A DNA stretch of 64,000 bases from an uncultured Prevotellaceae bacterium (GCA_902799905.1 CADCCB010000002.1:36810-100809), one strand, 5' to 3'. Positions 1 through 64,000 are shown, counted from the stretch's first letter. Numbers and translations: made by a program. The notes: a model not told the origin generated them from the sequence alone.

Positions 1-1
1 T

Positions 2-481
2 GTGTTTTCTGCTGATTCGCTTGGTAAGAGCGCAACTCTTCCACGTATCTCTCCTAATGGTCGTTATCTGATGTTTGCTATGGCGGAATATGGTGTCTTC
101 CATATATGGCATCGTGATGCCGACTTGTGGATGCTTGACCTTTCTACAGGTGTAGCACGCCCTGCAGAAGAACTCAATTCTCCTGATACGGAGAGTTATC
201 ACTCATGGTCATCAAATGGCAAATGGGTTATATTCAGCAGTCGCAGGGATGATGGGAACTATACTCGTCCGTTTATTGCCCATATTGACGAAAACGGAAG
301 TGGTACAAAGCCTTTCGAATTGCCTTGTGCCAATCCCGACTACCATCGTCAGTTCATGAAAAGCTATAACATCCCGGAGTTTATGCGAGGCCCCGTCATC
401 ATCAAACCACAAACCTTCGCTGATGTACTCAAACGCGATGGCGAACCTGTAAAATTCATTTCCACCGACCTCACACGCTGA
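2..481 (+). CDS. TolB-like/PD40 beta-propeller protein, C-terminal part (5' end outside the window)
   Basis: PD40-like motifs RISPNGRYLMF and SYHSWSSNGKWVIFSSRRDDG; the ORF is open at the window edge. Confidence 0.8.
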   Translation: MFSADSLGKSATLPRISPNGRYLMFAMAEYGVFHIWHRDADLWMLDLSTGVARPAEELNSPDTESYHSWSSNGKWVIFSSRRDDGNYTRPFIAHIDENGSGTKPFELPCANPDYHRQFMKSYNIPEFMRGPVIIKPQTFADVLKRDGEPVKFISTDLTR

Positions 482-610
482 CTGGCAGTGAGTCTCAGGA
501 ATATCCCTAAAATCAGACAATGGGAAGATAACGGCCTCCAAGGCCGCAAGATAGATAGTCCCCGCAAGGGCATCTACATCCAAAACGGACGTAAGGTCGT
601 GAAGAAGTGA
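482..610 (+). pseudogene. 42-codon in-frame extension after the TGA, encoding a Prevotella-type C-terminal secretion tail (gene remnant or readthrough segment)
   Basis: Translation after TGA 479-481 is LAVSLRNIPKIRQWEDNGLQGRKIDSPRKGIYIQNGRKVVKK*, which matches the LQGR...KGIYIxNGKKVV CTD pattern. Confidence 0.6.
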
Positions 611-643
611 ACTGGAAGTTCAAAGTTGTATACTAACAAGCAT

Positions 644-675
644 GGGCAGGACGAAAAATCCTGCCCTGTTTGTTT
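644..675 (+). terminator. Intrinsic terminator
   Basis: GGGCAGGA-7nt-TCCTGCCC followed by TGTTTGTTT. Confidence 0.7.
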
Positions 676-826
676 GCAGATTCGGAAATAATCGGGGAGG
701 TCGAAACTCAAGGAGGAGATGAACAAGCAAAGCAAGTCGTTTAGCACAAATTATAAAAAACATGTTATTTTCAGCGGAAACATAAAGAAAAAATAATATT
801 TCCGCTGATTATAAGAATATTTTTTG

Positions 827-834
827 TATATTTG
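827..834 (+). promoter_or_regulatory. Bacteroidota sigma-A -7 element
   Basis: TATATTTG fits TAnnTTTG; upstream inverted repeat TCAGCGGAAA (771-780) / TTTCCGCTGA (799-808). Confidence 0.65.
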
Positions 835-865
835 CAGCGAATTTCAATCACAAGGAGAAACATCT

Positions 866-2290
866 ATGATTATTGGACGTGAAAAAGAACAACGTGAACT
901 GCTGAGTCTTCTCGAAAAGGAGGAGTCGCAGTTTTGTGCCGTCTATGGTCGGCGGCGTGTAGGCAAGACATATCTCATTCGCGAGACCTTTAACTACCAG
1001 TTCTGCTTCCAGCACACAGGTGTGGCCAAAGGAACACTTCGCCAGCAACTGACTGCCTTCCGAAACTCCCTGATGGCAGCAGGCATGGACAAGTGCAACA
1101 TACCAAAAAGTTGGATTGAAGCCTTCGAACTGCTAAAACGGTTCATAAATAATGCTCCTGCGGGGAAAAAGGTGCTCTTTATCGACGAACTTCCATGGAT
1201 GGATACCCCCAAGGGTAATCTGATAGGTGCATTGGAAAGTTTCTGGAACGGTTGGGCTACAGCACGTCGGGAGAAAGACATCGTGTTGATTGTATGCGGC
1301 AGTGCCACTTCATGGATCAGCAAGAAACTCCTGAAGGACAAGGGAGGGCTTCGCGGAAGACTGACTCTCCGCGTAAAACTCGTTCCATTCACACTCAGAG
1401 AGTGTGAACTCTTTGCTCAGGGAGCCAACCTTGCCCTAGGCAAGAAGGACATACTGGAACTATACATGATTCTCGGTGGCATACCCTACTACTGGAGTTT
1501 CCTGAAGAAAGGATTGAGTGTAGCACAGAATGTGGACCAACTGTTCTTCACGGAGACAGCCCAGTTAAGAGACGAGTTTGAAGCGCTTTATGCTACATTG
1601 TTCAAACGCCCGGATAACTATCTCAAGGTTATCAAATGCCTGAGCGACGGCAGACGTTCCGGCATGACAAGGGAGGAAATACTGGTAGCGAGTAAACTCT
1701 CGGACGGAGGGACATTCTCCACCATATTGGAGGAATTGGAAGAGAGTGGTTTCATCCGTCATTTTGCCTCTGCCGATACTGCAGAGACAAATGCATTATA
1801 TCAGTTGATAGACAACTATACGCTGTTCTATTACCTCTGCATCAAAAAGAATGCTTTTAGCGATGAGCACTTTTGGCTCAACACCTGCACGTCGACATCT
1901 CATAACACATGGAAGGGACATGCCTTTGAGCGTGTTTGCCTCCAGCATGTTGCACAGATTAAAGCAGCCCTCGGTATCTCTGGCGTACAGACAAACGTGT
2001 GTTCATGGTTCGTCCGCGGCACAAAAGAACGGCAAGGAGCACAGATAGACTTAGTCATGCAACGGGCCGACGGCTTTACGGACATCTGCGAGATGAAACA
2101 TTCCGCAAACACCTTCTCCATAGACAATGATTACGCTAAGGACTTGCAAAACAAACTTGACGCATACCGAGAACTATCGAAGGACAAGCGCACCCTTCAT
2201 CTTGTCATGGTAACAACGAACGGTGTTGCTCACAACAACTACTACAACATGGTACAAAAAGAGATAATCATGGATGAGTTGTTTACCTAA
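866..2290 (+). CDS. AAA/archaeal-type ATPase (ATPase_2-like) with a central wHTH-like region and a C-terminal DUF234/PD-(D/E)xK-like region
   Basis: MIIGREKEQ start, Walker A GRRRVGKT, Walker B LFIDEL, C-terminal QIDLV...ICEMK; ATG 866 preferred over the TTG start at 824. Confidence 0.85.
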   Translation: MIIGREKEQRELLSLLEKEESQFCAVYGRRRVGKTYLIRETFNYQFCFQHTGVAKGTLRQQLTAFRNSLMAAGMDKCNIPKSWIEAFELLKRFINNAPAGKKVLFIDELPWMDTPKGNLIGALESFWNGWATARREKDIVLIVCGSATSWISKKLLKDKGGLRGRLTLRVKLVPFTLRECELFAQGANLALGKKDILELYMILGGIPYYWSFLKKGLSVAQNVDQLFFTETAQLRDEFEALYATLFKRPDNYLKVIKCLSDGRRSGMTREEILVASKLSDGGTFSTILEELEESGFIRHFASADTAETNALYQLIDNYTLFYYLCIKKNAFSDEHFWLNTCTSTSHNTWKGHAFERVCLQHVAQIKAALGISGVQTNVCSWFVRGTKERQGAQIDLVMQRADGFTDICEMKHSANTFSIDNDYAKDLQNKLDAYRELSKDKRTLHLVMVTTNGVAHNNYYNMVQKEIIMDELFT

Positions 2291-2338
2291 AATGCCTGCA
2301 AGACATCTTCATCCAAGGTAGGCAAAGGTGTTAATTCA

Positions 2339-3190
2339 TCACTTGACCTGAACGACGAGATACCGGCTGGTGCTCCAGAACTGCTGAGGGTTCTTAATGT
2401 AGAGCACATACTGGCGGTTGGCATCGCGCTCAAGGGTATAACTGCCATCAGGATGGTTGGTGAGCAACTTGGCGTCACGCGACATCAACTTGATCTCCTT
2501 GTCCACACGGATATCGATCTTCGTGAAGTAGTCTTTATTAAAATTGGCCTGCAGCACCTCGCCGCTCTTCAGGATGTTCTGCTCTTTCAGTTCCTTTTTC
2601 GTGCCGAAGACAAACCAGGCGGTGTGCAGTTCCTTATCCTGGGTGCTGATGGTCTCCTCCTGACGGATATTTTCATCCTTCAGTTGTACGACATCATCGG
2701 AGAGTTGCATCACCTGCTCGTCGAGTTCGGCAATATGGATGTCCTTGGCTTCCAGTTCTTGACGGAGCACGGTCAGTTCACTCTCCTTCTGCTCCATCTG
2801 GGCCGTCAGGTTAGTCACTAACTTACGCAATTGCTCGTTGGAGTTACTACTCTGACGCAGTTGGGCGCGCAGTTTGTTGATGAGTTCCTTATTCTGGATC
2901 ATCGTCTCCTGTATGAACTGCATGTTCTCCTGGATGCGAGCAGTAGCATTGGCACCCTCGCCACGCCGTTCCACAGTGACACGCCCCTGTGCTTCGTTGA
3001 TGGCACGGAAGCCCTCCTCAATGCTATTGAAGGTCTCAAGCATGTCGTTAATCTCGTTGTCCTTCTGGACGTTCACCCGTTCCAACGAGTCAACCTTCTG
3101 GTTCAACGCGTCCGTCTCCTGCGTGTTAACCTTATCCTTACACGCTGTCAGTGCCAACAGGCACAGGGCCACAAAAAGCAATTTCTTCAT
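2339..3190 (-). CDS. Conserved coiled-coil lipoprotein, function unknown
   Basis: Lipobox LALTAC followed by a long heptad-rich helical region. Confidence 0.8.
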   Translation of the reverse strand: MKKLLFVALCLLALTACKDKVNTQETDALNQKVDSLERVNVQKDNEINDMLETFNSIEEGFRAINEAQGRVTVERRGEGANATARIQENMQFIQETMIQNKELINKLRAQLRQSSNSNEQLRKLVTNLTAQMEQKESELTVLRQELEAKDIHIAELDEQVMQLSDDVVQLKDENIRQEETISTQDKELHTAWFVFGTKKELKEQNILKSGEVLQANFNKDYFTKIDIRVDKEIKLMSRDAKLLTNHPDGSYTLERDANRQYVLYIKNPQQFWSTSRYLVVQVK

Positions 3191-3194
3191 TGTA

Positions 3195-3271
3195 TAACTC
3201 TTAATTCTTAACTCTTAACTCCTACTCGCCGCAGGCGACAACTCTTAACTCTTAATTCTTAACTCTTAACT
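3195..3271. repeat. Heptamer tract (TTAACTC)n with an internal TCGCC-GCA-GGCGA hairpin
   Basis: Read directly; the tract supplies the rsmI stop codon. Confidence 0.9.
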
Positions 3272-3943
3272 AGTTCCGCTACCAGCAAGTACTATGACTA
3301 TCTCTCCTTTTGGAGCATGCTCCGTGAAATGGGCAATAACCTCCTGCAGCGATCCTCGCACACTCTCTTCATGCACCTTTGATATCTCGCGGCACACGCT
3401 GACGGGACGCTCCTGGCCGAAGACCTCGGCAAACTGCTGAAGCGTCTTTACCAGACGATAGGGTGATTCATAGAAGATCATGGTGCGCTGCTCATCGCGC
3501 AGGGATTCCAGTTTGGTCTGGCGACCTTTCTTCTGAGGCAGAAAGCCCTCGAAGGCAAAGCGGTCACATGGCAGGCCACTGCTCACCAGTGCAGGCACAA
3601 AGGCGGTGGCGCCAGGCAGGGTCTGCACCTCAACGCCTGCCCTTACCGCCTCACGCACCAAGAAGAAGCCCGGATCGCTGATACCTGGCGTGCCAGCATC
3701 ACTGATCAGGGCGACATTCTGTCCGGCCTGCAGTCGCTGCACGACTCCCGCACTCGTACCATGCTCGTTGAACTTATGGTGTGACATCAGTTGGTTCTTG
3801 ATGTCGAAATGCTTGAGCAAGATGCCCGAAGTACGGGTATCCTCCGCCAACACCAGGTCCACCTCCTTCAAGATACGGATGGCGCGCAGCGTCATGTCTT
3901 CCATATTCCCCACAGGCGTGGGTACAATGTACAATGTTCCCAT
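3266..3943 (-). CDS. rsmI: 16S rRNA (cytidine1402-2'-O)-methyltransferase
   Basis: LYIVPTPVGNMEDMT, AEDTRTS, SDAGTPGISDPG, FYESPYR and RE(I)SKVHEE motifs. Confidence 0.95.
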   Translation of the reverse strand: MGTLYIVPTPVGNMEDMTLRAIRILKEVDLVLAEDTRTSGILLKHFDIKNQLMSHHKFNEHGTSAGVVQRLQAGQNVALISDAGTPGISDPGFFLVREAVRAGVEVQTLPGATAFVPALVSSGLPCDRFAFEGFLPQKKGRQTKLESLRDEQRTMIFYESPYRLVKTLQQFAEVFGQERPVSVCREISKVHEESVRGSLQEVIAHFTEHAPKGEIVIVLAGSGTS

Positions 3944-4207
3944 TCAAGGAGCAAAATTACAAAATAATTGAGAATTAAGGACGAAGAATAAAGAATAATG
4001 AAAGATTTTAAAAATAATTATGAATTCAACTCTCGGAAGCGATTGACGATTTGGCGATTTCTTTCAGTCGCTTCGCTTGGTGAAAGCGCTGGCAGAGCAA
4101 TAACCCAATATTGAAATTGAAAAACAAATTATGAAAATGTAAATGGGCGAGGCCCCGCAAATTGTAAATTACAAACATCCGAAATTCAAATAAAAATTTT
4201 TTTTGCA

Positions 4208-4281
4208 AAAAAAGTATCACATCTATCACTTTTCCTTTATTTATCGTGGTTTAAACGATGATAGATATGGTGAAAGATGTG
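4208..4281 (-). repeat. Left terminal inverted repeat of the DUF6078-VapE cassette; internally self-complementary
   Basis: Its reverse complement aligns to 6813-6885 with 60 of 74 columns identical by manual count; internal IR CACATCTATCAC (4218-4229) / GTGAAAGATGTG (4270-4281). Confidence 0.85.
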
Positions 4282-4345
4282 CTACATTTTACATTATTTC
4301 ACACTATTTATGGGTAAAATGCTTGCAAAATCGATGATTTTTTAG

Positions 4346-4353
4346 TATCTTTG
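4346..4353 (+). promoter_or_regulatory. Bacteroidota -7 promoter element
   Basis: TATCTTTG with TTGC ~20 nt upstream. Confidence 0.65.
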
Positions 4354-4383
4354 TAGGGTAATTACCAATAATGATTCAGTAGC

Positions 4384-4818
4384 ATGGAAATAAAAGATTT
4401 TGATTTCAGTCAGGTATCGGCGGGCTATCGGCTCTGCTTCAACAGCCAGTGTGAACGATGCGGCGACTGCATTCGCTACGTAGCCGGACAGCATCTGCCC
4501 GCCAACATCGAAAGCGGCCCGGCCATCTATCCCAACGCACTCGCCGACGGCCAGTGCCACTACTTTGTCGAGGCGTGTGACATCAAGGCCGCCTGGGGAT
4601 TCGAGCCCCTCTATGCGCATGTGGAGCCCCATCATCGCGCTCCCATCCGCAAGAGCATCACGGCCTATCTAGGCAGCGTGGGCACCTACTACCGCTACGA
4701 CAAGGGTGAGCGCCGCCTGAACATCAAGCAGCAGCGTGACATCATGGACATCCTCGCCAAGTATGGCTACACGGACGGCCTGCACTTCGCCCACTACGAG
4801 GCATCCTACGACTTCTGA
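4384..4818 (+). CDS. DUF6078-like Cys-rich protein
   Basis: LCFNSQCERCGDCIRY Cys cluster, C..F, and YYRY..GER.L....Q..I motifs typical of this Bacteroidales family. Confidence 0.75.
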   Translation: MEIKDFDFSQVSAGYRLCFNSQCERCGDCIRYVAGQHLPANIESGPAIYPNALADGQCHYFVEACDIKAAWGFEPLYAHVEPHHRAPIRKSITAYLGSVGTYYRYDKGERRLNIKQQRDIMDILAKYGYTDGLHFAHYEASYDF

Positions 4819-4821
4819 ACA

Positions 4822-4928
4822 TGTTCCAGGCCTTGGAACAACTTATTCCACCCCTTGGAATATTTTGTTCCACCCTATGGAACACCCTGTTCCAGATAAT
4901 GGAACAACCCGTTACACCCTATGGAATG
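4822..4928. repeat. Array of five 19-bp palindromes (TGTTCCA-N5-TGGAACA) at an exact 22-bp period
   Basis: Units start at 4822, 4844, 4866, 4888 and 4910. Confidence 0.9.
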
Positions 4929-4935
4929 AAAAGCA

Positions 4936-6804
4936 ATGACAATGAATATAACTCAGATCAAAACCACCAAGCAGAACAAGTGCCACCTGAAGGTGACCAC
5001 TCTGGGCGAGACCATGAAGAGCGTGGCTGATGATGCCACCTTCCAAACGGTAGACATGCTGCGCACCTTCATGCGCTATGCCACGTCCTATTCGTCGTTC
5101 AAGTACATGCACCGCCTACCCTACATCCTGCCTGCGGCAGCCATGAAGGCCGACAAGGGCGGCAACCTCGTCGTCGTCCACAACAACGGCCTGATAACCC
5201 TGAGCGTCGGACCCTTCAACGACTTCGACGAGGCTGAAGCCATGAAACGCCATGCTGCCGCCCTGCCTATGACGGTGGCTGCCGTGCTAGGCAGCAGCGG
5301 CAAGACGGTGAAGATCATCGTCAGCGTGAGCCGCCCTGATGGTATCGTGCCGCAGGGTGAAGCCGAGGCCGAGCAACTGTTGCAGCAGGCCTGTCCGCTG
5401 CTGTGCCGCATCTACGCCATCATCGTGCCCACAGCCACCAACGACCGCACCGTCACCATCAGCGCCGCCCTGCCCAAGGGTGAGACCATGCTGCTGCACA
5501 CGGGCTTCCGCATGACCTACGACCCGCATCCGCTGCTCTGCGCCAATCCTGCGCCATTGCAGTTGTCTGAGAAGATGGCAGTCTTACAGGACTTGTCATC
5601 GACGGATGCCGCTGCCAACATGTCGGACGCCGACAATAAGTCGGCCTCGACCGTCAGCCAGAAGATGCTGGGGCTCATTCAGATGCTGCAGGAGCGCTAT
5701 GCCTTCCGCATGAACACCGTGATGGGCTACCCCGAGTACCGCTCGAAAGAGAAGTGGCACATTGGCTGGCAGCCCGTCGACGAGCGCGCACACAACTCGC
5801 TGGCTATGGAGGCACGACTGGCTGGTCTCGACGTGTGGGACCGCGACATCAACCGCTATCTGAAGTCGAACATGGTGCAGACCTACAACCCCATCGACGA
5901 ATATCTGTGGCAACTGAGTGGCAAATGGGATGGTACCGACCACATCGGACGGCTGGCACGCACCGTGCCCACCCGCAACGAGCACTGGCCCCGCTGGTTC
6001 CGCATCTGGTTTCTCGGCATGGTGGCACAGTGGCGCGGCATGACCCACCGCTACGGCAACGCCCTCGCGCCGCTGCTCATCTCGCGTCAGGGCTACAACA
6101 AGTCCACCTTCTGTAAGTCGCTCATTCCCATCGACTTGCAATGGGGCTACTGCGACAACCTGGTGCTCTCCGAGAAGAAAGCCGTGCTGCAGGCCATGAG
6201 CCAGTTCCTGCTCATCAACCTCGACGAGTTCAACCAGATCAGCCCCCGTGTGCAGGAGGGTTTCCTCAAGAACCTCATCCAGTTGGCATCGGTCAAGGTG
6301 AAGCGCCCCTATGGCAAGCACGTCGAGGAGTTTCCGCGACTGGCATCGTTCATCGCCACTGCCAACGTCACCGACATCCTGACCGACCCCACCGGAAACC
6401 GCCGTTTCATCGGCATCGAACTGACAGGACCCATCGACACCTCCTACCGCATCAACTACAACCAACTCTACGCGCAGGCTATGGCTTTGCTCGATCAAGG
6501 CGAGCCCTACTGGCTCGACGAAGAGCAGACGCGACTGGTGATGGAGTCGAACCTACAGTTCCAGCGCCGTTCGGCCGTAGAACTCTACTTCTTCGAGTGT
6601 TTCGCCATCCCAGACACCTTCAACGACGGCGAGTGGATGAGCCCCACAGCCATCTACCAGCACCTGCGCAAGGTGGCAGGCTCCGCCATCGGCAATGTGG
6701 GCATCGTCACCTTCGGCCGCTTCCTCTCGAACATCGACGGTCTCCAGCGCCGCCGCATCCGCTCCGGCAACCAGTATCTGCTGAAAAAACTCGACTTCCG
6801 CTAA
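4936..6804 (+). CDS. BT4734/BF3469 (VirE_N)-VapE family protein: degenerate primase-like N-terminus plus SF3-like helicase domain
   Basis: YNPIDEYL..L..KWDGTDHI, variant Walker A QGYNKST, Walker B LINLDEF, RLASFIATAN, TDPTGNRRF. Confidence 0.85.
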   Translation: MTMNITQIKTTKQNKCHLKVTTLGETMKSVADDATFQTVDMLRTFMRYATSYSSFKYMHRLPYILPAAAMKADKGGNLVVVHNNGLITLSVGPFNDFDEAEAMKRHAAALPMTVAAVLGSSGKTVKIIVSVSRPDGIVPQGEAEAEQLLQQACPLLCRIYAIIVPTATNDRTVTISAALPKGETMLLHTGFRMTYDPHPLLCANPAPLQLSEKMAVLQDLSSTDAAANMSDADNKSASTVSQKMLGLIQMLQERYAFRMNTVMGYPEYRSKEKWHIGWQPVDERAHNSLAMEARLAGLDVWDRDINRYLKSNMVQTYNPIDEYLWQLSGKWDGTDHIGRLARTVPTRNEHWPRWFRIWFLGMVAQWRGMTHRYGNALAPLLISRQGYNKSTFCKSLIPIDLQWGYCDNLVLSEKKAVLQAMSQFLLINLDEFNQISPRVQEGFLKNLIQLASVKVKRPYGKHVEEFPRLASFIATANVTDILTDPTGNRRFIGIELTGPIDTSYRINYNQLYAQAMALLDQGEPYWLDEEQTRLVMESNLQFQRRSAVELYFFECFAIPDTFNDGEWMSPTAIYQHLRKVAGSAIGNVGIVTFGRFLSNIDGLQRRRIRSGNQYLLKKLDFR

Positions 6805-6812
6805 TCATCCGT

Positions 6813-6885
6813 CACATCTGTCACCAATCTGTCACCCCACAAACCCCGATAAACAAAGGGAAGGTGACAGATGTGACACTTTTTT
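6813..6885 (+). repeat. Right terminal inverted repeat; contains a perfect 15-bp internal IR (6811-6825 / 6863-6877)
   Basis: GTCACATCTGTCACC ... GGTGACAGATGTGAC; homologous to the reverse complement of 4208-4281. Confidence 0.85.
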
Positions 6886-6993
6886 CAAAGAAAAAAATTA
6901 TTTTAAAAGTAGCAGCGCTGCATGCATCTATCTTCTAATCATCTGCCGCATCCATCCAACAAAAAATGCAAAATGATGAGAGCGGTAGCAAAT

Positions 6994-7021
6994 TTTTCAC
7001 TTTTCACTCTTCACTTTTCAC
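6994..7021. repeat. Heptamer tract (TTTTCAC)x4
   Basis: Read directly. Confidence 0.85.
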
Positions 7022-7031
7022 TTAAATTGAC

Positions 7032-7039
7032 TACCTTTG
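7032..7039 (+). promoter_or_regulatory. -7 promoter element only 4 nt from the tdk ATG
   Basis: TACCTTTG. Confidence 0.65.
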
Positions 7040-7043
7040 CACC

Positions 7044-7622
7044 ATGATTTCATATCCAGCAACAGGCGAGGCACACCGCCCAGGAAGAATAGAAGTAGTG
7101 TGCGGCTCGATGTTCTCGGGCAAAACGGAGGAACTGATACGCCGAATGCGACGCGCCCAGTTCGCCAAGCAACGGGTGGAGATTTTCAAACCCGCCATCG
7201 ATGTGCGCTATTCTGAAGAAGACGTGGTGAGCCACGACCAGAAGCATATTCAGTCGACGCCTATCGACTCGTCGGCCAGCATCCTGCTATTGGCCAACGA
7301 CATCGACGTGGTTGGCATCGACGAGGCACAGTTCTTCGACGACGGCATCGTCGAGGTGTGCAACACCTTGGCCAACCACGGTGTCCGCGTCATCGTGGCC
7401 GGACTCGACATGGACTTTAAGGGTGTGCCCTTCGGACCGATGCCTGCCCTCTGTGCCATAGCCGACGAGGTGACCAAGGTGCATGCCATCTGTGTGCGCT
7501 GCGGTGCCTTGGCCTACGTGAGTCATCGTAAGGTGGACAACGACAGACGGGTGCTGCTTGGCGAGACCCAGGAATATGAACCGCTCTGCCGCGAATGCTA
7601 CCAGAAAGCCACGCTTGGGTGA
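7044..7622 (+). CDS. tdk: Thymidine kinase
   Basis: [32 protein letters not shown] and YEPLCRECY Zn motifs. Confidence 0.95.
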
Positions 7623-7795
7623 TTTGAGGTTTGAGATTTGAGGTTTGAGGTTTCTTTCAGTCGCTTCGCTTGGTGAATGAGGTTTGAGATTTGAGGTTTA
7701 AGATTTGAGGTTTGAGGTTTCTTTCAGTCGCTTCGCTTGGTGAATGAGGTTTGAGATTTGGGGTTTGAGATTTGAGGTTTGAGATTTGAGGTTTT
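7620..7795. repeat. Composite heptamer repeat (TTTGAGR)n with two copies of a 27-nt cassette, 67-bp period
   Basis: TTTCTTTCAGTCGCTTCGCTTGGTGAA at 7651-7677 and 7718-7744; a third copy is at 4058-4084. Confidence 0.9.
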
Positions 7796-7797
7796 TT

Positions 7798-8910
7798 ATG
7801 ATGACATTGACAAATAAACCGATTACATTCGATAAATTCGTGCGATGGCTCGTCTGGGGCATCATCGTTCTGGCCGTAGTCTGCCTTATCAACTATCTGG
7901 GCAGCGTGCTGCTGCCATTTGCCGTGGCCTGGCTGCTGGCCTACCTGCTTTACCCTATTGTCAAGTTCGTGCAGTACCGCCTCCATGTACGCAATCGTGT
8001 ACTGAGCATCATCATCACCCTTGTGGGGGTCATTGCCCTCCTATTCGGCATTTCCTATCTCATCATCCCGCCGATGATAGAGCAATTCCAGCGACTGGGC
8101 AACCTGGTCACCATTTATATCCATTCAGCGGCCAACATCGACAGCATCCCTGAGGCAGTGGGCGAATGGACACAAAACCACCGTAAGGAACTGGAGGATT
8201 TCCTGCATAGCGACCGCTTCACCGATGGACTGAAAACCGCCCTGCCGCAGATGTTCAACGTCGTAGGCAAGACGGCCAACATCATCATCAGCATCGCGGC
8301 CTCGCTCATCACCTTATTATATATGTTCTTCATCCTGCTGGACTATGAGTACCTGACGGAGAACTGGATCAAGATCTTCCCAAAGAAGAGCCGTCCGTTC
8401 TGGCGCGAACTGGCTACCGATGCAGAACGGGCACTGAGCAACTATATCCGCGGTCAGGGACTGGTGGCACTCATCATGGGCATCCTCTTCTGCATAGGCT
8501 TCACCATTATCGACTTCCCCATGGCTATCGGCCTGGGCATCTTGATCGGCATCCTCGACCTGGTGCCCTATCTCCACACGTTCGCCCTCATCCCCACGGC
8601 CTTGCTGGCCCTGCTCAAGGCTGCTGACACAGGGCAGAACTTCTGGGTCATTTTCGCTATGGCCGTCGCCGTCTTTGCCATCGTACAGATCATCATCGAC
8701 ATGGTGGTAACGCCAAAAGTCATGGGCAAGGCCATGGGACTCAACCCTGCCATCCTGTTGCTATCGCTCTCCATCTGGGGCGCTTTGCTAGGGTTTATCG
8801 GCCTGATTATCGCCCTCCCGCTAACCACGCTCCTAATGGCCTACTACCAGCGCTACATCACGCGTGAAAACGAGGAAATCGCTGAAGAGGCAGAAAAATC
8901 ATCGGAATAA
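7798..8910 (+). CDS. AI-2E family transporter
   Basis: Multiple TM helices, YIRGQGLVAL, PKVMGKAMGLNPAILLLSL, GFIGLIIALP. Confidence 0.9.
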   Translation: MMTLTNKPITFDKFVRWLVWGIIVLAVVCLINYLGSVLLPFAVAWLLAYLLYPIVKFVQYRLHVRNRVLSIIITLVGVIALLFGISYLIIPPMIEQFQRLGNLVTIYIHSAANIDSIPEAVGEWTQNHRKELEDFLHSDRFTDGLKTALPQMFNVVGKTANIIISIAASLITLLYMFFILLDYEYLTENWIKIFPKKSRPFWRELATDAERALSNYIRGQGLVALIMGILFCIGFTIIDFPMAIGLGILIGILDLVPYLHTFALIPTALLALLKAADTGQNFWVIFAMAVAVFAIVQIIIDMVVTPKVMGKAMGLNPAILLLSLSIWGALLGFIGLIIALPLTTLLMAYYQRYITRENEEIAEEAEKSSE

Positions 8911-8976
8911 ATTTGGCTGGTTCAAAAAAAGTTCGTACCTTTGCAGCCGATTTCGTTGAAATCACCTATAAAGGTT

Positions 8977-9049
8977 GATCCGCTAGCTCAGTCGGTAGAG
9001 CACAACACTTTTAATGTTGGGGTCTTGGGTTCGAACCCCAAGCGGATCA
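8977..9049 (+). tRNA. tRNA-Lys(TTT)
   Basis: Acceptor GATCCGC/GCGGATC, anticodon arm CAACA-CTTTTAA-TGTTG, GTTCGAA T-loop; promoter TACCTTTG at 8936-8943. Confidence 0.95.
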
Positions 9050-9050
9050 C

Positions 9051-9082
9051 AAAAGAGAGGCTTAAGGCCTCTCTTTTTGTTT
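9051..9082 (+). terminator. Intrinsic terminator after tRNA-Lys
   Basis: AAAAGAGAGG-loop-CCTCTCTTTT followed by TGTTT. Confidence 0.75.
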
Positions 9083-9255
9083 GCTTGGGGATCTCACCCA
9101 CACCTGGAACCTCCAGTTTCTCTTCTCTCGTAAAGCCCACGATTCTGCCCCTTTTTGTCGGCAGGATTTACAAAGAACATGAGTTTAATCGGATTCTTTG
9201 AAAAAAGTTTCTGAATCGTTTGGTCGTGTGGTTAAATTTAGTTACCTTTGCAGCG

Positions 9256-9516
9256 ATGAATAAGAAGGAAAAACTTATCAAGCGGTTCCGGACATTGCCC
9301 AAAGATTTTACCTTTGAAGAGGTAGAGGCATTGTTCAACGGCTGTGGCTTCACCCTGGAGAATAAAGGTGCCACATCTGGATCGCGAGTGAAGTTCTATA
9401 ACGAAAAGGATCAGAATTCGTATATCATGCACAAGCCCCATCCAAGTAACATCATCAAGGGCTACATGATGCGAGACATCTTGAACTATCTATTGAAGAA
9501 TGGCTATATAAAATAA
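9256..9516 (+). CDS. hicA: HicA-family toxin (type II TA)
   Basis: G..SGSRVKF...HKPHP motif, 86 aa, upstream of a hicB-like gene. Confidence 0.9.
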   Translation: MNKKEKLIKRFRTLPKDFTFEEVEALFNGCGFTLENKGATSGSRVKFYNEKDQNSYIMHKPHPSNIIKGYMMRDILNYLLKNGYIK

Positions 9517-9528
9517 GGAGGTACAATT

Positions 9529-9870
9529 ATGGGATATTTGAAGTATAAAGGCTACACAGGTAGCGTCGAGTATAGTGAAGAGGACAAATGCCTGTTTGGT
9601 AAGGTACAGGGCATGATGAGGGATAGCATCACATACGAGGGTGAGACCGTTGAGGAACTAACCAAGGACTTCGAGGGTGCTATTGATGACTACCTGCAGA
9701 TGTGTGAGGAGAAGGGCATCACACCCAGGAAACCTTATACTGGTGTGCTGAACGTCAGGTTAAGCCCAGAGATACATAGTGGTGCAGCAATGGCAGCCAG
9801 CAAGGAGGGCATCACCATCAACGCATTCATCAGAAATGCTGTTGCCCGTGCCTTGGGTATGGCACTCTAG
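9529..9870 (+). CDS. hicB: HicB-family antitoxin
   Basis: YKGYTGSVEYS, FEGAIDDYL, KPYTGVLNVRLSPEIH...S.NAFI (RHH). Confidence 0.9.
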   Translation: MGYLKYKGYTGSVEYSEEDKCLFGKVQGMMRDSITYEGETVEELTKDFEGAIDDYLQMCEEKGITPRKPYTGVLNVRLSPEIHSGAAMAASKEGITINAFIRNAVARALGMAL

Positions 9871-9925
9871 TTTCATGCTCAAAAAATTCCGCCAGTTGGG
9901 GCGCAATCCCAAGCGGATCATAAGC

Positions 9926-9969
9926 AAAAAGGCTCGAAGTGAAAGATATTTCAAACTTCGAGCCTTTTT
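9926..9969. terminator. Bidirectional terminator
   Basis: AAAAAGGCTCGAAGT ... ACTTCGAGCCTTTTTT between convergent genes. Confidence 0.8.
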
Positions 9970-9986
9970 TGTTTAGTTCATCATTG

Positions 9987-10340
9987 CTATTCCAAATACT
10001 TTGCAATGAGCGTCAGACACTGTTCGCTACTGACTGGCTTTGCCAAGAAATCGTCACATCCGGCATCAAGGGCCAACTGCCGGTCACTCTCGAATGCATT
10101 GGCTGTCAGAGCGATGACCGGCATTTCCGGATGCGCCTCTTTGATCTTTGCCGTTGCCTCCAAGCCGTCCATCACTGGCATTTTGATATCCATCAGCACC
10201 AAGTCAATACCACCAGCCTCAACCATATCAACAGCCTCCTTGCCATTGCATGCCCTGACATACTCATAACGCTTCCTAAGGATATAAGTCATCAGGATAT
10301 AGTTGCTGTCATTGTCTTCCGCAATAAGAATCTTCTTCAT
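9987..10340 (-). CDS. Single-domain response regulator (CheY-like receiver)
   Basis: ILIAEDN, LMDIKMPVMDG, ALTA, FLAKP. Confidence 0.92.
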   Translation of the reverse strand: MKKILIAEDNDSNYILMTYILRKRYEYVRACNGKEAVDMVEAGGIDLVLMDIKMPVMDGLEATAKIKEAHPEMPVIALTANAFESDRQLALDAGCDDFLAKPVSSEQCLTLIAKYLE

Positions 10341-10490
10341 GTTGATAATCTTTTTCGTTAATTTGTCACAAAAGTAGTACTTTTCTTTGGCATTCCCTTG
10401 CTTCTTTTGAAACTTTTAACTAATTTTGCACGAGAAGGAGTTTTTTTGTCCTAATAAGTCAATTACTAACAACTATTATTATAACGAAAC

Positions 10491-12497
10491 ATGAAACTTA
10501 AACTGTTCACTTTTGCACTGACACTTGCGGCATCGTTCTCGGCTCAGGCCCAGCACACAATGGATGTAAACACCAAGAAACTGGGAGCACCCGTATCGTC
10601 AACCATGTATGGCCTGTTCTTCGAGGACATCAACTATGCCGCTGACGGCGGTTTGTATGCCGAACTCGTGGCAAACCGCTCGTTCGAGTTCCCCAACCAT
10701 TTTGCCGGATGGGACATCTCGGGCAAAGTAACACTGAAGGACGACGGTCCCTTCGACAAGAATCCCCACTATGTGCGCCTGGCCCCCTCTGGACATAACG
10801 ATAAGCACACCATGATTGAGAACCGAGGGTTCTTCGGTATGGGTGTGAAGGGTGGCGAGGAATACCGCTTCAGCGTATGGGCCCGTGTACCTGATGGCGG
10901 CAGTTCCAAACTGTGGATCGACCTTGTTGACAACGCCACGATGGGCGATGACCAGAAACTGGGCAATGCCAGCGTAGATATCAGCGGCAAGGAGTGGAAG
11001 AAATATACCACCACCATCAAGCCCAAGCGAACCTTTGCCAAGGCCCACCTCCGCGTGTGGGGCGACAGCAAGGTGACGACCGATGTGGAGCATGTCAGCC
11101 TCTTCCCCGTGAAGACCTATAAAGGTCGTGAGAACGGCCTGCGCGAGGATCTCGCCAAGGCCCTGGAGGATGTTCACCCCGGCGTGTTCCGCTTCCCCGG
11201 CGGATGTATCGTTGAGGGTACCGACCTCGCCACGCGCTATCAGTGGAAAAACACAGTGGGCCCCGTTGAGAACCGCCCATTGAACGAGAACCGCTGGCAC
11301 TACACCTTCACCAGCCGTTACTTCCCCGATTATTATCAGACCTACGGCCTGGGCTTCTTCGAGTTCTTCCAACTCTGCGAAGACATCGGTGCCGAGCCCC
11401 TGCCTGTGCTCTCAGTAGGACTGTCCTGTCAGTTCCAGAACAAGAGCGAGAATGCCCATGTAGCCATGGACCAGTTGCAGCCATACATCGATGATTGTCT
11501 CGATCTCATCGAGTTTGCCAATGGTCCCGTGGATTCCAAATGGGGCAAGGTACGCGCCGACATGGGCCATCCCGATCCCTTCAACATGAAGTATATCGGC
11601 ATCGGCAACGAGCAGTGGGACACGCCATACTTTGAGCGTCTGAAGCCCTTCGTGGCAGCCGTTCGCGCAAAATATCCCAACATCAAGATAGTAGGTACCA
11701 GTGGCCCCGACTCCGAGGGCAAGATGTTTGACAAAGGCTGGGTGGCCATGAAGGACCAGAAGGCCGACCTGGTGGACGAGCATTTCTATCGCAACGAGCA
11801 GTGGTTCCTGGGCACCGCCCCCAAGGATCGCTATCCCAATTGCGGCGCTTTGCGCTACGACTCCTACGACCGCAAGGGGCCGAAGGTCTTTGCCGGCGAG
11901 TATGCATGTCACGGCAACGGCAAGAAATGGAACCACTTTGAGACCTCACTCTACGAGGCTGCTTTCATGACAGGCATCGAGCGCAATGCCGACATCGTCG
12001 AGATGGCCACCTACGCTCCCCTCTTTGCCCATGTTGAAGGCTGGCAGTGGCGTCCTGACATGATCTGGTACGACAACCTGCGCATGTTCAAGAGCGTCTC
12101 ATACTATGTGCAGCAGATGTATGCCATGAACAAGGGCACCAACGTGCTCTCTCTCACGATGGACAAGCAGCCTGTGGCAGGCCAGCCCGGCCAGGACGGA
12201 CTCTTCGCATCCAGCGTCTTCGACAAGACAACCGGTGAGATTATCATCAAGGTGATAAACACCTCGAAGCAGGCACAGCCCATCACCCTCAACCTGCAAG
12301 GCATCAAGGGCGAGCGCACCGCCGAGACCCTCACCCTGAGTCACAATGGCTCGATGGATGACGAGAACACCCTCGACCAGCCTGAGAAGATCAAGCCAGT
12401 GGAAGGTTCTGTAAAGTGCACTTCAGACAAGAAGCAGACGGTGCTCAACGACCAGTTGCCAGCCATGTCGTTCCGACTCTATAAGATTAAGAAATAA
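10491..12497 (+). CDS. Alpha-L-arabinofuranosidase (GH51) with signal peptide
   Basis: YGLFFEDINYAADGGLYAEL, RFPGGC, IGNEQW, DEHFY, GEYA, MATYAPL. Confidence 0.93.
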   Translation: MKLKLFTFALTLAASFSAQAQHTMDVNTKKLGAPVSSTMYGLFFEDINYAADGGLYAELVANRSFEFPNHFAGWDISGKVTLKDDGPFDKNPHYVRLAPSGHNDKHTMIENRGFFGMGVKGGEEYRFSVWARVPDGGSSKLWIDLVDNATMGDDQKLGNASVDISGKEWKKYTTTIKPKRTFAKAHLRVWGDSKVTTDVEHVSLFPVKTYKGRENGLREDLAKALEDVHPGVFRFPGGCIVEGTDLATRYQWKNTVGPVENRPLNENRWHYTFTSRYFPDYYQTYGLGFFEFFQLCEDIGAEPLPVLSVGLSCQFQNKSENAHVAMDQLQPYIDDCLDLIEFANGPVDSKWGKVRADMGHPDPFNMKYIGIGNEQWDTPYFERLKPFVAAVRAKYPNIKIVGTSGPDSEGKMFDKGWVAMKDQKADLVDEHFYRNEQWFLGTAPKDRYPNCGALRYDSYDRKGPKVFAGEYACHGNGKKWNHFETSLYEAAFMTGIERNADIVEMATYAPLFAHVEGWQWRPDMIWYDNLRMFKSVSYYVQQMYAMNKGTNVLSLTMDKQPVAGQPGQDGLFASSVFDKTTGEIIIKVINTSKQAQPITLNLQGIKGERTAETLTLSHNGSMDDENTLDQPEKIKPVEGSVKCTSDKKQTVLNDQLPAMSFRLYKIKK

Positions 12498-12532
12498 CTT
12501 TCTCGCTCTCGCAAATACCTTTTGCTCAGTCT

Positions 12533-12578
12533 TTAGAGGTGAGAGGTGAGTGTTCGATCTCTCACCCCTCACCTCTAA
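12533..12578. terminator. Hairpin built from heptamer repeats (likely terminator or stabiliser)
   Basis: TTAGAGGTGAGAGGTGAG / CTCACCCCTCACCTCTAA, 18-bp arms with one mismatch. Confidence 0.6.
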
Positions 12579-12678
12579 TAGTTGAGCATGTGAAACATGC
12601 GAAACTTGAACGACTAAGACACTATTTCCCAAAATTATTTGGTGATTATTGGAAAAATCAGTAACTTTGCATCCTATT

Positions 12679-13644
12679 ATGGCCGTAGCAAACCTGATAA
12701 CCAAGAACAGCGACGAACACCAGTTTTCGTTCGAGGTGCTGCCCCCTCTGAAGGGGACAGGCACGGAGCGGCTGTTTGCCGACATAGAAAAACTCTGCAA
12801 ACTGAACCCCGCTTTCATCAACATCACCACACATCATAGCGAGTTTGTATATCGTGAAATGAGCGACGGACGCTTCGAGCGTCAAAGCCTGCGCCTGCGC
12901 CCTGGCACCATTGCCGTGGCAGCAGCCATTCAGCAGCGGTTTAAGGTACCCGTTCAGCCCCATGTGATATGCAGCGGAGCGACGATAGAGGATATTGAAT
13001 ATGAGTTGCTGGACTTACAGTTCCTTGGCATCACCGACCTGCTGCTGCTCCGTGGTGACAAGGCAAAAGAGGACCGTGTGTTTACCCCGACTCCAGGCGG
13101 ACATCGTCACACCACTGATCTGATTCGCCAGGTACAGCGCTTCAACGAGGGTTTCTTTGCTAACGGCGAACCCATCAAGAATCCTGGCGCGAAGTTCGAC
13201 ATCGGCGTGGCCTGCTATCCGGAAAAACACGAAGAAGCGCCCAATCTGGAAATGGACATGCAGTATCTGAAAGAGAAGCAGGACCTGGGTGCACAGTATG
13301 CCGTGACACAACTGTTCTACGACAACGAGAAATACTTTGCTTTCGTCGAGAAGGCACGCCAGATGGGTATCACCATCCCTATCATACCTGGTATCAAACC
13401 ACTGGCCAAGTTGAGCCAACTCAGCGTGGTACCCCGTACGTTCCATTGCGACATCCCCGAAGCGCTGGCACGCGAGATCGTGAAATGCAAGACGGACGAG
13501 GATGCCAAGCAACTGGGCATTGAGTGGACAGTAAAGCAGTGCCGTGAACTCTACGCACACGGCGTGAACGATATACATTTCTATACCGTGGGTGCTGTGG
13601 ACTCGGTGGTGGAGATAGTGAAGCAATTGAAAGAAAAAGAGTGA
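12679..13644 (+). CDS. metF: 5,10-methylenetetrahydrofolate reductase
   Basis: FSFEVLPP, PHVICSG, LRGD, VACYPEKH, AVTQLFYD, HFYT; ATG 12679 downstream of TAACTTTG at 12662-12669. Confidence 0.92.
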   Translation: MAVANLITKNSDEHQFSFEVLPPLKGTGTERLFADIEKLCKLNPAFINITTHHSEFVYREMSDGRFERQSLRLRPGTIAVAAAIQQRFKVPVQPHVICSGATIEDIEYELLDLQFLGITDLLLLRGDKAKEDRVFTPTPGGHRHTTDLIRQVQRFNEGFFANGEPIKNPGAKFDIGVACYPEKHEEAPNLEMDMQYLKEKQDLGAQYAVTQLFYDNEKYFAFVEKARQMGITIPIIPGIKPLAKLSQLSVVPRTFHCDIPEALAREIVKCKTDEDAKQLGIEWTVKQCRELYAHGVNDIHFYTVGAVDSVVEIVKQLKEKE

Positions 13645-14783
13645 CGTTCAATGAGGTCATAGGACAACAGGAAGTGCAAGAGCGCTTGGTGCAGATGGTC
13701 AGCGAAGGCCGTCTGCCACATGCCATGATGCTCTGCGGGCCGGCTGGCAGCGGCAAACTGGCACTGGCAGTGGCCTTCGGGTGCTATCTGCTGAACAGGA
13801 AGCCGAATAATCCGATGTTTCCGGACGATCCGGATAATCAGGAATCTCCTATGCTGCGCAAACTGGAGCATCCAGACCTGCACTTCACCTACCCTACCAT
13901 CAAACTGCCGTCAATGGGTACCGACCATAAACCGGTCAGTGACGATTTCGCCCGCGAGTGGCACGAACTGATCATGCAGGGTCCCTATTTTACGCTTGAC
14001 CAGTGGCTGACTGCCATCGGAGCAGAGAATCAGCAGGCCATCATTACGGCTGGCGAGAGCGATGAACTGGTCAGGAAACTGTCACTCAAATCAAGCCAAG
14101 GCGGATATAAAGTCAGCATCATCTGGCTGCCAGAGCGCATGAACATCGAATGTGCCAACAAACTGCTGAAACTCATAGAGGAGCCTCCCACACAAACCGT
14201 TTTCCTGATGGTGTGCCAAGAGCCCGACAAGTTGCTGGAGACCATCCGCAGCCGCGTGCAGCGCATCGATGTGAAGAAACTGCCGGATGACATCATCCGA
14301 CAGGGACTCATTGAGCGGCGAGGCATCGACGAGGAGTCTGCGCGGCGCATCAGCCGCATGAGCAACGGCTCATGGATGAAAGCCCTCGAGGCCCTGCAGG
14401 TGGACAATGAGAACAAGCAATTTCTGGATTTGTTCATCCAACTGATGAGACTGGCCTACCAGCGCAACGTGAAGGAACTGCGCAAATGGAGCGAGACGAT
14501 GGCTGCCTTCGGCCGTGAGAAGCAGAAGCGCTTCCTGGAGTTCTTCCTTAGAATGACGCGTGAGAACTTCATGTACAATTTCCAGCAAGCCGACTTGTGC
14601 TATATGACACAGGAGGAAGAAGCCTTCGCCCGCAACTTTGCCCGTTTCATCAACGAGGCAAATGTTTTGCAACTCTATGAACTGTCCAATCGGGCCATCC
14701 GGGACATCGGACAGAACGCCAACGCGAAAATCGTGTTTTTCGACTTTGCCCTGCAAGTCATTGTATTGCTAATTCAAAAATAG
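13641..14783 (+). CDS. holB: DNA polymerase III subunit delta'
   Basis: GPAGSGK, HPDL, ANKLLKLIEEPP, TIRSR. Confidence 0.9.
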   Translation: MTFNEVIGQQEVQERLVQMVSEGRLPHAMMLCGPAGSGKLALAVAFGCYLLNRKPNNPMFPDDPDNQESPMLRKLEHPDLHFTYPTIKLPSMGTDHKPVSDDFAREWHELIMQGPYFTLDQWLTAIGAENQQAIITAGESDELVRKLSLKSSQGGYKVSIIWLPERMNIECANKLLKLIEEPPTQTVFLMVCQEPDKLLETIRSRVQRIDVKKLPDDIIRQGLIERRGIDEESARRISRMSNGSWMKALEALQVDNENKQFLDLFIQLMRLAYQRNVKELRKWSETMAAFGREKQKRFLEFFLRMTRENFMYNFQQADLCYMTQEEEAFARNFARFINEANVLQLYELSNRAIRDIGQNANAKIVFFDFALQVIVLLIQK

Positions 14784-14789
14784 AAATAG

Positions 14790-16007
14790 ATGGAAGAGAA
14801 ACAAAGAACCTATGAGATACGAACTGGCTGCGACAGAGGACTCTGTCGCGCTGCCGTAGGCCGTCAGGACCGCCAACTGAACACCTATGACTGGCTGGCC
14901 GATGTACCTGGCAACACCGATACGACCGACTTGGTAGAGGTACAGTTCAAGCATACGCGTAAAGGCTACTACCACAACGTGAACAATCTTCCGCTGAAGA
15001 AAGGTGATATCGTTGCCGTTGAGGCCAACCCAGGACACGATATCGGTGTGGTAACATTGACCGGCCGACTGGTAAACCTGCAAATCAAAAAGGCCAATTT
15101 GAAAAGCGCCGATGACATCAAGCGCATCTACCGCCTGGCACGCCAAGTGGACATGGACAAGTTCCGTGAAGCCAAAGCACGCGAGCATGCCACGATGATT
15201 GAGAGCCGTGAGATAGCCCAGGGCCTTGGTCTGAAGATGAAAATAGGTGATGTAGAATACCAAGGAGACGGACAGAAAGCCATCTTCTACTATATCGCTG
15301 ACGAGCGCGTGGACTTCCGCCAACTCATCAAGGACTTAGCCGCCGCCTTCCACGTTCGCATCGAGATGAAGCAGATCGGTGCTCGTCAGGAGGCAGGCCG
15401 CATTGGCGGTACCGGTCCCTGTGGACGTGAATTGTGCTGCGCTACATGGATGAAGAATTTTGTGAGCGTCTCCACGGGTGCAGCCCGCTACCAGGATATC
15501 TCGCTGAACCCCCAGAAACTGGCAGGTATGTGTGCCAAACTGAAGTGCTGCCTGAACTACGAGGTCGATGACTACATCGAACATGGCAGGAAACTGCCCA
15601 ACCGCGAAATCGTACTACAGACACTTGACGCGGACTATTTCTACTTCAAAGCCGACATCCTGGGTGGACTGATTACCTACTCGACCGATAAGCGTATCGC
15701 CGCCAATCTGGAGACCATCACTGCCGAACGCGCTAAGGCAATCATCGAGATGAACCGCCGTGGCGAGAAACCTGCCAGTCTGCAGGACGAAGGCCTGCAA
15801 CAGAAGAAGAAACAGGAAGGCCCAGTAGACCTGCTGGCCGGCGACAGCATCACCCGCTTCGACAAGAGCAAGAAGAAAAAGAAGAAGAAAAAGCCTCAGC
15901 AGCAGGCTCCTCAAGGTAACGAAGCACCAAGCAACAAAGAGAAGAAACACCAGAAACCTCAGGAGCAACAGACCAAGAGCGAAGCAAAGAATGAGCCCAA
16001 GGAATAG
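14790..16007 (+). CDS. PSP1/RicT (stage 0 sporulation YaaT-like) family protein
   Basis: RVDFRQLIKDLA..F..RIEMKQIGARQEA..IGG.GPCGRELCC, KLAGMC.KLKCCL.YE. Confidence 0.9.
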   Translation: MEEKQRTYEIRTGCDRGLCRAAVGRQDRQLNTYDWLADVPGNTDTTDLVEVQFKHTRKGYYHNVNNLPLKKGDIVAVEANPGHDIGVVTLTGRLVNLQIKKANLKSADDIKRIYRLARQVDMDKFREAKAREHATMIESREIAQGLGLKMKIGDVEYQGDGQKAIFYYIADERVDFRQLIKDLAAAFHVRIEMKQIGARQEAGRIGGTGPCGRELCCATWMKNFVSVSTGAARYQDISLNPQKLAGMCAKLKCCLNYEVDDYIEHGRKLPNREIVLQTLDADYFYFKADILGGLITYSTDKRIAANLETITAERAKAIIEMNRRGEKPASLQDEGLQQKKKQEGPVDLLAGDSITRFDKSKKKKKKKKPQQQAPQGNEAPSNKEKKHQKPQEQQTKSEAKNEPKE

Positions 16008-16464
16008 ATGGACAACCGCCCTTCTGGGCTTCGTCATATTGGCTTTGGCGGCCTGTCAGCAAAGGGCTGCCTACAGCCATTATGAGCCAGTATCCCTTAA
16101 CGGATGGAACCGTGAGGACACGGTTAAATTCACATTCGGCCCTGTCACCGAAAGCAATAGTTTCAGAAAGACACTTGGACTGAGGGCCAGTCTCGACTAC
16201 CCGTTTACCAACCTGTCGCTGATTGTTGAGCAGGAAGTGATGCCATCAGGAACAGTAAAATGCGACACCTTGGATATATCACTGATTGACATTGATGGCT
16301 CTCCTAAGGGAAAAGGTGTCAACCATTATCAATACGATATTCCGCTTAATAGTATCTCATTGCTCGCAGGCGAAACTCTCTATGTAAGCATCCGTCACAA
16401 CATGAAGCGAGAGAATCTGCCAGGCATCAGCGATATCGGCCTTACCCTAGAAGAACAGCCTTAA
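15991..16464 (+). CDS. gldH: GldH-family lipoprotein
   Basis: Lipobox LAAC, GWNREDT, YPFTNLSL, G.PKGKG, HNMKR.NLPGISDIG; follows the PSP1 gene. Confidence 0.8.
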   Translation: MSPRNRWTTALLGFVILALAACQQRAAYSHYEPVSLNGWNREDTVKFTFGPVTESNSFRKTLGLRASLDYPFTNLSLIVEQEVMPSGTVKCDTLDISLIDIDGSPKGKGVNHYQYDIPLNSISLLAGETLYVSIRHNMKRENLPGISDIGLTLEEQP

Positions 16465-17933
16465 TAATCGTTTACCCTATGACGCCCTGCATCTATGCGC
16501 AGGAAAACAAACAAGAGGAATGTAAAGCCCCACAGAGACGAACCGCCATAGGAGAAAAACGGTAATGGAATGCCGATAACAGGCGTCAGGCCCAACACCA
16601 TACCCACATTGATGAATACATGGAACAGGAATATGGACAGCACACAATAGCCATATACCCTTCCGAAGGTTGACACCTGCCGCTCAGCCAAATGGATGAG
16701 ACGCAGTATCAGAGCCAAGAACAGAAGCAACGCTCCAGCAGCCCCCACAAAGCCTTCCTCCTCACCTACTGTGCAGAAGATGAAATCTGTCTCCTGCTCA
16801 GGCACGTATTTCAGTTTTGTCTGCGTGCCGTTCAGGAATCCCTTTCCTTCCAGACCGCCAGAACCGATGGCTATCTCACTCTGATGCACATTATAGCCGG
16901 CACCCTTCAAGTCATCCTCCAGTCCCAATAACACATTGATACGCGTTCGCTGATGCTTCTCCAGTACGTGGTTCAGTGCATAGTCGGCAGAACTGAAAAA
17001 GAATATCGAGCCGATGGCAAAACCTCCTATCCACAGGTAAACCTTCATTTGGGTTTCCAAAGCCCTCCATATCAGATAGCCCACCAGTAGCACACTCAAG
17101 GTCACCTGCACCCAAAACAGGTCGAAGGGAATGACATAGATCGAGAAGAGCAGACAGAGCAAGGTGATGCCCAGACAGAGCCCCAGCACACGCATGGCCT
17201 CTTGCCAGTTTCTGCTGTAGATGCCAACCATAACCGTCGTAAACAGTTGTATCAGCACAAACACAACAAACTTTCCTACAGAGGTCGGCGTGTCGAAAAG
17301 CAACGGTTCAGCGTAGCGGATACCTAAGACGAAATAGAGCACCATCGCCACACCCGTAAAGAGAACGCTGCCCGTCATACCCTCACGGTAGAGCATCAGG
17401 AAGAACGACAGATAGACCAGTGCCGATCCCGTCTCGCGCTGTCCCACGATGAACAGCATCGGCACGAAAATGATGGCAAGCGTTATCAACAGGTCTTTCA
17501 CCTTATGGATGTCGTAGCCGTACTTATCCATGAACTTAGCCAGCGCAAGTGCCGTGGTGAACTTAGCAAACTCGGCCGGCTGCAGCCTCAGCGGTCCCAG
17601 CACCAGCCACGACCGGGAGCCCTTGATGGTGTGCGGATTGAAAATCGTTGCAAAAAGCAACAATAGCATAACACCGAAAAGAACATAGGCAAAAGTGCTA
17701 TAGAAGCGGTCGTCAAGTAGTATCAGCACCAATCCCAACATCAGCGAAGTGCCTATCCACACCACTTGCATACCGGAGCGTGTAGAGAGTGACAGCAAGT
17801 CAGTATCACCATAGGTATAACTGGCACCACAGACACTCACCCAGCCGAACGACAGCAGGGCGACATAGATGAGGATGGTCCACCAGTCGAGTGAGCGGAG
17901 CAAACCTGGATTCTTATCTGACTTCTGTGCCAT
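16461..17933 (-). CDS. rodA: Rod shape-determining protein RodA
   Basis: LQPAEFAK, GYNVHQSEIAIGSGG, PEQETDFIF, PFFSYGGSS. Confidence 0.95.
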   Translation of the reverse strand: MAQKSDKNPGLLRSLDWWTILIYVALLSFGWVSVCGASYTYGDTDLLSLSTRSGMQVVWIGTSLMLGLVLILLDDRFYSTFAYVLFGVMLLLLFATIFNPHTIKGSRSWLVLGPLRLQPAEFAKFTTALALAKFMDKYGYDIHKVKDLLITLAIIFVPMLFIVGQRETGSALVYLSFFLMLYREGMTGSVLFTGVAMVLYFVLGIRYAEPLLFDTPTSVGKFVVFVLIQLFTTVMVGIYSRNWQEAMRVLGLCLGITLLCLLFSIYVIPFDLFWVQVTLSVLLVGYLIWRALETQMKVYLWIGGFAIGSIFFFSSADYALNHVLEKHQRTRINVLLGLEDDLKGAGYNVHQSEIAIGSGGLEGKGFLNGTQTKLKYVPEQETDFIFCTVGEEEGFVGAAGALLLFLALILRLIHLAERQVSTFGRVYGYCVLSIFLFHVFINVGMVLGLTPVIGIPLPFFSYGGSSLWGFTFLLFVFLRIDAGRHRVNDY

Positions 17934-19761
17934 AATTGATGCGTTTGTTCTGTATTTCGGTGGCTTTCCTCTCTGAGGCCTCCGATAATTCTCCTTTTAA
18001 ATACTGTTCCATAATCAGGCCACCGATGGGTACGCCATAGGTGGCACCCCATCCGCCATTTTCCACATAGACGGCTACAGCAATCTTGGGCTCATCCATC
18101 GGAGCAAAGCCCATGAACACCGAGTGGTCGTGGCCACGGTTCTGTGCTGTACCGGTCTTGCCACAGGGCGTAAAGTCATAATGGGCCAGCGCTTTGCACG
18201 TACCTCCGAGAGCCGCCGATCGCATACCCAGCACCACATAGTCATAAGCCTCGCGACTGGCCATCGTGCGGCGACGCTGCGTGTACAGGCTGTCCAACTG
18301 CTCCCCCTCAATGGCTTTCACCACATGAGGCGTGATAAACCAGCCACGATTGGCAATGGTCGCCCCCAGGTTGGCTATCTGCAAGGGCGTAGCATTGACC
18401 TCACCCTGTCCGATGGAAATGGAGATAATTGACAGTCCATTCCATGTCTTATAGGCCTTGTCGTAGAACTGTGCATTGGGTATGAGTCCGCGTTTCTCGC
18501 CAGGCAGGTCAACGCCCAATTGATAGCCGAAGCCCATCGACACCATATAGTCACGCCATTTGTCCATAGCCACCTGCACCGTGCCGTATTTCTCCTTGTT
18601 GTTGATCATGTGGTACAGACCCCAACAGAAATAGCCGTTACACGAAGTAGAGATGGCGGGCACCAACGGCAACGGCGACCCGTGGCCGTGACAGCCCACG
18701 CGAAGGCCCTTGAAGACAAAGCCATGATAGCAGGGATAGGCCGTTTGACTGGTGATGATGCCCTCTGTCAGGAACGTCAGTCCCTGAGTCGTCTTAAAGG
18801 TAGAACCTGGCGGATACTGGCCCATGATGGAACGGTTGAGCAGTGGCTTCCATGCGTCGAGACCCAGTTCGCGCTGACTCTTCGCACGCTTACGGCCCAC
18901 CATGATACGAGGATCGTAACTGGGCGAACTGACCATGCACAACACCTCACCAGTTTGTGGCTCAATGGCTACAACAGACCCTATCTTTCCTTCCAAAAGA
19001 CGTTCACCCAGAGCCTGCAGTTGCAGGTCAATAGCCAGTGTGAGATTCTTGCCAGGCACAGGCGAATGGTCCAACTCGCCATGACGATAACTGCCCTGAA
19101 TACGTCCATGCGCATCACGCAACAGAATCTGCACACCTTTCTCACCACGGAGATACTTCTCGTAGGAGCGTTCCACACCCAGTTTTCCGATATAGTCGCC
19201 CGGCTGGTAGTAATCGTCCTCCTCTATCTCGCCCTGTGACACCTCGGCCACGTCACCCAGCACATGGGCGGCGTAGGGATACTCATACTGGCGGATACTT
19301 CGCTTCTGCACATAGAAGCCTGGGAAACGGTATATCTTCTCCTGAAACATGCTGAACTCCTCGTCCGACAACTGGTTCATGAACACCTGCTGTGTGAAAG
19401 GCGAATAGCCAGGATTCTTCGAGCGGTCCTTGATAGATGCCATCCGTGCATCGAAGTCCTCGCGGGTGATATCAAGCGTCTGACAGAGTTCCACCGTGTC
19501 AAGATGATGCTTCGCCTCGTTGATCACCACCATGATGTCGTAGGCCGGCTGGTTATAAACCATCAGTTCACCATTGCGGGCAGTAATGATGCCTCGCGAG
19601 GGATAGTCTATCTTCTTCAGGAAAGCGTTGGAGTCGGCATTCTTCTTGTAGTCGTCGCTCATCAGTTGGAGAGTGAACAGGCGTATGATATAAATGGTGA
19701 CAATGAGCACCGCCACGCCACCAATCACATACTTCCTATATTCAATTCCGTGTTCTTTCAC
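17914..19761 (-). CDS. mrdA: Penicillin-binding protein 2
   Basis: PPGSTFK (SxxK), SCNGY (SxN), GKTGTAQ; GTG start. Confidence 0.95.
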   Translation of the reverse strand: MKEHGIEYRKYVIGGVAVLIVTIYIIRLFTLQLMSDDYKKNADSNAFLKKIDYPSRGIITARNGELMVYNQPAYDIMVVINEAKHHLDTVELCQTLDITREDFDARMASIKDRSKNPGYSPFTQQVFMNQLSDEEFSMFQEKIYRFPGFYVQKRSIRQYEYPYAAHVLGDVAEVSQGEIEEDDYYQPGDYIGKLGVERSYEKYLRGEKGVQILLRDAHGRIQGSYRHGELDHSPVPGKNLTLAIDLQLQALGERLLEGKIGSVVAIEPQTGEVLCMVSSPSYDPRIMVGRKRAKSQRELGLDAWKPLLNRSIMGQYPPGSTFKTTQGLTFLTEGIITSQTAYPCYHGFVFKGLRVGCHGHGSPLPLVPAISTSCNGYFCWGLYHMINNKEKYGTVQVAMDKWRDYMVSMGFGYQLGVDLPGEKRGLIPNAQFYDKAYKTWNGLSIISISIGQGEVNATPLQIANLGATIANRGWFITPHVVKAIEGEQLDSLYTQRRRTMASREAYDYVVLGMRSAALGGTCKALAHYDFTPCGKTGTAQNRGHDHSVFMGFAPMDEPKIAVAVYVENGGWGATYGVPIGGLIMEQYLKGELSEASERKATEIQNKRINYGTEVR

Positions 19762-19764
19762 CGC

Positions 19765-20262
19765 CTACTTCCTGACACTCTCAAACGTGAATACCAAAAC
19801 CAAGGTGAGCACAACACTACCGCCAATGCTCTCCAGCCAGTTCAGCCAGTTGAAGAAACTGAACGACTCAAGCGTAAAGAACACCACACAATAGACAACC
19901 ACCAAGACAGAAGCCAAGGCCACGAAGTTGCCCCAGCCAAGGGCTTTTGCCGAAGCCTTGATGTTTTCCTCGGCATCACGTGGCAAGAACAGTTCTATCA
20001 GATAAGGCTGAAGAACGGCAGCCAGCGTCATACTGGCCGAGGCCAGTCCTGGGGTATTCAAGAACGCATCAACGCTCAGTCCCATCAGAAACGACCACAG
20101 CAGCAAGGCCCACTTGGGATAGTTCCTAGGGAAGATGATCACGAAATAAACATAAAGCAACGGCATGATGCAATGGTCAATCCTGATGCGATTAAGCACC
20201 AGGGCCTGCATCAGGCAGAGCAGCACCAGCAGCGACAGACGGCGAATGGAATCCAAGAGCAT
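19765..20262 (-). CDS. mreD: Rod shape-determining protein MreD
   Basis: Hydrophobic protein with GLSVDAF..TPG, between mreC and mrdA. Confidence 0.9.
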   Translation of the reverse strand: MLLDSIRRLSLLVLLCLMQALVLNRIRIDHCIMPLLYVYFVIIFPRNYPKWALLLWSFLMGLSVDAFLNTPGLASASMTLAAVLQPYLIELFLPRDAEENIKASAKALGWGNFVALASVLVVVYCVVFFTLESFSFFNWLNWLESIGGSVVLTLVLVFTFESVRK

Positions 20263-20268
20263 AACAGT

Positions 20269-21141
20269 CTAACGGTTACTGGGGTTATACAATTCGAGCG
20301 AGTCGAGGGCGGCCTTCTCAAGATGCATGCGCTCAATCATGCTCTTGTCTGTGATGACACATACATCACGCAGGGTCGAGAAATCCGTTGACAACAGGAT
20401 ATGAAGTCTGTATGACATGCCGTCAGGCGAATCCTCCACATCAACAACCTTTCCCACGGAGATGCCTGAGGGGAAGATTGCCGAGAAGCCGCTAGTCTCC
20501 AACCAGTCGCCCTTCTCGAACCTCGCATGGCGGGGGATGTCCTCCACCAAGGCTCGCATAGGATTCTCGCCATTCCATGTCACATAGCCAAAGTAGCCAC
20601 GGCCCCGAATCCTACAACTGATGCGCGATCGACGGTTCAACAGGGGGAGCACCACTGAGTAGTGCTCACTGGCCTGATAGACCACGCCCACCAGACCCGT
20701 TCCACAAACCACACCCATATCGGCCTCCACGCCATCAGCCTTGCCGCGGTCGATGGTCATCAGATTATCCAGGTTGTTCACTGAGTTCGACACGACCTTG
20801 GCGGGTATCCACTCAAATTGACTGATATGTGCCATCTCCTGCTGCTGCAGTTCCGTCGAGTCTACACCCATGTCTATCACCTGTTGGCGCAGTCTGCCAA
20901 CCTCTTGTTCCAGAAAGATGTTACGTTCTGACAAATGCTCGTTGATGGAGGTCAACGAGAAGAACTGTCTGACAGCACTTTCCCACTCGTACACCTTACC
21001 CACCACGGCATTGGCTGACGATATCCACACACTGCCCTGATAACTGTTGTAACCGAACAGCATCAAACCACTGACCACTTCCAACAAAAGGAAGATCAGC
21101 CAGTGGTAGTTCTTGGTGAGAAACGCCTGCAGGTTATGCAT
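20269..21141 (-). CDS. mreC: Rod shape-determining protein MreC
   Basis: TIDRGKADGV, GLVGVV, TSGFSAIFP.GI.VG. Confidence 0.93.
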   Translation of the reverse strand: MHNLQAFLTKNYHWLIFLLLEVVSGLMLFGYNSYQGSVWISSANAVVGKVYEWESAVRQFFSLTSINEHLSERNIFLEQEVGRLRQQVIDMGVDSTELQQQEMAHISQFEWIPAKVVSNSVNNLDNLMTIDRGKADGVEADMGVVCGTGLVGVVYQASEHYSVVLPLLNRRSRISCRIRGRGYFGYVTWNGENPMRALVEDIPRHARFEKGDWLETSGFSAIFPSGISVGKVVDVEDSPDGMSYRLHILLSTDFSTLRDVCVITDKSMIERMHLEKAALDSLELYNPSNR

Positions 21142-21142
21142 T

Positions 21143-22165
21143 CTATCTCATGAGGAACGAGAAACGATCCACATTCTTCAGGGCTATACCGGCACCCTTG
21201 GCCACACAGTGCAAGGGATCCTCAGCCACAATGAATGGGATGTTGATCTTGTCAGTCAGGCGCTTGTCGAGACCACGGAGCAGAGCACCGCCGCCAGTGA
21301 GGTAGATACCATTCTTCACAATGTCGGCATAGAGTTCTGGCGGTGTATTCTCCAGGGCAGAGAGCACTGCAGACTCAATACGAGCCACCGTCTTGTCCAG
21401 ACAATGAGCAATCTCCTGATAGCACACGGGAACCTCCATCGGCAGGGCTGTGATACGGTTCGGGCCATGAACCACATAGTCATCGGGACCCTCGTCGCCC
21501 AGGTCGGTCAATGCCGAGCCCACATTGATCTTCACACGCTCGGCCATACGCTCCGACACCTTCACATTGTGCTGGCGCGACATATACTCCTGAATGTCAG
21601 CCGTCAGGTCGTCACCTGCCACCTTGATACTGCTGTTCGACACGATGCCGCCCAGCGAGATGACGGCAATCTCCGTCGTACCGCCGCCGATATCCACAAT
21701 CATATTGCCCTCGGGGGCCTCCACGTCAATACCAATACCGATGGCAGCAGCCATAGGCTCGAATATCAGATACACGTCACGGCCGTCAGCATGCTCGGCA
21801 GAATCACGCACGGCGCGCAACTCCACTTCGGTTGAGCCGCTGGGCACGCCAATCACCATGCGGAGTGAAGGCGAAAAGAAGTGACGACCCGTATGCACCA
21901 TCTTTATCAGGCCACGCATCATCTGCTCGCAGGCAGAGAAGTCAGCAATCACACCATCGCGCAATGGGCGGATGGTACGTATGTTGTCGTGTGTTTTTTC
22001 ATACATCATTTTAGCCTGTTGTCCCACAGCGATCATCTTATCGGTGCGGCGGTCGAGTGCAACGACCGAAGGCTCGTCAACCACGATCTTGTCATCACTG
22101 ATGATAATCGTGTTGGCTGTGCCAAGGTCCATGGCCAGTTCTTGTCTAAAACTAAAGAATCCCAT
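21143..22165 (-). CDS. mreB: Rod shape-determining protein MreB
   Basis: MDLGTANT, RPLRDGVIADF, VDIGGGTTE, LTGGGALL. Confidence 0.97.
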   Translation of the reverse strand: MGFFSFRQELAMDLGTANTIIISDDKIVVDEPSVVALDRRTDKMIAVGQQAKMMYEKTHDNIRTIRPLRDGVIADFSACEQMMRGLIKMVHTGRHFFSPSLRMVIGVPSGSTEVELRAVRDSAEHADGRDVYLIFEPMAAAIGIGIDVEAPEGNMIVDIGGGTTEIAVISLGGIVSNSSIKVAGDDLTADIQEYMSRQHNVKVSERMAERVKINVGSALTDLGDEGPDDYVVHGPNRITALPMEVPVCYQEIAHCLDKTVARIESAVLSALENTPPELYADIVKNGIYLTGGGALLRGLDKRLTDKINIPFIVAEDPLHCVAKGAGIALKNVDRFSFLMR

Positions 22166-22206
22166 TCTAATTTACAATTTGACGATTTAGGATTTACAAT
22201 TTGGAT

Positions 22207-22800
22207 TTATTTTGTAAACCAGTTATGGATGGCAGTATCATAGTGTGAACTCACGCCAAAAGCACGGGCTGCAAACATCCGGCGGTCCTCAATGTCGGTC
22301 TGCGCGCCCTTCTTGTTCAGGATGTCGAGCAGCACGCCATACTCTGCCTTCGAAGGCACGATTACCACGTCCTTGAAATTCTTGGCACCAGCACGGATCA
22401 GCGAGATGCCACCAATATCGATCTTCTCGATAATATCAGCCTCTGAGGCTCCGCTGGCAACCGTCTGTTCAAAGGGATAGAGGTCTACGATGACCAAGTC
22501 TATCTCAGGTATCTCATATTTTGCCATCTGCTCACGGTCACCCTCATTGTCACGACGGCCCAGAATACCTCCAAACACTTTGGGATGGAGCGTCTTAACA
22601 CGACCGCCAAGGATAGAGGGATAAGTAGTCACATCCTCTACTTTCTGACAGGGATAGCCCTGCTCCTCAATAAACTTCTGCGTACCTCCCGTCGACAGGA
22701 ACTTCACGCCTTCTTCATTCAGTTTCTTCAACAACTCGTCCAATCCGTCCTTGTGAAAAACGGAGATGAGTGCCGTCTTGATTTTCTTCTCTTCTGCCAT
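22207..22800 (-). CDS. purH: Stand-alone IMP cyclohydrolase (PurH N-terminal MGS-like domain only)
   Basis: ALISVFHKDG, STGGT, GGRVKTLHP, LYPFE, IDIGG.SL.RAGAKN; ends at 197 aa with no transformylase domain. Confidence 0.85.
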   Translation of the reverse strand: MAEEKKIKTALISVFHKDGLDELLKKLNEEGVKFLSTGGTQKFIEEQGYPCQKVEDVTTYPSILGGRVKTLHPKVFGGILGRRDNEGDREQMAKYEIPEIDLVIVDLYPFEQTVASGASEADIIEKIDIGGISLIRAGAKNFKDVVIVPSKAEYGVLLDILNKKGAQTDIEDRRMFAARAFGVSSHYDTAIHNWFTK

Positions 22801-23029
22801 ACCTGATAATTAATCTTTATATGATAATGCTATATATAACAAATAGGCTGCAAATTTACGAAATAAATATCAATTATCCATTATCAATCATCAATTATTT
22901 TCCCGCTTCCCCCAAATAATTATCAATTATCAATTTTTTCTTTGCAACACGCCATAGTAGGAAGTACTCATGCTCGAAAAAACAAAGATTCTTTTGGGTT
23001 TTTACGCGCTAATTCGTACCTTTGCACCC

Positions 23030-24280
23030 ATGAAACTAAAAGATTTTGAAATCATGGCCCCCGTTGGCAGCCGCGACTCACTGGTGGCAGCCATCCAGGC
23101 CGGTGCCGACTCCATCTACTTCGGCATCGAGAAACTGAACATGAGGGCCCACTCCGCATCGACCTTCACCATCGATGACCTGCGCGAGATTGCCCAGACC
23201 TGCAGTGAGCACGGCATCAAGTCATACCTAACCGTCAACACCATCATCTATGGTGAGGACATCCCTTTGATGCATGAGATTGTTGACGCGGCCCACGAAG
23301 CCGGCATCTCCGCCATCATCGCCAGCGATGTGGCCGTGATGACCTACTGCCAAAAGGTGGGGCAGGAAGTACACCTGAGCACTCAGTTGAACATCTCCAA
23401 CATTGAGGCATTGCGGTTCTATGCCCAGTTTGCCGATGTCGTGGTGTTGGCCCGTGAACTGAATATCGACCAGGTGACGGAGATTCACCGCCAGATTGAG
23501 GAGGATAACATCTGCGGCCCCAGTGGTGAGCGCGTACGCATCGAGATGTTCTGTCACGGTGCTCTCTGCATGGCCATCAGCGGCAAGTGCTACATGAGTC
23601 TCCACGCCGCCAACCGCTCTGCAAACCGTGGCGAGTGCATCCAGGTCTGCCGACGCAGTTATACCGCCACCGACAACGAGACAGGCTATCAACTGGCTAT
23701 TGACAACAAATACATCATGTCGCCAAAAGACCTGAAAACCATCCGTTTCATCGATAAATTAATGAACGCGGGCGTGCGTGTATTCAAGATTGAAGGCCGT
23801 GCCCGCGGACCGGAATATGTCTACACCGTGGTGCAATGCTACAAAGAAGCCATCCAGTCCGTACTCGACGGTACTTTTACCACAGACAGGAAAGATGCTT
23901 GGGATGAGCGCCTGGCCCGTGTGTTCAACCGTGGTTTCTGGGATGGCTACTACCAAGGACAACTGATGGGCGAATGGAACAAGGAATACGGCTCCTGCGC
24001 CACTGAGCGCAAAGTCTATATCGGCAAAGGTGTGAAGTATTTCTCCCGCCTGGGTGTGGCAGAGTTCGCTGTCGAGGCCAACACCTTCGAGATTGGCGAC
24101 AAGTTGCTGGTGACTGGTCCTACCACGGGGGTGATGTATCTCACTGCCACTGAGATTCACGACAACGATGGCCGTCCCGTTGAAAAAGCACCACAGGGAC
24201 AGCGTGTAGCCATCCCTGTGAGTGGTAAGATTCGTCCCAGTGACAAACTATTCAAGTTGGTAACTGAAAGAACAGAGTAG
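23030..24280 (+). CDS. Peptidase U32 family protein (RNA hydroxylation-type)
   Basis: MAPVGS, GADSIYFG, HLSTQLN, HGALCMAISGKC, NRGECIQVCR, FKIEGR; ATG 23030 just after TACCTTTG. Confidence 0.9.
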   Translation: MKLKDFEIMAPVGSRDSLVAAIQAGADSIYFGIEKLNMRAHSASTFTIDDLREIAQTCSEHGIKSYLTVNTIIYGEDIPLMHEIVDAAHEAGISAIIASDVAVMTYCQKVGQEVHLSTQLNISNIEALRFYAQFADVVVLARELNIDQVTEIHRQIEEDNICGPSGERVRIEMFCHGALCMAISGKCYMSLHAANRSANRGECIQVCRRSYTATDNETGYQLAIDNKYIMSPKDLKTIRFIDKLMNAGVRVFKIEGRARGPEYVYTVVQCYKEAIQSVLDGTFTTDRKDAWDERLARVFNRGFWDGYYQGQLMGEWNKEYGSCATERKVYIGKGVKYFSRLGVAEFAVEANTFEIGDKLLVTGPTTGVMYLTATEIHDNDGRPVEKAPQGQRVAIPVSGKIRPSDKLFKLVTERTE

Positions 24281-24290
24281 GAAGATTGGC

Positions 24291-26090
24291 TTAATAGCCA
24301 ACCTTTCCTCCCCATTTCAGATACCAGTTTCTAGGTTCATTCAAGTCAACTTTGATTTCACCCTTCATGGCATTAACCTCATTGCTGCCTCGACGGGCAT
24401 AGATGCGGTTAGCCAGGAAGGCCGGCTCGTTGCGATAGAGTGCCATGCGCATCAGGTCGTAGAAGCGCAGACCCTCGAAAGCAAACTCCAATGCACCCTC
24501 ATCGGCAATCATGACATCGACCAAGTCCTTCTGATAGTCAATACGAGCCAGTGAGTCGGTGATTGTCGTATCGTCAGGCATGGCGTAGTACTTGCTGATA
24601 TACGACAGACCCGATCCACGGCTGTGCAGACCCTGCATGTTAGGTGTGCCAGTTGTCGCCGTCGTAGAACGGGCGATGTAACGGGTGTCGGGGAAGTCGA
24701 AACTCTTAATCCATGTGGAGTCAGCCGTGTAGTAAGGTATCACCTCGCTACGAATGACCTTGTTGCTCAAACCACGAGCCAGGATCTGATAGGCAAAACG
24801 CGGATAGCCGGCATGATTCAATGCCTCTGCCAAGTGTAGCCATATCATCTGACGGCGCCAGATATGCGTATTACGCGTACGATACTTAGCGATGGTCTGT
24901 GTCGTCACACGCTGGTTGTTATAATAGGAATGTCCCTCATTGTAGGTAGCATAGAAGCGAAGGTCACCCTGCTGGTAGTCATCGAAACCCACATCCTGAG
25001 GCGCATAGATGGTGTCGCCGTCCTGATAGACACAGAAGGTCTGTGCAGCCGAGAGGGTCATCAGGCTCTTCGACGGAGTGAGGCTCACCTCGTGCCACTC
25101 GTTGGTAACGGGGTCGAATGAGTTGAACACATTGCGCAGTTCGAAATAGTTACCATTATAAGGGATGGAGTCGCCCGGAATCATCGTGATGAGTTCACCC
25201 TGCGAAGCGTAAGTCTCTGTATAGACAGAACTCAACGTACTAACTATTCCCGTCCAGTTGGCGTTTGCCCACTCTATGCGGTCTGTTCCTGTGGGATAGG
25301 TGCTGTTGTCACCGTTACGCTGCGAGATATAGCGATAGTACCATTCGGCAGCCTTCTTGTAGTGACCAGCCCAGAGGTTCAGTTCACCCAGCAGTATTCT
25401 TACGGGGAAATAGAACAATGTGGAATTGGTCTTATAGCCAATATCACCATAATACGGATGTTCACCGTTCAACTGGAGATAGCGGTCTTCGGCAACTGGT
25501 GTCAGGTCGTTGATGAGCCAGTCGCAGATATACTGCATATCTCTGGTGGTGCCATTCTCCAACTGCTCAGCCTGCTCCTTGGTCATGATGGGCTCTGTGA
25601 TGAAGGGCACCTGGCCGTAGTTCATAGCCAATTGCAAGTAGGTCCAAGCACGGAAGCACTTCACGGCTGCTATCTCACGCTTGAAGATGGTGTCGTTTCG
25701 GCTGTTATGAAGAACGGAATCGGCATGAGCCAGAAAATAGTTACAGTTGTTGATGACGGCATAGTAGTCGCGCGGCTGGTTATACTTGTTGTCATCAGTG
25801 ATATTGAAGAGCGCCACATTACGCAGGTCGGCCGATGTTGCATCGGTGACATCTGTCAGGTCGCCGCGTGCCTCACCTAGCAGGATGGTCCTGTCGGCCA
25901 GGTTCTGCAGTTTCTTCATGATACCCGTCACGCTATAGATGGTGTCGGTGGCATCATTCAGGCTATGCTGGTCGTCGAACATCACATGGTCAGACTCTTG
26001 CTCGAAGAAATCCTCACAGGACGAGAGTGTTGCAGCGCCAAGGAATCCGACTACACCGACGAATAACAGTTTATATGCTTTGGTAATCAT
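24291..26090 (-). CDS. RagB/SusD family lipoprotein (SusD2)
   Basis: Lipobox LSSC, YYAVINNCNYF, RAWTYL.L...YG.VP, EFAFEGLRFYDLMR. Confidence 0.92.
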   Translation of the reverse strand: MITKAYKLLFVGVVGFLGAATLSSCEDFFEQESDHVMFDDQHSLNDATDTIYSVTGIMKKLQNLADRTILLGEARGDLTDVTDATSADLRNVALFNITDDNKYNQPRDYYAVINNCNYFLAHADSVLHNSRNDTIFKREIAAVKCFRAWTYLQLAMNYGQVPFITEPIMTKEQAEQLENGTTRDMQYICDWLINDLTPVAEDRYLQLNGEHPYYGDIGYKTNSTLFYFPVRILLGELNLWAGHYKKAAEWYYRYISQRNGDNSTYPTGTDRIEWANANWTGIVSTLSSVYTETYASQGELITMIPGDSIPYNGNYFELRNVFNSFDPVTNEWHEVSLTPSKSLMTLSAAQTFCVYQDGDTIYAPQDVGFDDYQQGDLRFYATYNEGHSYYNNQRVTTQTIAKYRTRNTHIWRRQMIWLHLAEALNHAGYPRFAYQILARGLSNKVIRSEVIPYYTADSTWIKSFDFPDTRYIARSTTATTGTPNMQGLHSRGSGLSYISKYYAMPDDTTITDSLARIDYQKDLVDVMIADEGALEFAFEGLRFYDLMRMALYRNEPAFLANRIYARRGSNEVNAMKGEIKVDLNEPRNWYLKWGGKVGY

Positions 26091-26119
26091 AATTATAATT
26101 TTCAATTATCAATTTTCAA

Positions 26120-29100
26120 TTATAGGTTAATCTTCACACCAGCCACGATAGAGCGGCTCTGACCGACACGTCCGAGGTCGATACCCTGACCGATGACATT
26201 CGAGGTCATGGTAAACTCTGGATCGGTGCCCAAGTACTTGGTGAAAGTCAGCAGGTTGTTACCCTGAATCCAGAAGCGCAGGCCCTGGATGAACTCCGAG
26301 TTGAGCGGCAGGTCGTAACTGAGGGTCACCGTCTTCAGGCGCAGGTAACTGCCATCCTCTATCCAACGGTCACTGAACCGAGCGTTACCCATAGGATCCT
26401 GGAAAGCCACCTTCGGCATGTCGGTCTGCTGTCCTTCCTTCTGCCAGCGATTCGTCATGGCCGTCGTCTGGTTCATGAAGCGGCTTCCTGACTCCAGTTG
26501 TGAGCGCATGTAGTTATAGACATCATTACCCAGCGAATAGTTGAAGCGAACGTCAAGTTTGAAATGCTTCCAGGCCAGCGAGGTAAAGATGTTACCATAG
26601 ATATCGGGGTTCGGGTCGCCAATGACAACACGGTCGTCCTTATTGATCTCGCCATTGCCGTCAACATCGACAAAGTGCATGTCACCTGCTCCGAAATAGG
26701 TACGGGTCACACCGTTGTCACCCAGGATATAGAGTCCTGCTTCATTTGCTTCCTCTGTCGTGGCAAACACGCCCTGTGTCTTGTAGCCATAGAACAGGTT
26801 GGCAGCCTGTCCTATTTCCGTACGTATGGTGCCACCATAGATATCTTGCTCCAAGTAAGTGGCATTGTCTGCCAGTTCCTTGATCTTATTCTTATAGTGA
26901 CCTACACTGGCACCTACCTGCCACTGCCATTCCTTCAGGGCCAGTACCTTCACGTTGGCTGTCACGTCGAAGCCTTCGTTCTGCAGTTTGCCGCCGTTGG
27001 TCCAGTTCTTGTCAAGACCAGTGAGGAAACTCAGTGCCTGATAGTTTAGCAGGTTATCCGTGTTAGAGCGGAAATAATTCAGGCTCATCGACAGGCGGTT
27101 GTTGAAGAAGTTGCCTTCAATGCCTGCATTCAGCCTGCGTGTGGTCTCCCATTGTATCGAGGTATTGCCAATGCCATCGATGCTCAGGCTCGAGATGGCA
27201 GCCAAGAACTGCGATGCACGGAAGTAGGTACGGGCAGCAAAATAGTCGATATCATCGTTACCGCTGATGTCGTAACCAGCCGTCAAGCGCAGATAGTCTA
27301 TACCACTGACATTGGCCATCCAAGGCTCGTTGGTCAGCACCCATGAAGCCTGCACTGCGGGGAAGATGCCCCATGCCACGCCAAACAGTTTCAGACCGCT
27401 GGCATTCTTTCCGAAGCGGGAAGAACTCTCGCCAGTGAGATTGGCCTGCAGGTAATAGCGGTTCTTATAGTCATATTCTGCCTGGGCATACATGGCCATG
27501 GAGTTCCATGAGTCGTTGGCACCTTGCAACTGCAGGTAGGCGTTGTTATTGCTGATATAGGGGGTCTTATCACTACCGGTGTTGTAGCCCAACTGCGAAT
27601 TGAGGGTATAGTTCTCCCAGTTGATACGCACGCCGCCAAAGACATGGAGGTTGTGTGCGTCATAGCGGTTGGTCCAGTCCAGACGGGTATCACTCATCAC
27701 CGAGTTCTGCTTGGAGAAGAGCGAACGCACCTCGTTGTCCACCTTATTATTGACACTCGACACATAGTAGCGGGGCACACCATTGATAGGTATGTAGTAC
27801 TTCTCGTTGGTATTGACCAGATTGTAACTGAAGTGTTCGCTGAGCGAGAGGTGGTCGTTGAACTTGAACTTCGGCTTAACGGCCAGATTGAGCATCGAGT
27901 TCTCAAAGCGGTTCTTGTTAGGCGCATCAGCATACTCATTCAGAGCCACGGGATTGGCCAACTTCCAGTTGTAATTGCGGTAGTATGTCAATGCCTCCGT
28001 GAGATACGATTCCTCGTCGATGTCCAGGTGATCGGTGATATACGATGTGTAGCGGTCGGGGTGGGCATAGTTGTAGGGGCTCATGAAGGGGCTCTTCACG
28101 TATGCCAGGAACGATGGCGATGTCGTCGTACCCTCATCGTAACTCTCGGGTGCACCGTCGTTACGGATGTTGCGCGTCTGGTTGGAGAACGAGGCATCGA
28201 AGCGCACGTCGAGTTTGCTCAGCAGTGCGATGTCGGTGTTGAAACGGATGTTCAGACGATCCATATCGTTATACTTCAATGGACTCTTGGCCATGGTGTA
28301 ATTGACCGACAGGTTGTAGTTGGCCACGTTATCACCACCTTCCACATTGACACCATAGTTCTGGGTCACAGCCGTCTTATAGACCTGTTCCTTCCAATCC
28401 GTATTGTTGTGATAGTGCTTATAATAATAGTACGTGGGATCCTCGTTCAGGAACTTGAACTCTGTACTGGTCGTACCCGTAGAGCCGAGCAGTTCAGATG
28501 CATAGCCACGATACTGGTCACCGTCGAGCACCGAATAGTACTTCGGCTCTAACACTACACCTGCAGAAGCCGTAGCCGTGATACGGGTAGCCATGGACTG
28601 ACTGCGGTGCGTCTCGATAAGGATGACACCGTTGGCACCCTTTGCGCCATAGAGAGCCGTACCATTACGCATCACCGTCACCTTGGCGATGTCGGCAGGG
28701 TTCACATTGTTCAGGATATCGTTATAGAAGCCGTCATGCAGCAACGTGCGGCCATACTGCTGCTCGACGATAACTCCGTCGATGACAATCAGCGGCTGAG
28801 CATTGACGTTCAGCGAGTTGAGACCCTGCACGAACATCACGCTACCAATACCTGGCATACCGCTACGCGCCGTCGTATAGACCTGTGCACCCAGTTGCTT
28901 CTGAATTTCATCCTTGATATTCAGCGCATTGGTGTATTGGAAGTCGGAGGCGGCATAGTTGCTGAGCGAATTGGTCTGTGCCTGATATTCCGCATCAAAA
29001 TTGGCGGAATAGAGGCTGGCTGTCTTCTGCCGCTCGTCAGCCTGCAAACCAATCTTCACAGGATTGTAGTCAGGTGAGGTGATGAACAGCGACGAGGTGA

Positions 29101-29386
29101 ACAGGGGCACCTTGATCTCGTAGGTACCGTCGTCCTCCGTCAGCACACTGAAGCCAGTGATCTCGGCAGCACGCACAATAGCACCCGCAATGGGCTGCTG
29201 GGTGACAGCATCGACCACACGACCTTTCACGATTCTCGTCTCATACGTTTTCTGTTTCGGAGCCGCTTTGCGAGCCACGACCTCAGCCTCTTCCTCATCG
29301 TCCAGATCGTCCTGAGCGACAGCCGTCAGAGGGAAAGCCAACAGAAATGAAAGTCCAAATAAGATATATCGTTTCATATACTTCAT
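26120..29386 (-). CDS. SusC/RagA TonB-dependent transporter (SusC2)
   Basis: PLIVIDG, NPADIA, ALYGAKGANGVILI, WETTRRLNAG, DPNPDIYG, SDRWIEDGSYLRLK. Confidence 0.95.
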   Translation of the reverse strand: MKYMKRYILFGLSFLLAFPLTAVAQDDLDDEEEAEVVARKAAPKQKTYETRIVKGRVVDAVTQQPIAGAIVRAAEITGFSVLTEDDGTYEIKVPLFTSSLFITSPDYNPVKIGLQADERQKTASLYSANFDAEYQAQTNSLSNYAASDFQYTNALNIKDEIQKQLGAQVYTTARSGMPGIGSVMFVQGLNSLNVNAQPLIVIDGVIVEQQYGRTLLHDGFYNDILNNVNPADIAKVTVMRNGTALYGAKGANGVILIETHRSQSMATRITATASAGVVLEPKYYSVLDGDQYRGYASELLGSTGTTSTEFKFLNEDPTYYYYKHYHNNTDWKEQVYKTAVTQNYGVNVEGGDNVANYNLSVNYTMAKSPLKYNDMDRLNIRFNTDIALLSKLDVRFDASFSNQTRNIRNDGAPESYDEGTTTSPSFLAYVKSPFMSPYNYAHPDRYTSYITDHLDIDEESYLTEALTYYRNYNWKLANPVALNEYADAPNKNRFENSMLNLAVKPKFKFNDHLSLSEHFSYNLVNTNEKYYIPINGVPRYYVSSVNNKVDNEVRSLFSKQNSVMSDTRLDWTNRYDAHNLHVFGGVRINWENYTLNSQLGYNTGSDKTPYISNNNAYLQLQGANDSWNSMAMYAQAEYDYKNRYYLQANLTGESSSRFGKNASGLKLFGVAWGIFPAVQASWVLTNEPWMANVSGIDYLRLTAGYDISGNDDIDYFAARTYFRASQFLAAISSLSIDGIGNTSIQWETTRRLNAGIEGNFFNNRLSMSLNYFRSNTDNLLNYQALSFLTGLDKNWTNGGKLQNEGFDVTANVKVLALKEWQWQVGASVGHYKNKIKELADNATYLEQDIYGGTIRTEIGQAANLFYGYKTQGVFATTEEANEAGLYILGDNGVTRTYFGAGDMHFVDVDGNGEINKDDRVVIGDPNPDIYGNIFTSLAWKHFKLDVRFNYSLGNDVYNYMRSQLESGSRFMNQTTAMTNRWQKEGQQTDMPKVAFQDPMGNARFSDRWIEDGSYLRLKTVTLSYDLPLNSEFIQGLRFWIQGNNLLTFTKYLGTDPEFTMTSNVIGQGIDLGRVGQSRSIVAGVKINL

Positions 29387-29410
29387 GTTTCAAGATTAGT
29401 AAATGCGTGA

Positions 29411-31132
29411 TTATTCCTCATGCGGTTTCACGATAATGCAGTCAATACGCATATAAGCCGTGTAGGTATGGTTTCGGCGCTCCGCACTCAGCAGATTAGA
29501 ATTCAGACGCAGGATGACTTGTGAGTCACTCAGTCCGAAGGAGCAGGTGGGAATGGTGATGTTGCTGGCCAGCAGCACCGAGTCCACCTTGTGGTGGTCA
29601 GTGATAAAACTGTAACGGTTTCTGGCCGACAGCGTCGAGTCATTTTCCGGCAGATAGCAATAGGCCGACTCCTTGGCATCCTGATGGTGATAACTGATGG
29701 AGGCGGTGAACTTACAGGGCACAGTATCCGTTGCCAGCGAGTCGCTTGCCTCAGCAGGCACGAACACGGCATAGATATCGTAGCCGACATTCGACAGGAG
29801 TCCTGGCAACTTAAAGCGCACCTCGCCGTTCGACTGTCCCTTGGGGGCAACAATGACGAAGCGGTTATCCGACACCTTATTATAATATGGGCTCCAAGTA
29901 CCCACATTCAGATACTGCGGGTCGTTGGTCTTGTCTTCATCCACACCATCCAGGTAGTTACGGCTCTCACCTTCCACCAGTCTTTCCCGGAAGAAGGTAC
30001 GCTTCTTGTCGATATGCCAGTCGTTGCTCTTCAGCACCTTGCCGTTACTGCAAGCCACTTCATCGACACCGGCAAAGACGCCACCCTCAGCAAAAGGCTT
30101 CGGATACTGGTAGTAAGCCATATCGCTGCGACCCCAGGCATATCGGCGCATATTGTAGTCGTAAGCATTGACCGACATTGCCGAGTCGGTATTCCAGACA
30201 TACTCACCACCCACCATCTTGGCGTTGCGGGTCTGACTGAACACCGTGCCGTTGATGGCACCCAGGCGAGGCATCACCCAACACAGTGAGTCACGCTTCA
30301 GCACCTCATTGTCGTAATTGAAATAGGGTGAGTACTCTGCCACCAACTGATTCCAGACGTCGTTTGTGGGAACCACCATCCAGAACACGCTGTCCTCGGA
30401 ATTGACATAGTCCAGATACTGGAACATATCATTGGTCAACACCTCCACAGAATCCAGGTACCAGGTCTTACCATCTTCATCAATACCGCCTGCTACACTC
30501 TTTGAGGGCACGAATTCATACTCATTGAATGAACTCACGAAATTGCCTACACTGTCAAGGTCGGCATCCGATGTCAGGGCCTCAAACACATTGGCAAGAT
30601 AGTCCACCTTCTTGTTCAGGGTGTACAACAGGCCGTTAGCCGTCAACTGATTAGTGGTCAGCAATTGGCTATTGCCCAACGTCTGCGGTGTCAGAACCAG
30701 ATACTTGCCGTTCATCATAATAATCGAGTCGGCACCCGTCTTAGCCACCGAGTGGTTATAAAGGGCAATATGGTTCTGTACAAACTCCTTGATGGCACGG
30801 TTGTCCTTTTCTTTCTTACCCAGTTGCTTCTCCTTGTTATAGAGGGCTATCCACTGGTCAGCCTGCTCACTAGTGAACTGATCGTCGGTGGGAGCAAAGA
30901 CCGTGAACACCTGACTGCTGGACAGGGAGGCATCATAGCCTGTTGCTTCCATCACACGGACGAAATTATTCAAGTTGCCGTTGTCCTTAATGGTGCTCCA
31001 CAGGGTGCCTGATGCCGCACCTTCCGGCATACTGGCATCATAGTGGTCGTTCCACGTATCGGTACACCCCACGATGGCAAGGGCTGCCAGCGCAAGCCCT
31101 GCCACCTTAGTATATATTTTGCTTCGTTTCAT
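29411..31132 (-). CDS. Fasciclin (FAS1) domain lipoprotein
   Basis: Lipobox IVGC, FAS1 H1 TVFAPTDDQF, H2 NGLLYTLNKKV. Confidence 0.85.
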   Translation of the reverse strand: MKRSKIYTKVAGLALAALAIVGCTDTWNDHYDASMPEGAASGTLWSTIKDNGNLNNFVRVMEATGYDASLSSSQVFTVFAPTDDQFTSEQADQWIALYNKEKQLGKKEKDNRAIKEFVQNHIALYNHSVAKTGADSIIMMNGKYLVLTPQTLGNSQLLTTNQLTANGLLYTLNKKVDYLANVFEALTSDADLDSVGNFVSSFNEYEFVPSKSVAGGIDEDGKTWYLDSVEVLTNDMFQYLDYVNSEDSVFWMVVPTNDVWNQLVAEYSPYFNYDNEVLKRDSLCWVMPRLGAINGTVFSQTRNAKMVGGEYVWNTDSAMSVNAYDYNMRRYAWGRSDMAYYQYPKPFAEGGVFAGVDEVACSNGKVLKSNDWHIDKKRTFFRERLVEGESRNYLDGVDEDKTNDPQYLNVGTWSPYYNKVSDNRFVIVAPKGQSNGEVRFKLPGLLSNVGYDIYAVFVPAEASDSLATDTVPCKFTASISYHHQDAKESAYCYLPENDSTLSARNRYSFITDHHKVDSVLLASNITIPTCSFGLSDSQVILRLNSNLLSAERRNHTYTAYMRIDCIIVKPHEE

Positions 31133-31162
31133 AATTCTCAATTCTCAATTGTCAATTCTCAA

Positions 31163-33247
31163 TTAGTTCGGATCCTCCATGACGCCCTCATCGGTCACAC
31201 CATAGACGCTCTTGGGTACGAGTTCCAGATAGTCGAGCATGATCTCGTTGTTACCCAGACCTTCCGATACGCAGCGGAAACGCAGATAGTAGTCCTTGTT
31301 AGGCTCCATGTGAACGGTACAGATCACGATGCGCAGTGTATTCGGAATATTAGCGAACAACTGTCCGGCATTGTTACGGATTTCACTCAGAGAGCCTGCT
31401 CTCTGTCCGCCCAGACAGCCTCTATAGAAGCCCTTGTTCTTCAACTCCTTCAATTCCTCACTCTTCTCTTCATCGGTCAGTTTTTCGTAGTCGGTATGTG
31501 CATTCCAATAGGTCGAGCCTAAGATGGTCTCGTGACTCAGGTTACGACGCATGTCGAGAGGTATGCCCTGAGGCTCCAGATGGCCTTCTGTGCCAAAATA
31601 CACCTGAGCGATACCACGTATATCCATGGCTGCATAGCCCAGTCGCACCTGATAGTCACCCTCTGTTGGAACGGGCGGGATGCGGAATGTCACGTCGAAG
31701 TTGTCCTGACAGATGAACTCATCGCCACAGTAAGACCAGAATCCCATACGCGGGCGGCGATAGATGAAGTAGCCGTTGTTACCCACAGTCACACCGTCCA
31801 GATAGCCATTGGGGAAGAAATAGTTGGTGCCATACTTCTCCGTGTGGTCGTAGGCGGGGTCGTCCGTGACCAGACCCTCATCGCTCTTGTAGTTCATACG
31901 CATGCTGTTGGTCATCACCTCTGGGAAGACGGTTGACATATCCATGCGCATACGGCAGTTCATCACCTCTTCCTTCATCTGCAAGTCATACTTCAGGATG
32001 TCTTCGATGCAGAAATACACGCCATTCATGGCATTGCCGTCGTAACCATTCGGGATGGTAGGCATCACCCTCACACCAGGTATCGTGTAGCGGTCATCCA
32101 CGCGGCGATTCAGGAAGATATCACCGTTGGCACCACCCAGCATATAATTTGCCAACCTCAGTTTCTCCACCTTCATCATAGCGTAGGGGAACATGGTGAT
32201 GTACCACTCCATGGGGTTGATCTTATTGGTACGGATGCCATAGTCGTTGACCACCGTCAGCAGGTTGTAACCATGCACGTTGCGATTCAGCAGGTGGTAG
32301 GACATGAGTCGGTTCAGCGGGTTACGGCGATCGGTGGCGTTAGCCAGTTGATGGTATTCCTCGCTCTCTCCACCATAGATAGGATCATATATTTGGCAAG
32401 CCTTCTCATAGAGTCCCTCCAGCGTCGTGATGTTGTATTTGGCTTTCAAGATAGAGTCGGTCACTATGAAGGCCGTATAGCCGAACAGACGTTCCTTGGG
32501 TGAACGGGCCGACTCTTTGATGCTGCTACCGGTGATATAGTCCTTCCAGTAGGGCTGCTTACCCGTAATATCCATCACCTGCTCGTAGTTCTCGTCCTTA
32601 TAGCGGAAGAGGGAGTCACGCAGGCCGGTCTTCTGCAAAGCCTCGTAGAAGATGCTTACCTCCGGGTTCAACTTGATGATATCCGGCAGCAGACGGTTCG
32701 AACTCTCCAGCACGCGGTCGATGGGCTGCACGATACCGTTGACCACCGAGTCGTCCTTCAGTTCAAAGTAGATATGGGCATCGCCGTTAATATAGACCAC
32801 GTTTCTGCCCTCATCGTCAGCCTTACGCTCCACCTCCAGATAGCGGTCGTTCATGTTCGGCTGTGTCAGCACGCCGTCTGGCATATCGAAGGTTGAATAG
32901 AGCACGTCCATCAAGTGTGTACGGGCAATCGTGTCGCAGTCTTCATCACTCAGGTCATCCACCGAACTGAGTCCCCTGTTGGCCAGATAGAGGTCTATGG
33001 CATCGTTATTGGGAGCAAAGCAGGTGTATGATCCATAGGTAGAGAGCAGGCTCATCATACCCGATCGTGTCACAATCTGAGCAAACTCGCTGTATTGCTG
33101 CCTGTTCTGCAGATAGGTGCTCATCATCTCGTCATCGAACGTACGGAAGTTCTCGCTGTCGGGTTCGTCAGAGCAGGCCGTCAGCATGGGCAGGGCCAAA
33201 GCCAGCACTGCCATCAGGAGCCATCTGTTGATTTTATATCTTTTCAT
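31163..33247 (-). CDS. Fasciclin domain lipoprotein with a C-terminal beta-sandwich (DUF5108-like)
   Basis: Lipobox LTAC, TCFAPNNDAI, NGIVQPIDRVL, NGVYFCIEDIL; start may be 33262. Confidence 0.85.
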   Translation of the reverse strand: MKRYKINRWLLMAVLALALPMLTACSDEPDSENFRTFDDEMMSTYLQNRQQYSEFAQIVTRSGMMSLLSTYGSYTCFAPNNDAIDLYLANRGLSSVDDLSDEDCDTIARTHLMDVLYSTFDMPDGVLTQPNMNDRYLEVERKADDEGRNVVYINGDAHIYFELKDDSVVNGIVQPIDRVLESSNRLLPDIIKLNPEVSIFYEALQKTGLRDSLFRYKDENYEQVMDITGKQPYWKDYITGSSIKESARSPKERLFGYTAFIVTDSILKAKYNITTLEGLYEKACQIYDPIYGGESEEYHQLANATDRRNPLNRLMSYHLLNRNVHGYNLLTVVNDYGIRTNKINPMEWYITMFPYAMMKVEKLRLANYMLGGANGDIFLNRRVDDRYTIPGVRVMPTIPNGYDGNAMNGVYFCIEDILKYDLQMKEEVMNCRMRMDMSTVFPEVMTNSMRMNYKSDEGLVTDDPAYDHTEKYGTNYFFPNGYLDGVTVGNNGYFIYRRPRMGFWSYCGDEFICQDNFDVTFRIPPVPTEGDYQVRLGYAAMDIRGIAQVYFGTEGHLEPQGIPLDMRRNLSHETILGSTYWNAHTDYEKLTDEEKSEELKELKNKGFYRGCLGGQRAGSLSEIRNNAGQLFANIPNTLRIVICTVHMEPNKDYYLRFRCVSEGLGNNEIMLDYLELVPKSVYGVTDEGVMEDPN

Positions 33248-33292
33248 AATCGTTCTAACCATTATCAATTTTCAATTTTCAATCTTCAATCA

Positions 33293-35005
33293 TCAGTCCT
33301 TCTCCTCATAGGTATAGGCAGGATTCTTCCACAAGTTCTTGTTCACCTTCCACTCTTCCAGATAGCAAGGCAGGAAGATGGACTCAAAGATACTCTCAAG
33401 ATTACCCTGCACGATAGAGGCATTCTTCAGGCCCTTGTTAGCCACCTGTTGTGAGAGATAGGTGTTATTGCCGTCGCGCATGGAGCGGCGTACCAGGTCG
33501 AACCAGCGCTTGCCCTCGAAGAGCAGTTCACGCTGCCGTTCGTCTATCACCATCTCCTCCATATTGCTCTTGGTATTATCAGCAGGGAACTTCAATAGGT
33601 CGTTTGCCGTAATCTTGTCGGGGTCTTTCATGATGGAGCGGCGATTCACCACCTGCACCAGTCCGAAAGCCTCTTCGAGTTTGGGATCATCATCGGAAGC
33701 AGCCATTTGTACCAAGGCCTCAGCCTTCATCAGCATGATGTCGGTCAGACGGTAGATAATCCAGTTCGAGTGGTTCTTACCAGCCGGATAGAAGCCTGAA
33801 TAGACACTCGTTATCTTATCGTTGGATGTTGACCTCTCGACCAGCGGTGTCAGCGCCGTATACTTGGCAATGATACTCGATGAAAGCATCGACTCATAAT
33901 AGCGGGCGTCATACTTGTTGACAAACAATTTGTACAGGTTGTTGTTCACATCGTTGTACAGGAACTGCGTAGGACTGACGCGATTGTACCACGTATTGTT
34001 CAGATTACCATAGTAGGTGTCCACAGCGCCATTGGCCAGCATATTGGGGTTATTCATGTAGGTCAGTTCAAAGACGGACTCCACGCTGTTGCCTTCGCCG
34101 AAGATTTCTGCTGGTGCATTACCATAGACACCCGTCTGGGTTGTCCAGTCACGGATGAGGGGATAGCCCTCTCCCGTTTCACCATACCTGAAGTACTTGT
34201 TCATGTCTGCATACAGGATGCCCTGATCTTCCTTGGCATCGGTACGCTTCTGTTCGATGATCAGGTCGGCATAGTCCACACACTTCTGGTAGTCCTTCTT
34301 CCAGAGGTACATCTCGCAGAGCATGGCATAGATGGCAGCACGGGTGATACGGCCCGTCTGGTACAAAGACTTGTTGCCATCCGTGGGATAGTGGCGCTGG
34401 GCATTACCCTTCACACTTTCCAGGTCGGCAATCAGTGAGTCGAGCACCTCCTCAAAAGGTCTTGCCGGAATATCCATCTCTTGGTTGTCGTCAGTATAGG
34501 CATGCGTGGTGTAGGGCACATTGCGGAAAGTGCGTATCAGGTAGAAGTAGCACAGGTCGCGCAGGGCCGATACCTCGGCAATGGTAGCACGCAGGTCGCT
34601 GTCGCTGAACGACGGGTCTTTCTTCTGCACTTCTGGTGCATAGAGTATCACGGTGTTACAGCGGTTGATGACCGTATAGAAACTGCTCCAGTCGGTATAG
34701 ACGTTGCTGGGGTCGATATTGGCCTGCAGGAATTTGTACATGTGCAGGTCGTCTGACTCTGCCTTGAAACCCTCGATGATGTTGTCCGAGCGGAACTCAC
34801 CCCATGCCATCATGCGGGAGATGACGGCCGATGACTGCATGCCCTCATAGCATCCGGCCACGGTATTTTCCACATCGGTCTTCTCGTTCCAGAACTGCTC
34901 CAGGATCACCAGTTCCCTTGGTTCAAGATCCAGGAAGTCACCGCAGGATGTAAAACCGCAGATGACGCAGATTGCACAAATTATATTATTATATATCTTG
35001 TTCAT
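33293..35005 (-). CDS. RagB/SusD family lipoprotein (SusD1)
   Basis: Lipobox FTSC, WSSFYTVINRCN, YRLTDIMLMKAEA, ERQRELLFEGKRWFDLVR. Confidence 0.93.
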   Translation of the reverse strand: MNKIYNNIICAICVICGFTSCGDFLDLEPRELVILEQFWNEKTDVENTVAGCYEGMQSSAVISRMMAWGEFRSDNIIEGFKAESDDLHMYKFLQANIDPSNVYTDWSSFYTVINRCNTVILYAPEVQKKDPSFSDSDLRATIAEVSALRDLCYFYLIRTFRNVPYTTHAYTDDNQEMDIPARPFEEVLDSLIADLESVKGNAQRHYPTDGNKSLYQTGRITRAAIYAMLCEMYLWKKDYQKCVDYADLIIEQKRTDAKEDQGILYADMNKYFRYGETGEGYPLIRDWTTQTGVYGNAPAEIFGEGNSVESVFELTYMNNPNMLANGAVDTYYGNLNNTWYNRVSPTQFLYNDVNNNLYKLFVNKYDARYYESMLSSSIIAKYTALTPLVERSTSNDKITSVYSGFYPAGKNHSNWIIYRLTDIMLMKAEALVQMAASDDDPKLEEAFGLVQVVNRRSIMKDPDKITANDLLKFPADNTKSNMEEMVIDERQRELLFEGKRWFDLVRRSMRDGNNTYLSQQVANKGLKNASIVQGNLESIFESIFLPCYLEEWKVNKNLWKNPAYTYEEKD

Positions 35006-35017
35006 AATTTCAGTCGT

Positions 35018-38000
35018 TTAGAAGTCAACAGTTATACCAAATGTATAAGAGCGTGCACGCGGTGTCTGTCCCCAGTCGACAGCAGCCCCATAGCCGCCAT
35101 AGTTCACGTCGGGGTCCTCTCCCGAGTACTTGGTCAGCACGAATGGGTTGTTGACACTGGCATAGAGGTTCACCTGGTTCAGACCTATGAACTTCAGGTA
35201 CTTCTTCTTGATGGAATACGACAACTGTGCATAACTCATACGCAGATAGGTGCCGTCCTCCACGAAGCGGTCGCTCACCAAGATGTTATAGTTAGAGGCG
35301 TTGCCATACATGGCACGCGGAATCTGGGTCACCTGATACTCCTTACGCCAGCGGTAGTTCACGGCCTGGCTCTGGTTGTTGTTGCCAATCATAGCCTCCA
35401 TGTCGAGACGGCGGATGTTCAGGATCTTGTTACCCACACGGTAGTTGAACTGGGTGTTCAGGCGCCAGTCACCATACCTGAAGGTGAAGCCGAAGCCACC
35501 AGTCAGTTTGGGCAGCGACGAACCCAGGTAAACGACATCGTACTTGTCGATGTTGCCATCATGGTTGATGTCCTCATAGATGGCATCACCACCAGAGAAC
35601 TTGTAGGGATCGGTCAGGCCGACACCCGGCTCGTTGCTATGGCCGAACACCATGCGGACGGGCAGGCCCTTGCTGTCATAGACCACTTCACCCTTCTCGT
35701 TCAGGGCGACAGGAGCCGTCAGCGGCTGACGGTCGATGCCGTGCTTGTCATAGAACTCCTGCGGCAGCGTACCGTTGAGCAGGGCAGCCTGCTCCTCATT
35801 GCTCATCAGGGCAAATGTCTCGTAGTTGACGCTATAGACACCCTTGTAGCGGAAGCCGTAGATGGCGCCGAATGGGTTGTGCAGTTGCACGCGCTGCAGC
35901 ACCTGACGGTTCTCGTAGTTGAAGGTAGAGTTCAGGCCTTTCAGGATGTTCTCGTCCATCTCCAGTATCTCGTTGCGGTTGTTACCGAAGTTGGCATTGA
36001 GGTCCATGACGAACTTACCCTTCTTGATGAGGTTGTTGGTATTGACATGGAACTCCCAACCAGTGTTGCGCATCTTACCGTCGTTCTTCGTTGGCAGATA
36101 GGCAAAACCAGCGCTCGACGGGATGCGGTAACCACCCATGAGCATGTCCTTAGTGGTGGACTGGTAGAGTTCCAGTACGAATGTCAGGCGGTCATCCAGG
36201 AAGCCGAAGTCCATACCGAGGTTGTACTGGGTGATGGTCTCCCATTTCAGGTCGGTCAGACGGATGTTGTCAGGCACGAACGAAGTCATATCGATATAGG
36301 TACTTGCCTGACGGTAGATACTCGTATAGAGGTAGTCGCGGTTAGGCGCGTGTCCCACACGACCCCAACTGGGACGGATAGAGAGCATGGAGAGCGTTGG
36401 CTTCAGTTTCTGCATCCAAGGCTCGTCAATCATGTTCCAGCGCAACGACACAGAGGGGAAGTAGCCCCAGCGGCGGCCCGGTCCGAACTTCGACGTACCG
36501 TCGGCACGCAGCGAGACATCCACCATATAGCGGCCCTTGTAGGCATAGTGGCCAGAGAACGTGAAGTACATGGAGCGCCACTCACCGAAACTTGATCCCG
36601 GATTGGTGATCATACCACCGGCATCAGGGCTCTGAATGACACCACCAGAAGCCAGTCCGTAGCCAGAGGTCTGCTGACCTGTGGAAGAGCCGGAGTTCAG
36701 TTCGAAACGTCCCATAGCCAGCACCGAGTGGTCCTTGTTGGAGAAGGCAGGTATCAGCGTCAACGTGTGCTTAGTGTTGAACGACACGCTCTTTGAACTG
36801 GCCGAATAGGCAGTGTTGTGGTTGTTGCTAGACCAGGCTGTCGTCACCAGTTCAGCAGGATAGAAGCGGTCGATATACTTATTGGAAATATTCATATAGA
36901 CCGATCCGCGCCAGTTCAACTGCCAGTGATCCTCGTCCATACCGAGCAACTGGTAGTTGATGACCAGTTCGGGGTTCATGTCGTAGGAACGTGTCTGGTT
37001 CTTGGCCAGGTTAGCCGAAGCAACGGGATTGACGTAGGCCTTCTGGTCGTTCTTGAAGAAGTCCTGATATTCATATTTCTGCTCCTCGATGTTCCAGGTG
37101 TAGTTACCCAGAGCCTCATTCTGCAGCATGGTATAGTACTTGTCAGTATCCTCGCCCGTGAAGCGGTCCTGCTCGTAGATGGCCATGTTTGGCATCTTCC
37201 TCTGAGCGATGGAGAGCAGGTTGTCGTGGTTCTGGTCGTTCTTCGTGTAGGTCAAGGCAAAGTTGGTCTGCACGCGGATACGCTGTGACACGTTATAGTC
37301 GAGGTTCACACGCGTAGAGAAACGCTGCAGTTTCTGCTTGATAACCGTACCCGTCTCATGGTCGAAGCCGCCAGAGATACGGAAGGTAGCCTTCTCACCA
37401 CCGCCCGAGATAGTCAGGTAGTGGTTTTGACGCAGACCCCATTGTGTGACGGCATCCACCCAGTCGGTATTGTTGTTGTACTGCTCAGCCTCGGTATAGT
37501 TTATCGGGTCGCGGTAGTTCAGCAGGTCGATGTTCTTCGTCACGTTGTCGTTCTGCTCGGGGTTGAAGTAACTCTCCTTGAGCAACATGGTGTAGTCGTC
37601 ACCATTGAGCAGGTCGTAGCCCTTGGGCTGATAGGTGCCTGTGAGTTTCAGCGAATAGGTCACCTTGGGTTTACCGCGTGAGCCACGCTTGGTGGTCAGT
37701 TCGATAACACCGCTACCGCCCTGCGAACCGTAGATGGCCGTAGCGGCAGCATCTTTCAGCACGGTGATGGAGGCGATGTCCTCAGGGTTGATCTTCAGCA
37801 ACTGTGCAAACTGCTCGTCGCTCGACGATCCGAGGTCAAAAGATGACAGTTCGCCTGCCTCATCTACCCACACGTTGCCGTCGATAACGATCAGCGGGTT
37901 CTGGTTGGTCAGCGACGAGATACTCGACGTACCGCGCAGACGCATCGTGGAGCCTGAACCCAGGTTACCTGAACTGCCGATGATGTCGAGACCGGCGATA

Positions 38001-38488
38001 CGGCCCTGCAGGGCTTCATCGACGGAGGTCAGTCCCAGTCCCTCGAACTCCTTCATCGAGATGGTCTGTGTGGCATACGATATTTCCCTTTCAGGGATGG
38101 GCAGGTTGTTGCCCTGCATACGCTTCTTAGCCTTCACCGTGACCTCCTTCAGCGTGGTGGCCGAGGACATCATTATGTTGAACGAAGTCTTGTTGATAGG
38201 CAGCAACTGGGTCTTCATACCCACGTAACTGAAACGGATCTTATTCTTCTGGTTGCGCACCTTCATGGTGAAGTTACCATTCAAGTCGGTGACAGCCGAC
38301 TCAATAATACGTCCGGTGGCGTCGATCTCGCACACCGTGGCACCCATCAGCGGCCCCATGTCATCGCTCACGGTACCGTGTACCGAGGTGATGTTCTGTG
38401 CTTTTGCCATGCCAATGTCCATCACGGCCACGACAAGCAGCACGGCCAGACGGAGGACGATGGATGATATGTGTTTCTGGTGTCTCAT
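35018..38488 (-). CDS. SusC/RagA TonB-dependent transporter (SusC1)
   Basis: ALQGRIAG, PLIVIDG, INPEDIASITVLKDAAATAIYGSQG, LKWET, SDRFVEDGTYLR, C-terminal F. Confidence 0.95.
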   Translation of the reverse strand: MRHQKHISSIVLRLAVLLVVAVMDIGMAKAQNITSVHGTVSDDMGPLMGATVCEIDATGRIIESAVTDLNGNFTMKVRNQKNKIRFSYVGMKTQLLPINKTSFNIMMSSATTLKEVTVKAKKRMQGNNLPIPEREISYATQTISMKEFEGLGLTSVDEALQGRIAGLDIIGSSGNLGSGSTMRLRGTSSISSLTNQNPLIVIDGNVWVDEAGELSSFDLGSSSDEQFAQLLKINPEDIASITVLKDAAATAIYGSQGGSGVIELTTKRGSRGKPKVTYSLKLTGTYQPKGYDLLNGDDYTMLLKESYFNPEQNDNVTKNIDLLNYRDPINYTEAEQYNNNTDWVDAVTQWGLRQNHYLTISGGGEKATFRISGGFDHETGTVIKQKLQRFSTRVNLDYNVSQRIRVQTNFALTYTKNDQNHDNLLSIAQRKMPNMAIYEQDRFTGEDTDKYYTMLQNEALGNYTWNIEEQKYEYQDFFKNDQKAYVNPVASANLAKNQTRSYDMNPELVINYQLLGMDEDHWQLNWRGSVYMNISNKYIDRFYPAELVTTAWSSNNHNTAYSASSKSVSFNTKHTLTLIPAFSNKDHSVLAMGRFELNSGSSTGQQTSGYGLASGGVIQSPDAGGMITNPGSSFGEWRSMYFTFSGHYAYKGRYMVDVSLRADGTSKFGPGRRWGYFPSVSLRWNMIDEPWMQKLKPTLSMLSIRPSWGRVGHAPNRDYLYTSIYRQASTYIDMTSFVPDNIRLTDLKWETITQYNLGMDFGFLDDRLTFVLELYQSTTKDMLMGGYRIPSSAGFAYLPTKNDGKMRNTGWEFHVNTNNLIKKGKFVMDLNANFGNNRNEILEMDENILKGLNSTFNYENRQVLQRVQLHNPFGAIYGFRYKGVYSVNYETFALMSNEEQAALLNGTLPQEFYDKHGIDRQPLTAPVALNEKGEVVYDSKGLPVRMVFGHSNEPGVGLTDPYKFSGGDAIYEDINHDGNIDKYDVVYLGSSLPKLTGGFGFTFRYGDWRLNTQFNYRVGNKILNIRRLDMEAMIGNNNQSQAVNYRWRKEYQVTQIPRAMYGNASNYNILVSDRFVEDGTYLRMSYAQLSYSIKKKYLKFIGLNQVNLYASVNNPFVLTKYSGEDPDVNYGGYGAAVDWGQTPRARSYTFGITVDF

Positions 38489-38521
38489 ATCCTTGATAAT
38501 AGCATATAGTTATTGATAATG

Positions 38522-41182
38522 TTAGTTGTTCTTCAGTTCCTCCAGTTCCTCTTCCCAGGTCTTGGCGGTCAGGCTGTTGTCGTAGAACAGCGGGCCATCG
38601 ATGAGGTGAACCACAGCGTCTGACGACGAATTGATCTTACGGCCGGTACCGTAGCCGCTGAGCCAGTACTCGCGACACATCAGGTTGTAGAGCCCGCCAT
38701 TGGTAATGACGTGGCGCTTCTGGGCCTTCTGGGCCTTCTCGTCAGTACCATAGCCGACGGTCAGGCTATTGTCATCGACATCGATCATCAGCGAGAAGAA
38801 CTTCTGGGTCTCAGGATTCAGTTTAGCCGTCTCATAGCGCACGGGCTGCTCGTCGGGAGGCGTGGCGCCAATGTAGATAGCATTATCCTGGATGTGGTAG
38901 CGCAGGAAGTTGAAGATACGGGTGCGGATGAGGGCACGGGCCTTGCGAGCCTTATCCTCGCTGCCCCAGATCTCCTCAGTCTGTGCATCATAGTCGTCCC
39001 ATGTAGGCAGGAACTTGTTATCGATCAGTTGCTGGATAGTAGATGCTTCGGGCACATAGACCGTATAGTTGTACTTCTCGAACAGACGGATATTCTTGTT
39101 CTGCATGTAGTTCGTACTGTGATACGTGCCTGAGGTATTGATCAGCAGGTTGTATTTCGTCGAGTCTTCATCATTACCGTCAAGCAGGTCGAGGAATGGC
39201 TTCATCTCAGGATACTCCTTCAGCGTCTCATAGACCGACTTCGAAGCACCCTCCAGGATACCGCCCTTCAGCAGATACGACTTACCGTTACCCGTGGTGC
39301 TCTGGTCATAGATGGTGCTTACCGTCAGGGGCTGTCCGTTCTCCAACTGGAAGCCACCGCTGGCAGTCATCACGTTTTCCACGCCGGCATTGGTGATCTT
39401 GACCATCGAACCGCCCTTGCTCTTATAATATTGGTGGCCATCCTCCACGTTGCCCACGATGATGAGTTGGTTGAGCATGTCCTCCAGACGGTTACGCACC
39501 ATGTCGGTGGCGGCCTCACCGATATACTGGTCCTTGGTGTATTCACCCGTCTCAGGATTCTTGATGACATAGTAGCGACGAGCCTTCACGCGCTGAGACG
39601 AACTGGCTGAAGAGTCGAAGTAGAACTGCCAGAGAATCTGCTTGGCCTCACCGAAGGATACGGGGTCGATGTAGTTCAGCATGGCCGAGTCGGTAGGCAA
39701 GAACAGGCTGTAGTAGGAGTCCATGGAGTTCAGGTAAGGACCGAACGACAGGGTCTCATCGTCGATAGCCCAGTAGATGATACTCATAATATCATTGTGG
39801 ATCAGGGCTGGGAACGACACACTACTGTAGGCACGGGGTGCAAACACACGGTTGGTCATGTAGACCACACCATTGCAGCCCATGTAGCAGGACGTGATGT
39901 CTGCAGGCTTAATGCCCAGTTCCATTTTGGCATCGTCGAGCACAGAGGCGAATTTCGAGGGTACTGACTCGACAAACGAGGTGAGCATGTTCACATTGAG
40001 CAGTTTAGAGAGCACCAGATCGGGGATAGAGTCCCACTCGTGGTATTTCTCCTGCAGCACCTTACCGTCGTGGTCCCAGTAGTGGCTAAGGGCCTCGTTG
40101 CTGGGCACAATCATCACGGCGGCATCAGGGCCGATACCGTTGATCGATGAAGAACCGTAGTTATAGTAGGTGTTCCACCCTGGGTCGAACTTCAGCGTGG
40201 CATCCACGGCCTGGGGCTCCACGTTCTGGTCGCCGGGTGTGTACTCATTCTTACCACGCGGTGTGATGTCGGCAAAGTAGCGCAGTTCGAACAGGGAGTC
40301 AATACCCAGGTCGGCATCAGAACCAATCCAGTAGGGAGCCGAGAAGCGGTCGAGCAGATGCGACCACATTGACATGTCCTTATGATTGCGGATGATGTCG
40401 GCCATGTTGGATGGCGACTCGATGACACCACCCACCTTCTGTACGTAACCGTTCTTACAGGTGATGTCGCTCTCCATCACCTTCATGCCGTTCACCCACG
40501 AGTCTTCAATAGACTTCGACACGCCGTTGGTCAGGATCTCCAAGTCAGAGTCGGTGATCTTGTTCGTACGCATGAAGGCGGGCAGGAAATGAATCATGGG
40601 TGCTGGCGTATTGTCGCGCAGGATGTGGATGCCACCCTTACGCTCGCGCACATAGTCCCACGACAATGTGCCAGGCATCTTGTCTGCCGTCAGCACGGTG
40701 ATGGAGTCGCTGACCTCTGTGGCTGTGGCTCTACGCATACACATACCTGTCAGCGGACGGCTGCCTGAGACAGGCAGGTTCGACAACAACTCGATGAGAT
40801 AGGCATTGTCGATCATCGCATTCTTCACCAGCAGTTTGCGCTGTGCCTCACTCAAGTCCTCATACTTGGTGACACCCCAGTCGTTGTTCTTAAACCACTC
40901 GTTGAACGCGTCATCGTCGGCCACGAACAGGGTCTTCGAACCGGTGCGGCTGAGTGTCTCCGCCAGTTTCATCTCTTTCTGGTCGTCAATCAGACGAAGC
41001 ATCGTGGTATAGTTACCGTCTTCCTGCAGGCGCTCATAGATAGAGTTGCCCAGCCAATCAGGCTGTCCGGTGAGGATCACATCGTCGTCCTTACAAGACT
41101 GCAATGCGCTGGCTCCTATCAGCAGTCCACAGACGGCCCATGCCATTCTTCGTCCTTGCTTCAAGATTGTTTTACAGTTCAT
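38522..41182 (-). CDS. Multi-fasciclin domain lipoprotein
   Basis: Lipobox LQSC, TLFVADDDAF, KNGYVQKVGGVI, CNGVVYMTNRVF, VVHLIDGPL. Confidence 0.85.
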   Translation of the reverse strand: MNCKTILKQGRRMAWAVCGLLIGASALQSCKDDDVILTGQPDWLGNSIYERLQEDGNYTTMLRLIDDQKEMKLAETLSRTGSKTLFVADDDAFNEWFKNNDWGVTKYEDLSEAQRKLLVKNAMIDNAYLIELLSNLPVSGSRPLTGMCMRRATATEVSDSITVLTADKMPGTLSWDYVRERKGGIHILRDNTPAPMIHFLPAFMRTNKITDSDLEILTNGVSKSIEDSWVNGMKVMESDITCKNGYVQKVGGVIESPSNMADIIRNHKDMSMWSHLLDRFSAPYWIGSDADLGIDSLFELRYFADITPRGKNEYTPGDQNVEPQAVDATLKFDPGWNTYYNYGSSSINGIGPDAAVMIVPSNEALSHYWDHDGKVLQEKYHEWDSIPDLVLSKLLNVNMLTSFVESVPSKFASVLDDAKMELGIKPADITSCYMGCNGVVYMTNRVFAPRAYSSVSFPALIHNDIMSIIYWAIDDETLSFGPYLNSMDSYYSLFLPTDSAMLNYIDPVSFGEAKQILWQFYFDSSASSSQRVKARRYYVIKNPETGEYTKDQYIGEAATDMVRNRLEDMLNQLIIVGNVEDGHQYYKSKGGSMVKITNAGVENVMTASGGFQLENGQPLTVSTIYDQSTTGNGKSYLLKGGILEGASKSVYETLKEYPEMKPFLDLLDGNDEDSTKYNLLINTSGTYHSTNYMQNKNIRLFEKYNYTVYVPEASTIQQLIDNKFLPTWDDYDAQTEEIWGSEDKARKARALIRTRIFNFLRYHIQDNAIYIGATPPDEQPVRYETAKLNPETQKFFSLMIDVDDNSLTVGYGTDEKAQKAQKRHVITNGGLYNLMCREYWLSGYGTGRKINSSSDAVVHLIDGPLFYDNSLTAKTWEEELEELKNN

Positions 41183-41320
41183 AGTTTTGTTAGTTATTGT
41201 TATTAAATTTAAAGTTCGCGTGCGTACTTATATTAATATGGTGTCGGCTCACGGAGAGCCTGAGTGTTTTCATCTTTAGTGGCCACTACCCTATGCTGGG
41301 GCCTGCGGCAATAAAAATCA

Positions 41321-41362
41321 AAGGGGTCGGAGAGCGGCCTTTTTGGCCGTCTCCGATCCCTT
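41321..41362 (-). terminator. Intrinsic terminator between the large secreted protein gene and the fasciclin-susCD genes
   Basis: Long GC stem (GGGGTCGGAGAGCGGCC / GGCCGTCTCCGATCCC) followed on the minus strand by TTTGATTTTT. Confidence 0.7.
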
Positions 41363-41413
41363 CTATGATAGTGTCTTTATGATAAAAATCATTTCTTACT
41401 GTTACGAGATTCC

Positions 41414-44400
41414 TTACTTGCGGATCTTCTTCACGATGATGCTACCGTTGTCGAGCGTCTGCTTCATGATGATCAGACCCTTCTGGGCAGCACCAGCCTT
41501 GCGACCGTCGAGTGTGAAGAACTCAACCTTCACCGTCTCGCCCTGACCATCCAGCGTGCGGATAGCAGTCACGTTGTCGCCAGTAGCCGACTTGGCACTG
41601 TTCTTGCCGTAGTAGGTCATTGTCCAGTTATCGAAGATAGTCCAGTCGTTCTCAAGGAGCGTGGTCTTCAAGAGACCAATGCGCATGGTCTCGCCCTCAG
41701 CCAGTTTCACAATCACCTTGTTGTCAGCGAAATAGCCGTTCATGAACTGGTCATTAGCAGTACTCATCGTATTGGGCACGAAGGTGCGGAGATAAGACTC
41801 AGGATCAGTATCCTTAATCGTATCGGTATGGGCTACAGCATATCCCTCCTTAGACTCTTCAACAGACTGAACAAAACCTTCAGCAATATAGGCTTCATTC
41901 TTAGTAATAGAAGCCAGACGCTGAATGGCCTTGGCATTCATCACAGAGTCTGTACCGTTGATAGCAGCAGCATAGAGGAATGCGTGAGAAGTATGAATCG
42001 AGTCAAGTTTGTCGTAGTCGTTTACGGCACTACCCGAACGATAGAATGCCTGAACACTCACCTCATAGGTACCTGCGGGCAGACCAGAGAACTCCTGATA
42101 GTAGTTGAAGTTCTTGTTGAACAGTTCAGCAATTGCACCCTGGTCACCACCGTAAGCGGCTTCATCTCCAGACCAACCGCTGACACCCTCATCATAAGTA
42201 GGATTATTGATGACACTGGTCATATCAACGGGGGTAGCGTCGCTAGCAGCATCTATCACATCTTGATTAGGCAAGCGCAATCTGCTGATCACGCCGTTGA
42301 TTAAAGTAATGTAAAAGTTGACTGCATCCTCGGCAATCGTGTGGTTGGCAATGCCATTGGTTATATCATCGTTCAAGGTACTGGCATCAGCCAAAGCAGA
42401 GGTACGGCCAGCCTCTTTGGCTACCTCAATCTCGTTAGCCAGATTCTTGTTGGCTTTCTCCAACTCAGCAAATACGAGTTTAGACGCATTCACCTTTGCA
42501 TCAATCTCATAGAGATCGCTCAGGCAGTTGAACATTACCTTACCAACGCCCGCAGTAATTGAAGCCTCGGCATCGGAAATAGCGGTAACCAGACGATTAT
42601 AGAGAGCCTGGTCCATAGCAAGGAGTTTGGTCTCTTTTGCCTTTTCAATCTGCTCTTCCAGTACGGGCTTGATGACAGCAGCCTGGAAGCCCTTCCATGT
42701 CAACTTGAAGTTATCGAAGATCACCCAGTTGTCATCCTCGCCGTCAAGACCAGCAGACGTACCCTTTACACCAATGCGCATGGCATCGCCTTCCTTGGCC
42801 ACCAGACCGTATGCCTTTTGAGTGTACATACCAGCCGAGAAGGCAACAGCAGAAGATTTCATTCCGTCGGGGAATTCAAATCCATCCTTCACGTACACCT
42901 CAGAACCGCTATCCACGCTCTTATAATAGCCTTCCTCTACCGGCTCAGAGAACACATTCACAAATGGTGTCTGAGCATCGTTCAGATAGACATAGACGGG
43001 GAACTTGCCCGGCTGAGAATAATAGGTCTGATTCTGGTAGTTGTTCCAAGCATTGTCGCCACGGCCATTGCGGCAGAAACCCTGCACGGAAATCTCGTAC
43101 ACACCAACAGGAGCGTTCTCTACAACCTGATAGAGGTCGAAGTCTGTAGTAGAGAAGGCCTCGGCACACTTGTTTGTGGAAGTACCACCATCAGTAGGCA
43201 TCTGGAAAGAAGTCTTACCGTTACCCCACTTGATCTGATAAGCGCTCTTGAAGCCAGTCCATCCGTATGTAGCACCACGTGCATCGTCGAAGTCGGGGTT
43301 CGTCAGCAGGTTGGTAGCGTCAGTCTCGCTGATGGGGTGCTTCTTGGCCTCTTCAATCTCAGCCTTCTTCTGTGCGATCAAGGCTTCCAGTTCTGCATTC
43401 AACAATGCGCGCTCTCTCAAAATATCAGGAGCATCTACATAAGCCCAGTCTGCCAAGTCACCAGAATATTCGGGATCCAAGGCATCATTGGAGCCAACTG
43501 CATCAGCCTCAGTAACGATATTCTGGAACTCTTTCCAGAGAGCAATGTTATGTTCGACACTGTCAATGGCATTATTTATAATCTCTTCACAAGCCAACAC
43601 CTGTTCCTTATTGGAAGCCTGTGTAAATTCCATGACAGAGTTAATTCCTTCCAGGTAAATATTTGAACAGAAAGCACCTGAATAATCCTTGACGCCCTTC
43701 TTGAACTCAGACAACCACTTACCATAGGCTGCCTCTTCATTGCCATAATAAGTCAGGCTGAAGTTATCGAATACCGTCCAGTCGTTAGTAACAGCCACAT
43801 CCTTCCTGATACCGATACGGGCTGTGTCACCCTCAACAGCAAAGAACACTCTGGTCTTGTAATAGCCCTTCTCAAAATACAGACGGCCTGCAGAGGGGTC
43901 ATTAGGAATATAATAGGTGGTGCCATCAACTGTCTCGCTTAACTCACTAGCAGTAACGCCCCATTCTGTAGAACCTGCCATCGGCTCGGTATTCTGAGCC
44001 TCCCAAGGATTCTGGACAGCAGCGGTAAGCGTGTCATTTTCTTGACGGGCATAGATAAATGCATTACGATTGGTACCCTTCTGGTAGTCAGAGAAAGAAC
44101 CACGATAGAAAGCGGTAACACCCAGTTCGTAGACACCCTTAGGCAGGGCTTCCAGTGTCTGATAGGTATCGAAAGTCTTGTTGTAGTGCTCAGCCACGTT
44201 GGCAGGACCATGAGCACCAGAACCCACCATATTAGGACCTGTACCAAGCCAGCCGTCGCTGCTTGCATTCTCAAATGTAGGATTGGTAATGAAAGCAGTA
44301 GCAGACTTGGGACTATCAGCCGTAGCACCATTGAGAGAGTTCTTACGGGCAAATTCCAAGTCATTGACAGCCTGGACCATCTGATCGAGGGTTGATTCCA

Positions 44401-45115
44401 CATTGTTGTAGACATTTGCTGCAGCAGTAACATCAACACCTTCTGCTTCTGCAGCCTCAATGACCAACTTCAACTCCTGAGATTTGTCAAAGATGTCCTT
44501 TGCTACACCATACTCATTCCACTCAGGAACAGTATAGAACTCCCAATCAATCCAACCAGAAGCGAGGAATGGAGACAATGCACTACCAGCAGCGGCAGCC
44601 TCAGCCACACCTACGAAACCGGGGTTGTTCGTGGGATTGAGAGTGGGGTTAGAGGGCGAAGCCTGCAAACGATAGGTATTAGGCTCGCCACCTTCAACAA
44701 TCTGCCAGTAATAGTTGGCCTGACTACCGCGGTCAACGAACATTGCCGTTGCACTATCAAAGAACACAAGTTTCCATGCACCTTTTGCAGCAGAGTAGTC
44801 ATTAAACAGAAGGGTTGCATCTTCCAAAGTCTTTCCTGCAGGAAGCGTGAAGCGAGCCAGGTTCGGTGTGTCACTGAGGGATGCCTGGGTTCCCCAAGCA
44901 TTACCTTCACCAAAATACTGCTGGGCACCCTTGTTGAAGATAACATAATAATTACCCACAACAAATGTCGCCGGAGTCTTGTCAAGAGACGCCACATCGA
45001 CTGTGGTGGTGGCAGGAGCCTCTGGTGCTGTGCGCTCAATGAGCTCAACAGCAGCCTGTGCACCAAGTCCGAAGAGACTCAGCACACTCAAAACAAGTAG
45101 TTTTGAAAATTTCAT
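41414..45115 (-). CDS. Large secreted protein with three internal beta-sandwich (CBM-like) repeats and a Prevotella-type C-terminal tail
   Basis: Sec signal peptide; repeats start at ITNPTF, LTNPDF and INNPTY and end W..FDN..(L/M)T(Y/W).G; C-terminus FFTLDGRK...KGLIIMK...KKIRK. Confidence 0.8.
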   Translation of the reverse strand: MKFSKLLVLSVLSLFGLGAQAAVELIERTAPEAPATTTVDVASLDKTPATFVVGNYYVIFNKGAQQYFGEGNAWGTQASLSDTPNLARFTLPAGKTLEDATLLFNDYSAAKGAWKLVFFDSATAMFVDRGSQANYYWQIVEGGEPNTYRLQASPSNPTLNPTNNPGFVGVAEAAAAGSALSPFLASGWIDWEFYTVPEWNEYGVAKDIFDKSQELKLVIEAAEAEGVDVTAAANVYNNVESTLDQMVQAVNDLEFARKNSLNGATADSPKSATAFITNPTFENASSDGWLGTGPNMVGSGAHGPANVAEHYNKTFDTYQTLEALPKGVYELGVTAFYRGSFSDYQKGTNRNAFIYARQENDTLTAAVQNPWEAQNTEPMAGSTEWGVTASELSETVDGTTYYIPNDPSAGRLYFEKGYYKTRVFFAVEGDTARIGIRKDVAVTNDWTVFDNFSLTYYGNEEAAYGKWLSEFKKGVKDYSGAFCSNIYLEGINSVMEFTQASNKEQVLACEEIINNAIDSVEHNIALWKEFQNIVTEADAVGSNDALDPEYSGDLADWAYVDAPDILRERALLNAELEALIAQKKAEIEEAKKHPISETDATNLLTNPDFDDARGATYGWTGFKSAYQIKWGNGKTSFQMPTDGGTSTNKCAEAFSTTDFDLYQVVENAPVGVYEISVQGFCRNGRGDNAWNNYQNQTYYSQPGKFPVYVYLNDAQTPFVNVFSEPVEEGYYKSVDSGSEVYVKDGFEFPDGMKSSAVAFSAGMYTQKAYGLVAKEGDAMRIGVKGTSAGLDGEDDNWVIFDNFKLTWKGFQAAVIKPVLEEQIEKAKETKLLAMDQALYNRLVTAISDAEASITAGVGKVMFNCLSDLYEIDAKVNASKLVFAELEKANKNLANEIEVAKEAGRTSALADASTLNDDITNGIANHTIAEDAVNFYITLINGVISRLRLPNQDVIDAASDATPVDMTSVINNPTYDEGVSGWSGDEAAYGGDQGAIAELFNKNFNYYQEFSGLPAGTYEVSVQAFYRSGSAVNDYDKLDSIHTSHAFLYAAAINGTDSVMNAKAIQRLASITKNEAYIAEGFVQSVEESKEGYAVAHTDTIKDTDPESYLRTFVPNTMSTANDQFMNGYFADNKVIVKLAEGETMRIGLLKTTLLENDWTIFDNWTMTYYGKNSAKSATGDNVTAIRTLDGQGETVKVEFFTLDGRKAGAAQKGLIIMKQTLDNGSIIVKKIRK

Positions 45116-45212
45116 AAGCGTAATAATTAAAGTTAGTAAATATATACAGAGTTAGTCTCTTTTTCCCAGTTAGCGTTACTTAGGTTCATAGCCACCAAGG
45201 GCTATTCGGTTG

Positions 45213-45220
45213 CAAAGGTA
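45213..45220 (-). promoter_or_regulatory. -7 promoter element for the susCD/fasciclin locus
   Basis: CAAAGGTA on the plus strand = TACCTTTG on the minus strand. Confidence 0.7.
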
Positions 45221-45400
45221 AGCAAAATTTTAATAACCCGTATCAAAAATTCGAGTTTTTTTCACTTTTAACTATAAAAAAGTGTTTCTTTGACACTTAG
45301 CCCGCCTTTTCATCCCTGCTTTTCGTGAAATTCTAACGACCTTTGAGCGATAACTCTGAAAAAAACATTCATTTTATTTGGAGTTTGAGATTTTTTTTAT

Positions 45401-45408
45401 TACCTTTG
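45401..45408 (+). promoter_or_regulatory. Orphan -7 promoter element pointing into a non-coding repeat block
   Basis: TACCTTTGCA with no downstream CDS before tRNA-Gln. Confidence 0.5.
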
Positions 45409-45448
45409 CAATGTGATTACTGCACACCATGATGCAAGGGAGGAACAG

Positions 45449-45558
45449 GTAACACATGTAACAGATAAATTCACAAAATAGCCTCCCGCGTACCGTGCGC
45501 GCGTGTACGCGTGAAGGATTTTTCTAAAAACATCTGTTACATCTGTTACATCTGTTAC
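45449..45558. repeat. Nonamer inverted repeats (GTAACASAT x2 / ATCTGTTAC x3) around a GC palindrome
   Basis: 45449-45466 and 45532-45558; CGCGTAC..GTACGCG at 45487-45511. Confidence 0.85.
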
Positions 45559-45559
45559 A

Positions 45560-45667
45560 GTAAGAGATGCCTCTTTAGGGGGTAAAGTATGCTACTTTAG
45601 GAGGTAAGGAATGCTAGTTTACCCCTGTAAAGTGCCATTCCTTACTGTCGAAACAAGCATTCCTTAC
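45560..45667. repeat. Array of ~19-bp imperfect palindromes (GTAARG-N7-CTTTAS-like) at ~22-bp period
   Basis: Units start at 45560, 45582, 45604, 45627 and 45649. Confidence 0.75.
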
Positions 45668-45827
45668 TGCCGTAGAAGGCATCGGAACGACCGTTAAAGA
45701 TATATAGTTACCAACGCACCTGCGACTTTGCAATGTCTGGATAGCAAAACGCATGGTATGACAACAACAATCCCGAACCAACAAGTGATTCGGGATTAAC
45801 TGTTTTGAGTGTTCAGAAATTTGGTTG

Positions 45828-45898
45828 TTGGACGACTCGGATTCGAACCGGGAATGACAGAACCAAAACCTGTAGTGTTACCATTACACCATCGTCCA
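45828..45898 (-). tRNA. tRNA-Gln(TTG)
   Basis: Acceptor TGGACGA/TCGTCCA, anticodon arm ACAGG-TTTTGGT-TCTGT, GTTCGAATC. Confidence 0.93.
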
Positions 45899-45985
45899 AT
45901 CATTGCTTTGCAGCGGAACGCTTCAAAATTCGGCTGCAAAGGTAGGAAAAATTTGGCAGTCCACCAAATTTTTCCTGCTCTTTCT

Positions 45986-47281
45986 TTATTTGACGGTTAT
46001 CAAATAGTAGTTCTTCTTACCCTTCTGGGCCAGCAGATACTTACCATCGATGAGGTCGTCGGCCGTGACGGCACGGTTCTGATCGGCCAGTTTCTCCTTG
46101 TTCAGGCTGACTCCCCCACCCTGCACCATCTTGCGCATCTCACCCTTTGAGGGGAAGACGGGAGCCACGGTGGTGAACAGTTCGATAGCAGGCTGACCGA
46201 GTTGGTCGCGAGAAATCTCGTATTTCTCCACACCATCAAACACATCGAGGAAGGTCTGCTCGTCGAGTTTCTCAAGAGCCTCCTTGGTGGCCTTACCGAA
46301 GAGGATATTGGAGGCTTCGATAGCCATATCGAGGGCTTCGCGCGAGTGTACCATAATCGTCACCTCTTCGGCCAGACGCTTCTGCAGCACACGGCGGCCT
46401 GGATCCTGGCGGTGCTCCTCAATGAGGGCATCGATGGTCTCCTTCTCCAAAGAAGTGAAAATCTTGATGTAACGCTCGGCATCGTCGTCAGAGACATTGA
46501 GCCAGAACTGATAGAAGCGGTAGGGCGTGGTGCGCTTGGGGTCGAGCCAGATATTGCCGCTCTCAGTCTTGCCGAACTTCTTGCCGTCGCTCTTGGTGAT
46601 GAGCGGACAGGTGAGGGCGAAGGTCTCCACATCGTTGCCCAGGGTGCGGCGGATGAGTTCCGTACCAGTGGTCATGTTGCCCCACTGGTCGTTGCCGCCC
46701 AACTGCAGTTTCACACCCTTGTGCTGGTAGAGGTAGAGGAAGTCGTAGCCCTGCAGCAACTGATAGGTGAACTCGGTGAAGGAGAGACCGTCGCGGGCCG
46801 TTCCGTTCAGGCGCTGCTGCACGCTCTCCTTGGCCATCATGTAGTTGACGGTGATGTGCTTACCCACCTCGCGGGCAAAGTCGAGGAACGTAAAATCCTT
46901 CATCCAGTCATAGTTGTTCACCATCTCGGCAGCATTGGCTTCCTTGCTCTCAAAGTCCAGGAACTTAGCCACCTGGGCCTTGATGCACTCCTGGTTGTGA
47001 CGCAGGGTCTCATCGTTCAGCAGGTTGCGCTCCTGGCTCTTGCCAGAGGGGTCGCCAATCATGCCCGTGGCACCACCAACGAGGATGATGGGCTTGTGGC
47101 CGCAACGCTGCAGATGACGCAGCATCATGATGCCACACAAGTGACCGATGTGCAGCGAGTCAGCCGTCGGGTCGGTACCCAGATAGGCTGTCACCATCTC
47201 CTTCTGCAGGAGTTCTTCCGTGCCTGGCATGATCTGTGCCAGCATTCCGCGCCAGCGGAGTTCTTCAACAAAGTTTTTCAT
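45986..47281 (-). CDS. tyrS: Tyrosine--tRNA ligase
   Basis: [27 protein letters not shown]-terminal S4 domain. Confidence 0.97.
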
Positions 47282-47289
47282 ATTTCGTT

Positions 47290-47380
47290 TTTTTTCGATT
47301 TTTCGTTTAATCGATTAATCGGTTAATCGTTTTTTCGACCTTTTTCGAGATATCGAGATCTCGATGTATCGATATTTCGA
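47290..47380. repeat. Octamer-phased TCG tract
   Basis: CG at 47296, 304, 312, 320, 328, 336, then 346, 354, 362, 370, 378. Confidence 0.8.
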
Positions 47381-47408
47381 CTCTCATGCCCTTTCGGACT
47401 AGCCATTC

Positions 47409-47651
47409 CTACGGCACCGGATCGTAGCCGGAGCCACCCCAGGGGTTGCATCGCAGAATGCGCCAGATGGCCAGCCCCAGACCCCGGATGGGACCGTGCT
47501 TGATGATGGCCTCCTTGGCATACTGCGAGCAGGTGGGCGTGAAACGGCAGACCGGCGGCGTGAACGGGCTGATGCATCGCTGGTAGAAGATGATGGGGGT
47601 CAGCAGTATCCACTTCAGGATGACGGTGATGAAATGCCAGATGCGCCTCAT
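47409..47651 (-). CDS. yidD: Membrane protein insertion efficiency factor YidD
   Basis: [37 protein letters not shown]. Confidence 0.95.
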
Positions 47652-48019
47652 AACTTCCGCACTATTCGCTCCAGCAGGCTCTTCATGCGGCTGTCTACCT
47701 CAGCCGACGGCAGACATCTGTCTGTCTGCCAAATGAAGGCGAGGGCCAGCGACTGATCCTCTGGGAGCAAATCCTTCTGGTGGCGATAGGCTTCACGCAA
47801 CTGCCGCTTCACGCGATTGCGGTCGACGGCATGGTGGAGATGACGCTTGGGAACGCTGACGAGTATCTGCGTCGGCGTCTCAGCGTTGGGAATGTTCCGC
47901 TTCATATAGACGACTCTCAGGGGGAAGGCTGACAGCGAGCGGCTGCCTGATCCGCCAAAGAGTTGGTCAATCAGTTTTTGGCTGACGATACGCTCCTGCT
48001 TTCCGAACTTATTCTTCAT
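47648..48019 (-). CDS. rnpA: Ribonuclease P protein component
   Basis: [26 protein letters not shown]. Confidence 0.93.
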
Positions 48020-48758
48020 TCATGAACAAATAGTGCTGCAGGGCACCTGTCATCGAAGGATATTTCTCTGATGGAGCCTCCAGGTCGAGACGCAGGCCAG
48101 CATCGTGGACAGCCTTGGCGGTGGCAGGACCAAAGGTGGCGATAGCAATCTTCCCTTGCTCGAAGTTGGGGAAGTTCTTCGTCAGCGACTCAATACCTGA
48201 AGGGCTGAAGAAGATGAGCATGTCGTAGTCGAAGGTCTTGACTTCCTCTTCGGTGAAGTCGTTGCTGACGGTCTTGTACATGACGCACTCCTTATGGATG
48301 AGTTTCTTCGAGTCGAGGAGCGTGGACAGAGAGTCGCTGTGCACATCACTCATGGGCACCAGGTACTTCTCAGTCTTGTGCTTCACCATCGTGGGCAGCA
48401 GGTCGTCCACCTTACCAGTGGTTCCGAAGAAGACCTTGCGCTTGCGGTACTGTACATATTTCTGTATGTAGAGGGCGATGGTCTCTGTGACACAGAAATA
48501 CTTCATGTCCTCAGGGATGGTCACGCGCAACTCCTTGGCCAACGTAAAGAAGTGGTCAATGGCGTGACGCGATGTGAAGACAACTGCGGTATAGTCAAGA
48601 ATATTGACCCTCTGAGCACGGAACTCACGGGCCGACATTCCTTCTACCTTGATAAACGGCCTGAATACCAGTTCGACGCCGAAACGCTCGGCAATGTCGT
48701 AATAGGGAGATTTCTCGCTTGTTGGCTTTGGCTGAGAAACCAGGATCTTTTTTATCAT
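48009..48758 (-). CDS. hemD: Uroporphyrinogen-III synthase (HemD-like)
   Basis: ILVSQPKP, FRPFIKVE, VFTSRHAI, FFSPSGI, FGPAT; conserved position upstream of rnpA. Confidence 0.85.
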   Translation of the reverse strand: MIKKILVSQPKPTSEKSPYYDIAERFGVELVFRPFIKVEGMSAREFRAQRVNILDYTAVVFTSRHAIDHFFTLAKELRVTIPEDMKYFCVTETIALYIQKYVQYRKRKVFFGTTGKVDDLLPTMVKHKTEKYLVPMSDVHSDSLSTLLDSKKLIHKECVMYKTVSNDFTEEEVKTFDYDMLIFFSPSGIESLTKNFPNFEQGKIAIATFGPATAKAVHDAGLRLDLEAPSEKYPSMTGALQHYLFMNEE

Positions 48759-48773
48759 TTCTGTTTCTGTGTC

Positions 48774-49598
48774 CTAAAAATTTACTTTCAGATGATTCGT
48801 CAACGCGACCCATGCACCGCAGAAAGCGAGCAAAGGTGTCATTTCGAGGGCACAAAAGTACAAAAAAGTTTGCAAAACGCCACCGTTTTGCTTAAAAAAG
48901 ATACTCCAACACTTGTAAAATGTGAGTATTTTGTTCAAAATTAGGATAATAAGGAAGCAAATCAGCCCCTTATCAACAGAAAAATCAAAATAGACCAGCA
49001 ACATGACGAGTGGATACATCAACACCCCCTCCATGGCGGTCAGGAAGAGTTGAAGCCTGGTCCAGTGTATATTTTTTTTACTACCGAAGAAGGTAACATT
49101 GACGATTGTCCACACCAGCCAACGCAACAGGAAGAAGCCAAGAAACATGCCCACCATCATGCCCATCAGACCATAGTTGTCCACCATTTCCGGCAGGCGC
49201 ACGATGGTATCCGTGGCATAGATATAGGAGGCGATACCCAACAGGAGGATATCGATGAGTGCCATGATTATCTGGAAGCGCAGTTCCGAGGAGGTCTCGG
49301 TCATCACCTTGTTATCGCGGGTCGTATAGAAGAAATTACGGAACTGGCGGATAATGAAATTGCCTGAACTGCTTACAGAAATCATCACGACAACAAAGCA
49401 GACGAGCAACACGACCGAGATGATATCGTCTCTGCCGATGGAATAAGGCACGGCATCGCCCGCCACCCCCATGTCGTAGCCTTTCACACCAGAAGGTATG
49501 GAGGCTGTCAACACGGAGTCGCGGTCTAAGTAACTTTGACCTGAATCGGTGCGCAGGTCAAAGATCTGCTGCTGAATGTAAGTGCTAGTCGAGTCCAA
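48774..49598 (-). CDS. DUF4271-like membrane protein
   Basis: Several TM segments, C-terminal [11 protein letters not shown]; start uncertain (TTG overlapping the metK stop). Confidence 0.75.
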
Positions 49599-50877
49599 AG
49601 GCCTTCCTGATGTCGTCGATGCGATCCAGTTTCTCCCAGGTGAACAGTTCTACGTCAATGGTCTTCGTCTCGTGATAATGACTGGTGAAGGTCTTCTTCA
49701 CCACCTCAGACTGACGACCCATGTGACCATAGGCAGCCGTCTCCAGATACATGGGCTGGCGCAACTTCAACGAGCGCTCGATGGCTTTGGGACGGAGGTC
49801 AAAGAGGGCCTCAATCTTCTTGGCTATCTCGGCATCACTCATCTTGACATTGCTGCGGCCATAGGTGTTCACATAGATGTTCATGGGCTTGGCCACGCCG
49901 ATGGCATAGGCCACCTGCACCAGCATCTCGTCGGCAACGCCAGCGGCCACCATGTTCTTGGCGATATGGCGGGCGGCATAGGCTGCCGAACGGTCCACCT
50001 TGCTGGAGTCCTTGCCAGAGAAGGCGCCACCGCCATGGGCTCCCTTGCCACCATAGGTGTCGACGATAATCTTGCGGCCTGTAAGGCCAGTATCGCCGTG
50101 AGGGCCGCCAATGACAAACTTACCCGTGGGGTTGACATAATACTTGATGTCGTTGCCAAACAACGACAACACACGGTCGGAGTGGATCTTTGACTTGACG
50201 CGTGGGATGAGGATATTGATGACGTCGTCCTTGATACGGGCCAGCATCGTCTCGTCGTCGGCAAACTCGTCGTGCTGTGTCGAGACCACGATGGTATCAA
50301 TGCGCTCAGGAATGCCGGCATCACTATACTGAACGGTAACCTGGCTTTTCGAGTCTGGCCTCAGGTAGGTCATCACCTTACCCTCCTTGCGGATCTCGGC
50401 CAGAGTGCGCATGATGAGGTGGGCCAGGTCGAGCGAGACAGGCATGTAGTTCTCCGTCTCGTTGGTGGCATAGCCGAACATCATGCCCTGATCGCCGGCT
50501 CCCTGGTTCATCTCGGCATCATCGGCTTCGCCAGCGGGCGAACCGCTGGACACTCTATCGACGCCACGGTTGATATCGGCACTCTGCTCGTGGATGGCAG
50601 TCAGAATGCCGCACGAGTTGCCATCGAACTGATACTCAGCCTTGGTATAGCCAATCTTTTTGATGGTATTACGGGCTATGGTCTGCAGGTCGATATAAAC
50701 CTCGCTGCGCACCTCGCCCATGATGACCACCTGGCCTGTGGTGACAAAACTCTCGCAAGCCACGCGAGCCTTGTCATCATAGGCCAGGAACTGGTCAAGA
50801 ATAGCATCGGAAATCTGATCGGCCACCTTGTCGGGATGGCCCTCAGATACAGATTCTGATGAAAAGAAATAACTCAT
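49585..50877 (-). CDS. metK: S-adenosylmethionine synthetase
   Basis: [26 protein letters not shown]. Confidence 0.97.
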
Positions 50878-50913
50878 GTTTCTTTAATTTCAAATAACGC
50901 AAAATGTTTTTTT

Positions 50914-50998
50914 AACCACGAATTACACGAATTACACGAATTATTGCTGCGCACACCTACATAGAAAAAAATTCGTTTAATTCGTTTAATTCGTGGTT
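50914..50998. repeat. 29-bp inverted repeat made of nonamers (ACACGAATT)x3, MITE-like
   Basis: Arms 50914-50942 and 50970-50998, two mismatches. Confidence 0.85.
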
Positions 50999-51037
50999 GT
51001 TTTAATACATACGAAGTTCTATTAATTCTTAATTCAA

Positions 51038-53857
51038 TTACTCCTCCGGCAGCATGATGATCTCGGCACGGTTGCCAGCCTTCAGCAGTTCCTTCATGTA
51101 GGCAGCAACATCGGCTGGTGTCTGGGCCTGAACGACCTGCTTGTAGTCGGTATGGGTGTCGATGCCATAGTCACGCCATTGACCGATCGTACGAACCCAG
51201 TAGTTGTTGGTCTTAGCCTGGTCGTCGATGTTCTTCAGCATATACTCCTTCACCTTGTTCAGTTTCTCAGCATCGACGGTCTGAGCCAGGGCAAGCACCT
51301 CTTCATTCATAATCTTGGTGGCAATGTCGCTCTTCTCTGGCTTCATCGGGCAATAGGCAACCAAAGTACCAGTGGTACGATAGTCATCACGGTTGAGGGA
51401 CGACTGCGACACCACGGTGTAGGCGGCGGAAGCCTCCTCACGGATCTTCTCAATATAGATCATCGAGAGGATCTGACCAGCCATATCGGCACGGACGATG
51501 TTCTCGAGCGTGTACGGCATATTGTCGTTAGCCCATACCATCACGCCGATGGCTTTGGGGGTCTCCATCTTACGCTTGAAGTTGTTGACAACCTCGCCCT
51601 TGAACATATCTTCTACGTCCTTACCCTTCACCACATTCTTCTGAGAAGGCAGTGAAGCCAAGTACTGCTCGATGAGCGGACGGATGGTAGCCTCGTCGTA
51701 GTTACCGATGATGGTGAAAGTGAAGGCTGCGGCATTGCTGGTCTGCTCCTTGGCCATCTGCAGGATGCGGTCGTAGTTTACCTTCTGCATATCGTCCATC
51801 GTCATCGGAGCGAAACGCTTGCTGTGGTTCTGGACGGTAAGGGTGAGCGAGTCGGAGAACACAGCCTCGGGCTGCAGCAACTTGTTCTTCAGCATCAGTT
51901 CCTCGGTCTTCATCATGTTGTCGAACGACTCCTGATCCTTGTTGATGTTGGTGAAGTAGAGATAGACCAGTTGCAACAGGGTCTCCACATCCTTAGGTGT
52001 CGACGAACCGGTGATGTTGGCACGGGTGTTGCCCAGCACCAGACTGGCCGAGGCGACCTTGCCGGCCAGGGCCTTCTCCAGTTCGGTGTGAGAGAAGTTG
52101 CCCAGTCCGCTGGCCTCGATGGCCTCGTCGAACATCTTGATATTGGCAAAGTCGCTCTCGCCATAGAGCGACGAGCCGCCAAAGCCTTCAGAAGCCAGGA
52201 TAACCTGATCCTTCTTCAAGTCGGTCTGCTTCAGGATGACCTTGGCACCGTTGGAGAGCGTCAGTTCCTTATAGTCGAACTTCGGACCAGCCACTTCCTT
52301 TACGATCTTGCCAGCCTTGGGCAAAACGGCAATCAGGGGCTCGTCCTTCACATTATCCACATAAGCCTCTATCTTGGCGGCACGAGCCTCATCGATGGCC
52401 TGCTTCAGCGAAGCCTCGGTGGGATAGACGGCACCTTCCTTCTCCTGGTTCAGATTGAGCACCACCATATTCGTGTCGCTGGCCGATACAAACGACTTCA
52501 TCAGACTGTTGATGATATCTACGGGCAGCATAGGCACGATCTGCTTCATGACCTGATAGTAGTCGTCGAGAGAGGGGATAGGCTCCTTGGCCAGGTAATG
52601 CTTCACATACTCGTTGACAAAACGCGAGTTGTAGCGCTTGTCCTTATTGGTGTACTGCTTGTCCAACTGGCTGGTGAAGTTAGACTTGTAGCGCTGGTAC
52701 TCCGTAGCGGTGAAACCATAGTCGGCGGCACGGCGAACCTCAATGAGGACGGCCTTCACAGCAGCCTCGGTCTGACCCTCCTTGGGCAGCACGTTGACAT
52801 CGAAGGCATCCTTGGTCTTCGACAGCAGATACTGGCCGTAACCAGCACCACCCTGCAGATAGGGGCAGTCGGCCTTCTGGGCAAGTTCGTTCAGACGGTC
52901 GTTGAGCATGCCGATGGCGGCATTCTTCGCATAGTCGATCACCAGATACTGCATATTCTCCTTGATTTCATCGGGAATGGGGTCGCTCTTGAACATCATC
53001 TCCACGACACTATACTGCATCTCCTTGTCCTTGTCAATGACAATGATAGCCTCGTTGTTATCAGGCACGGCCTCTGCCACCACAGGGGCAGGATTCTCAG
53101 GCATCTTGATGGGTGAGAACAGGTCTTTGATCTTCTGCTCGACTTTGGCCACATCGACATCGCCAACCACGATGATGGCCTGGTTGTCAGGACGGTACCA
53201 CTTCTCATAGTAGGCACGCAGCACCTCGGGCTTGAAGTTGTCGATAATCTCCATCAGACCGATGGGCATGCGGTGACCATACTTCGAGTCGGGATAGAGA
53301 CGGGGCAGGTCACGCTCCAGCATTCGCATGGTGGGACTGGTACGCAGGCGCCACTCCTCGTGGATGACACCACGCTCCTTGTCGATCTCCTCCGGCTCCA
53401 GCAACAGGCCGTCGGCCCAGTCGTGGAGGATGAGCAGACAGGAATCGATGATGCCCTCACGGGTCGTGGGCACATTCGAGATATTATAGACTGTCTGGTC
53501 AATAGAGGTATAGGCATTCAGGTCACGGCCGAACTTCACGCCAATGGTCTCACACCATTTCACGATATCGTTGCCAGGGAAATGCTCTGTGCCATTGAAG
53601 CACATATGCTCCAGGAAGTGAGCCAGACCGCGCTGCTCGTCATTCTCCTGGATTGCACCCACGCGCTGCGCGATGTAGAACTCGGCGCGCTGCTCAGGCC
53701 AGGCGTTGTGACGGATATAATAGGTCAGTCCGTTGTCCAGTTTACCAATTTTCACGTCTGAATCAACAGGAATGGCCGGCATCTGCTGTGCCATTGAGGA
53801 TACCGTACCTGCCACCATGAACAGGGCTACGGCAAACAGTTTTTTAATGTTCATCAT
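51038..53857 (-). CDS. M16 family zinc protease (PqqL-like)
   Basis: Signal peptide, inverted zinc motif HFLEH, NAYTS, EIDKERGVI.EE. Confidence 0.93.
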   Translation of the reverse strand: MMNIKKLFAVALFMVAGTVSSMAQQMPAIPVDSDVKIGKLDNGLTYYIRHNAWPEQRAEFYIAQRVGAIQENDEQRGLAHFLEHMCFNGTEHFPGNDIVKWCETIGVKFGRDLNAYTSIDQTVYNISNVPTTREGIIDSCLLILHDWADGLLLEPEEIDKERGVIHEEWRLRTSPTMRMLERDLPRLYPDSKYGHRMPIGLMEIIDNFKPEVLRAYYEKWYRPDNQAIIVVGDVDVAKVEQKIKDLFSPIKMPENPAPVVAEAVPDNNEAIIVIDKDKEMQYSVVEMMFKSDPIPDEIKENMQYLVIDYAKNAAIGMLNDRLNELAQKADCPYLQGGAGYGQYLLSKTKDAFDVNVLPKEGQTEAAVKAVLIEVRRAADYGFTATEYQRYKSNFTSQLDKQYTNKDKRYNSRFVNEYVKHYLAKEPIPSLDDYYQVMKQIVPMLPVDIINSLMKSFVSASDTNMVVLNLNQEKEGAVYPTEASLKQAIDEARAAKIEAYVDNVKDEPLIAVLPKAGKIVKEVAGPKFDYKELTLSNGAKVILKQTDLKKDQVILASEGFGGSSLYGESDFANIKMFDEAIEASGLGNFSHTELEKALAGKVASASLVLGNTRANITGSSTPKDVETLLQLVYLYFTNINKDQESFDNMMKTEELMLKNKLLQPEAVFSDSLTLTVQNHSKRFAPMTMDDMQKVNYDRILQMAKEQTSNAAAFTFTIIGNYDEATIRPLIEQYLASLPSQKNVVKGKDVEDMFKGEVVNNFKRKMETPKAIGVMVWANDNMPYTLENIVRADMAGQILSMIYIEKIREEASAAYTVVSQSSLNRDDYRTTGTLVAYCPMKPEKSDIATKIMNEEVLALAQTVDAEKLNKVKEYMLKNIDDQAKTNNYWVRTIGQWRDYGIDTHTDYKQVVQAQTPADVAAYMKELLKAGNRAEIIMLPEE

Positions 53858-53972
53858 GTCTTTGTTATTAGTTAATAAACTGACCGCAAAGTTACACTTT
53901 TTGTAACATTATGCGGTCAGTTTGCATGGATTATTAATTTTTTTTATCATTATAATAAGGTGTCGCCATGTC

Positions 53973-55478
53973 TTAGATGACATGCAGCGTACCCACCAGA
54001 TAGATCAGGCCGATACCAAGGGCCATCGCAACGACACCCATGATGATGCCTACCTTGGCCATATCGTTCTGCTTCACATGACCTGTGGCAAAAGCCAGGG
54101 CATTGGGCGGCGTGGAAATAGGCAGGATCATGGCTGACGAGGCAGCGATGGCCACACCGATGAGCACAGTACCCGTGCCGCCGATGGGATCGAGTTTGTC
54201 ACCCATGGCACCACACACAATGGCGAGGATAGGCATGAGCAGGGCCGCCGTTGCCGAATTAGAGATAAAGTTGCTAAGCAGATAGCAGATGGCACCACCG
54301 AGAATCAGGATAAGTATTGGTGAGAACTCACCGAAGGGGATGCTCTCCACGGCATTGGCAGCCAGTCCGGAGGCGTTCAGACCATAGCCCAGGGCGAAGC
54401 CGCCCGCTACCATCCAGATGACGCTCCAGTTGATCTGTTCCAAGTCGCGCTTGTTAATGACTCCCGTGAGGGCAAAGATCATGAATGGCACCAAAGCCAC
54501 CGTGTTGGAGTTGATGCCCGTAAAACGGTCTGTCAACCAGAGCGCCACGGTGAGGAAGAAGGTCACGATGACCACCCACGACTGGTAGCCCTTCTGTATG
54601 CCGCCCTCAATGTTCAACTCCACACGCTTCTGGCTGAACGGGAAGAACAGCAGCAGCAGACGCCAACTGATGAACAGCAACACCACCACCAGCGGGAACA
54701 TCACCATCATCCACTGGCCGAAGCCCAGATTCATATCCAGGCCGGCAGGATCGTTCAGATATTTCAGGGCGATGGTGTTTGGCGGGGTACCGATGGGAGT
54801 GCCCATGCCTCCCAGGTTAGCAGCCACAGGAATGGACATAGCCAGAGCAATGCGGCCTTTACCCTCTGGGGGCAGTTGGCGGAACACCGGCGTGAGAAAC
54901 GTGAGCATCATGGCTGCCGTTGCAGTGTTAGACACAAACATGGAGAAGAGGCCCGTGATGAGCAGGAAGCCCAGCAGCACCATCTCACTACGGGTGCCAA
55001 ACGGTTTCAGCAGCACCTTTGCCAACTGTGCGTCGAGTCCCGTCTTGGTAGCAGCGATAGCAAGCACGAAGCCACCGATGAACAGCATAATCACAGGGTC
55101 GGCAAACGAAGCCATCACACTCTTGTACGACAGCAACTTGCCCACCTCTTCCTCGTTCACCATCGGCAGGAAGCCGCTGTCAGAACAGAACAGCAACATC
55201 AGCACAATGATGGCTATCGACGTGGCCCACGATGATACCACCTCCAGAATCCACATCAGCGTGGCAAAGGCGAAGATGGCGATGACTCGCTGCTGGATGA
55301 CCGTCAGGTCTTTGATGCCAAACCAATCGGCAGGCATATTCCAAAGCAACAGGGTGACGACCAGCACCAACAAGATTTTGGTCAAACGCACGGTGCCATC
55401 GGCAGGATGGTATTTCCGCTGATGACGCATCTTGTGATAAGTATCTACAAGATGGAATCCTTCATAGATATGAAACAT
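53973..55478 (-). CDS. SLC13/DASS family anion transporter
   Basis: SMFVSNTATAAM, GTPIGTPPN, SNFISNSATA, LPISTPPNA. Confidence 0.92.
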   Translation of the reverse strand: MFHIYEGFHLVDTYHKMRHQRKYHPADGTVRLTKILLVLVVTLLLWNMPADWFGIKDLTVIQQRVIAIFAFATLMWILEVVSSWATSIAIIVLMLLFCSDSGFLPMVNEEEVGKLLSYKSVMASFADPVIMLFIGGFVLAIAATKTGLDAQLAKVLLKPFGTRSEMVLLGFLLITGLFSMFVSNTATAAMMLTFLTPVFRQLPPEGKGRIALAMSIPVAANLGGMGTPIGTPPNTIALKYLNDPAGLDMNLGFGQWMMVMFPLVVVLLFISWRLLLLFFPFSQKRVELNIEGGIQKGYQSWVVIVTFFLTVALWLTDRFTGINSNTVALVPFMIFALTGVINKRDLEQINWSVIWMVAGGFALGYGLNASGLAANAVESIPFGEFSPILILILGGAICYLLSNFISNSATAALLMPILAIVCGAMGDKLDPIGGTGTVLIGVAIAASSAMILPISTPPNALAFATGHVKQNDMAKVGIIMGVVAMALGIGLIYLVGTLHVI

Positions 55479-55728
55479 TTTTCCTTGTTAAATTAGGTTT
55501 TATGATTGCTTTCGTGACAAATCGCTTGCAAAGGTACGAAGTTTTCCCTATAATCGGCTGCCCCCTATGAAGTTTTTCGCGGGCAATGAGTGTATTAACG
55601 CCCATATTGATAACAATACTCTCGACAAAGAACAAAGATTGTCAAGTGGAGTTTGCAAACTTTTACGCAAAATATTTCGCTATTCGCTTCCTTATTTGTA
55701 TCTTTGCATCGACAAAACGAATATCGTG

Positions 55729-57699
55729 ATGAAACAAAAGAAAGAAAAAAAGAAAGGAGCATTCTATAGATTCCGCCATTCACTATCCACAAAACTCACA
55801 TGGCGCGTCATGCTCACACTGCTATTCGTCACCTCACTGTCGACTATCGCGGTCATCTTCATCAGTGGCGTCATCATCACCTATCAGGAAATGGTGCGGT
55901 TTGGGAACATGGTGGAAATCACCAACCTGAAAGTGAATGGAATGCTCACTTCGGTTGAGGCAACAGCAGTCAACAGCGCTCCCGACTTCAAGGAATGCAT
56001 AGCCCATCCTGACAAGGTGGGACAGGTAACAGAGGAGGTGCTGGCCCGTAATGAGCAACTGATTGGTTGCGGCATCGGCTTCAAGGCCAACTATTTCCCC
56101 AGTAAAGGCCGCTGGTATGAACTCTATGCCACAAGGACCGACAGCACGGGGACAGAGGTACGAGAGATTGGATCAGAAAGCCACGATTACCTGAACGCAG
56201 AATGGTACACTGGTGCTATTGAGCAAGGAAAGCCCGTATGGTCGGAGCCATACTACGACGAAGCAGGAGGGGGAAGAATACTGTGCAGTTATTCGATGCC
56301 AATACGCGATGACCGCGACAGCATCATCGCCGTGTTCGGATCAGATATCGACCTGAACGGACTATCGGATATCGTAAACAACAACGACCACGATTTCGCT
56401 ATCATATCTGATGACAAGGTCTATAGTTTCGTCATCAGCCACAATGGCACATTCATCGTTCATCCCGACAAAGAACGCATCATCAGGGATAATTTCTACA
56501 CCTTTTTAGAAGAAAACGACGATGCGGAAGATGACGAAATCGCGGTAAAGATGTCAAATGGACAGCCAGGTTTCTCTGTCATTCGACTAGAAGACGGAAG
56601 CAAGGAATTCATCTACTATGCACCTCTGAAGAGTACCGGATGGACAATGGTATTTGCCATGCCGAAATCCGGTATATTCCAACTGGCCATGAACATCGGA
56701 AGCCTCATCCTGGTCATCATGCTCTTCAGCCTGTTTGTGACCTTGGTCGCATGCTATCTCATCTTCAGGGGAGTGACTAAGCCGCTGAAACGCTTTGCTG
56801 AGTCGGCCGACGAGATAGCAAAGGGCAACTTCAATGCACCGCTACCGCTGGTTGCCTCTCACGACGAGGTGCGCCAACTGAACGACTCGTTCAGGGAGAT
56901 GCAACGGTCATTGCGACAATATATGGAGGAACTGAAGGAGACAACGACACAGAAGGCTTCCATAGAGAGCGAACTCAACATTGCGCGAGGCATCCAGATG
57001 GCCATGCTTCCTAAGACATTCCCACCCTACCCCGACCGCTCCGACATCGACATCTTTGCACAGTTGAAACCGGCCAAGGCCGTGGGAGGTGACCTCTACG
57101 ACTTCTATATCCGCGAAGGGAAACTGTTCTTCTGTGTAGGTGATGTGAGCGGCAAGGGTGTGCCTGCATCGCTGGTCATGGCCGTCACCAGGGCTTTGTT
57201 CCGAACGGCATCGGCCCATGAAGCCGTGCCTGGGCGAATCGCCTCAGCCATCAACCAGGTGATTAGCGACAATAACGAGACGAACATGTTTGTCACGCTG
57301 TTCATTGGTTCACTCGACTTGGCCACTGGCGAGATGGACTACAGCAATGCCGGGCATGATGCCCCCTTGTTGATGGGGACAGAGGGCATCGGCCTGTTAC
57401 CTGTAGACAGCAACCTCCCCATCGGCGTGACCGCCGACTGGGAGTTCTCTACCCAGCACACCACGATTCATCACGGCACGATGATCTTCCTCTATACCGA
57501 CGGCCTCACAGAAGCAGAAAACATCAAGCACATGCAGTTCGGCGAGGATCGCATATACGAAGTGGCCCACCAAGCACAGACCGAAGGAGACGACAATCCT
57601 GAGACGCTGATCCGTCGTATGACGGATGCCGTCAGCATCTTTGTGGGCGAGGCCGAACAGAGTGACGACCTAACGATGCTGACCATCAAATACTGTTAA
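55729..57699 (+). CDS. Cache-HAMP-SpoIIE (PP2C-type) sensor phosphatase
   Basis: Two TM segments, WSEPYYD Cache motif, HAMP DEV.QL, VGGDLYDF, GDVSGKGVPA, YTDGLTEA, SDDLTML. Confidence 0.9.
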   Translation: MKQKKEKKKGAFYRFRHSLSTKLTWRVMLTLLFVTSLSTIAVIFISGVIITYQEMVRFGNMVEITNLKVNGMLTSVEATAVNSAPDFKECIAHPDKVGQVTEEVLARNEQLIGCGIGFKANYFPSKGRWYELYATRTDSTGTEVREIGSESHDYLNAEWYTGAIEQGKPVWSEPYYDEAGGGRILCSYSMPIRDDRDSIIAVFGSDIDLNGLSDIVNNNDHDFAIISDDKVYSFVISHNGTFIVHPDKERIIRDNFYTFLEENDDAEDDEIAVKMSNGQPGFSVIRLEDGSKEFIYYAPLKSTGWTMVFAMPKSGIFQLAMNIGSLILVIMLFSLFVTLVACYLIFRGVTKPLKRFAESADEIAKGNFNAPLPLVASHDEVRQLNDSFREMQRSLRQYMEELKETTTQKASIESELNIARGIQMAMLPKTFPPYPDRSDIDIFAQLKPAKAVGGDLYDFYIREGKLFFCVGDVSGKGVPASLVMAVTRALFRTASAHEAVPGRIASAINQVISDNNETNMFVTLFIGSLDLATGEMDYSNAGHDAPLLMGTEGIGLLPVDSNLPIGVTADWEFSTQHTTIHHGTMIFLYTDGLTEAENIKHMQFGEDRIYEVAHQAQTEGDDNPETLIRRMTDAVSIFVGEAEQSDDLTMLTIKYC

Positions 57700-57703
57700 A
57701 AAA

Positions 57704-57734
57704 AAGTGAAGTAGCGGTGGCCGCTACTTCACTT
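57704..57734. terminator. Perfect 14-bp hairpin overlapping the korB stop codon; likely terminator at the convergent junction
   Basis: AAGTGAAGTAGCGG-TGG-CCGCTACTTCACTT with an adjacent A-run. Confidence 0.75.
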
Positions 57735-58728
57735 CCCATATATCGTTGGTTTCGAGGAGTTCAGAGAAATTATGATATTTCTTCTGACTGCTAACCTCGG
57801 CTATCTGTGCATGGACTGCCTCGTCGTAGGTGGGAGCCTCCACATCGCGTATGACACCAAGGGCTATGGGGAAGCCGTCCTCTGGAGTCATCATGGCCAG
57901 TTTCAACTGCAGGGTATTATCCTCACAGTGGGCATCATGCACCAGAACATCGTCCAGCGTGTAACCGTCCTTGCCTATCTCCACCACCTTCAGACCGAAG
58001 CCCTGCTGCACCAGTCCAAACTCATTGTTCTCGCCGAACACCAGTTTCTCACCGTGACGCACGTAGATGGCGTTCTTCTTGCGGCCCTCGTTGTTATAGA
58101 CGACATCGTGACAGTGGTCGTTGAAGATGACACAATTCTGCAACACCTCAGTAACACTGGCACCCTTGTGCTCGTAGGCTGCCTTCAATACCTCGACCGT
58201 TCCCTTGGCATCAGTTGCCACACAACGGGCAAAGAAATGTCCACGTGCACCAAAGCAGAGTTCTGCCGGACGGAAGGGGTCTTCCACAGTGCCGTAAGGG
58301 CTCGACTTAGAGACGAAGCCACGGGGAGAGGTGGGAGAATACTGTCCCTTGGTCAGACCATAGATACGGTTGTTTAGGAGAATCATGTTAAGGTCGATGT
58401 TACGACGGTTAGCATGAATGAAATGGTTACCACCGATAGCCAGTCCGTCACCGTCTCCAGACACCTGCCAGACGGTGAGGTTGGGATTAGCCACCTTGGC
58501 ACCTGTAGCGATGGCGGCAGCACGACCATGAATGGTGTTCATGCCGTAGGTAGCCATATAGTGGGGCAGACGGCTGGAACAGCCGATACCAGAGATGACT
58601 GCCACATTTTCTGGGGCTACACCAATCTCGGCCATAGCCTTATGGAGTGAAGCCAGGAAGAAGTGGTCACCACAACCAGGGCACCAACGAGGCTGGCCTT
58701 TCTTGAAATCTTGTGCTGTATAACTCAT
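57724..58728 (-). CDS. korB: 2-oxoacid:ferredoxin oxidoreductase beta subunit
   Basis: WCPGCG, SGIGCSSR, HGRA, GDGD...IGGNH, NNRIYGLTKGQYSPT. Confidence 0.93.
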   Translation of the reverse strand: MSYTAQDFKKGQPRWCPGCGDHFFLASLHKAMAEIGVAPENVAVISGIGCSSRLPHYMATYGMNTIHGRAAAIATGAKVANPNLTVWQVSGDGDGLAIGGNHFIHANRRNIDLNMILLNNRIYGLTKGQYSPTSPRGFVSKSSPYGTVEDPFRPAELCFGARGHFFARCVATDAKGTVEVLKAAYEHKGASVTEVLQNCVIFNDHCHDVVYNNEGRKKNAIYVRHGEKLVFGENNEFGLVQQGFGLKVVEIGKDGYTLDDVLVHDAHCEDNTLQLKLAMMTPEDGFPIALGVIRDVEAPTYDEAVHAQIAEVSSQKKYHNFSELLETNDIWEVK

Positions 58729-58734
58729 AATAGT

Positions 58735-60579
58735 TTACTTCTTTATTATTTCCTCGAATGCGTTCACCAACTCTTCTACTACGAAAGGCTGGCCCTTTAC
58801 TTGATTGAACTGATAGGGTACGAAGCCGTCGACCTTCATGCGGAGGTAAGCAGCAAGTTGACCCATGTTCTGTTCGGCTACTACCACCTTCTTATATTTT
58901 GTAAGTACGGCAGCAGTGTTCTTGGGCAGCGGGTTCAGGTACTTGAAGTGGGTCTGTGCCACCTTGTAGCCCTTAGCACGAAGTTCGTCCATAGCCGAGC
59001 GCAGGTGACCGTAGGTAGAGCCGAAGCCAACAATCAGCAGGTCAGCATCGGCATCGCCATCGACTTCGAGGTCGGGCACCTGAATGTTGGCAATCTTCTG
59101 CTGGCGCAGACGAGTCATTAAATCGTGGTTCTCAGGATTGGTAGAGATAGCACCAGTATTGGAGTCCTTCTCCAGTCCACCCAGGATGTGAGCAAAGCCC
59201 TCGCGACCAGGCACGGCCCAGTAACGGGTACCGTTCTCGGCACGCATATATGGTGTCCACTTGCCCTTCAGTTCCTCAGGAACGTATGGAGGATTGATGG
59301 GATCGAGGTTAGCCATCTCAGGCAGTTTGAAAGCACCAGAGCCATTGGCTACAAAGGCATCGGTGAGCAGAACGACGGGAGTCATGTGCTCAAGAGCGAT
59401 CTTGGCGGCCTGATAAGCGGCGTCAAAGCAGTCGGTAGGACTGACGGCAGCCATCACCGGCATGGGACTCTCACCGTTACGACCGAAGAGGGCCTGCAGC
59501 AAGTCTGTCTGCTCTGACTTCGTGGGCAGACCCGTGGCTGGACCGCCACGCTGCACGTCGAGTACAACCAGAGGCAACTCCATGATGACAGCGAGGTTCA
59601 TGGCCTCAGACTTCAGGCAGATGCCAGGACCTGAGGTGGAAGTGACGCCAAGGGCACCTGCAAACGATGCTCCTAAGGCAGAGGCACAACCGCTGATCTC
59701 GTCCTCACACTGAACGGTGATAACACCACAAGACTTGTGCTTTGAGAGTTCATGGAGCACATCGGTGGCAGGGGTGATAGGATAAGAACCGAGGTAAAGT
59801 TTCAATCCAGCCTTCTCAGCAGCAGCAATGAAACCATAGGCTGTGGCCTTGTTACCTGTGATATCCATATAGCGTCCAGGCACTTTCTCCTTAGACTCCA
59901 CACGATAGACGTTAACCGTCGACGAGTGGGTGTTGTGACCGTAGTCGTAGCCAGCCTGGATGACCTTGATGTTGGCCTCGGCAATGGCGGGCTTCTTAGC
60001 AAACTTTTCACGAAGGAAGTTGGCCACAAGGTTCAGGTCGCGGTCGAAGAGCCAGCAGACGAGACCCAGCGCAAACATGTTGCGGCACTTCATCATCGCC
60101 TTCATGTCCATGCCGCTGTCGGCCAAACAGTCTTTAACCATCGTGGTCAGCGGGCACTGGATGACGCGGTCGGGATCGATGTTCATCTCGCCGAGATAGT
60201 CCTCGGTCTGGAACTGGGCTTTCTCCAGGTCCTTGGGTCCAAAGGAGTCTGTGTCGATGATAATCGTAGCACCAGGCTTAGCATAGCGATACTGCGTCTT
60301 CAGCGCAGCAGCGTTCATGGCCACCAGCACGTCGCACTTGTCGCCAGGGGTGTAAACCTTACCGGCACCGATGTGCACCTGGAAGCCAGAGACACCTGTC
60401 AGCGATCCTTGCGGGGCGCGGATGTCGGCAGGATAGTCGGGGAATGTGGAAATGCCATTGCCAACGGTGGCACTGACAGTCGAAAAGATGTTTCCGGCCA
60501 ACTGCATACCATCGCCGGAGTCTCCTGAAAAACGCACGACCACTTGGTCGAGTTCCTTCACTTCAAGTTGTTCAGCCAT
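58735..60579 (-). CDS. korA: 2-oxoacid:ferredoxin oxidoreductase alpha subunit
   Basis: SGDSGDG, YPITPAT, EDEI, TSGPG, QRGGPATGLPTK. Confidence 0.93.
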   Translation of the reverse strand: MAEQLEVKELDQVVVRFSGDSGDGMQLAGNIFSTVSATVGNGISTFPDYPADIRAPQGSLTGVSGFQVHIGAGKVYTPGDKCDVLVAMNAAALKTQYRYAKPGATIIIDTDSFGPKDLEKAQFQTEDYLGEMNIDPDRVIQCPLTTMVKDCLADSGMDMKAMMKCRNMFALGLVCWLFDRDLNLVANFLREKFAKKPAIAEANIKVIQAGYDYGHNTHSSTVNVYRVESKEKVPGRYMDITGNKATAYGFIAAAEKAGLKLYLGSYPITPATDVLHELSKHKSCGVITVQCEDEISGCASALGASFAGALGVTSTSGPGICLKSEAMNLAVIMELPLVVLDVQRGGPATGLPTKSEQTDLLQALFGRNGESPMPVMAAVSPTDCFDAAYQAAKIALEHMTPVVLLTDAFVANGSGAFKLPEMANLDPINPPYVPEELKGKWTPYMRAENGTRYWAVPGREGFAHILGGLEKDSNTGAISTNPENHDLMTRLRQQKIANIQVPDLEVDGDADADLLIVGFGSTYGHLRSAMDELRAKGYKVAQTHFKYLNPLPKNTAAVLTKYKKVVVAEQNMGQLAAYLRMKVDGFVPYQFNQVKGQPFVVEELVNAFEEIIKK

Positions 60580-60598
60580 AACTTGTATTAAATATGTG

Positions 60599-62104
60599 TT
60601 ATTTGTTGAGTTTCCATGTTACACCGTCTTTGGTGTCCTTGACCTCGAAGCCCGCTGCAGCAAGTGCATCGCGAATCTGATCGCTGGTGGCCCAGTCCTT
60701 GGCTGCCTTGGCCTTGGCGCGGAGTTCGAGAACCATATCAACGACCTTGCCAAAGGCTTCCTCGCGAGCGTTGCCGCCATTGACCATTGAACATTGACCA
60801 TTGACCATTGAGAGTCCTAGGATGTCTTCGACAAAGAGATGCATGGTCTCTGAGAGTTCCTTCAGGCAGTCAGCGCAAATAGTGGCCTTGTGGTCAACAA
60901 GTTTGTTGACGACGGTGCAAGCCTCAAAGAGATAACTCAGCACGAGAGGCGTAGCAAGGTCATCGTTCATGGCGTCATAGCACTTCTGACGAAGGGCTTT
61001 TACTACTTTCTCTGTCTCAGGGTCGCATTCAGACGAAATCTGAACGCGCTCTAAGTCGCTGATGGCGTTCATCAGTTTCTCGTAACCCTTCTCGGCAGCC
61101 TGAAGAGCCTCGTTAGAGAAGTCGACAGTGCCACGATAATGCGCACTCAATACGAAGAAACGGATGGTCATGGGTGAGTAGGCCTTCTCCAACAACGGAT
61201 GGTTACCTGTGAAGAACTGCTCCAGAGTAATGAAATTGTTATATGACTTACCCATCTTCTGTCCGTTGATGGTCAGCATATTGTTGTGCATCCAGTACTT
61301 CACGGCCTGATGACCCATAGAGGCGACAGCCTGCGCAATCTCGCACTCATGATGGGGGAATATCAGATCCATGCCACCACCATGAATATCGAACTGCTCA
61401 CCAAGATACTTACGACCCATCGCCGTGCACTCGCAATGCCAGCCAGGGAAACCATCGCTCCAGGGCGACGGCCAGCGCATGATATGCTCAGGCTGGGCTT
61501 TCTTCCACAGGGCAAAGTCTGCCTGATTACGCTTCTCGCCCACACCAGCCAGTTCGCGGCTCTCGTCCTTGATGTTCTCCAACGAACGTCCGGAAAGGAT
61601 GCCGTACTGGAATTTCTTATTATACGCCTCGATATCGAAGTAGATTGACCCGTTGCTCTCGTAGGCAAATCCGTTGTCAAGAATCTGCTGCACCAGTTGC
61701 TGCTGCTCGATGATATGACCTGTGGCATGGGGCTCGATAGACGGACGCAGCACGTTCAGCGCATCCATATACTGATGGTACCGGTTGGTATAGTACTGGG
61801 CTATCTCCATTGGCTCCAACTGCTCCAGACGGGCCTTCTTGGCTATCTTGTCCTCGCCTTCATCGGCATCGTGCTCCAGATGGCCCACATCCGTGATGTT
61901 ACGCACATAGCGCACCTTATAACCTAAATGCTTCAGGTAACGGAACACTAAATCGAATGTGATGGCGGGACGGGCATGACCCAGATGGGGGTCGCCATAG
62001 ACGGTGGGGCCGCAAACATACATACCCACATGAGGAGCATTGATTGGTTCGAAACGCTCTTTCTGGCGCGTTAAGGTGTTGTAAATGACCAGTTTAGAAT
62101 CCAT
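60599..62104 (-). CDS. cysS: Cysteine--tRNA ligase
   Basis: CGPTVY..HLGH, DFALWK, GWHCEC, HGGG.DL.FPHHE.E, KMGKS. Confidence 0.97.
60777..60811. repeat. Five heptamers (CCATTGA) inside the cysS coding sequence
   Basis: Translate to [12 protein letters not shown]. Confidence 0.9.
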
Positions 62105-62210
62105 AATAAACGCCTTTATATTTGAATATGGGTGCAAAGGTACAAAATAATTCATAATTCTGCACCCAAAATCAAAAATATTTCGTACCTTTGCACCGCA
62201 AAAAGGTTTT

Positions 62211-62282
62211 GCCCTGATAGTTAAATGGATATAACAAGGCTCTCCTAAAGCTTAGTTCCGAGTTCGATTCTCGGTCGGGGTA
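62211..62282 (+). tRNA. tRNA-Arg(CCT)
   Basis: Acceptor GCCCTGA/TCGGGGT, anticodon arm AGGCT-CTCCTAA-AGCTT, GTTCGATTC; promoter TACCTTTG at 62186-62193, divergent from the cysS promoter at 62135-62142. Confidence 0.9.
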
Positions 62283-62398
62283 CTTAGAAAACCTCCATGT
62301 GTGTTTTATCTTTCTTCCTCTTGGTATTCACTATCCCAAAAGCAGATAGGGAGCCATTTCGCGAATGAAGCCATCCCGCCGCCTCTTGCGGAATCATA

Positions 62399-62433
62399 AA
62401 AAAAAGATGTACGCGCCCGCAGGTGCGTACATC
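62399..62433 (-). terminator. Intrinsic terminator after secDF
   Basis: GATGTACGC/GCGTACATC stem followed on the minus strand by a T-run. Confidence 0.75.
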
Positions 62434-62455
62434 GTCTTTATATTATGATATATGC

Positions 62456-64000
62456 TTAGTTGGCAAGTTTAGTATCTACGCCCACTTCCTCCTTGCGATC
62501 TTTCTTGCTCATGGTCAGATAAGCAGTAGGAGCAGCAACGAAGATTGACGACAGGGTACCGAAGATCACACCGAGGATCATGGCGAAGGCGAACGAGCGG
62601 ATGCTGTCGCCACCCAGGAAGAAGATGGTGAGCAACACAATAAGTGTTGTCACAGAGGTGTTGATGGTACGAGCCAGCGTCTGGTTCAGCGAATCGTTGA
62701 ACAGAGTCTTGCGGTCGCGCTTGCTATAGAGGTTGATATTCTCACGGATACGGTCGAACACCACCACCTTATCGTTGATAGAATAACCTATCACAGTCAG
62801 AATAGCACCAATGAAGGTCTGGTCTACCTCAAGTGACCAAGGCACGATGTGGTGCAGCAGCGAGTAGAAGCCAATCACGATAAGAGCATCGAAGCCCAGG
62901 GCAACGATTGAGCCAATAGAGAAGGCCACGTTGCGGAAACGGAGCAGGATGTAGAGGAAGATGGCAATAAGGGCGAGAATCACACTGATGATAGCACCAC
63001 GCGTGATGGTCTTAGCCACAGAGGGACCCACCTTAGAAGACTCGATGATAGAGCCACCCTCACGGACATCAGGATTCTTGAACGACTCGACACTCTCCTG
63101 AGAAATCAGGCCGGCATTCTTCAACGTGTTGTAGAGGATATCCTCTGCCTGGTCGTCAACTTCAGGATTGTTGGACTTGATCTTCCAGTTGGTAGAGACA
63201 CGAACGGTCTTATCAGAAGAGGCACCCAGAGCGATAACACTAGTGTAGGCCACCTTGCCTTCATCCTCGACGAAGACATTGCTTACCACTTCACGAACCT
63301 GCTCGACAGGTACTTCTTTGTCCAAAGTCAGCACATAGTTGCGACCACCTGTGAAGTCGATGCTCTGATCGAGACCACGTAAAGCAAAACTAGCGATAAA
63401 GACGATGGCTGCAATACCCCAGATGGTATAGGACATCTTGTACTTGCCCATGAAGTTGAAGTGTGTGTTCTGCATGAGGTTCTTCGACAGAGGAGTAGAG
63501 AACGTGAGTTTCTGCCACTTGTCGTGTTTCATGCGGTTGTCGTAGACCAGACGGGTCATGAACACAGCGGTGAAGAACGATACACAGATACCGATGATCA
63601 GCGTGGTGGCGAAACCACGGATAGGACCAGTACCGAAGACATAGAGGATGACACCAGTAATCAACGAAGTCAAGTTAGAGTCGAAGATAGCGGAGAAGGC
63701 GTTAGCATAACCCTGATTAAGGGCTTCCTTGATGTTAAGACCCTTGCGGAGTTCCTCTTTTGTACGTTCATAAATCAGCACGTTAGCATCAACAGCCGTA
63801 CCCAGCGTCAGCACGATACCAGCGATACCAGGCATGGTCAATGCGGCCTGGAACGAAGTAAGAATACCCAACGTGAAGAAGAGGTTGAACAGCAGGGCAC
63901 AGTTGGCCAGCATACCAGGAATCCAGTTGTAGAGCAGCACCATCACAATCATCAGCAACAGGAAAGCGACGATGAACGAGATGACACCCTGCTGGATAGA
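62456..64000 (-). CDS. secDF: Protein translocase SecDF fusion, C-terminal part (5' end outside the window)
   Basis: AVDANVLIYER, IDFTGG, VGPSVA, GYSINDKVVVFDRIREN, RTINTS. Confidence 0.95.
   Translation of the reverse strand, partial: SIQQGVISFIVAFLLLMIVMVLLYNWIPGMLANCALLFNLFFTLGILTSFQAALTMPGIAGIVLTLGTAVDANVLIYERTKEELRKGLNIKEALNQGYANAFSAIFDSNLTSLITGVILYVFGTGPIRGFATTLIIGICVSFFTAVFMTRLVYDNRMKHDKWQKLTFSTPLSKNLMQNTHFNFMGKYKMSYTIWGIAAIVFIASFALRGLDQSIDFTGGRNYVLTLDKEVPVEQVREVVSNVFVEDEGKVAYTSVIALGASSDKTVRVSTNWKIKSNNPEVDDQAEDILYNTLKNAGLISQESVESFKNPDVREGGSIIESSKVGPSVAKTITRGAIISVILALIAIFLYILLRFRNVAFSIGSIVALGFDALIVIGFYSLLHHIVPWSLEVDQTFIGAILTVIGYSINDKVVVFDRIRENINLYSKRDRKTLFNDSLNQTLARTINTSVTTLIVLLTIFFLGGDSIRSFAFAMILGVIFGTLSSIFVAAPTAYLTMSKKDRKEEVGVDTKLAN

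Follow-up and report, generated by a model that had tools for sequence, protein, structure and literature searches.

What is a ~2.7-kb block of DNA with inverted arms doing between the housekeeping genes of a rumen Prevotella, and how did it come to be there? The window in which we studied it is a 64,000-nt stretch from an uncultured Prevotellaceae bacterium. Between the arms lie only two genes, encoding a small, putatively DNA-binding DUF6078 protein and a VapE protein, together with the block's own repeat arrays; Pfam identifies one flank as a minus-strand TP_methylase gene (rsmI-like) and the other as a thymidine kinase gene. A first-pass annotation of the sequence had placed the unit between the core genes rsmI and tdk, and had listed its contents as a promoter, a DUF6078-like gene, an array of 22-bp palindromes and a VirE_N-VapE gene; Pfam annotation of the flanks bears out the former statement, and Pfam with a reading of the sequence the latter (Table 1).

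The same annotation saw no transposase, integrase or clear target-site duplication (TSD), and our searches gave the same result. Pfam, PHROG and PADLOC returned no transposase or recombinase domain in the cassette proteins, the gene tables hold no integrase or transposase gene within ~5 kb on either side, and no direct-repeat att sites were found at the cassette. Island-type genes (integrase, helper-phage induction, packaging) are absent between the arms, and no Rfam family matches the cassette.

Table 1. Features of the cassette and of a gene-less relative in the same window (positions counted from the first letter of the window)
Feature	Position	Strand	Description
Left arm	4188-4293		Outer A/T tract (T8GCA7), then GTATCAC ATCTATCAC
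Left arm, inner part	within 4188-4293		~40-nt spacer with CGTGGTTTAAACG, then inverted copies GATAGATATGGTGAAAGATGTG
Candidate promoter	4323-4353	+	TTG 4323-4325 and TATCTTTG 4346-4353, 30 nt 5' of DUF6078 start codon
DUF6078 gene	4384-4818	+	144 aa; Pfam 1e-30
Palindrome array	4822-4927		Five 19-bp TGTTCCA-N5-TGGAACA, exact 22-bp period
Primase-helicase (VapE) gene	4936-6804	+	622 aa; BT4734-like_N + VapE-like + DUF3874
Right arm	6805-6905		GTCAC ATCTGTCAC CA ATCTGTCAC, 37-nt spacer (CCCCACAAACCCCGATAAACAAAGGGAAG)
Right arm, outer part	within 6805-6905		Inverted GGTGACAGATGTGAC, then T6CAAAGA7, A/T tract
Separate gene-less relative	45440-45680		Inverted GTAACA..GTAACAGAT, spacer with GC palindrome
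Gene-less relative, remainder			ATCTGTTAC x3, then second array, ~22-bp period

The cassette is bounded by inverted arms built from opposed repeats

The left arm is an imperfect inverted copy of the right arm, which begins 1 nt past the VapE stop codon. A repeat search paired 4189-4266 with 6827-6904 (78 nt, 76% complementary), and gapped local alignment extended the match to ~97 columns (4184-4281 versus 6813-6907) with a score of 86, compared with 16.6 ± 2.3 in 2000 shuffles (z ~30) and a maximum of 42 among 2432 real 170-nt segments taken from both strands of the window. These values confirm the inverse match first described between 4208-4281 and 6813-6885, with looser similarity out to about 4188 and 6905. 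Each end is also, as had been proposed, an inverted repeat in its own right: the right end contains a perfect 15-bp stem (6811-6825/6863-6877) around a 37-nt loop, and the left end a 21-nt, 86% stem (4209-4229/4270-4290). Modeled as single-stranded DNA, both ends gave more stable folds than every one of 200 dinucleotide shuffles (z -5.2 and -3.4).

In the right arm, three GTCAC-containing repeats at 6808-6836 face an inverted pair at 6863-6877, an arrangement of opposed short iterons right after a rep-like gene; the spacer within each arm is not notably rich in A/T. The first-pass annotation had suggested that the hairpin ends may be origins or recombination sites. Their origin-like build stands; the hairpins themselves are better understood as duplex DNA with two opposed iteron sets, like those of Staphylococcus aureus pathogenicity island (SaPI) origins (PMC9371898). 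The nonamer ATCTRTCAC is not enriched in the genome (59 found, 50 expected), and its clusters are confined to the cassette, its miniature on contig C4 and three further locations, namely a short palindrome directly 5' of another VapE-like gene fragment (C31), a cluster close to a contig end (C7) and a pair of direct copies (C5).

Two further non-coding features lie between the arms. The segment at 4323-4353 is, from its sequence, likely a Bacteroidota-type promoter of the cassette; the consensus for such promoters is -33 TTTG / -7 TAnnTTTG, and the miniature copy retains the region as far as the -7 box. The palindrome array, which appears iteron- or operator-like, ends 8 nt 5' of the VapE start codon, and a similar array precedes VapE in nearly all relatives, even those without DUF6078.

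VapE is a predicted initiator-helicase and DUF6078 its frequent neighbor

The VapE protein belongs to the BT4734-like AEP / VirE(VapE) / DUF3874 family. Its three domains, BT4734-like AEP (residues 59-161; PF08800, 5.6e-15), VapE/SF3-type helicase (330-542; PF05272, 5.9e-33) and DUF3874 (546-615; PF12990, 3.3e-15), all exceed the curated Pfam cut-offs, and homologues on plasmids carry the RefSeq name 'BT4734/BF3469 family protein'. The Walker B motif LINLDEF is invariant in the family; Walker A reads GYNKST in the cassette's clade and GDGKT in others. VapE matches PDB 7pds by sequence, and its AlphaFold model (pLDDT 82) has the same entry as best match (E 2e-17, TM 0.60 on target), followed by the NrS-1 helicase, ASFV PrimPol, MPXV E5/D5, E1 and MCM. 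Entry 7pds is labelled 'PriRep1 with dsDNA' and corresponds to the Rep1-DNA complex (PMC9371898). PHROG matches are to helicase/primase families. The sequence and fold matches to 7pds support the earlier description of VapE as SF3-helicase-like, and refine it to a replicative primase-helicase of SF3/D5 type; as modeled, the protein fits the self-loading hexameric initiator-helicase type, with Walker A and B intact and activity predicted.

Pfam and PADLOC both class the N-terminal domain as AEP/PrimPol-like, the PADLOC match being to the profile for CRISPR-associated PrimPol. Its primase activity is doubtful, because the DxD of AEP motif I is not visible at the expected strand (GLITLSV) in the VapE family and acidic residues have been replaced: the E of PAAEF and the D of GADG are kept in other Prevotella members and are replaced in the cassette's clade. 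Besides motif I (DhD/E), the AEP catalytic set comprises motifs II (sxH, or K in the VapE family) and III (hD/E); the lysine of 'SVK' is not conserved across the family, and the D of FRMTxD is the sole invariant one. Distinct AEP motif patterns have been noted for the BT4734-like family (PMC11724360). The first-pass annotation had also drawn an analogy to parvoviral ITR/Rep. This analogy fails, since the N-terminus is AEP/PrimPol-like and inspection of the family alignment by eye reveals no conserved H-x-H pair, so that the HUH nuclease on which it depends is absent.

DUF6078 lies 5' of VapE in ~30 of the 38 homologous loci. The protein has four invariant cysteines and a G-x-YYRY-x2-GER-x-L-x-P-x-QQ motif, and its predicted model is confident and without a solved relative; the modeled C-terminal helices weakly resemble HTH regulators. 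We considered whether DUF6078 is a hidden IS200/IS605-type transposase and rejected this, as its matches to TnpA reach only TM ~0.2 (probability 0.02-0.05) despite the confident model. In one strain (L171) the gene seems to be missing; this is a difference in gene calling, and the ORF is intact.

Related cassettes recur across Prevotellaceae and have gene-less derivatives

The first-pass annotation suggested looking for paired inverted ends around VapE/DUF6078 homologues, and such ends are present at 26 of the 38 homologous genes in rumen Prevotellaceae (E<=1e-4). The arms measure up to 124 nt and are 69-100% identical; many have diverged to 70-80%, and some elements have near-identical arms, spacers included (95-100%). 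In most homologues with long arms, the right arm starts within ~±15 nt of the stop codon. The neighbors of 25 cassettes are almost all different genes, and ~23 of these 25 contexts lack a linked transposase or integrase. We found no description of such cassettes in published work on VapE/BT4734, DUF6078/DUF3874, PriRep1 or the combination of primase-helicase, terminal inverted repeats (TIRs) and iterons; the cassette is a member of a widespread and apparently undescribed family.

Iteron words vary from lineage to lineage. A copy sharing the cassette's word has 90% identity in the helicase core and 60% in the C-terminal region; for a copy with a different word, the values are 87% and 38%. We nevertheless rejected the idea that arm words strictly co-vary with a protein domain: it is confounded by phylogeny and contradicted by a distant cassette (L247), whose VapE and DUF6078 are 44% and 27% identical to ours and whose array is different, yet whose arms have the same nonamer and loop, indicating no strict link between arm words and either protein. 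The loop motif CCGATnnnCAAAGGG is kept across several iteron classes, a hint of another, shared factor, and tip motifs (CTACAnAAAG-T6-8 and ATAAT-like) are likewise common to several classes. The window's genome holds two paralogues with arm pairs of their own. One pair flanks its gene (C7); the other flanks only the array just 5' of its gene (C45), an arrangement better suited to a cis site serving the gene than to the ends of a transposon.

Elsewhere in the window's genome, on contig C4, lies a ~485-bp derivative without either ORF. It keeps the arms, the promoter remnant, the array and the last ~65 bp of the DUF6078 ORF (C-terminal ~21 codons). Left-arm homology with this copy may extend outward to ~4158. 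Miniatures are numerous in rumen metagenomes, where one with the identical two internal deletion junctions occurs in at least four different flanks, and a related genome (G258) has one full copy and at least seven gene-less ones. The miniature is short, non-coding, bounded by inverted ends, present at several sites and derived from a longer element, as a MITE is. No autonomous transposase-encoding element with matching ends was found; the full-length partners encode only DUF6078 and VapE. The gene-less relative at 45440-45680 is a module of one arm and an array adjoining a tRNA gene, a layout also found in G258. Many genome sites have received a copy, either of the full unit or of a deletion derivative reduced to arms and array.

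The cassette is fixed within its species, and no free form was found

Every same-species contig located by an identical Tdk or RsmI has the cassette at the same site. The copies are 98-100% identical, and their orientation relative to rsmI and tdk is the same in all spanning contigs (at least 10). VapE has a within-species dN/dS of 0.035-0.075, and DUF6078 has no non-synonymous changes. At present the cassette is fixed in the species, where purifying selection keeps it intact. The first-pass annotation had held that a fixed site without empty alleles or extrachromosomal forms would speak against mobility. This pattern is seen in part: every same-species assembly seen is filled, but across species rsmI-tdk is empty and homologous cassettes lie elsewhere.

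In most genomes of the genus, rsmI and tdk are adjacent; one (G018) has an unrelated 3-kb insert there. The suggested comparison of this interval among relatives yielded a cross-species empty site but not the insertion junction, because the intergenic DNA is too diverged for placing it. A search with the flanks of a G258 miniature found no close relative, and contigs with the gene adjoining the C4-type miniature all have the filled spacing. A metagenome contig matching the window's genome at 99% (L276) was rejected as an empty site, the region being rearranged and not clean. The searches yielded no filled/empty pair, so the tips can be placed to a few nucleotides at best; at this resolution, no direct repeats lie beside them at the window copy, eight relatives or four miniature sites.

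Metagenome contigs gave 0 matches to a circle or head-to-head junction pattern, and no free form was found in plasmid and phage collections. Homologues there are only 30-52% identical and come from large plasmids of Bacteroidales or from virome scaffolds of unverified status; of two such scaffolds examined, one (L288) has the cassette embedded in other DNA. The initial proposal of a distinct class of small mobile or self-replicating Bacteroidota cassette holds as regards a discrete, recurring unit at many sites with gene-less derivatives, but not as regards a free form.

A candidate replicon cassette and competing explanations

We give about even chances to the reading that the block is a stand-alone chromosomal replicon cassette, with arms and array as its own origin-type sites, mobile by some route. 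Its sole universal gene would encode a self-loading initiator/primase-helicase of the SaPI Rep / NrS-1 / poxvirus D5 type, and the non-coding repeats would be the cis sites of its replication system. Each 'hairpin end' would be a duplex origin-type site composed of opposed GTCAC / ATCTRTCAC iterons, spaced about one helical turn, with a spacer and an adjoining A/T tract; one copy would stand straight after the helicase stop codon and an inverted one 5' of the promoter. The five 22-bp-phased palindromes may serve as phased binding sites of a second kind, either iteron or operator. VapE, perhaps with DUF6078, would bind arms and array through its fast-evolving N- and C-terminal domains and so permit local initiation of DNA synthesis, and a circular unit would join both arms into one large iteron / A-T / iteron palindrome. 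The origin model leaves insertion of the unit unexplained. For the cut-and-join step, we favor a replication-coupled route, or one supplied by the host or a helper, over a classical transposase.

A classical transposase, encoded elsewhere and acting on the tips of a non-autonomous TIR transposon, would make the unit a MITE with cargo, and VapE and DUF6078 passengers or proteins with post-insertion roles. True inverted ends, intergenic insertion at many sites, miniatures that keep their ends and have moved, tip motifs common to iteron classes and the pairing of one arm word with very different proteins are all consistent with such an unlinked transposase or recombinase. We nonetheless consider this unlikely, given the lack of linked transposases in ~23/25 contexts, full-length partners with VapE and DUF6078 only, no visible target duplication at four sites, ~100-nt arms of phased iterons that start at the helicase stop, and a paralogue whose arms flank the array alone. 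That the cassette represents a new class of mobile element, in which the primase-helicase (perhaps with DUF6078) works on the inverted ends to drive copy-out and reinsertion and the miniatures are its parasites, is in our judgment unlikely. Quite unlikely is the version first proposed, a self-mobilizing class in which the primase-helicase, with or without DUF6078, acts on single-stranded fold-back ends; it could, for example, prime inward from both ends (the same hairpin on opposite strands) so that the unit is copied out for reinsertion. In its favor, no protein other than VapE is universal in the unit, which has clearly spread; the ends can fold into stable DNA hairpins, no TSDs are seen, and arms that are near-identical including their spacers are expected if both ends are regenerated from one template. 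IncQ plasmids offer a precedent in which a helicase and an AEP-fold primase work at inverted hairpins for single-strand initiation. However, no nuclease or joining domain (HUH, DDE, tyrosine/serine recombinase) is recognizable, the DUF6078 model matches no known fold, the catalytic motifs of the AEP domain seem degenerate, identity between the arms has fallen to 70-80% in many elements, and free linear or circular copies were not found in metagenome contigs or plasmid/phage collections.

Fixation within the species raises the idea of a domesticated, immobile host module, such as an anti-phage/anti-plasmid device or local regulator, with the arms as insulating bidirectional terminators or operators. 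One fixed site in all same-species assemblies, 98-100% identity and strong purifying selection accord with this, as do stem-loops followed by outward T-runs in both arms, the match of the N-terminal domain to the CRISPR-associated PrimPol profile and reports of VirE-N proteins in defence contexts (PMC11724360). Against it, no other defence genes are attached, contexts in other species are unrelated, gene-less copies multiply, and matching iteron words, unneeded for terminators, are kept on both sides; we regard it as distinctly unlikely. Very improbable indeed is a segment flipped by a site-specific recombinase, like the invertible promoters and shufflons of Bacteroides: inverted repeats do flank the unit, and many Bacteroidales invertases act in trans, but all same-species spanning contigs (at least 10) show a single orientation, the arms are only 76-79% identical, and flipping a unit with its own promoter would change nothing.

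Genes of BT4734/VapE type are among the commonest 'hypothetical' or 'virulence-associated' genes of gut and rumen Bacteroidales, and we found no chromosomal role described for them in the literature. The family now gains a concrete anatomy of self-contained cassettes, with inverted iteron arms and phased palindromes, that land in many sites and spawn miniatures reduced to the putative origins. If the arms are working origins, they would be dispersed private chromosomal origins, fireable in trans by one protein, with possible effects on local copy number, genome stability and mobilization; should the replication protein drive movement as well, the cassettes would transpose by a route without a known recombinase. 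Either way, arms and array in the form of a miniature, supplied with VapE, make a candidate minimal replicon for genetic work in Prevotella and Bacteroides.

Comparison with known systems

Among known systems, casposons and Polintons share terminal inverted repeats around a replication protein gene; they carry an integrase (Cas1 or retroviral-type) and make target duplications, whereas neither is seen at the cassette. Parvovirus ITR/Rep (NS1) rolling-hairpin replication likewise combines an SF3-class helicase with terminal palindromes able to fold back, but the cassette lacks the HUH nicking domain, is duplex and chromosomally integrated, and has palindromes with 37-40-nt loops that we read as opposed iterons. 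The BrickBuilt MITEs of Porphyromonas gingivalis are, similarly, intergenic, gene-less, IR-bounded Bacteroidota elements of a few hundred bp, with 22-23-nt tandem repeats and several copies per genome (PMC4596501). By contrast, their 12-bp ends match IS5-family transposases and they produce 4-bp target duplications (PMC4596501), while the arms of the cassette are ~100-nt iteron clusters, its full-length partner lacks a transposase and duplications are not seen.

The cassette VapE is a member of the BT4734/BF3469 family of Bacteroidota (AEP-VirE-DUF3874 proteins; Iyer et al. 2005, cited in PMC5862659 and PMC11724360), with the same three-domain architecture and Pfam families. In the literature consulted on this family, which concerns the proteins only, we found no description of inverted arms, arrays, a DUF6078 partner or gene-less copies. 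Resembling the system predicted for the cassette, satellite phage P4 (alpha protein with ori and crr) and the IncQ plasmid RSF1010 (oriV iterons with inverted ssiA/ssiB hairpins) have a primase-helicase-type system needing two separated or inverted cis sites and ~20-22-bp iterons. These are free replicons or, for P4, a replicon with its own integrase, and their proteins are unrelated in detail; the cassette is a candidate replicon.

SaPI origins consist of 6-12 penta- or hexanucleotide iterons directly 3' of rep, with opposed sets on the two sides of a central region, and are read by the C-terminal winged helix of Rep (PMC9371898). With SaPI Rep/ori (Rep1, PriRep5; 7PDS; PMC9371898) the cassette, on the modeled structure, appears to share a self-loading initiator-helicase fold with a C-terminal DNA-reading domain, a primase that can be fused to the helicase, and opposed short iterons straight after the rep stop codon. 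SaPI islands differ in being ~15 kb long, with integrase, excisionase, regulators, packaging genes and one origin. The cassette unit spans 1.6-3 kb without a recombinase and has a second, inverted origin-like arm upstream, to which it adds the 22-bp palindrome array, the BT4734-like AEP domain, DUF3874 and a DUF6078 partner.

Anatomy of the cassette between rsmI and tdk

The window spans C2:36810-100809 of a 3.4-Mb genome in 89 contigs (C numbers); public data place its relatives among rumen Prevotella. The genes for an rsmI-like methylase and thymidine kinase point apart over 3.1 kb, and the cassette lies between them.

Positions of the cassette, its relatives and neighbouring features (window coordinates unless a contig or an extracted locus, L number, is named)
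Feature	Position	Strand	Description
rsmI-like methylase gene	3266-3943	minus	
TTTCTTTCAGTCGCTTCGCTTGGTGAA within GAGGTTTGAGATTTGAG tandem repeats	4060-4085 and 7623-7800		
Left arm	about 4188-4293		
Predicted Bacteroidota-type promoter	TTG 4323-4325, TATCTTTG 4346-4353		by eye against known consensus
DUF6078 gene	4384-4818		
Array	4822-4927		five 19-bp palindromes TGTTCCA-N5-TGGAACA, exact 22-bp period
VapE gene	4936-6804		622 aa; BT4734-like AEP, VapE and DUF3874 domains
Right arm	6805-6905		begins 1 nt past VapE stop codon
TTCACTTTTCACTCTTCACTTTTCACTTAAATTGACTACCTTTGCACC repeat	6980-7043		
Thymidine kinase gene	7044-7622		
HicA/HicB pair	9037-9969		
Third gene-less arm + array module	about 45440-45680		
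Alternating GC runs	45487-45511; left flanks of L080, L081, L092, L112; both arms of L088		
Miniature	C4:138-625 (L002)		
C7 cassette	C7:45645-47281 (L017 1166-2802)		
C45 arm-array unit	C45:7975-8342 (L016 5-372)		
Additional ATPase-like gene	L081 389-1711	minus	
rsmI-tdk insert in genome G018	G018:C3:1591500-1596000 (L071)		

Compared without gaps, the two arms match in inverted orientation over 78 nt at 76% identity; their gapped alignment of ~97 columns scores 86, against 16.6 ± 2.3 for shuffled sequences and a maximum of 42 for other window segments. The right arm folds back into a perfect 15-bp stem with a 37-nt loop and the left arm into a 21-nt stem (86%), and as single-stranded DNA both fold better than 200 of 200 shuffles. 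The first-pass annotation described the inverted, fold-back ends and the gene content correctly. The arm nonamer ATCTRTCAC is no genome-wide motif: 59 copies occur across the genome where 50 are expected, and its clusters are the window cassette, a gene-less miniature, a palindrome by another VapE-like gene fragment, a palindrome near the end of C7 and a direct pair on C5. An Rfam search matched no family.

Upstream of tdk lies a promoter-proximal repeat, TTCACTTTTCACTCTTCACTTTTCACTTAAATTGACTACCTTTGCACC, with copies 87-96% identical on at least six other contigs and in related genomes, possibly a dispersed repeat that carries a promoter. The TTTCTTTCAGTCGCTTCGCTTGGTGAA/GAGGTTTGAGATTTGAG sequence, found on either side of the rsmI-tdk region, appears to be a short intergenic repeat in dispersed copies. 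Gene tables place a HicA/HicB pair downstream of an AI-2E transporter gene.

Proteins encoded by the cassette

A sequence search of VapE against the PDB matched only 7pds, which is also the best fold match (E 2e-17) of its AlphaFold model (26-sequence alignment, pLDDT 82). This structure is a complex of DNA with Rep1 (PMC9371898), the self-loading initiator-helicase of a Staphylococcus aureus pathogenicity island (SaPI). The next matches of the model are the phage NrS-1 helicase region, ASFV PrimPol, poxvirus E5/D5, papillomavirus E1 and MCM. At its N terminus VapE has a domain recognised by Pfam BT4734-like_N and by PADLOC's profile for CRISPR-associated PrimPol. BT4734-like proteins make up a stand-alone AEP family of AEP-VirE-DUF3874 architecture (PMC5862659, PMC11724360), and the cassette protein is a member of the BT4734/VapE family. 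Walker B is invariant, and Walker A reads GYNKST in the window clade. The sequence shows no canonical AEP DxD, and acidic residues conserved in other Prevotella members are replaced in this clade, so primase activity of VapE is uncertain. Across the clade the helicase core is 75-90% identical, and identity in the N- and C-terminal domains falls to 38-48%.

The DUF6078 model is confident (pLDDT 90.8) and has no solved relative. Four invariant cysteines, together with C-terminal helices that weakly match HTH folds, suggest a small zinc-containing DNA-binding protein. Matches of DUF6078 to the IS200/IS605 transposase TnpA were faint and not credible.

Recurrence of the arms and array

A scan of species-representative genomes yielded 38 homologous loci, nearly all from rumen Prevotellaceae, with encoded proteins 40-62% identical. 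In 26 of the 38, a 2.5 kb x 0.66 kb search at E ≤ 1e-4 found an inverted repeat that pairs an upstream site with one at the gene's stop codon; in 16 loci the arms are 77-124 nt long and 69-100% identical. The arm words vary by lineage (TTGCCAC/GTGGCAA, TGCATACAC, TCTACATTG, CTTCCGCT, ATATCAC, AATGTCAC), and all lineages have a common build: two to three direct copies ~10-11 bp apart, a 30-40-nt spacer, inverted copies, and an A/T tract outside. The DUF6078 gene precedes the helicase gene in about 30 of the 38 loci. A palindrome array phased at 21-22 bp, mostly TGTYCCA-N5-TGGRACA, lies 5' of the helicase gene in nearly all of them, DUF6078-less cassettes included.

The source genome carries two further VapE paralogues, on C7 and C45, each with its own arm pair. 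On C7, inverted arms of 97 nt (82%), with CGGGAGGGA words and the loop CCGATATACAAAGGG, surround a 408-aa helicase-only VapE gene, and an array of GTTTGAACGCTCCAAACTG-type palindromes lies immediately beyond the right arm. On C45, a 226-bp palindrome array is all that lies between 71-nt inverted arms (83%) with GTGTCAT words; this unit sits directly 5' of a 711-aa BT4734-like gene, itself unflanked by arms. At L081, an additional AAA-type ATPase-like gene (~390-440 aa) lies between the left arm and DUF6078, so the arms can enclose cargo. Several iteron classes have alternating GC runs (GTACGCGCGCG, CACGCGCGCACGCGCGC), often preceded by TATAAT, at their arm tips or just beyond them.

Spread of the cassette and its gene-less copies, with fixation within the species

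Full cassettes and gene-less copies have spread among genome sites. The neighbouring genes of 25 cassettes almost all differ, with a context common to only three or four locus pairs, and an integrase stands beside only two of the 25, both in one shared context. All 24 same-genus genomes searched contain rsmI and/or tdk, and where both are on one contig the gap is usually 100-300 bp; the cassette site is therefore empty in other species. In G018, a different species of the genus, an unrelated ~3-kb insert of small ORFs occupies the rsmI-tdk gap, which may be a permissive landing site.

The ~485-bp miniature on C4 is a cassette copy without either ORF. Besides both arms and the array, it retains the promoter region through the -7 box and, from the DUF6078 ORF, the final ~65 bp, which hold the C-terminal ~21 codons. 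At the contig start its left tip meets an IS end and the C-terminus of an ISL3-like transposase; metagenome contigs lack the IS at this site. In rumen metagenome contigs this miniature lies, with both deletion junctions unchanged, between four or more different flank pairs, indicating that it was copied as a unit after arising. Another same-genus genome, G258 (79% complete), holds one full cassette of the same arm type (VapE 73% identical), one complete miniature, a second miniature at a contig end, an orphan array and four modules of one arm, spacer and array (L158, L160, L161 and L164, on its C90, C48, C71 and C49). The second arm is absent from all four modules; each stops 60-120 bp short of a host promoter reading away, one upstream of the trigger factor gene. 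A hairpin-pattern scan of 401 same-genus genomes matched 12, and the reversed-pattern control matched one. The window holds a third gene-less arm-and-array module.

Within the species, every contig with identical Tdk or RsmI that spans the site carries the cassette, in the same orientation and 98-100% identical. According to the first-pass annotation, a fixed site without empty alleles would speak against mobility: the cassette is indeed fixed within the species, but empty sites exist in other species. Both genes are under strong purifying selection, with a dN/dS of 0.035-0.075 for VapE and zero amino-acid changes at a dS of ~0.05 for DUF6078. A domesticated, immobile module agrees with this fixation and selection only, and does not fit the dispersal of the family; the same-species contigs that span the site, all in one orientation, contradict an invertible switch.

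Comparison of copies places the ends of the conserved unit a few nt past the outer T/A runs, with apparent tips ATAAT(TATG)/CATAA(T) in the miniature and CTACAnAAAG-T6-8 in other classes. No direct repeats were seen beside these tips in the window copy, eight relatives or four miniature sites, and miniature flanks, same-species contigs and metagenome contigs yielded no filled/empty site pair close enough to define them. A transposase supplied in trans would account for both the common tips and the miniatures, but not for the link of ~100-nt iteron-cluster arms to the helicase stop codon, nor for the paralogue whose arms surround an array only. It is conceivable that the primase-helicase mobilises the cassette itself, as first proposed: the fold-back recurs on opposite strands at either end, and priming from it would run inward across the unit. 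Against this, neither a nuclease or joining domain nor a free form turned up: a pattern for right and left ends joined to each other, as in a circle or a head-to-head junction, had no match in metagenome contigs, plasmid and phage collections held only distant homologues, and in the one virome scaffold examined (L288) the cassette is embedded in other DNA. Of the proposed mobile or self-replicating cassette with hairpin ends, past movement is supported by dispersal and gene-less copies; the analogy with parvoviral ITR/Rep fails, since no HUH domain, its defining part, is seen.

Comparison with SaPI origins

The SaPI origin lies immediately downstream of rep and consists of 6-12 penta- or hexanucleotide iterons, in two sets of opposite direction around a central region; the self-loading helicase reads them through its C-terminal winged helix (PMC9371898). 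The right arm has the same position after the helicase gene and the same build, so we take the "hairpin" to be a side effect of iterons in opposite orientation on duplex DNA. By this analogy, each arm probably serves the helicase of the cassette as an origin-type site. The left arm is an inverted second copy of the right, and on a circle the arms would join as iterons, A/T tract, iterons. A spacing of 22 bp is typical of classical plasmid iterons, and the array would be a second class of site, probably read by VapE or a host protein, as it persists without DUF6078. Direct evidence covers the anatomy, its recurrence, the dispersal of complete and gene-less copies and the selection on both genes; we infer the binding partners of these sites, the start of replication there and the cutting and rejoining of DNA.

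Some findings fit origin-type sites less neatly: L247 has the same nonamer and loop although its VapE is only 44% identical, the loop motif CCGATnnnCAAAGGG is conserved over iteron classes, and one-arm-and-array modules recur by host promoters. A literature search found no description of the cassettes, arms, DUF6078 partner or miniatures; the protein family and the SaPI mechanism are described. The cassette is unlikely to represent an entirely new category of mobile element, and we regard it as a stand-alone, dispersing version of a Rep/ori module.
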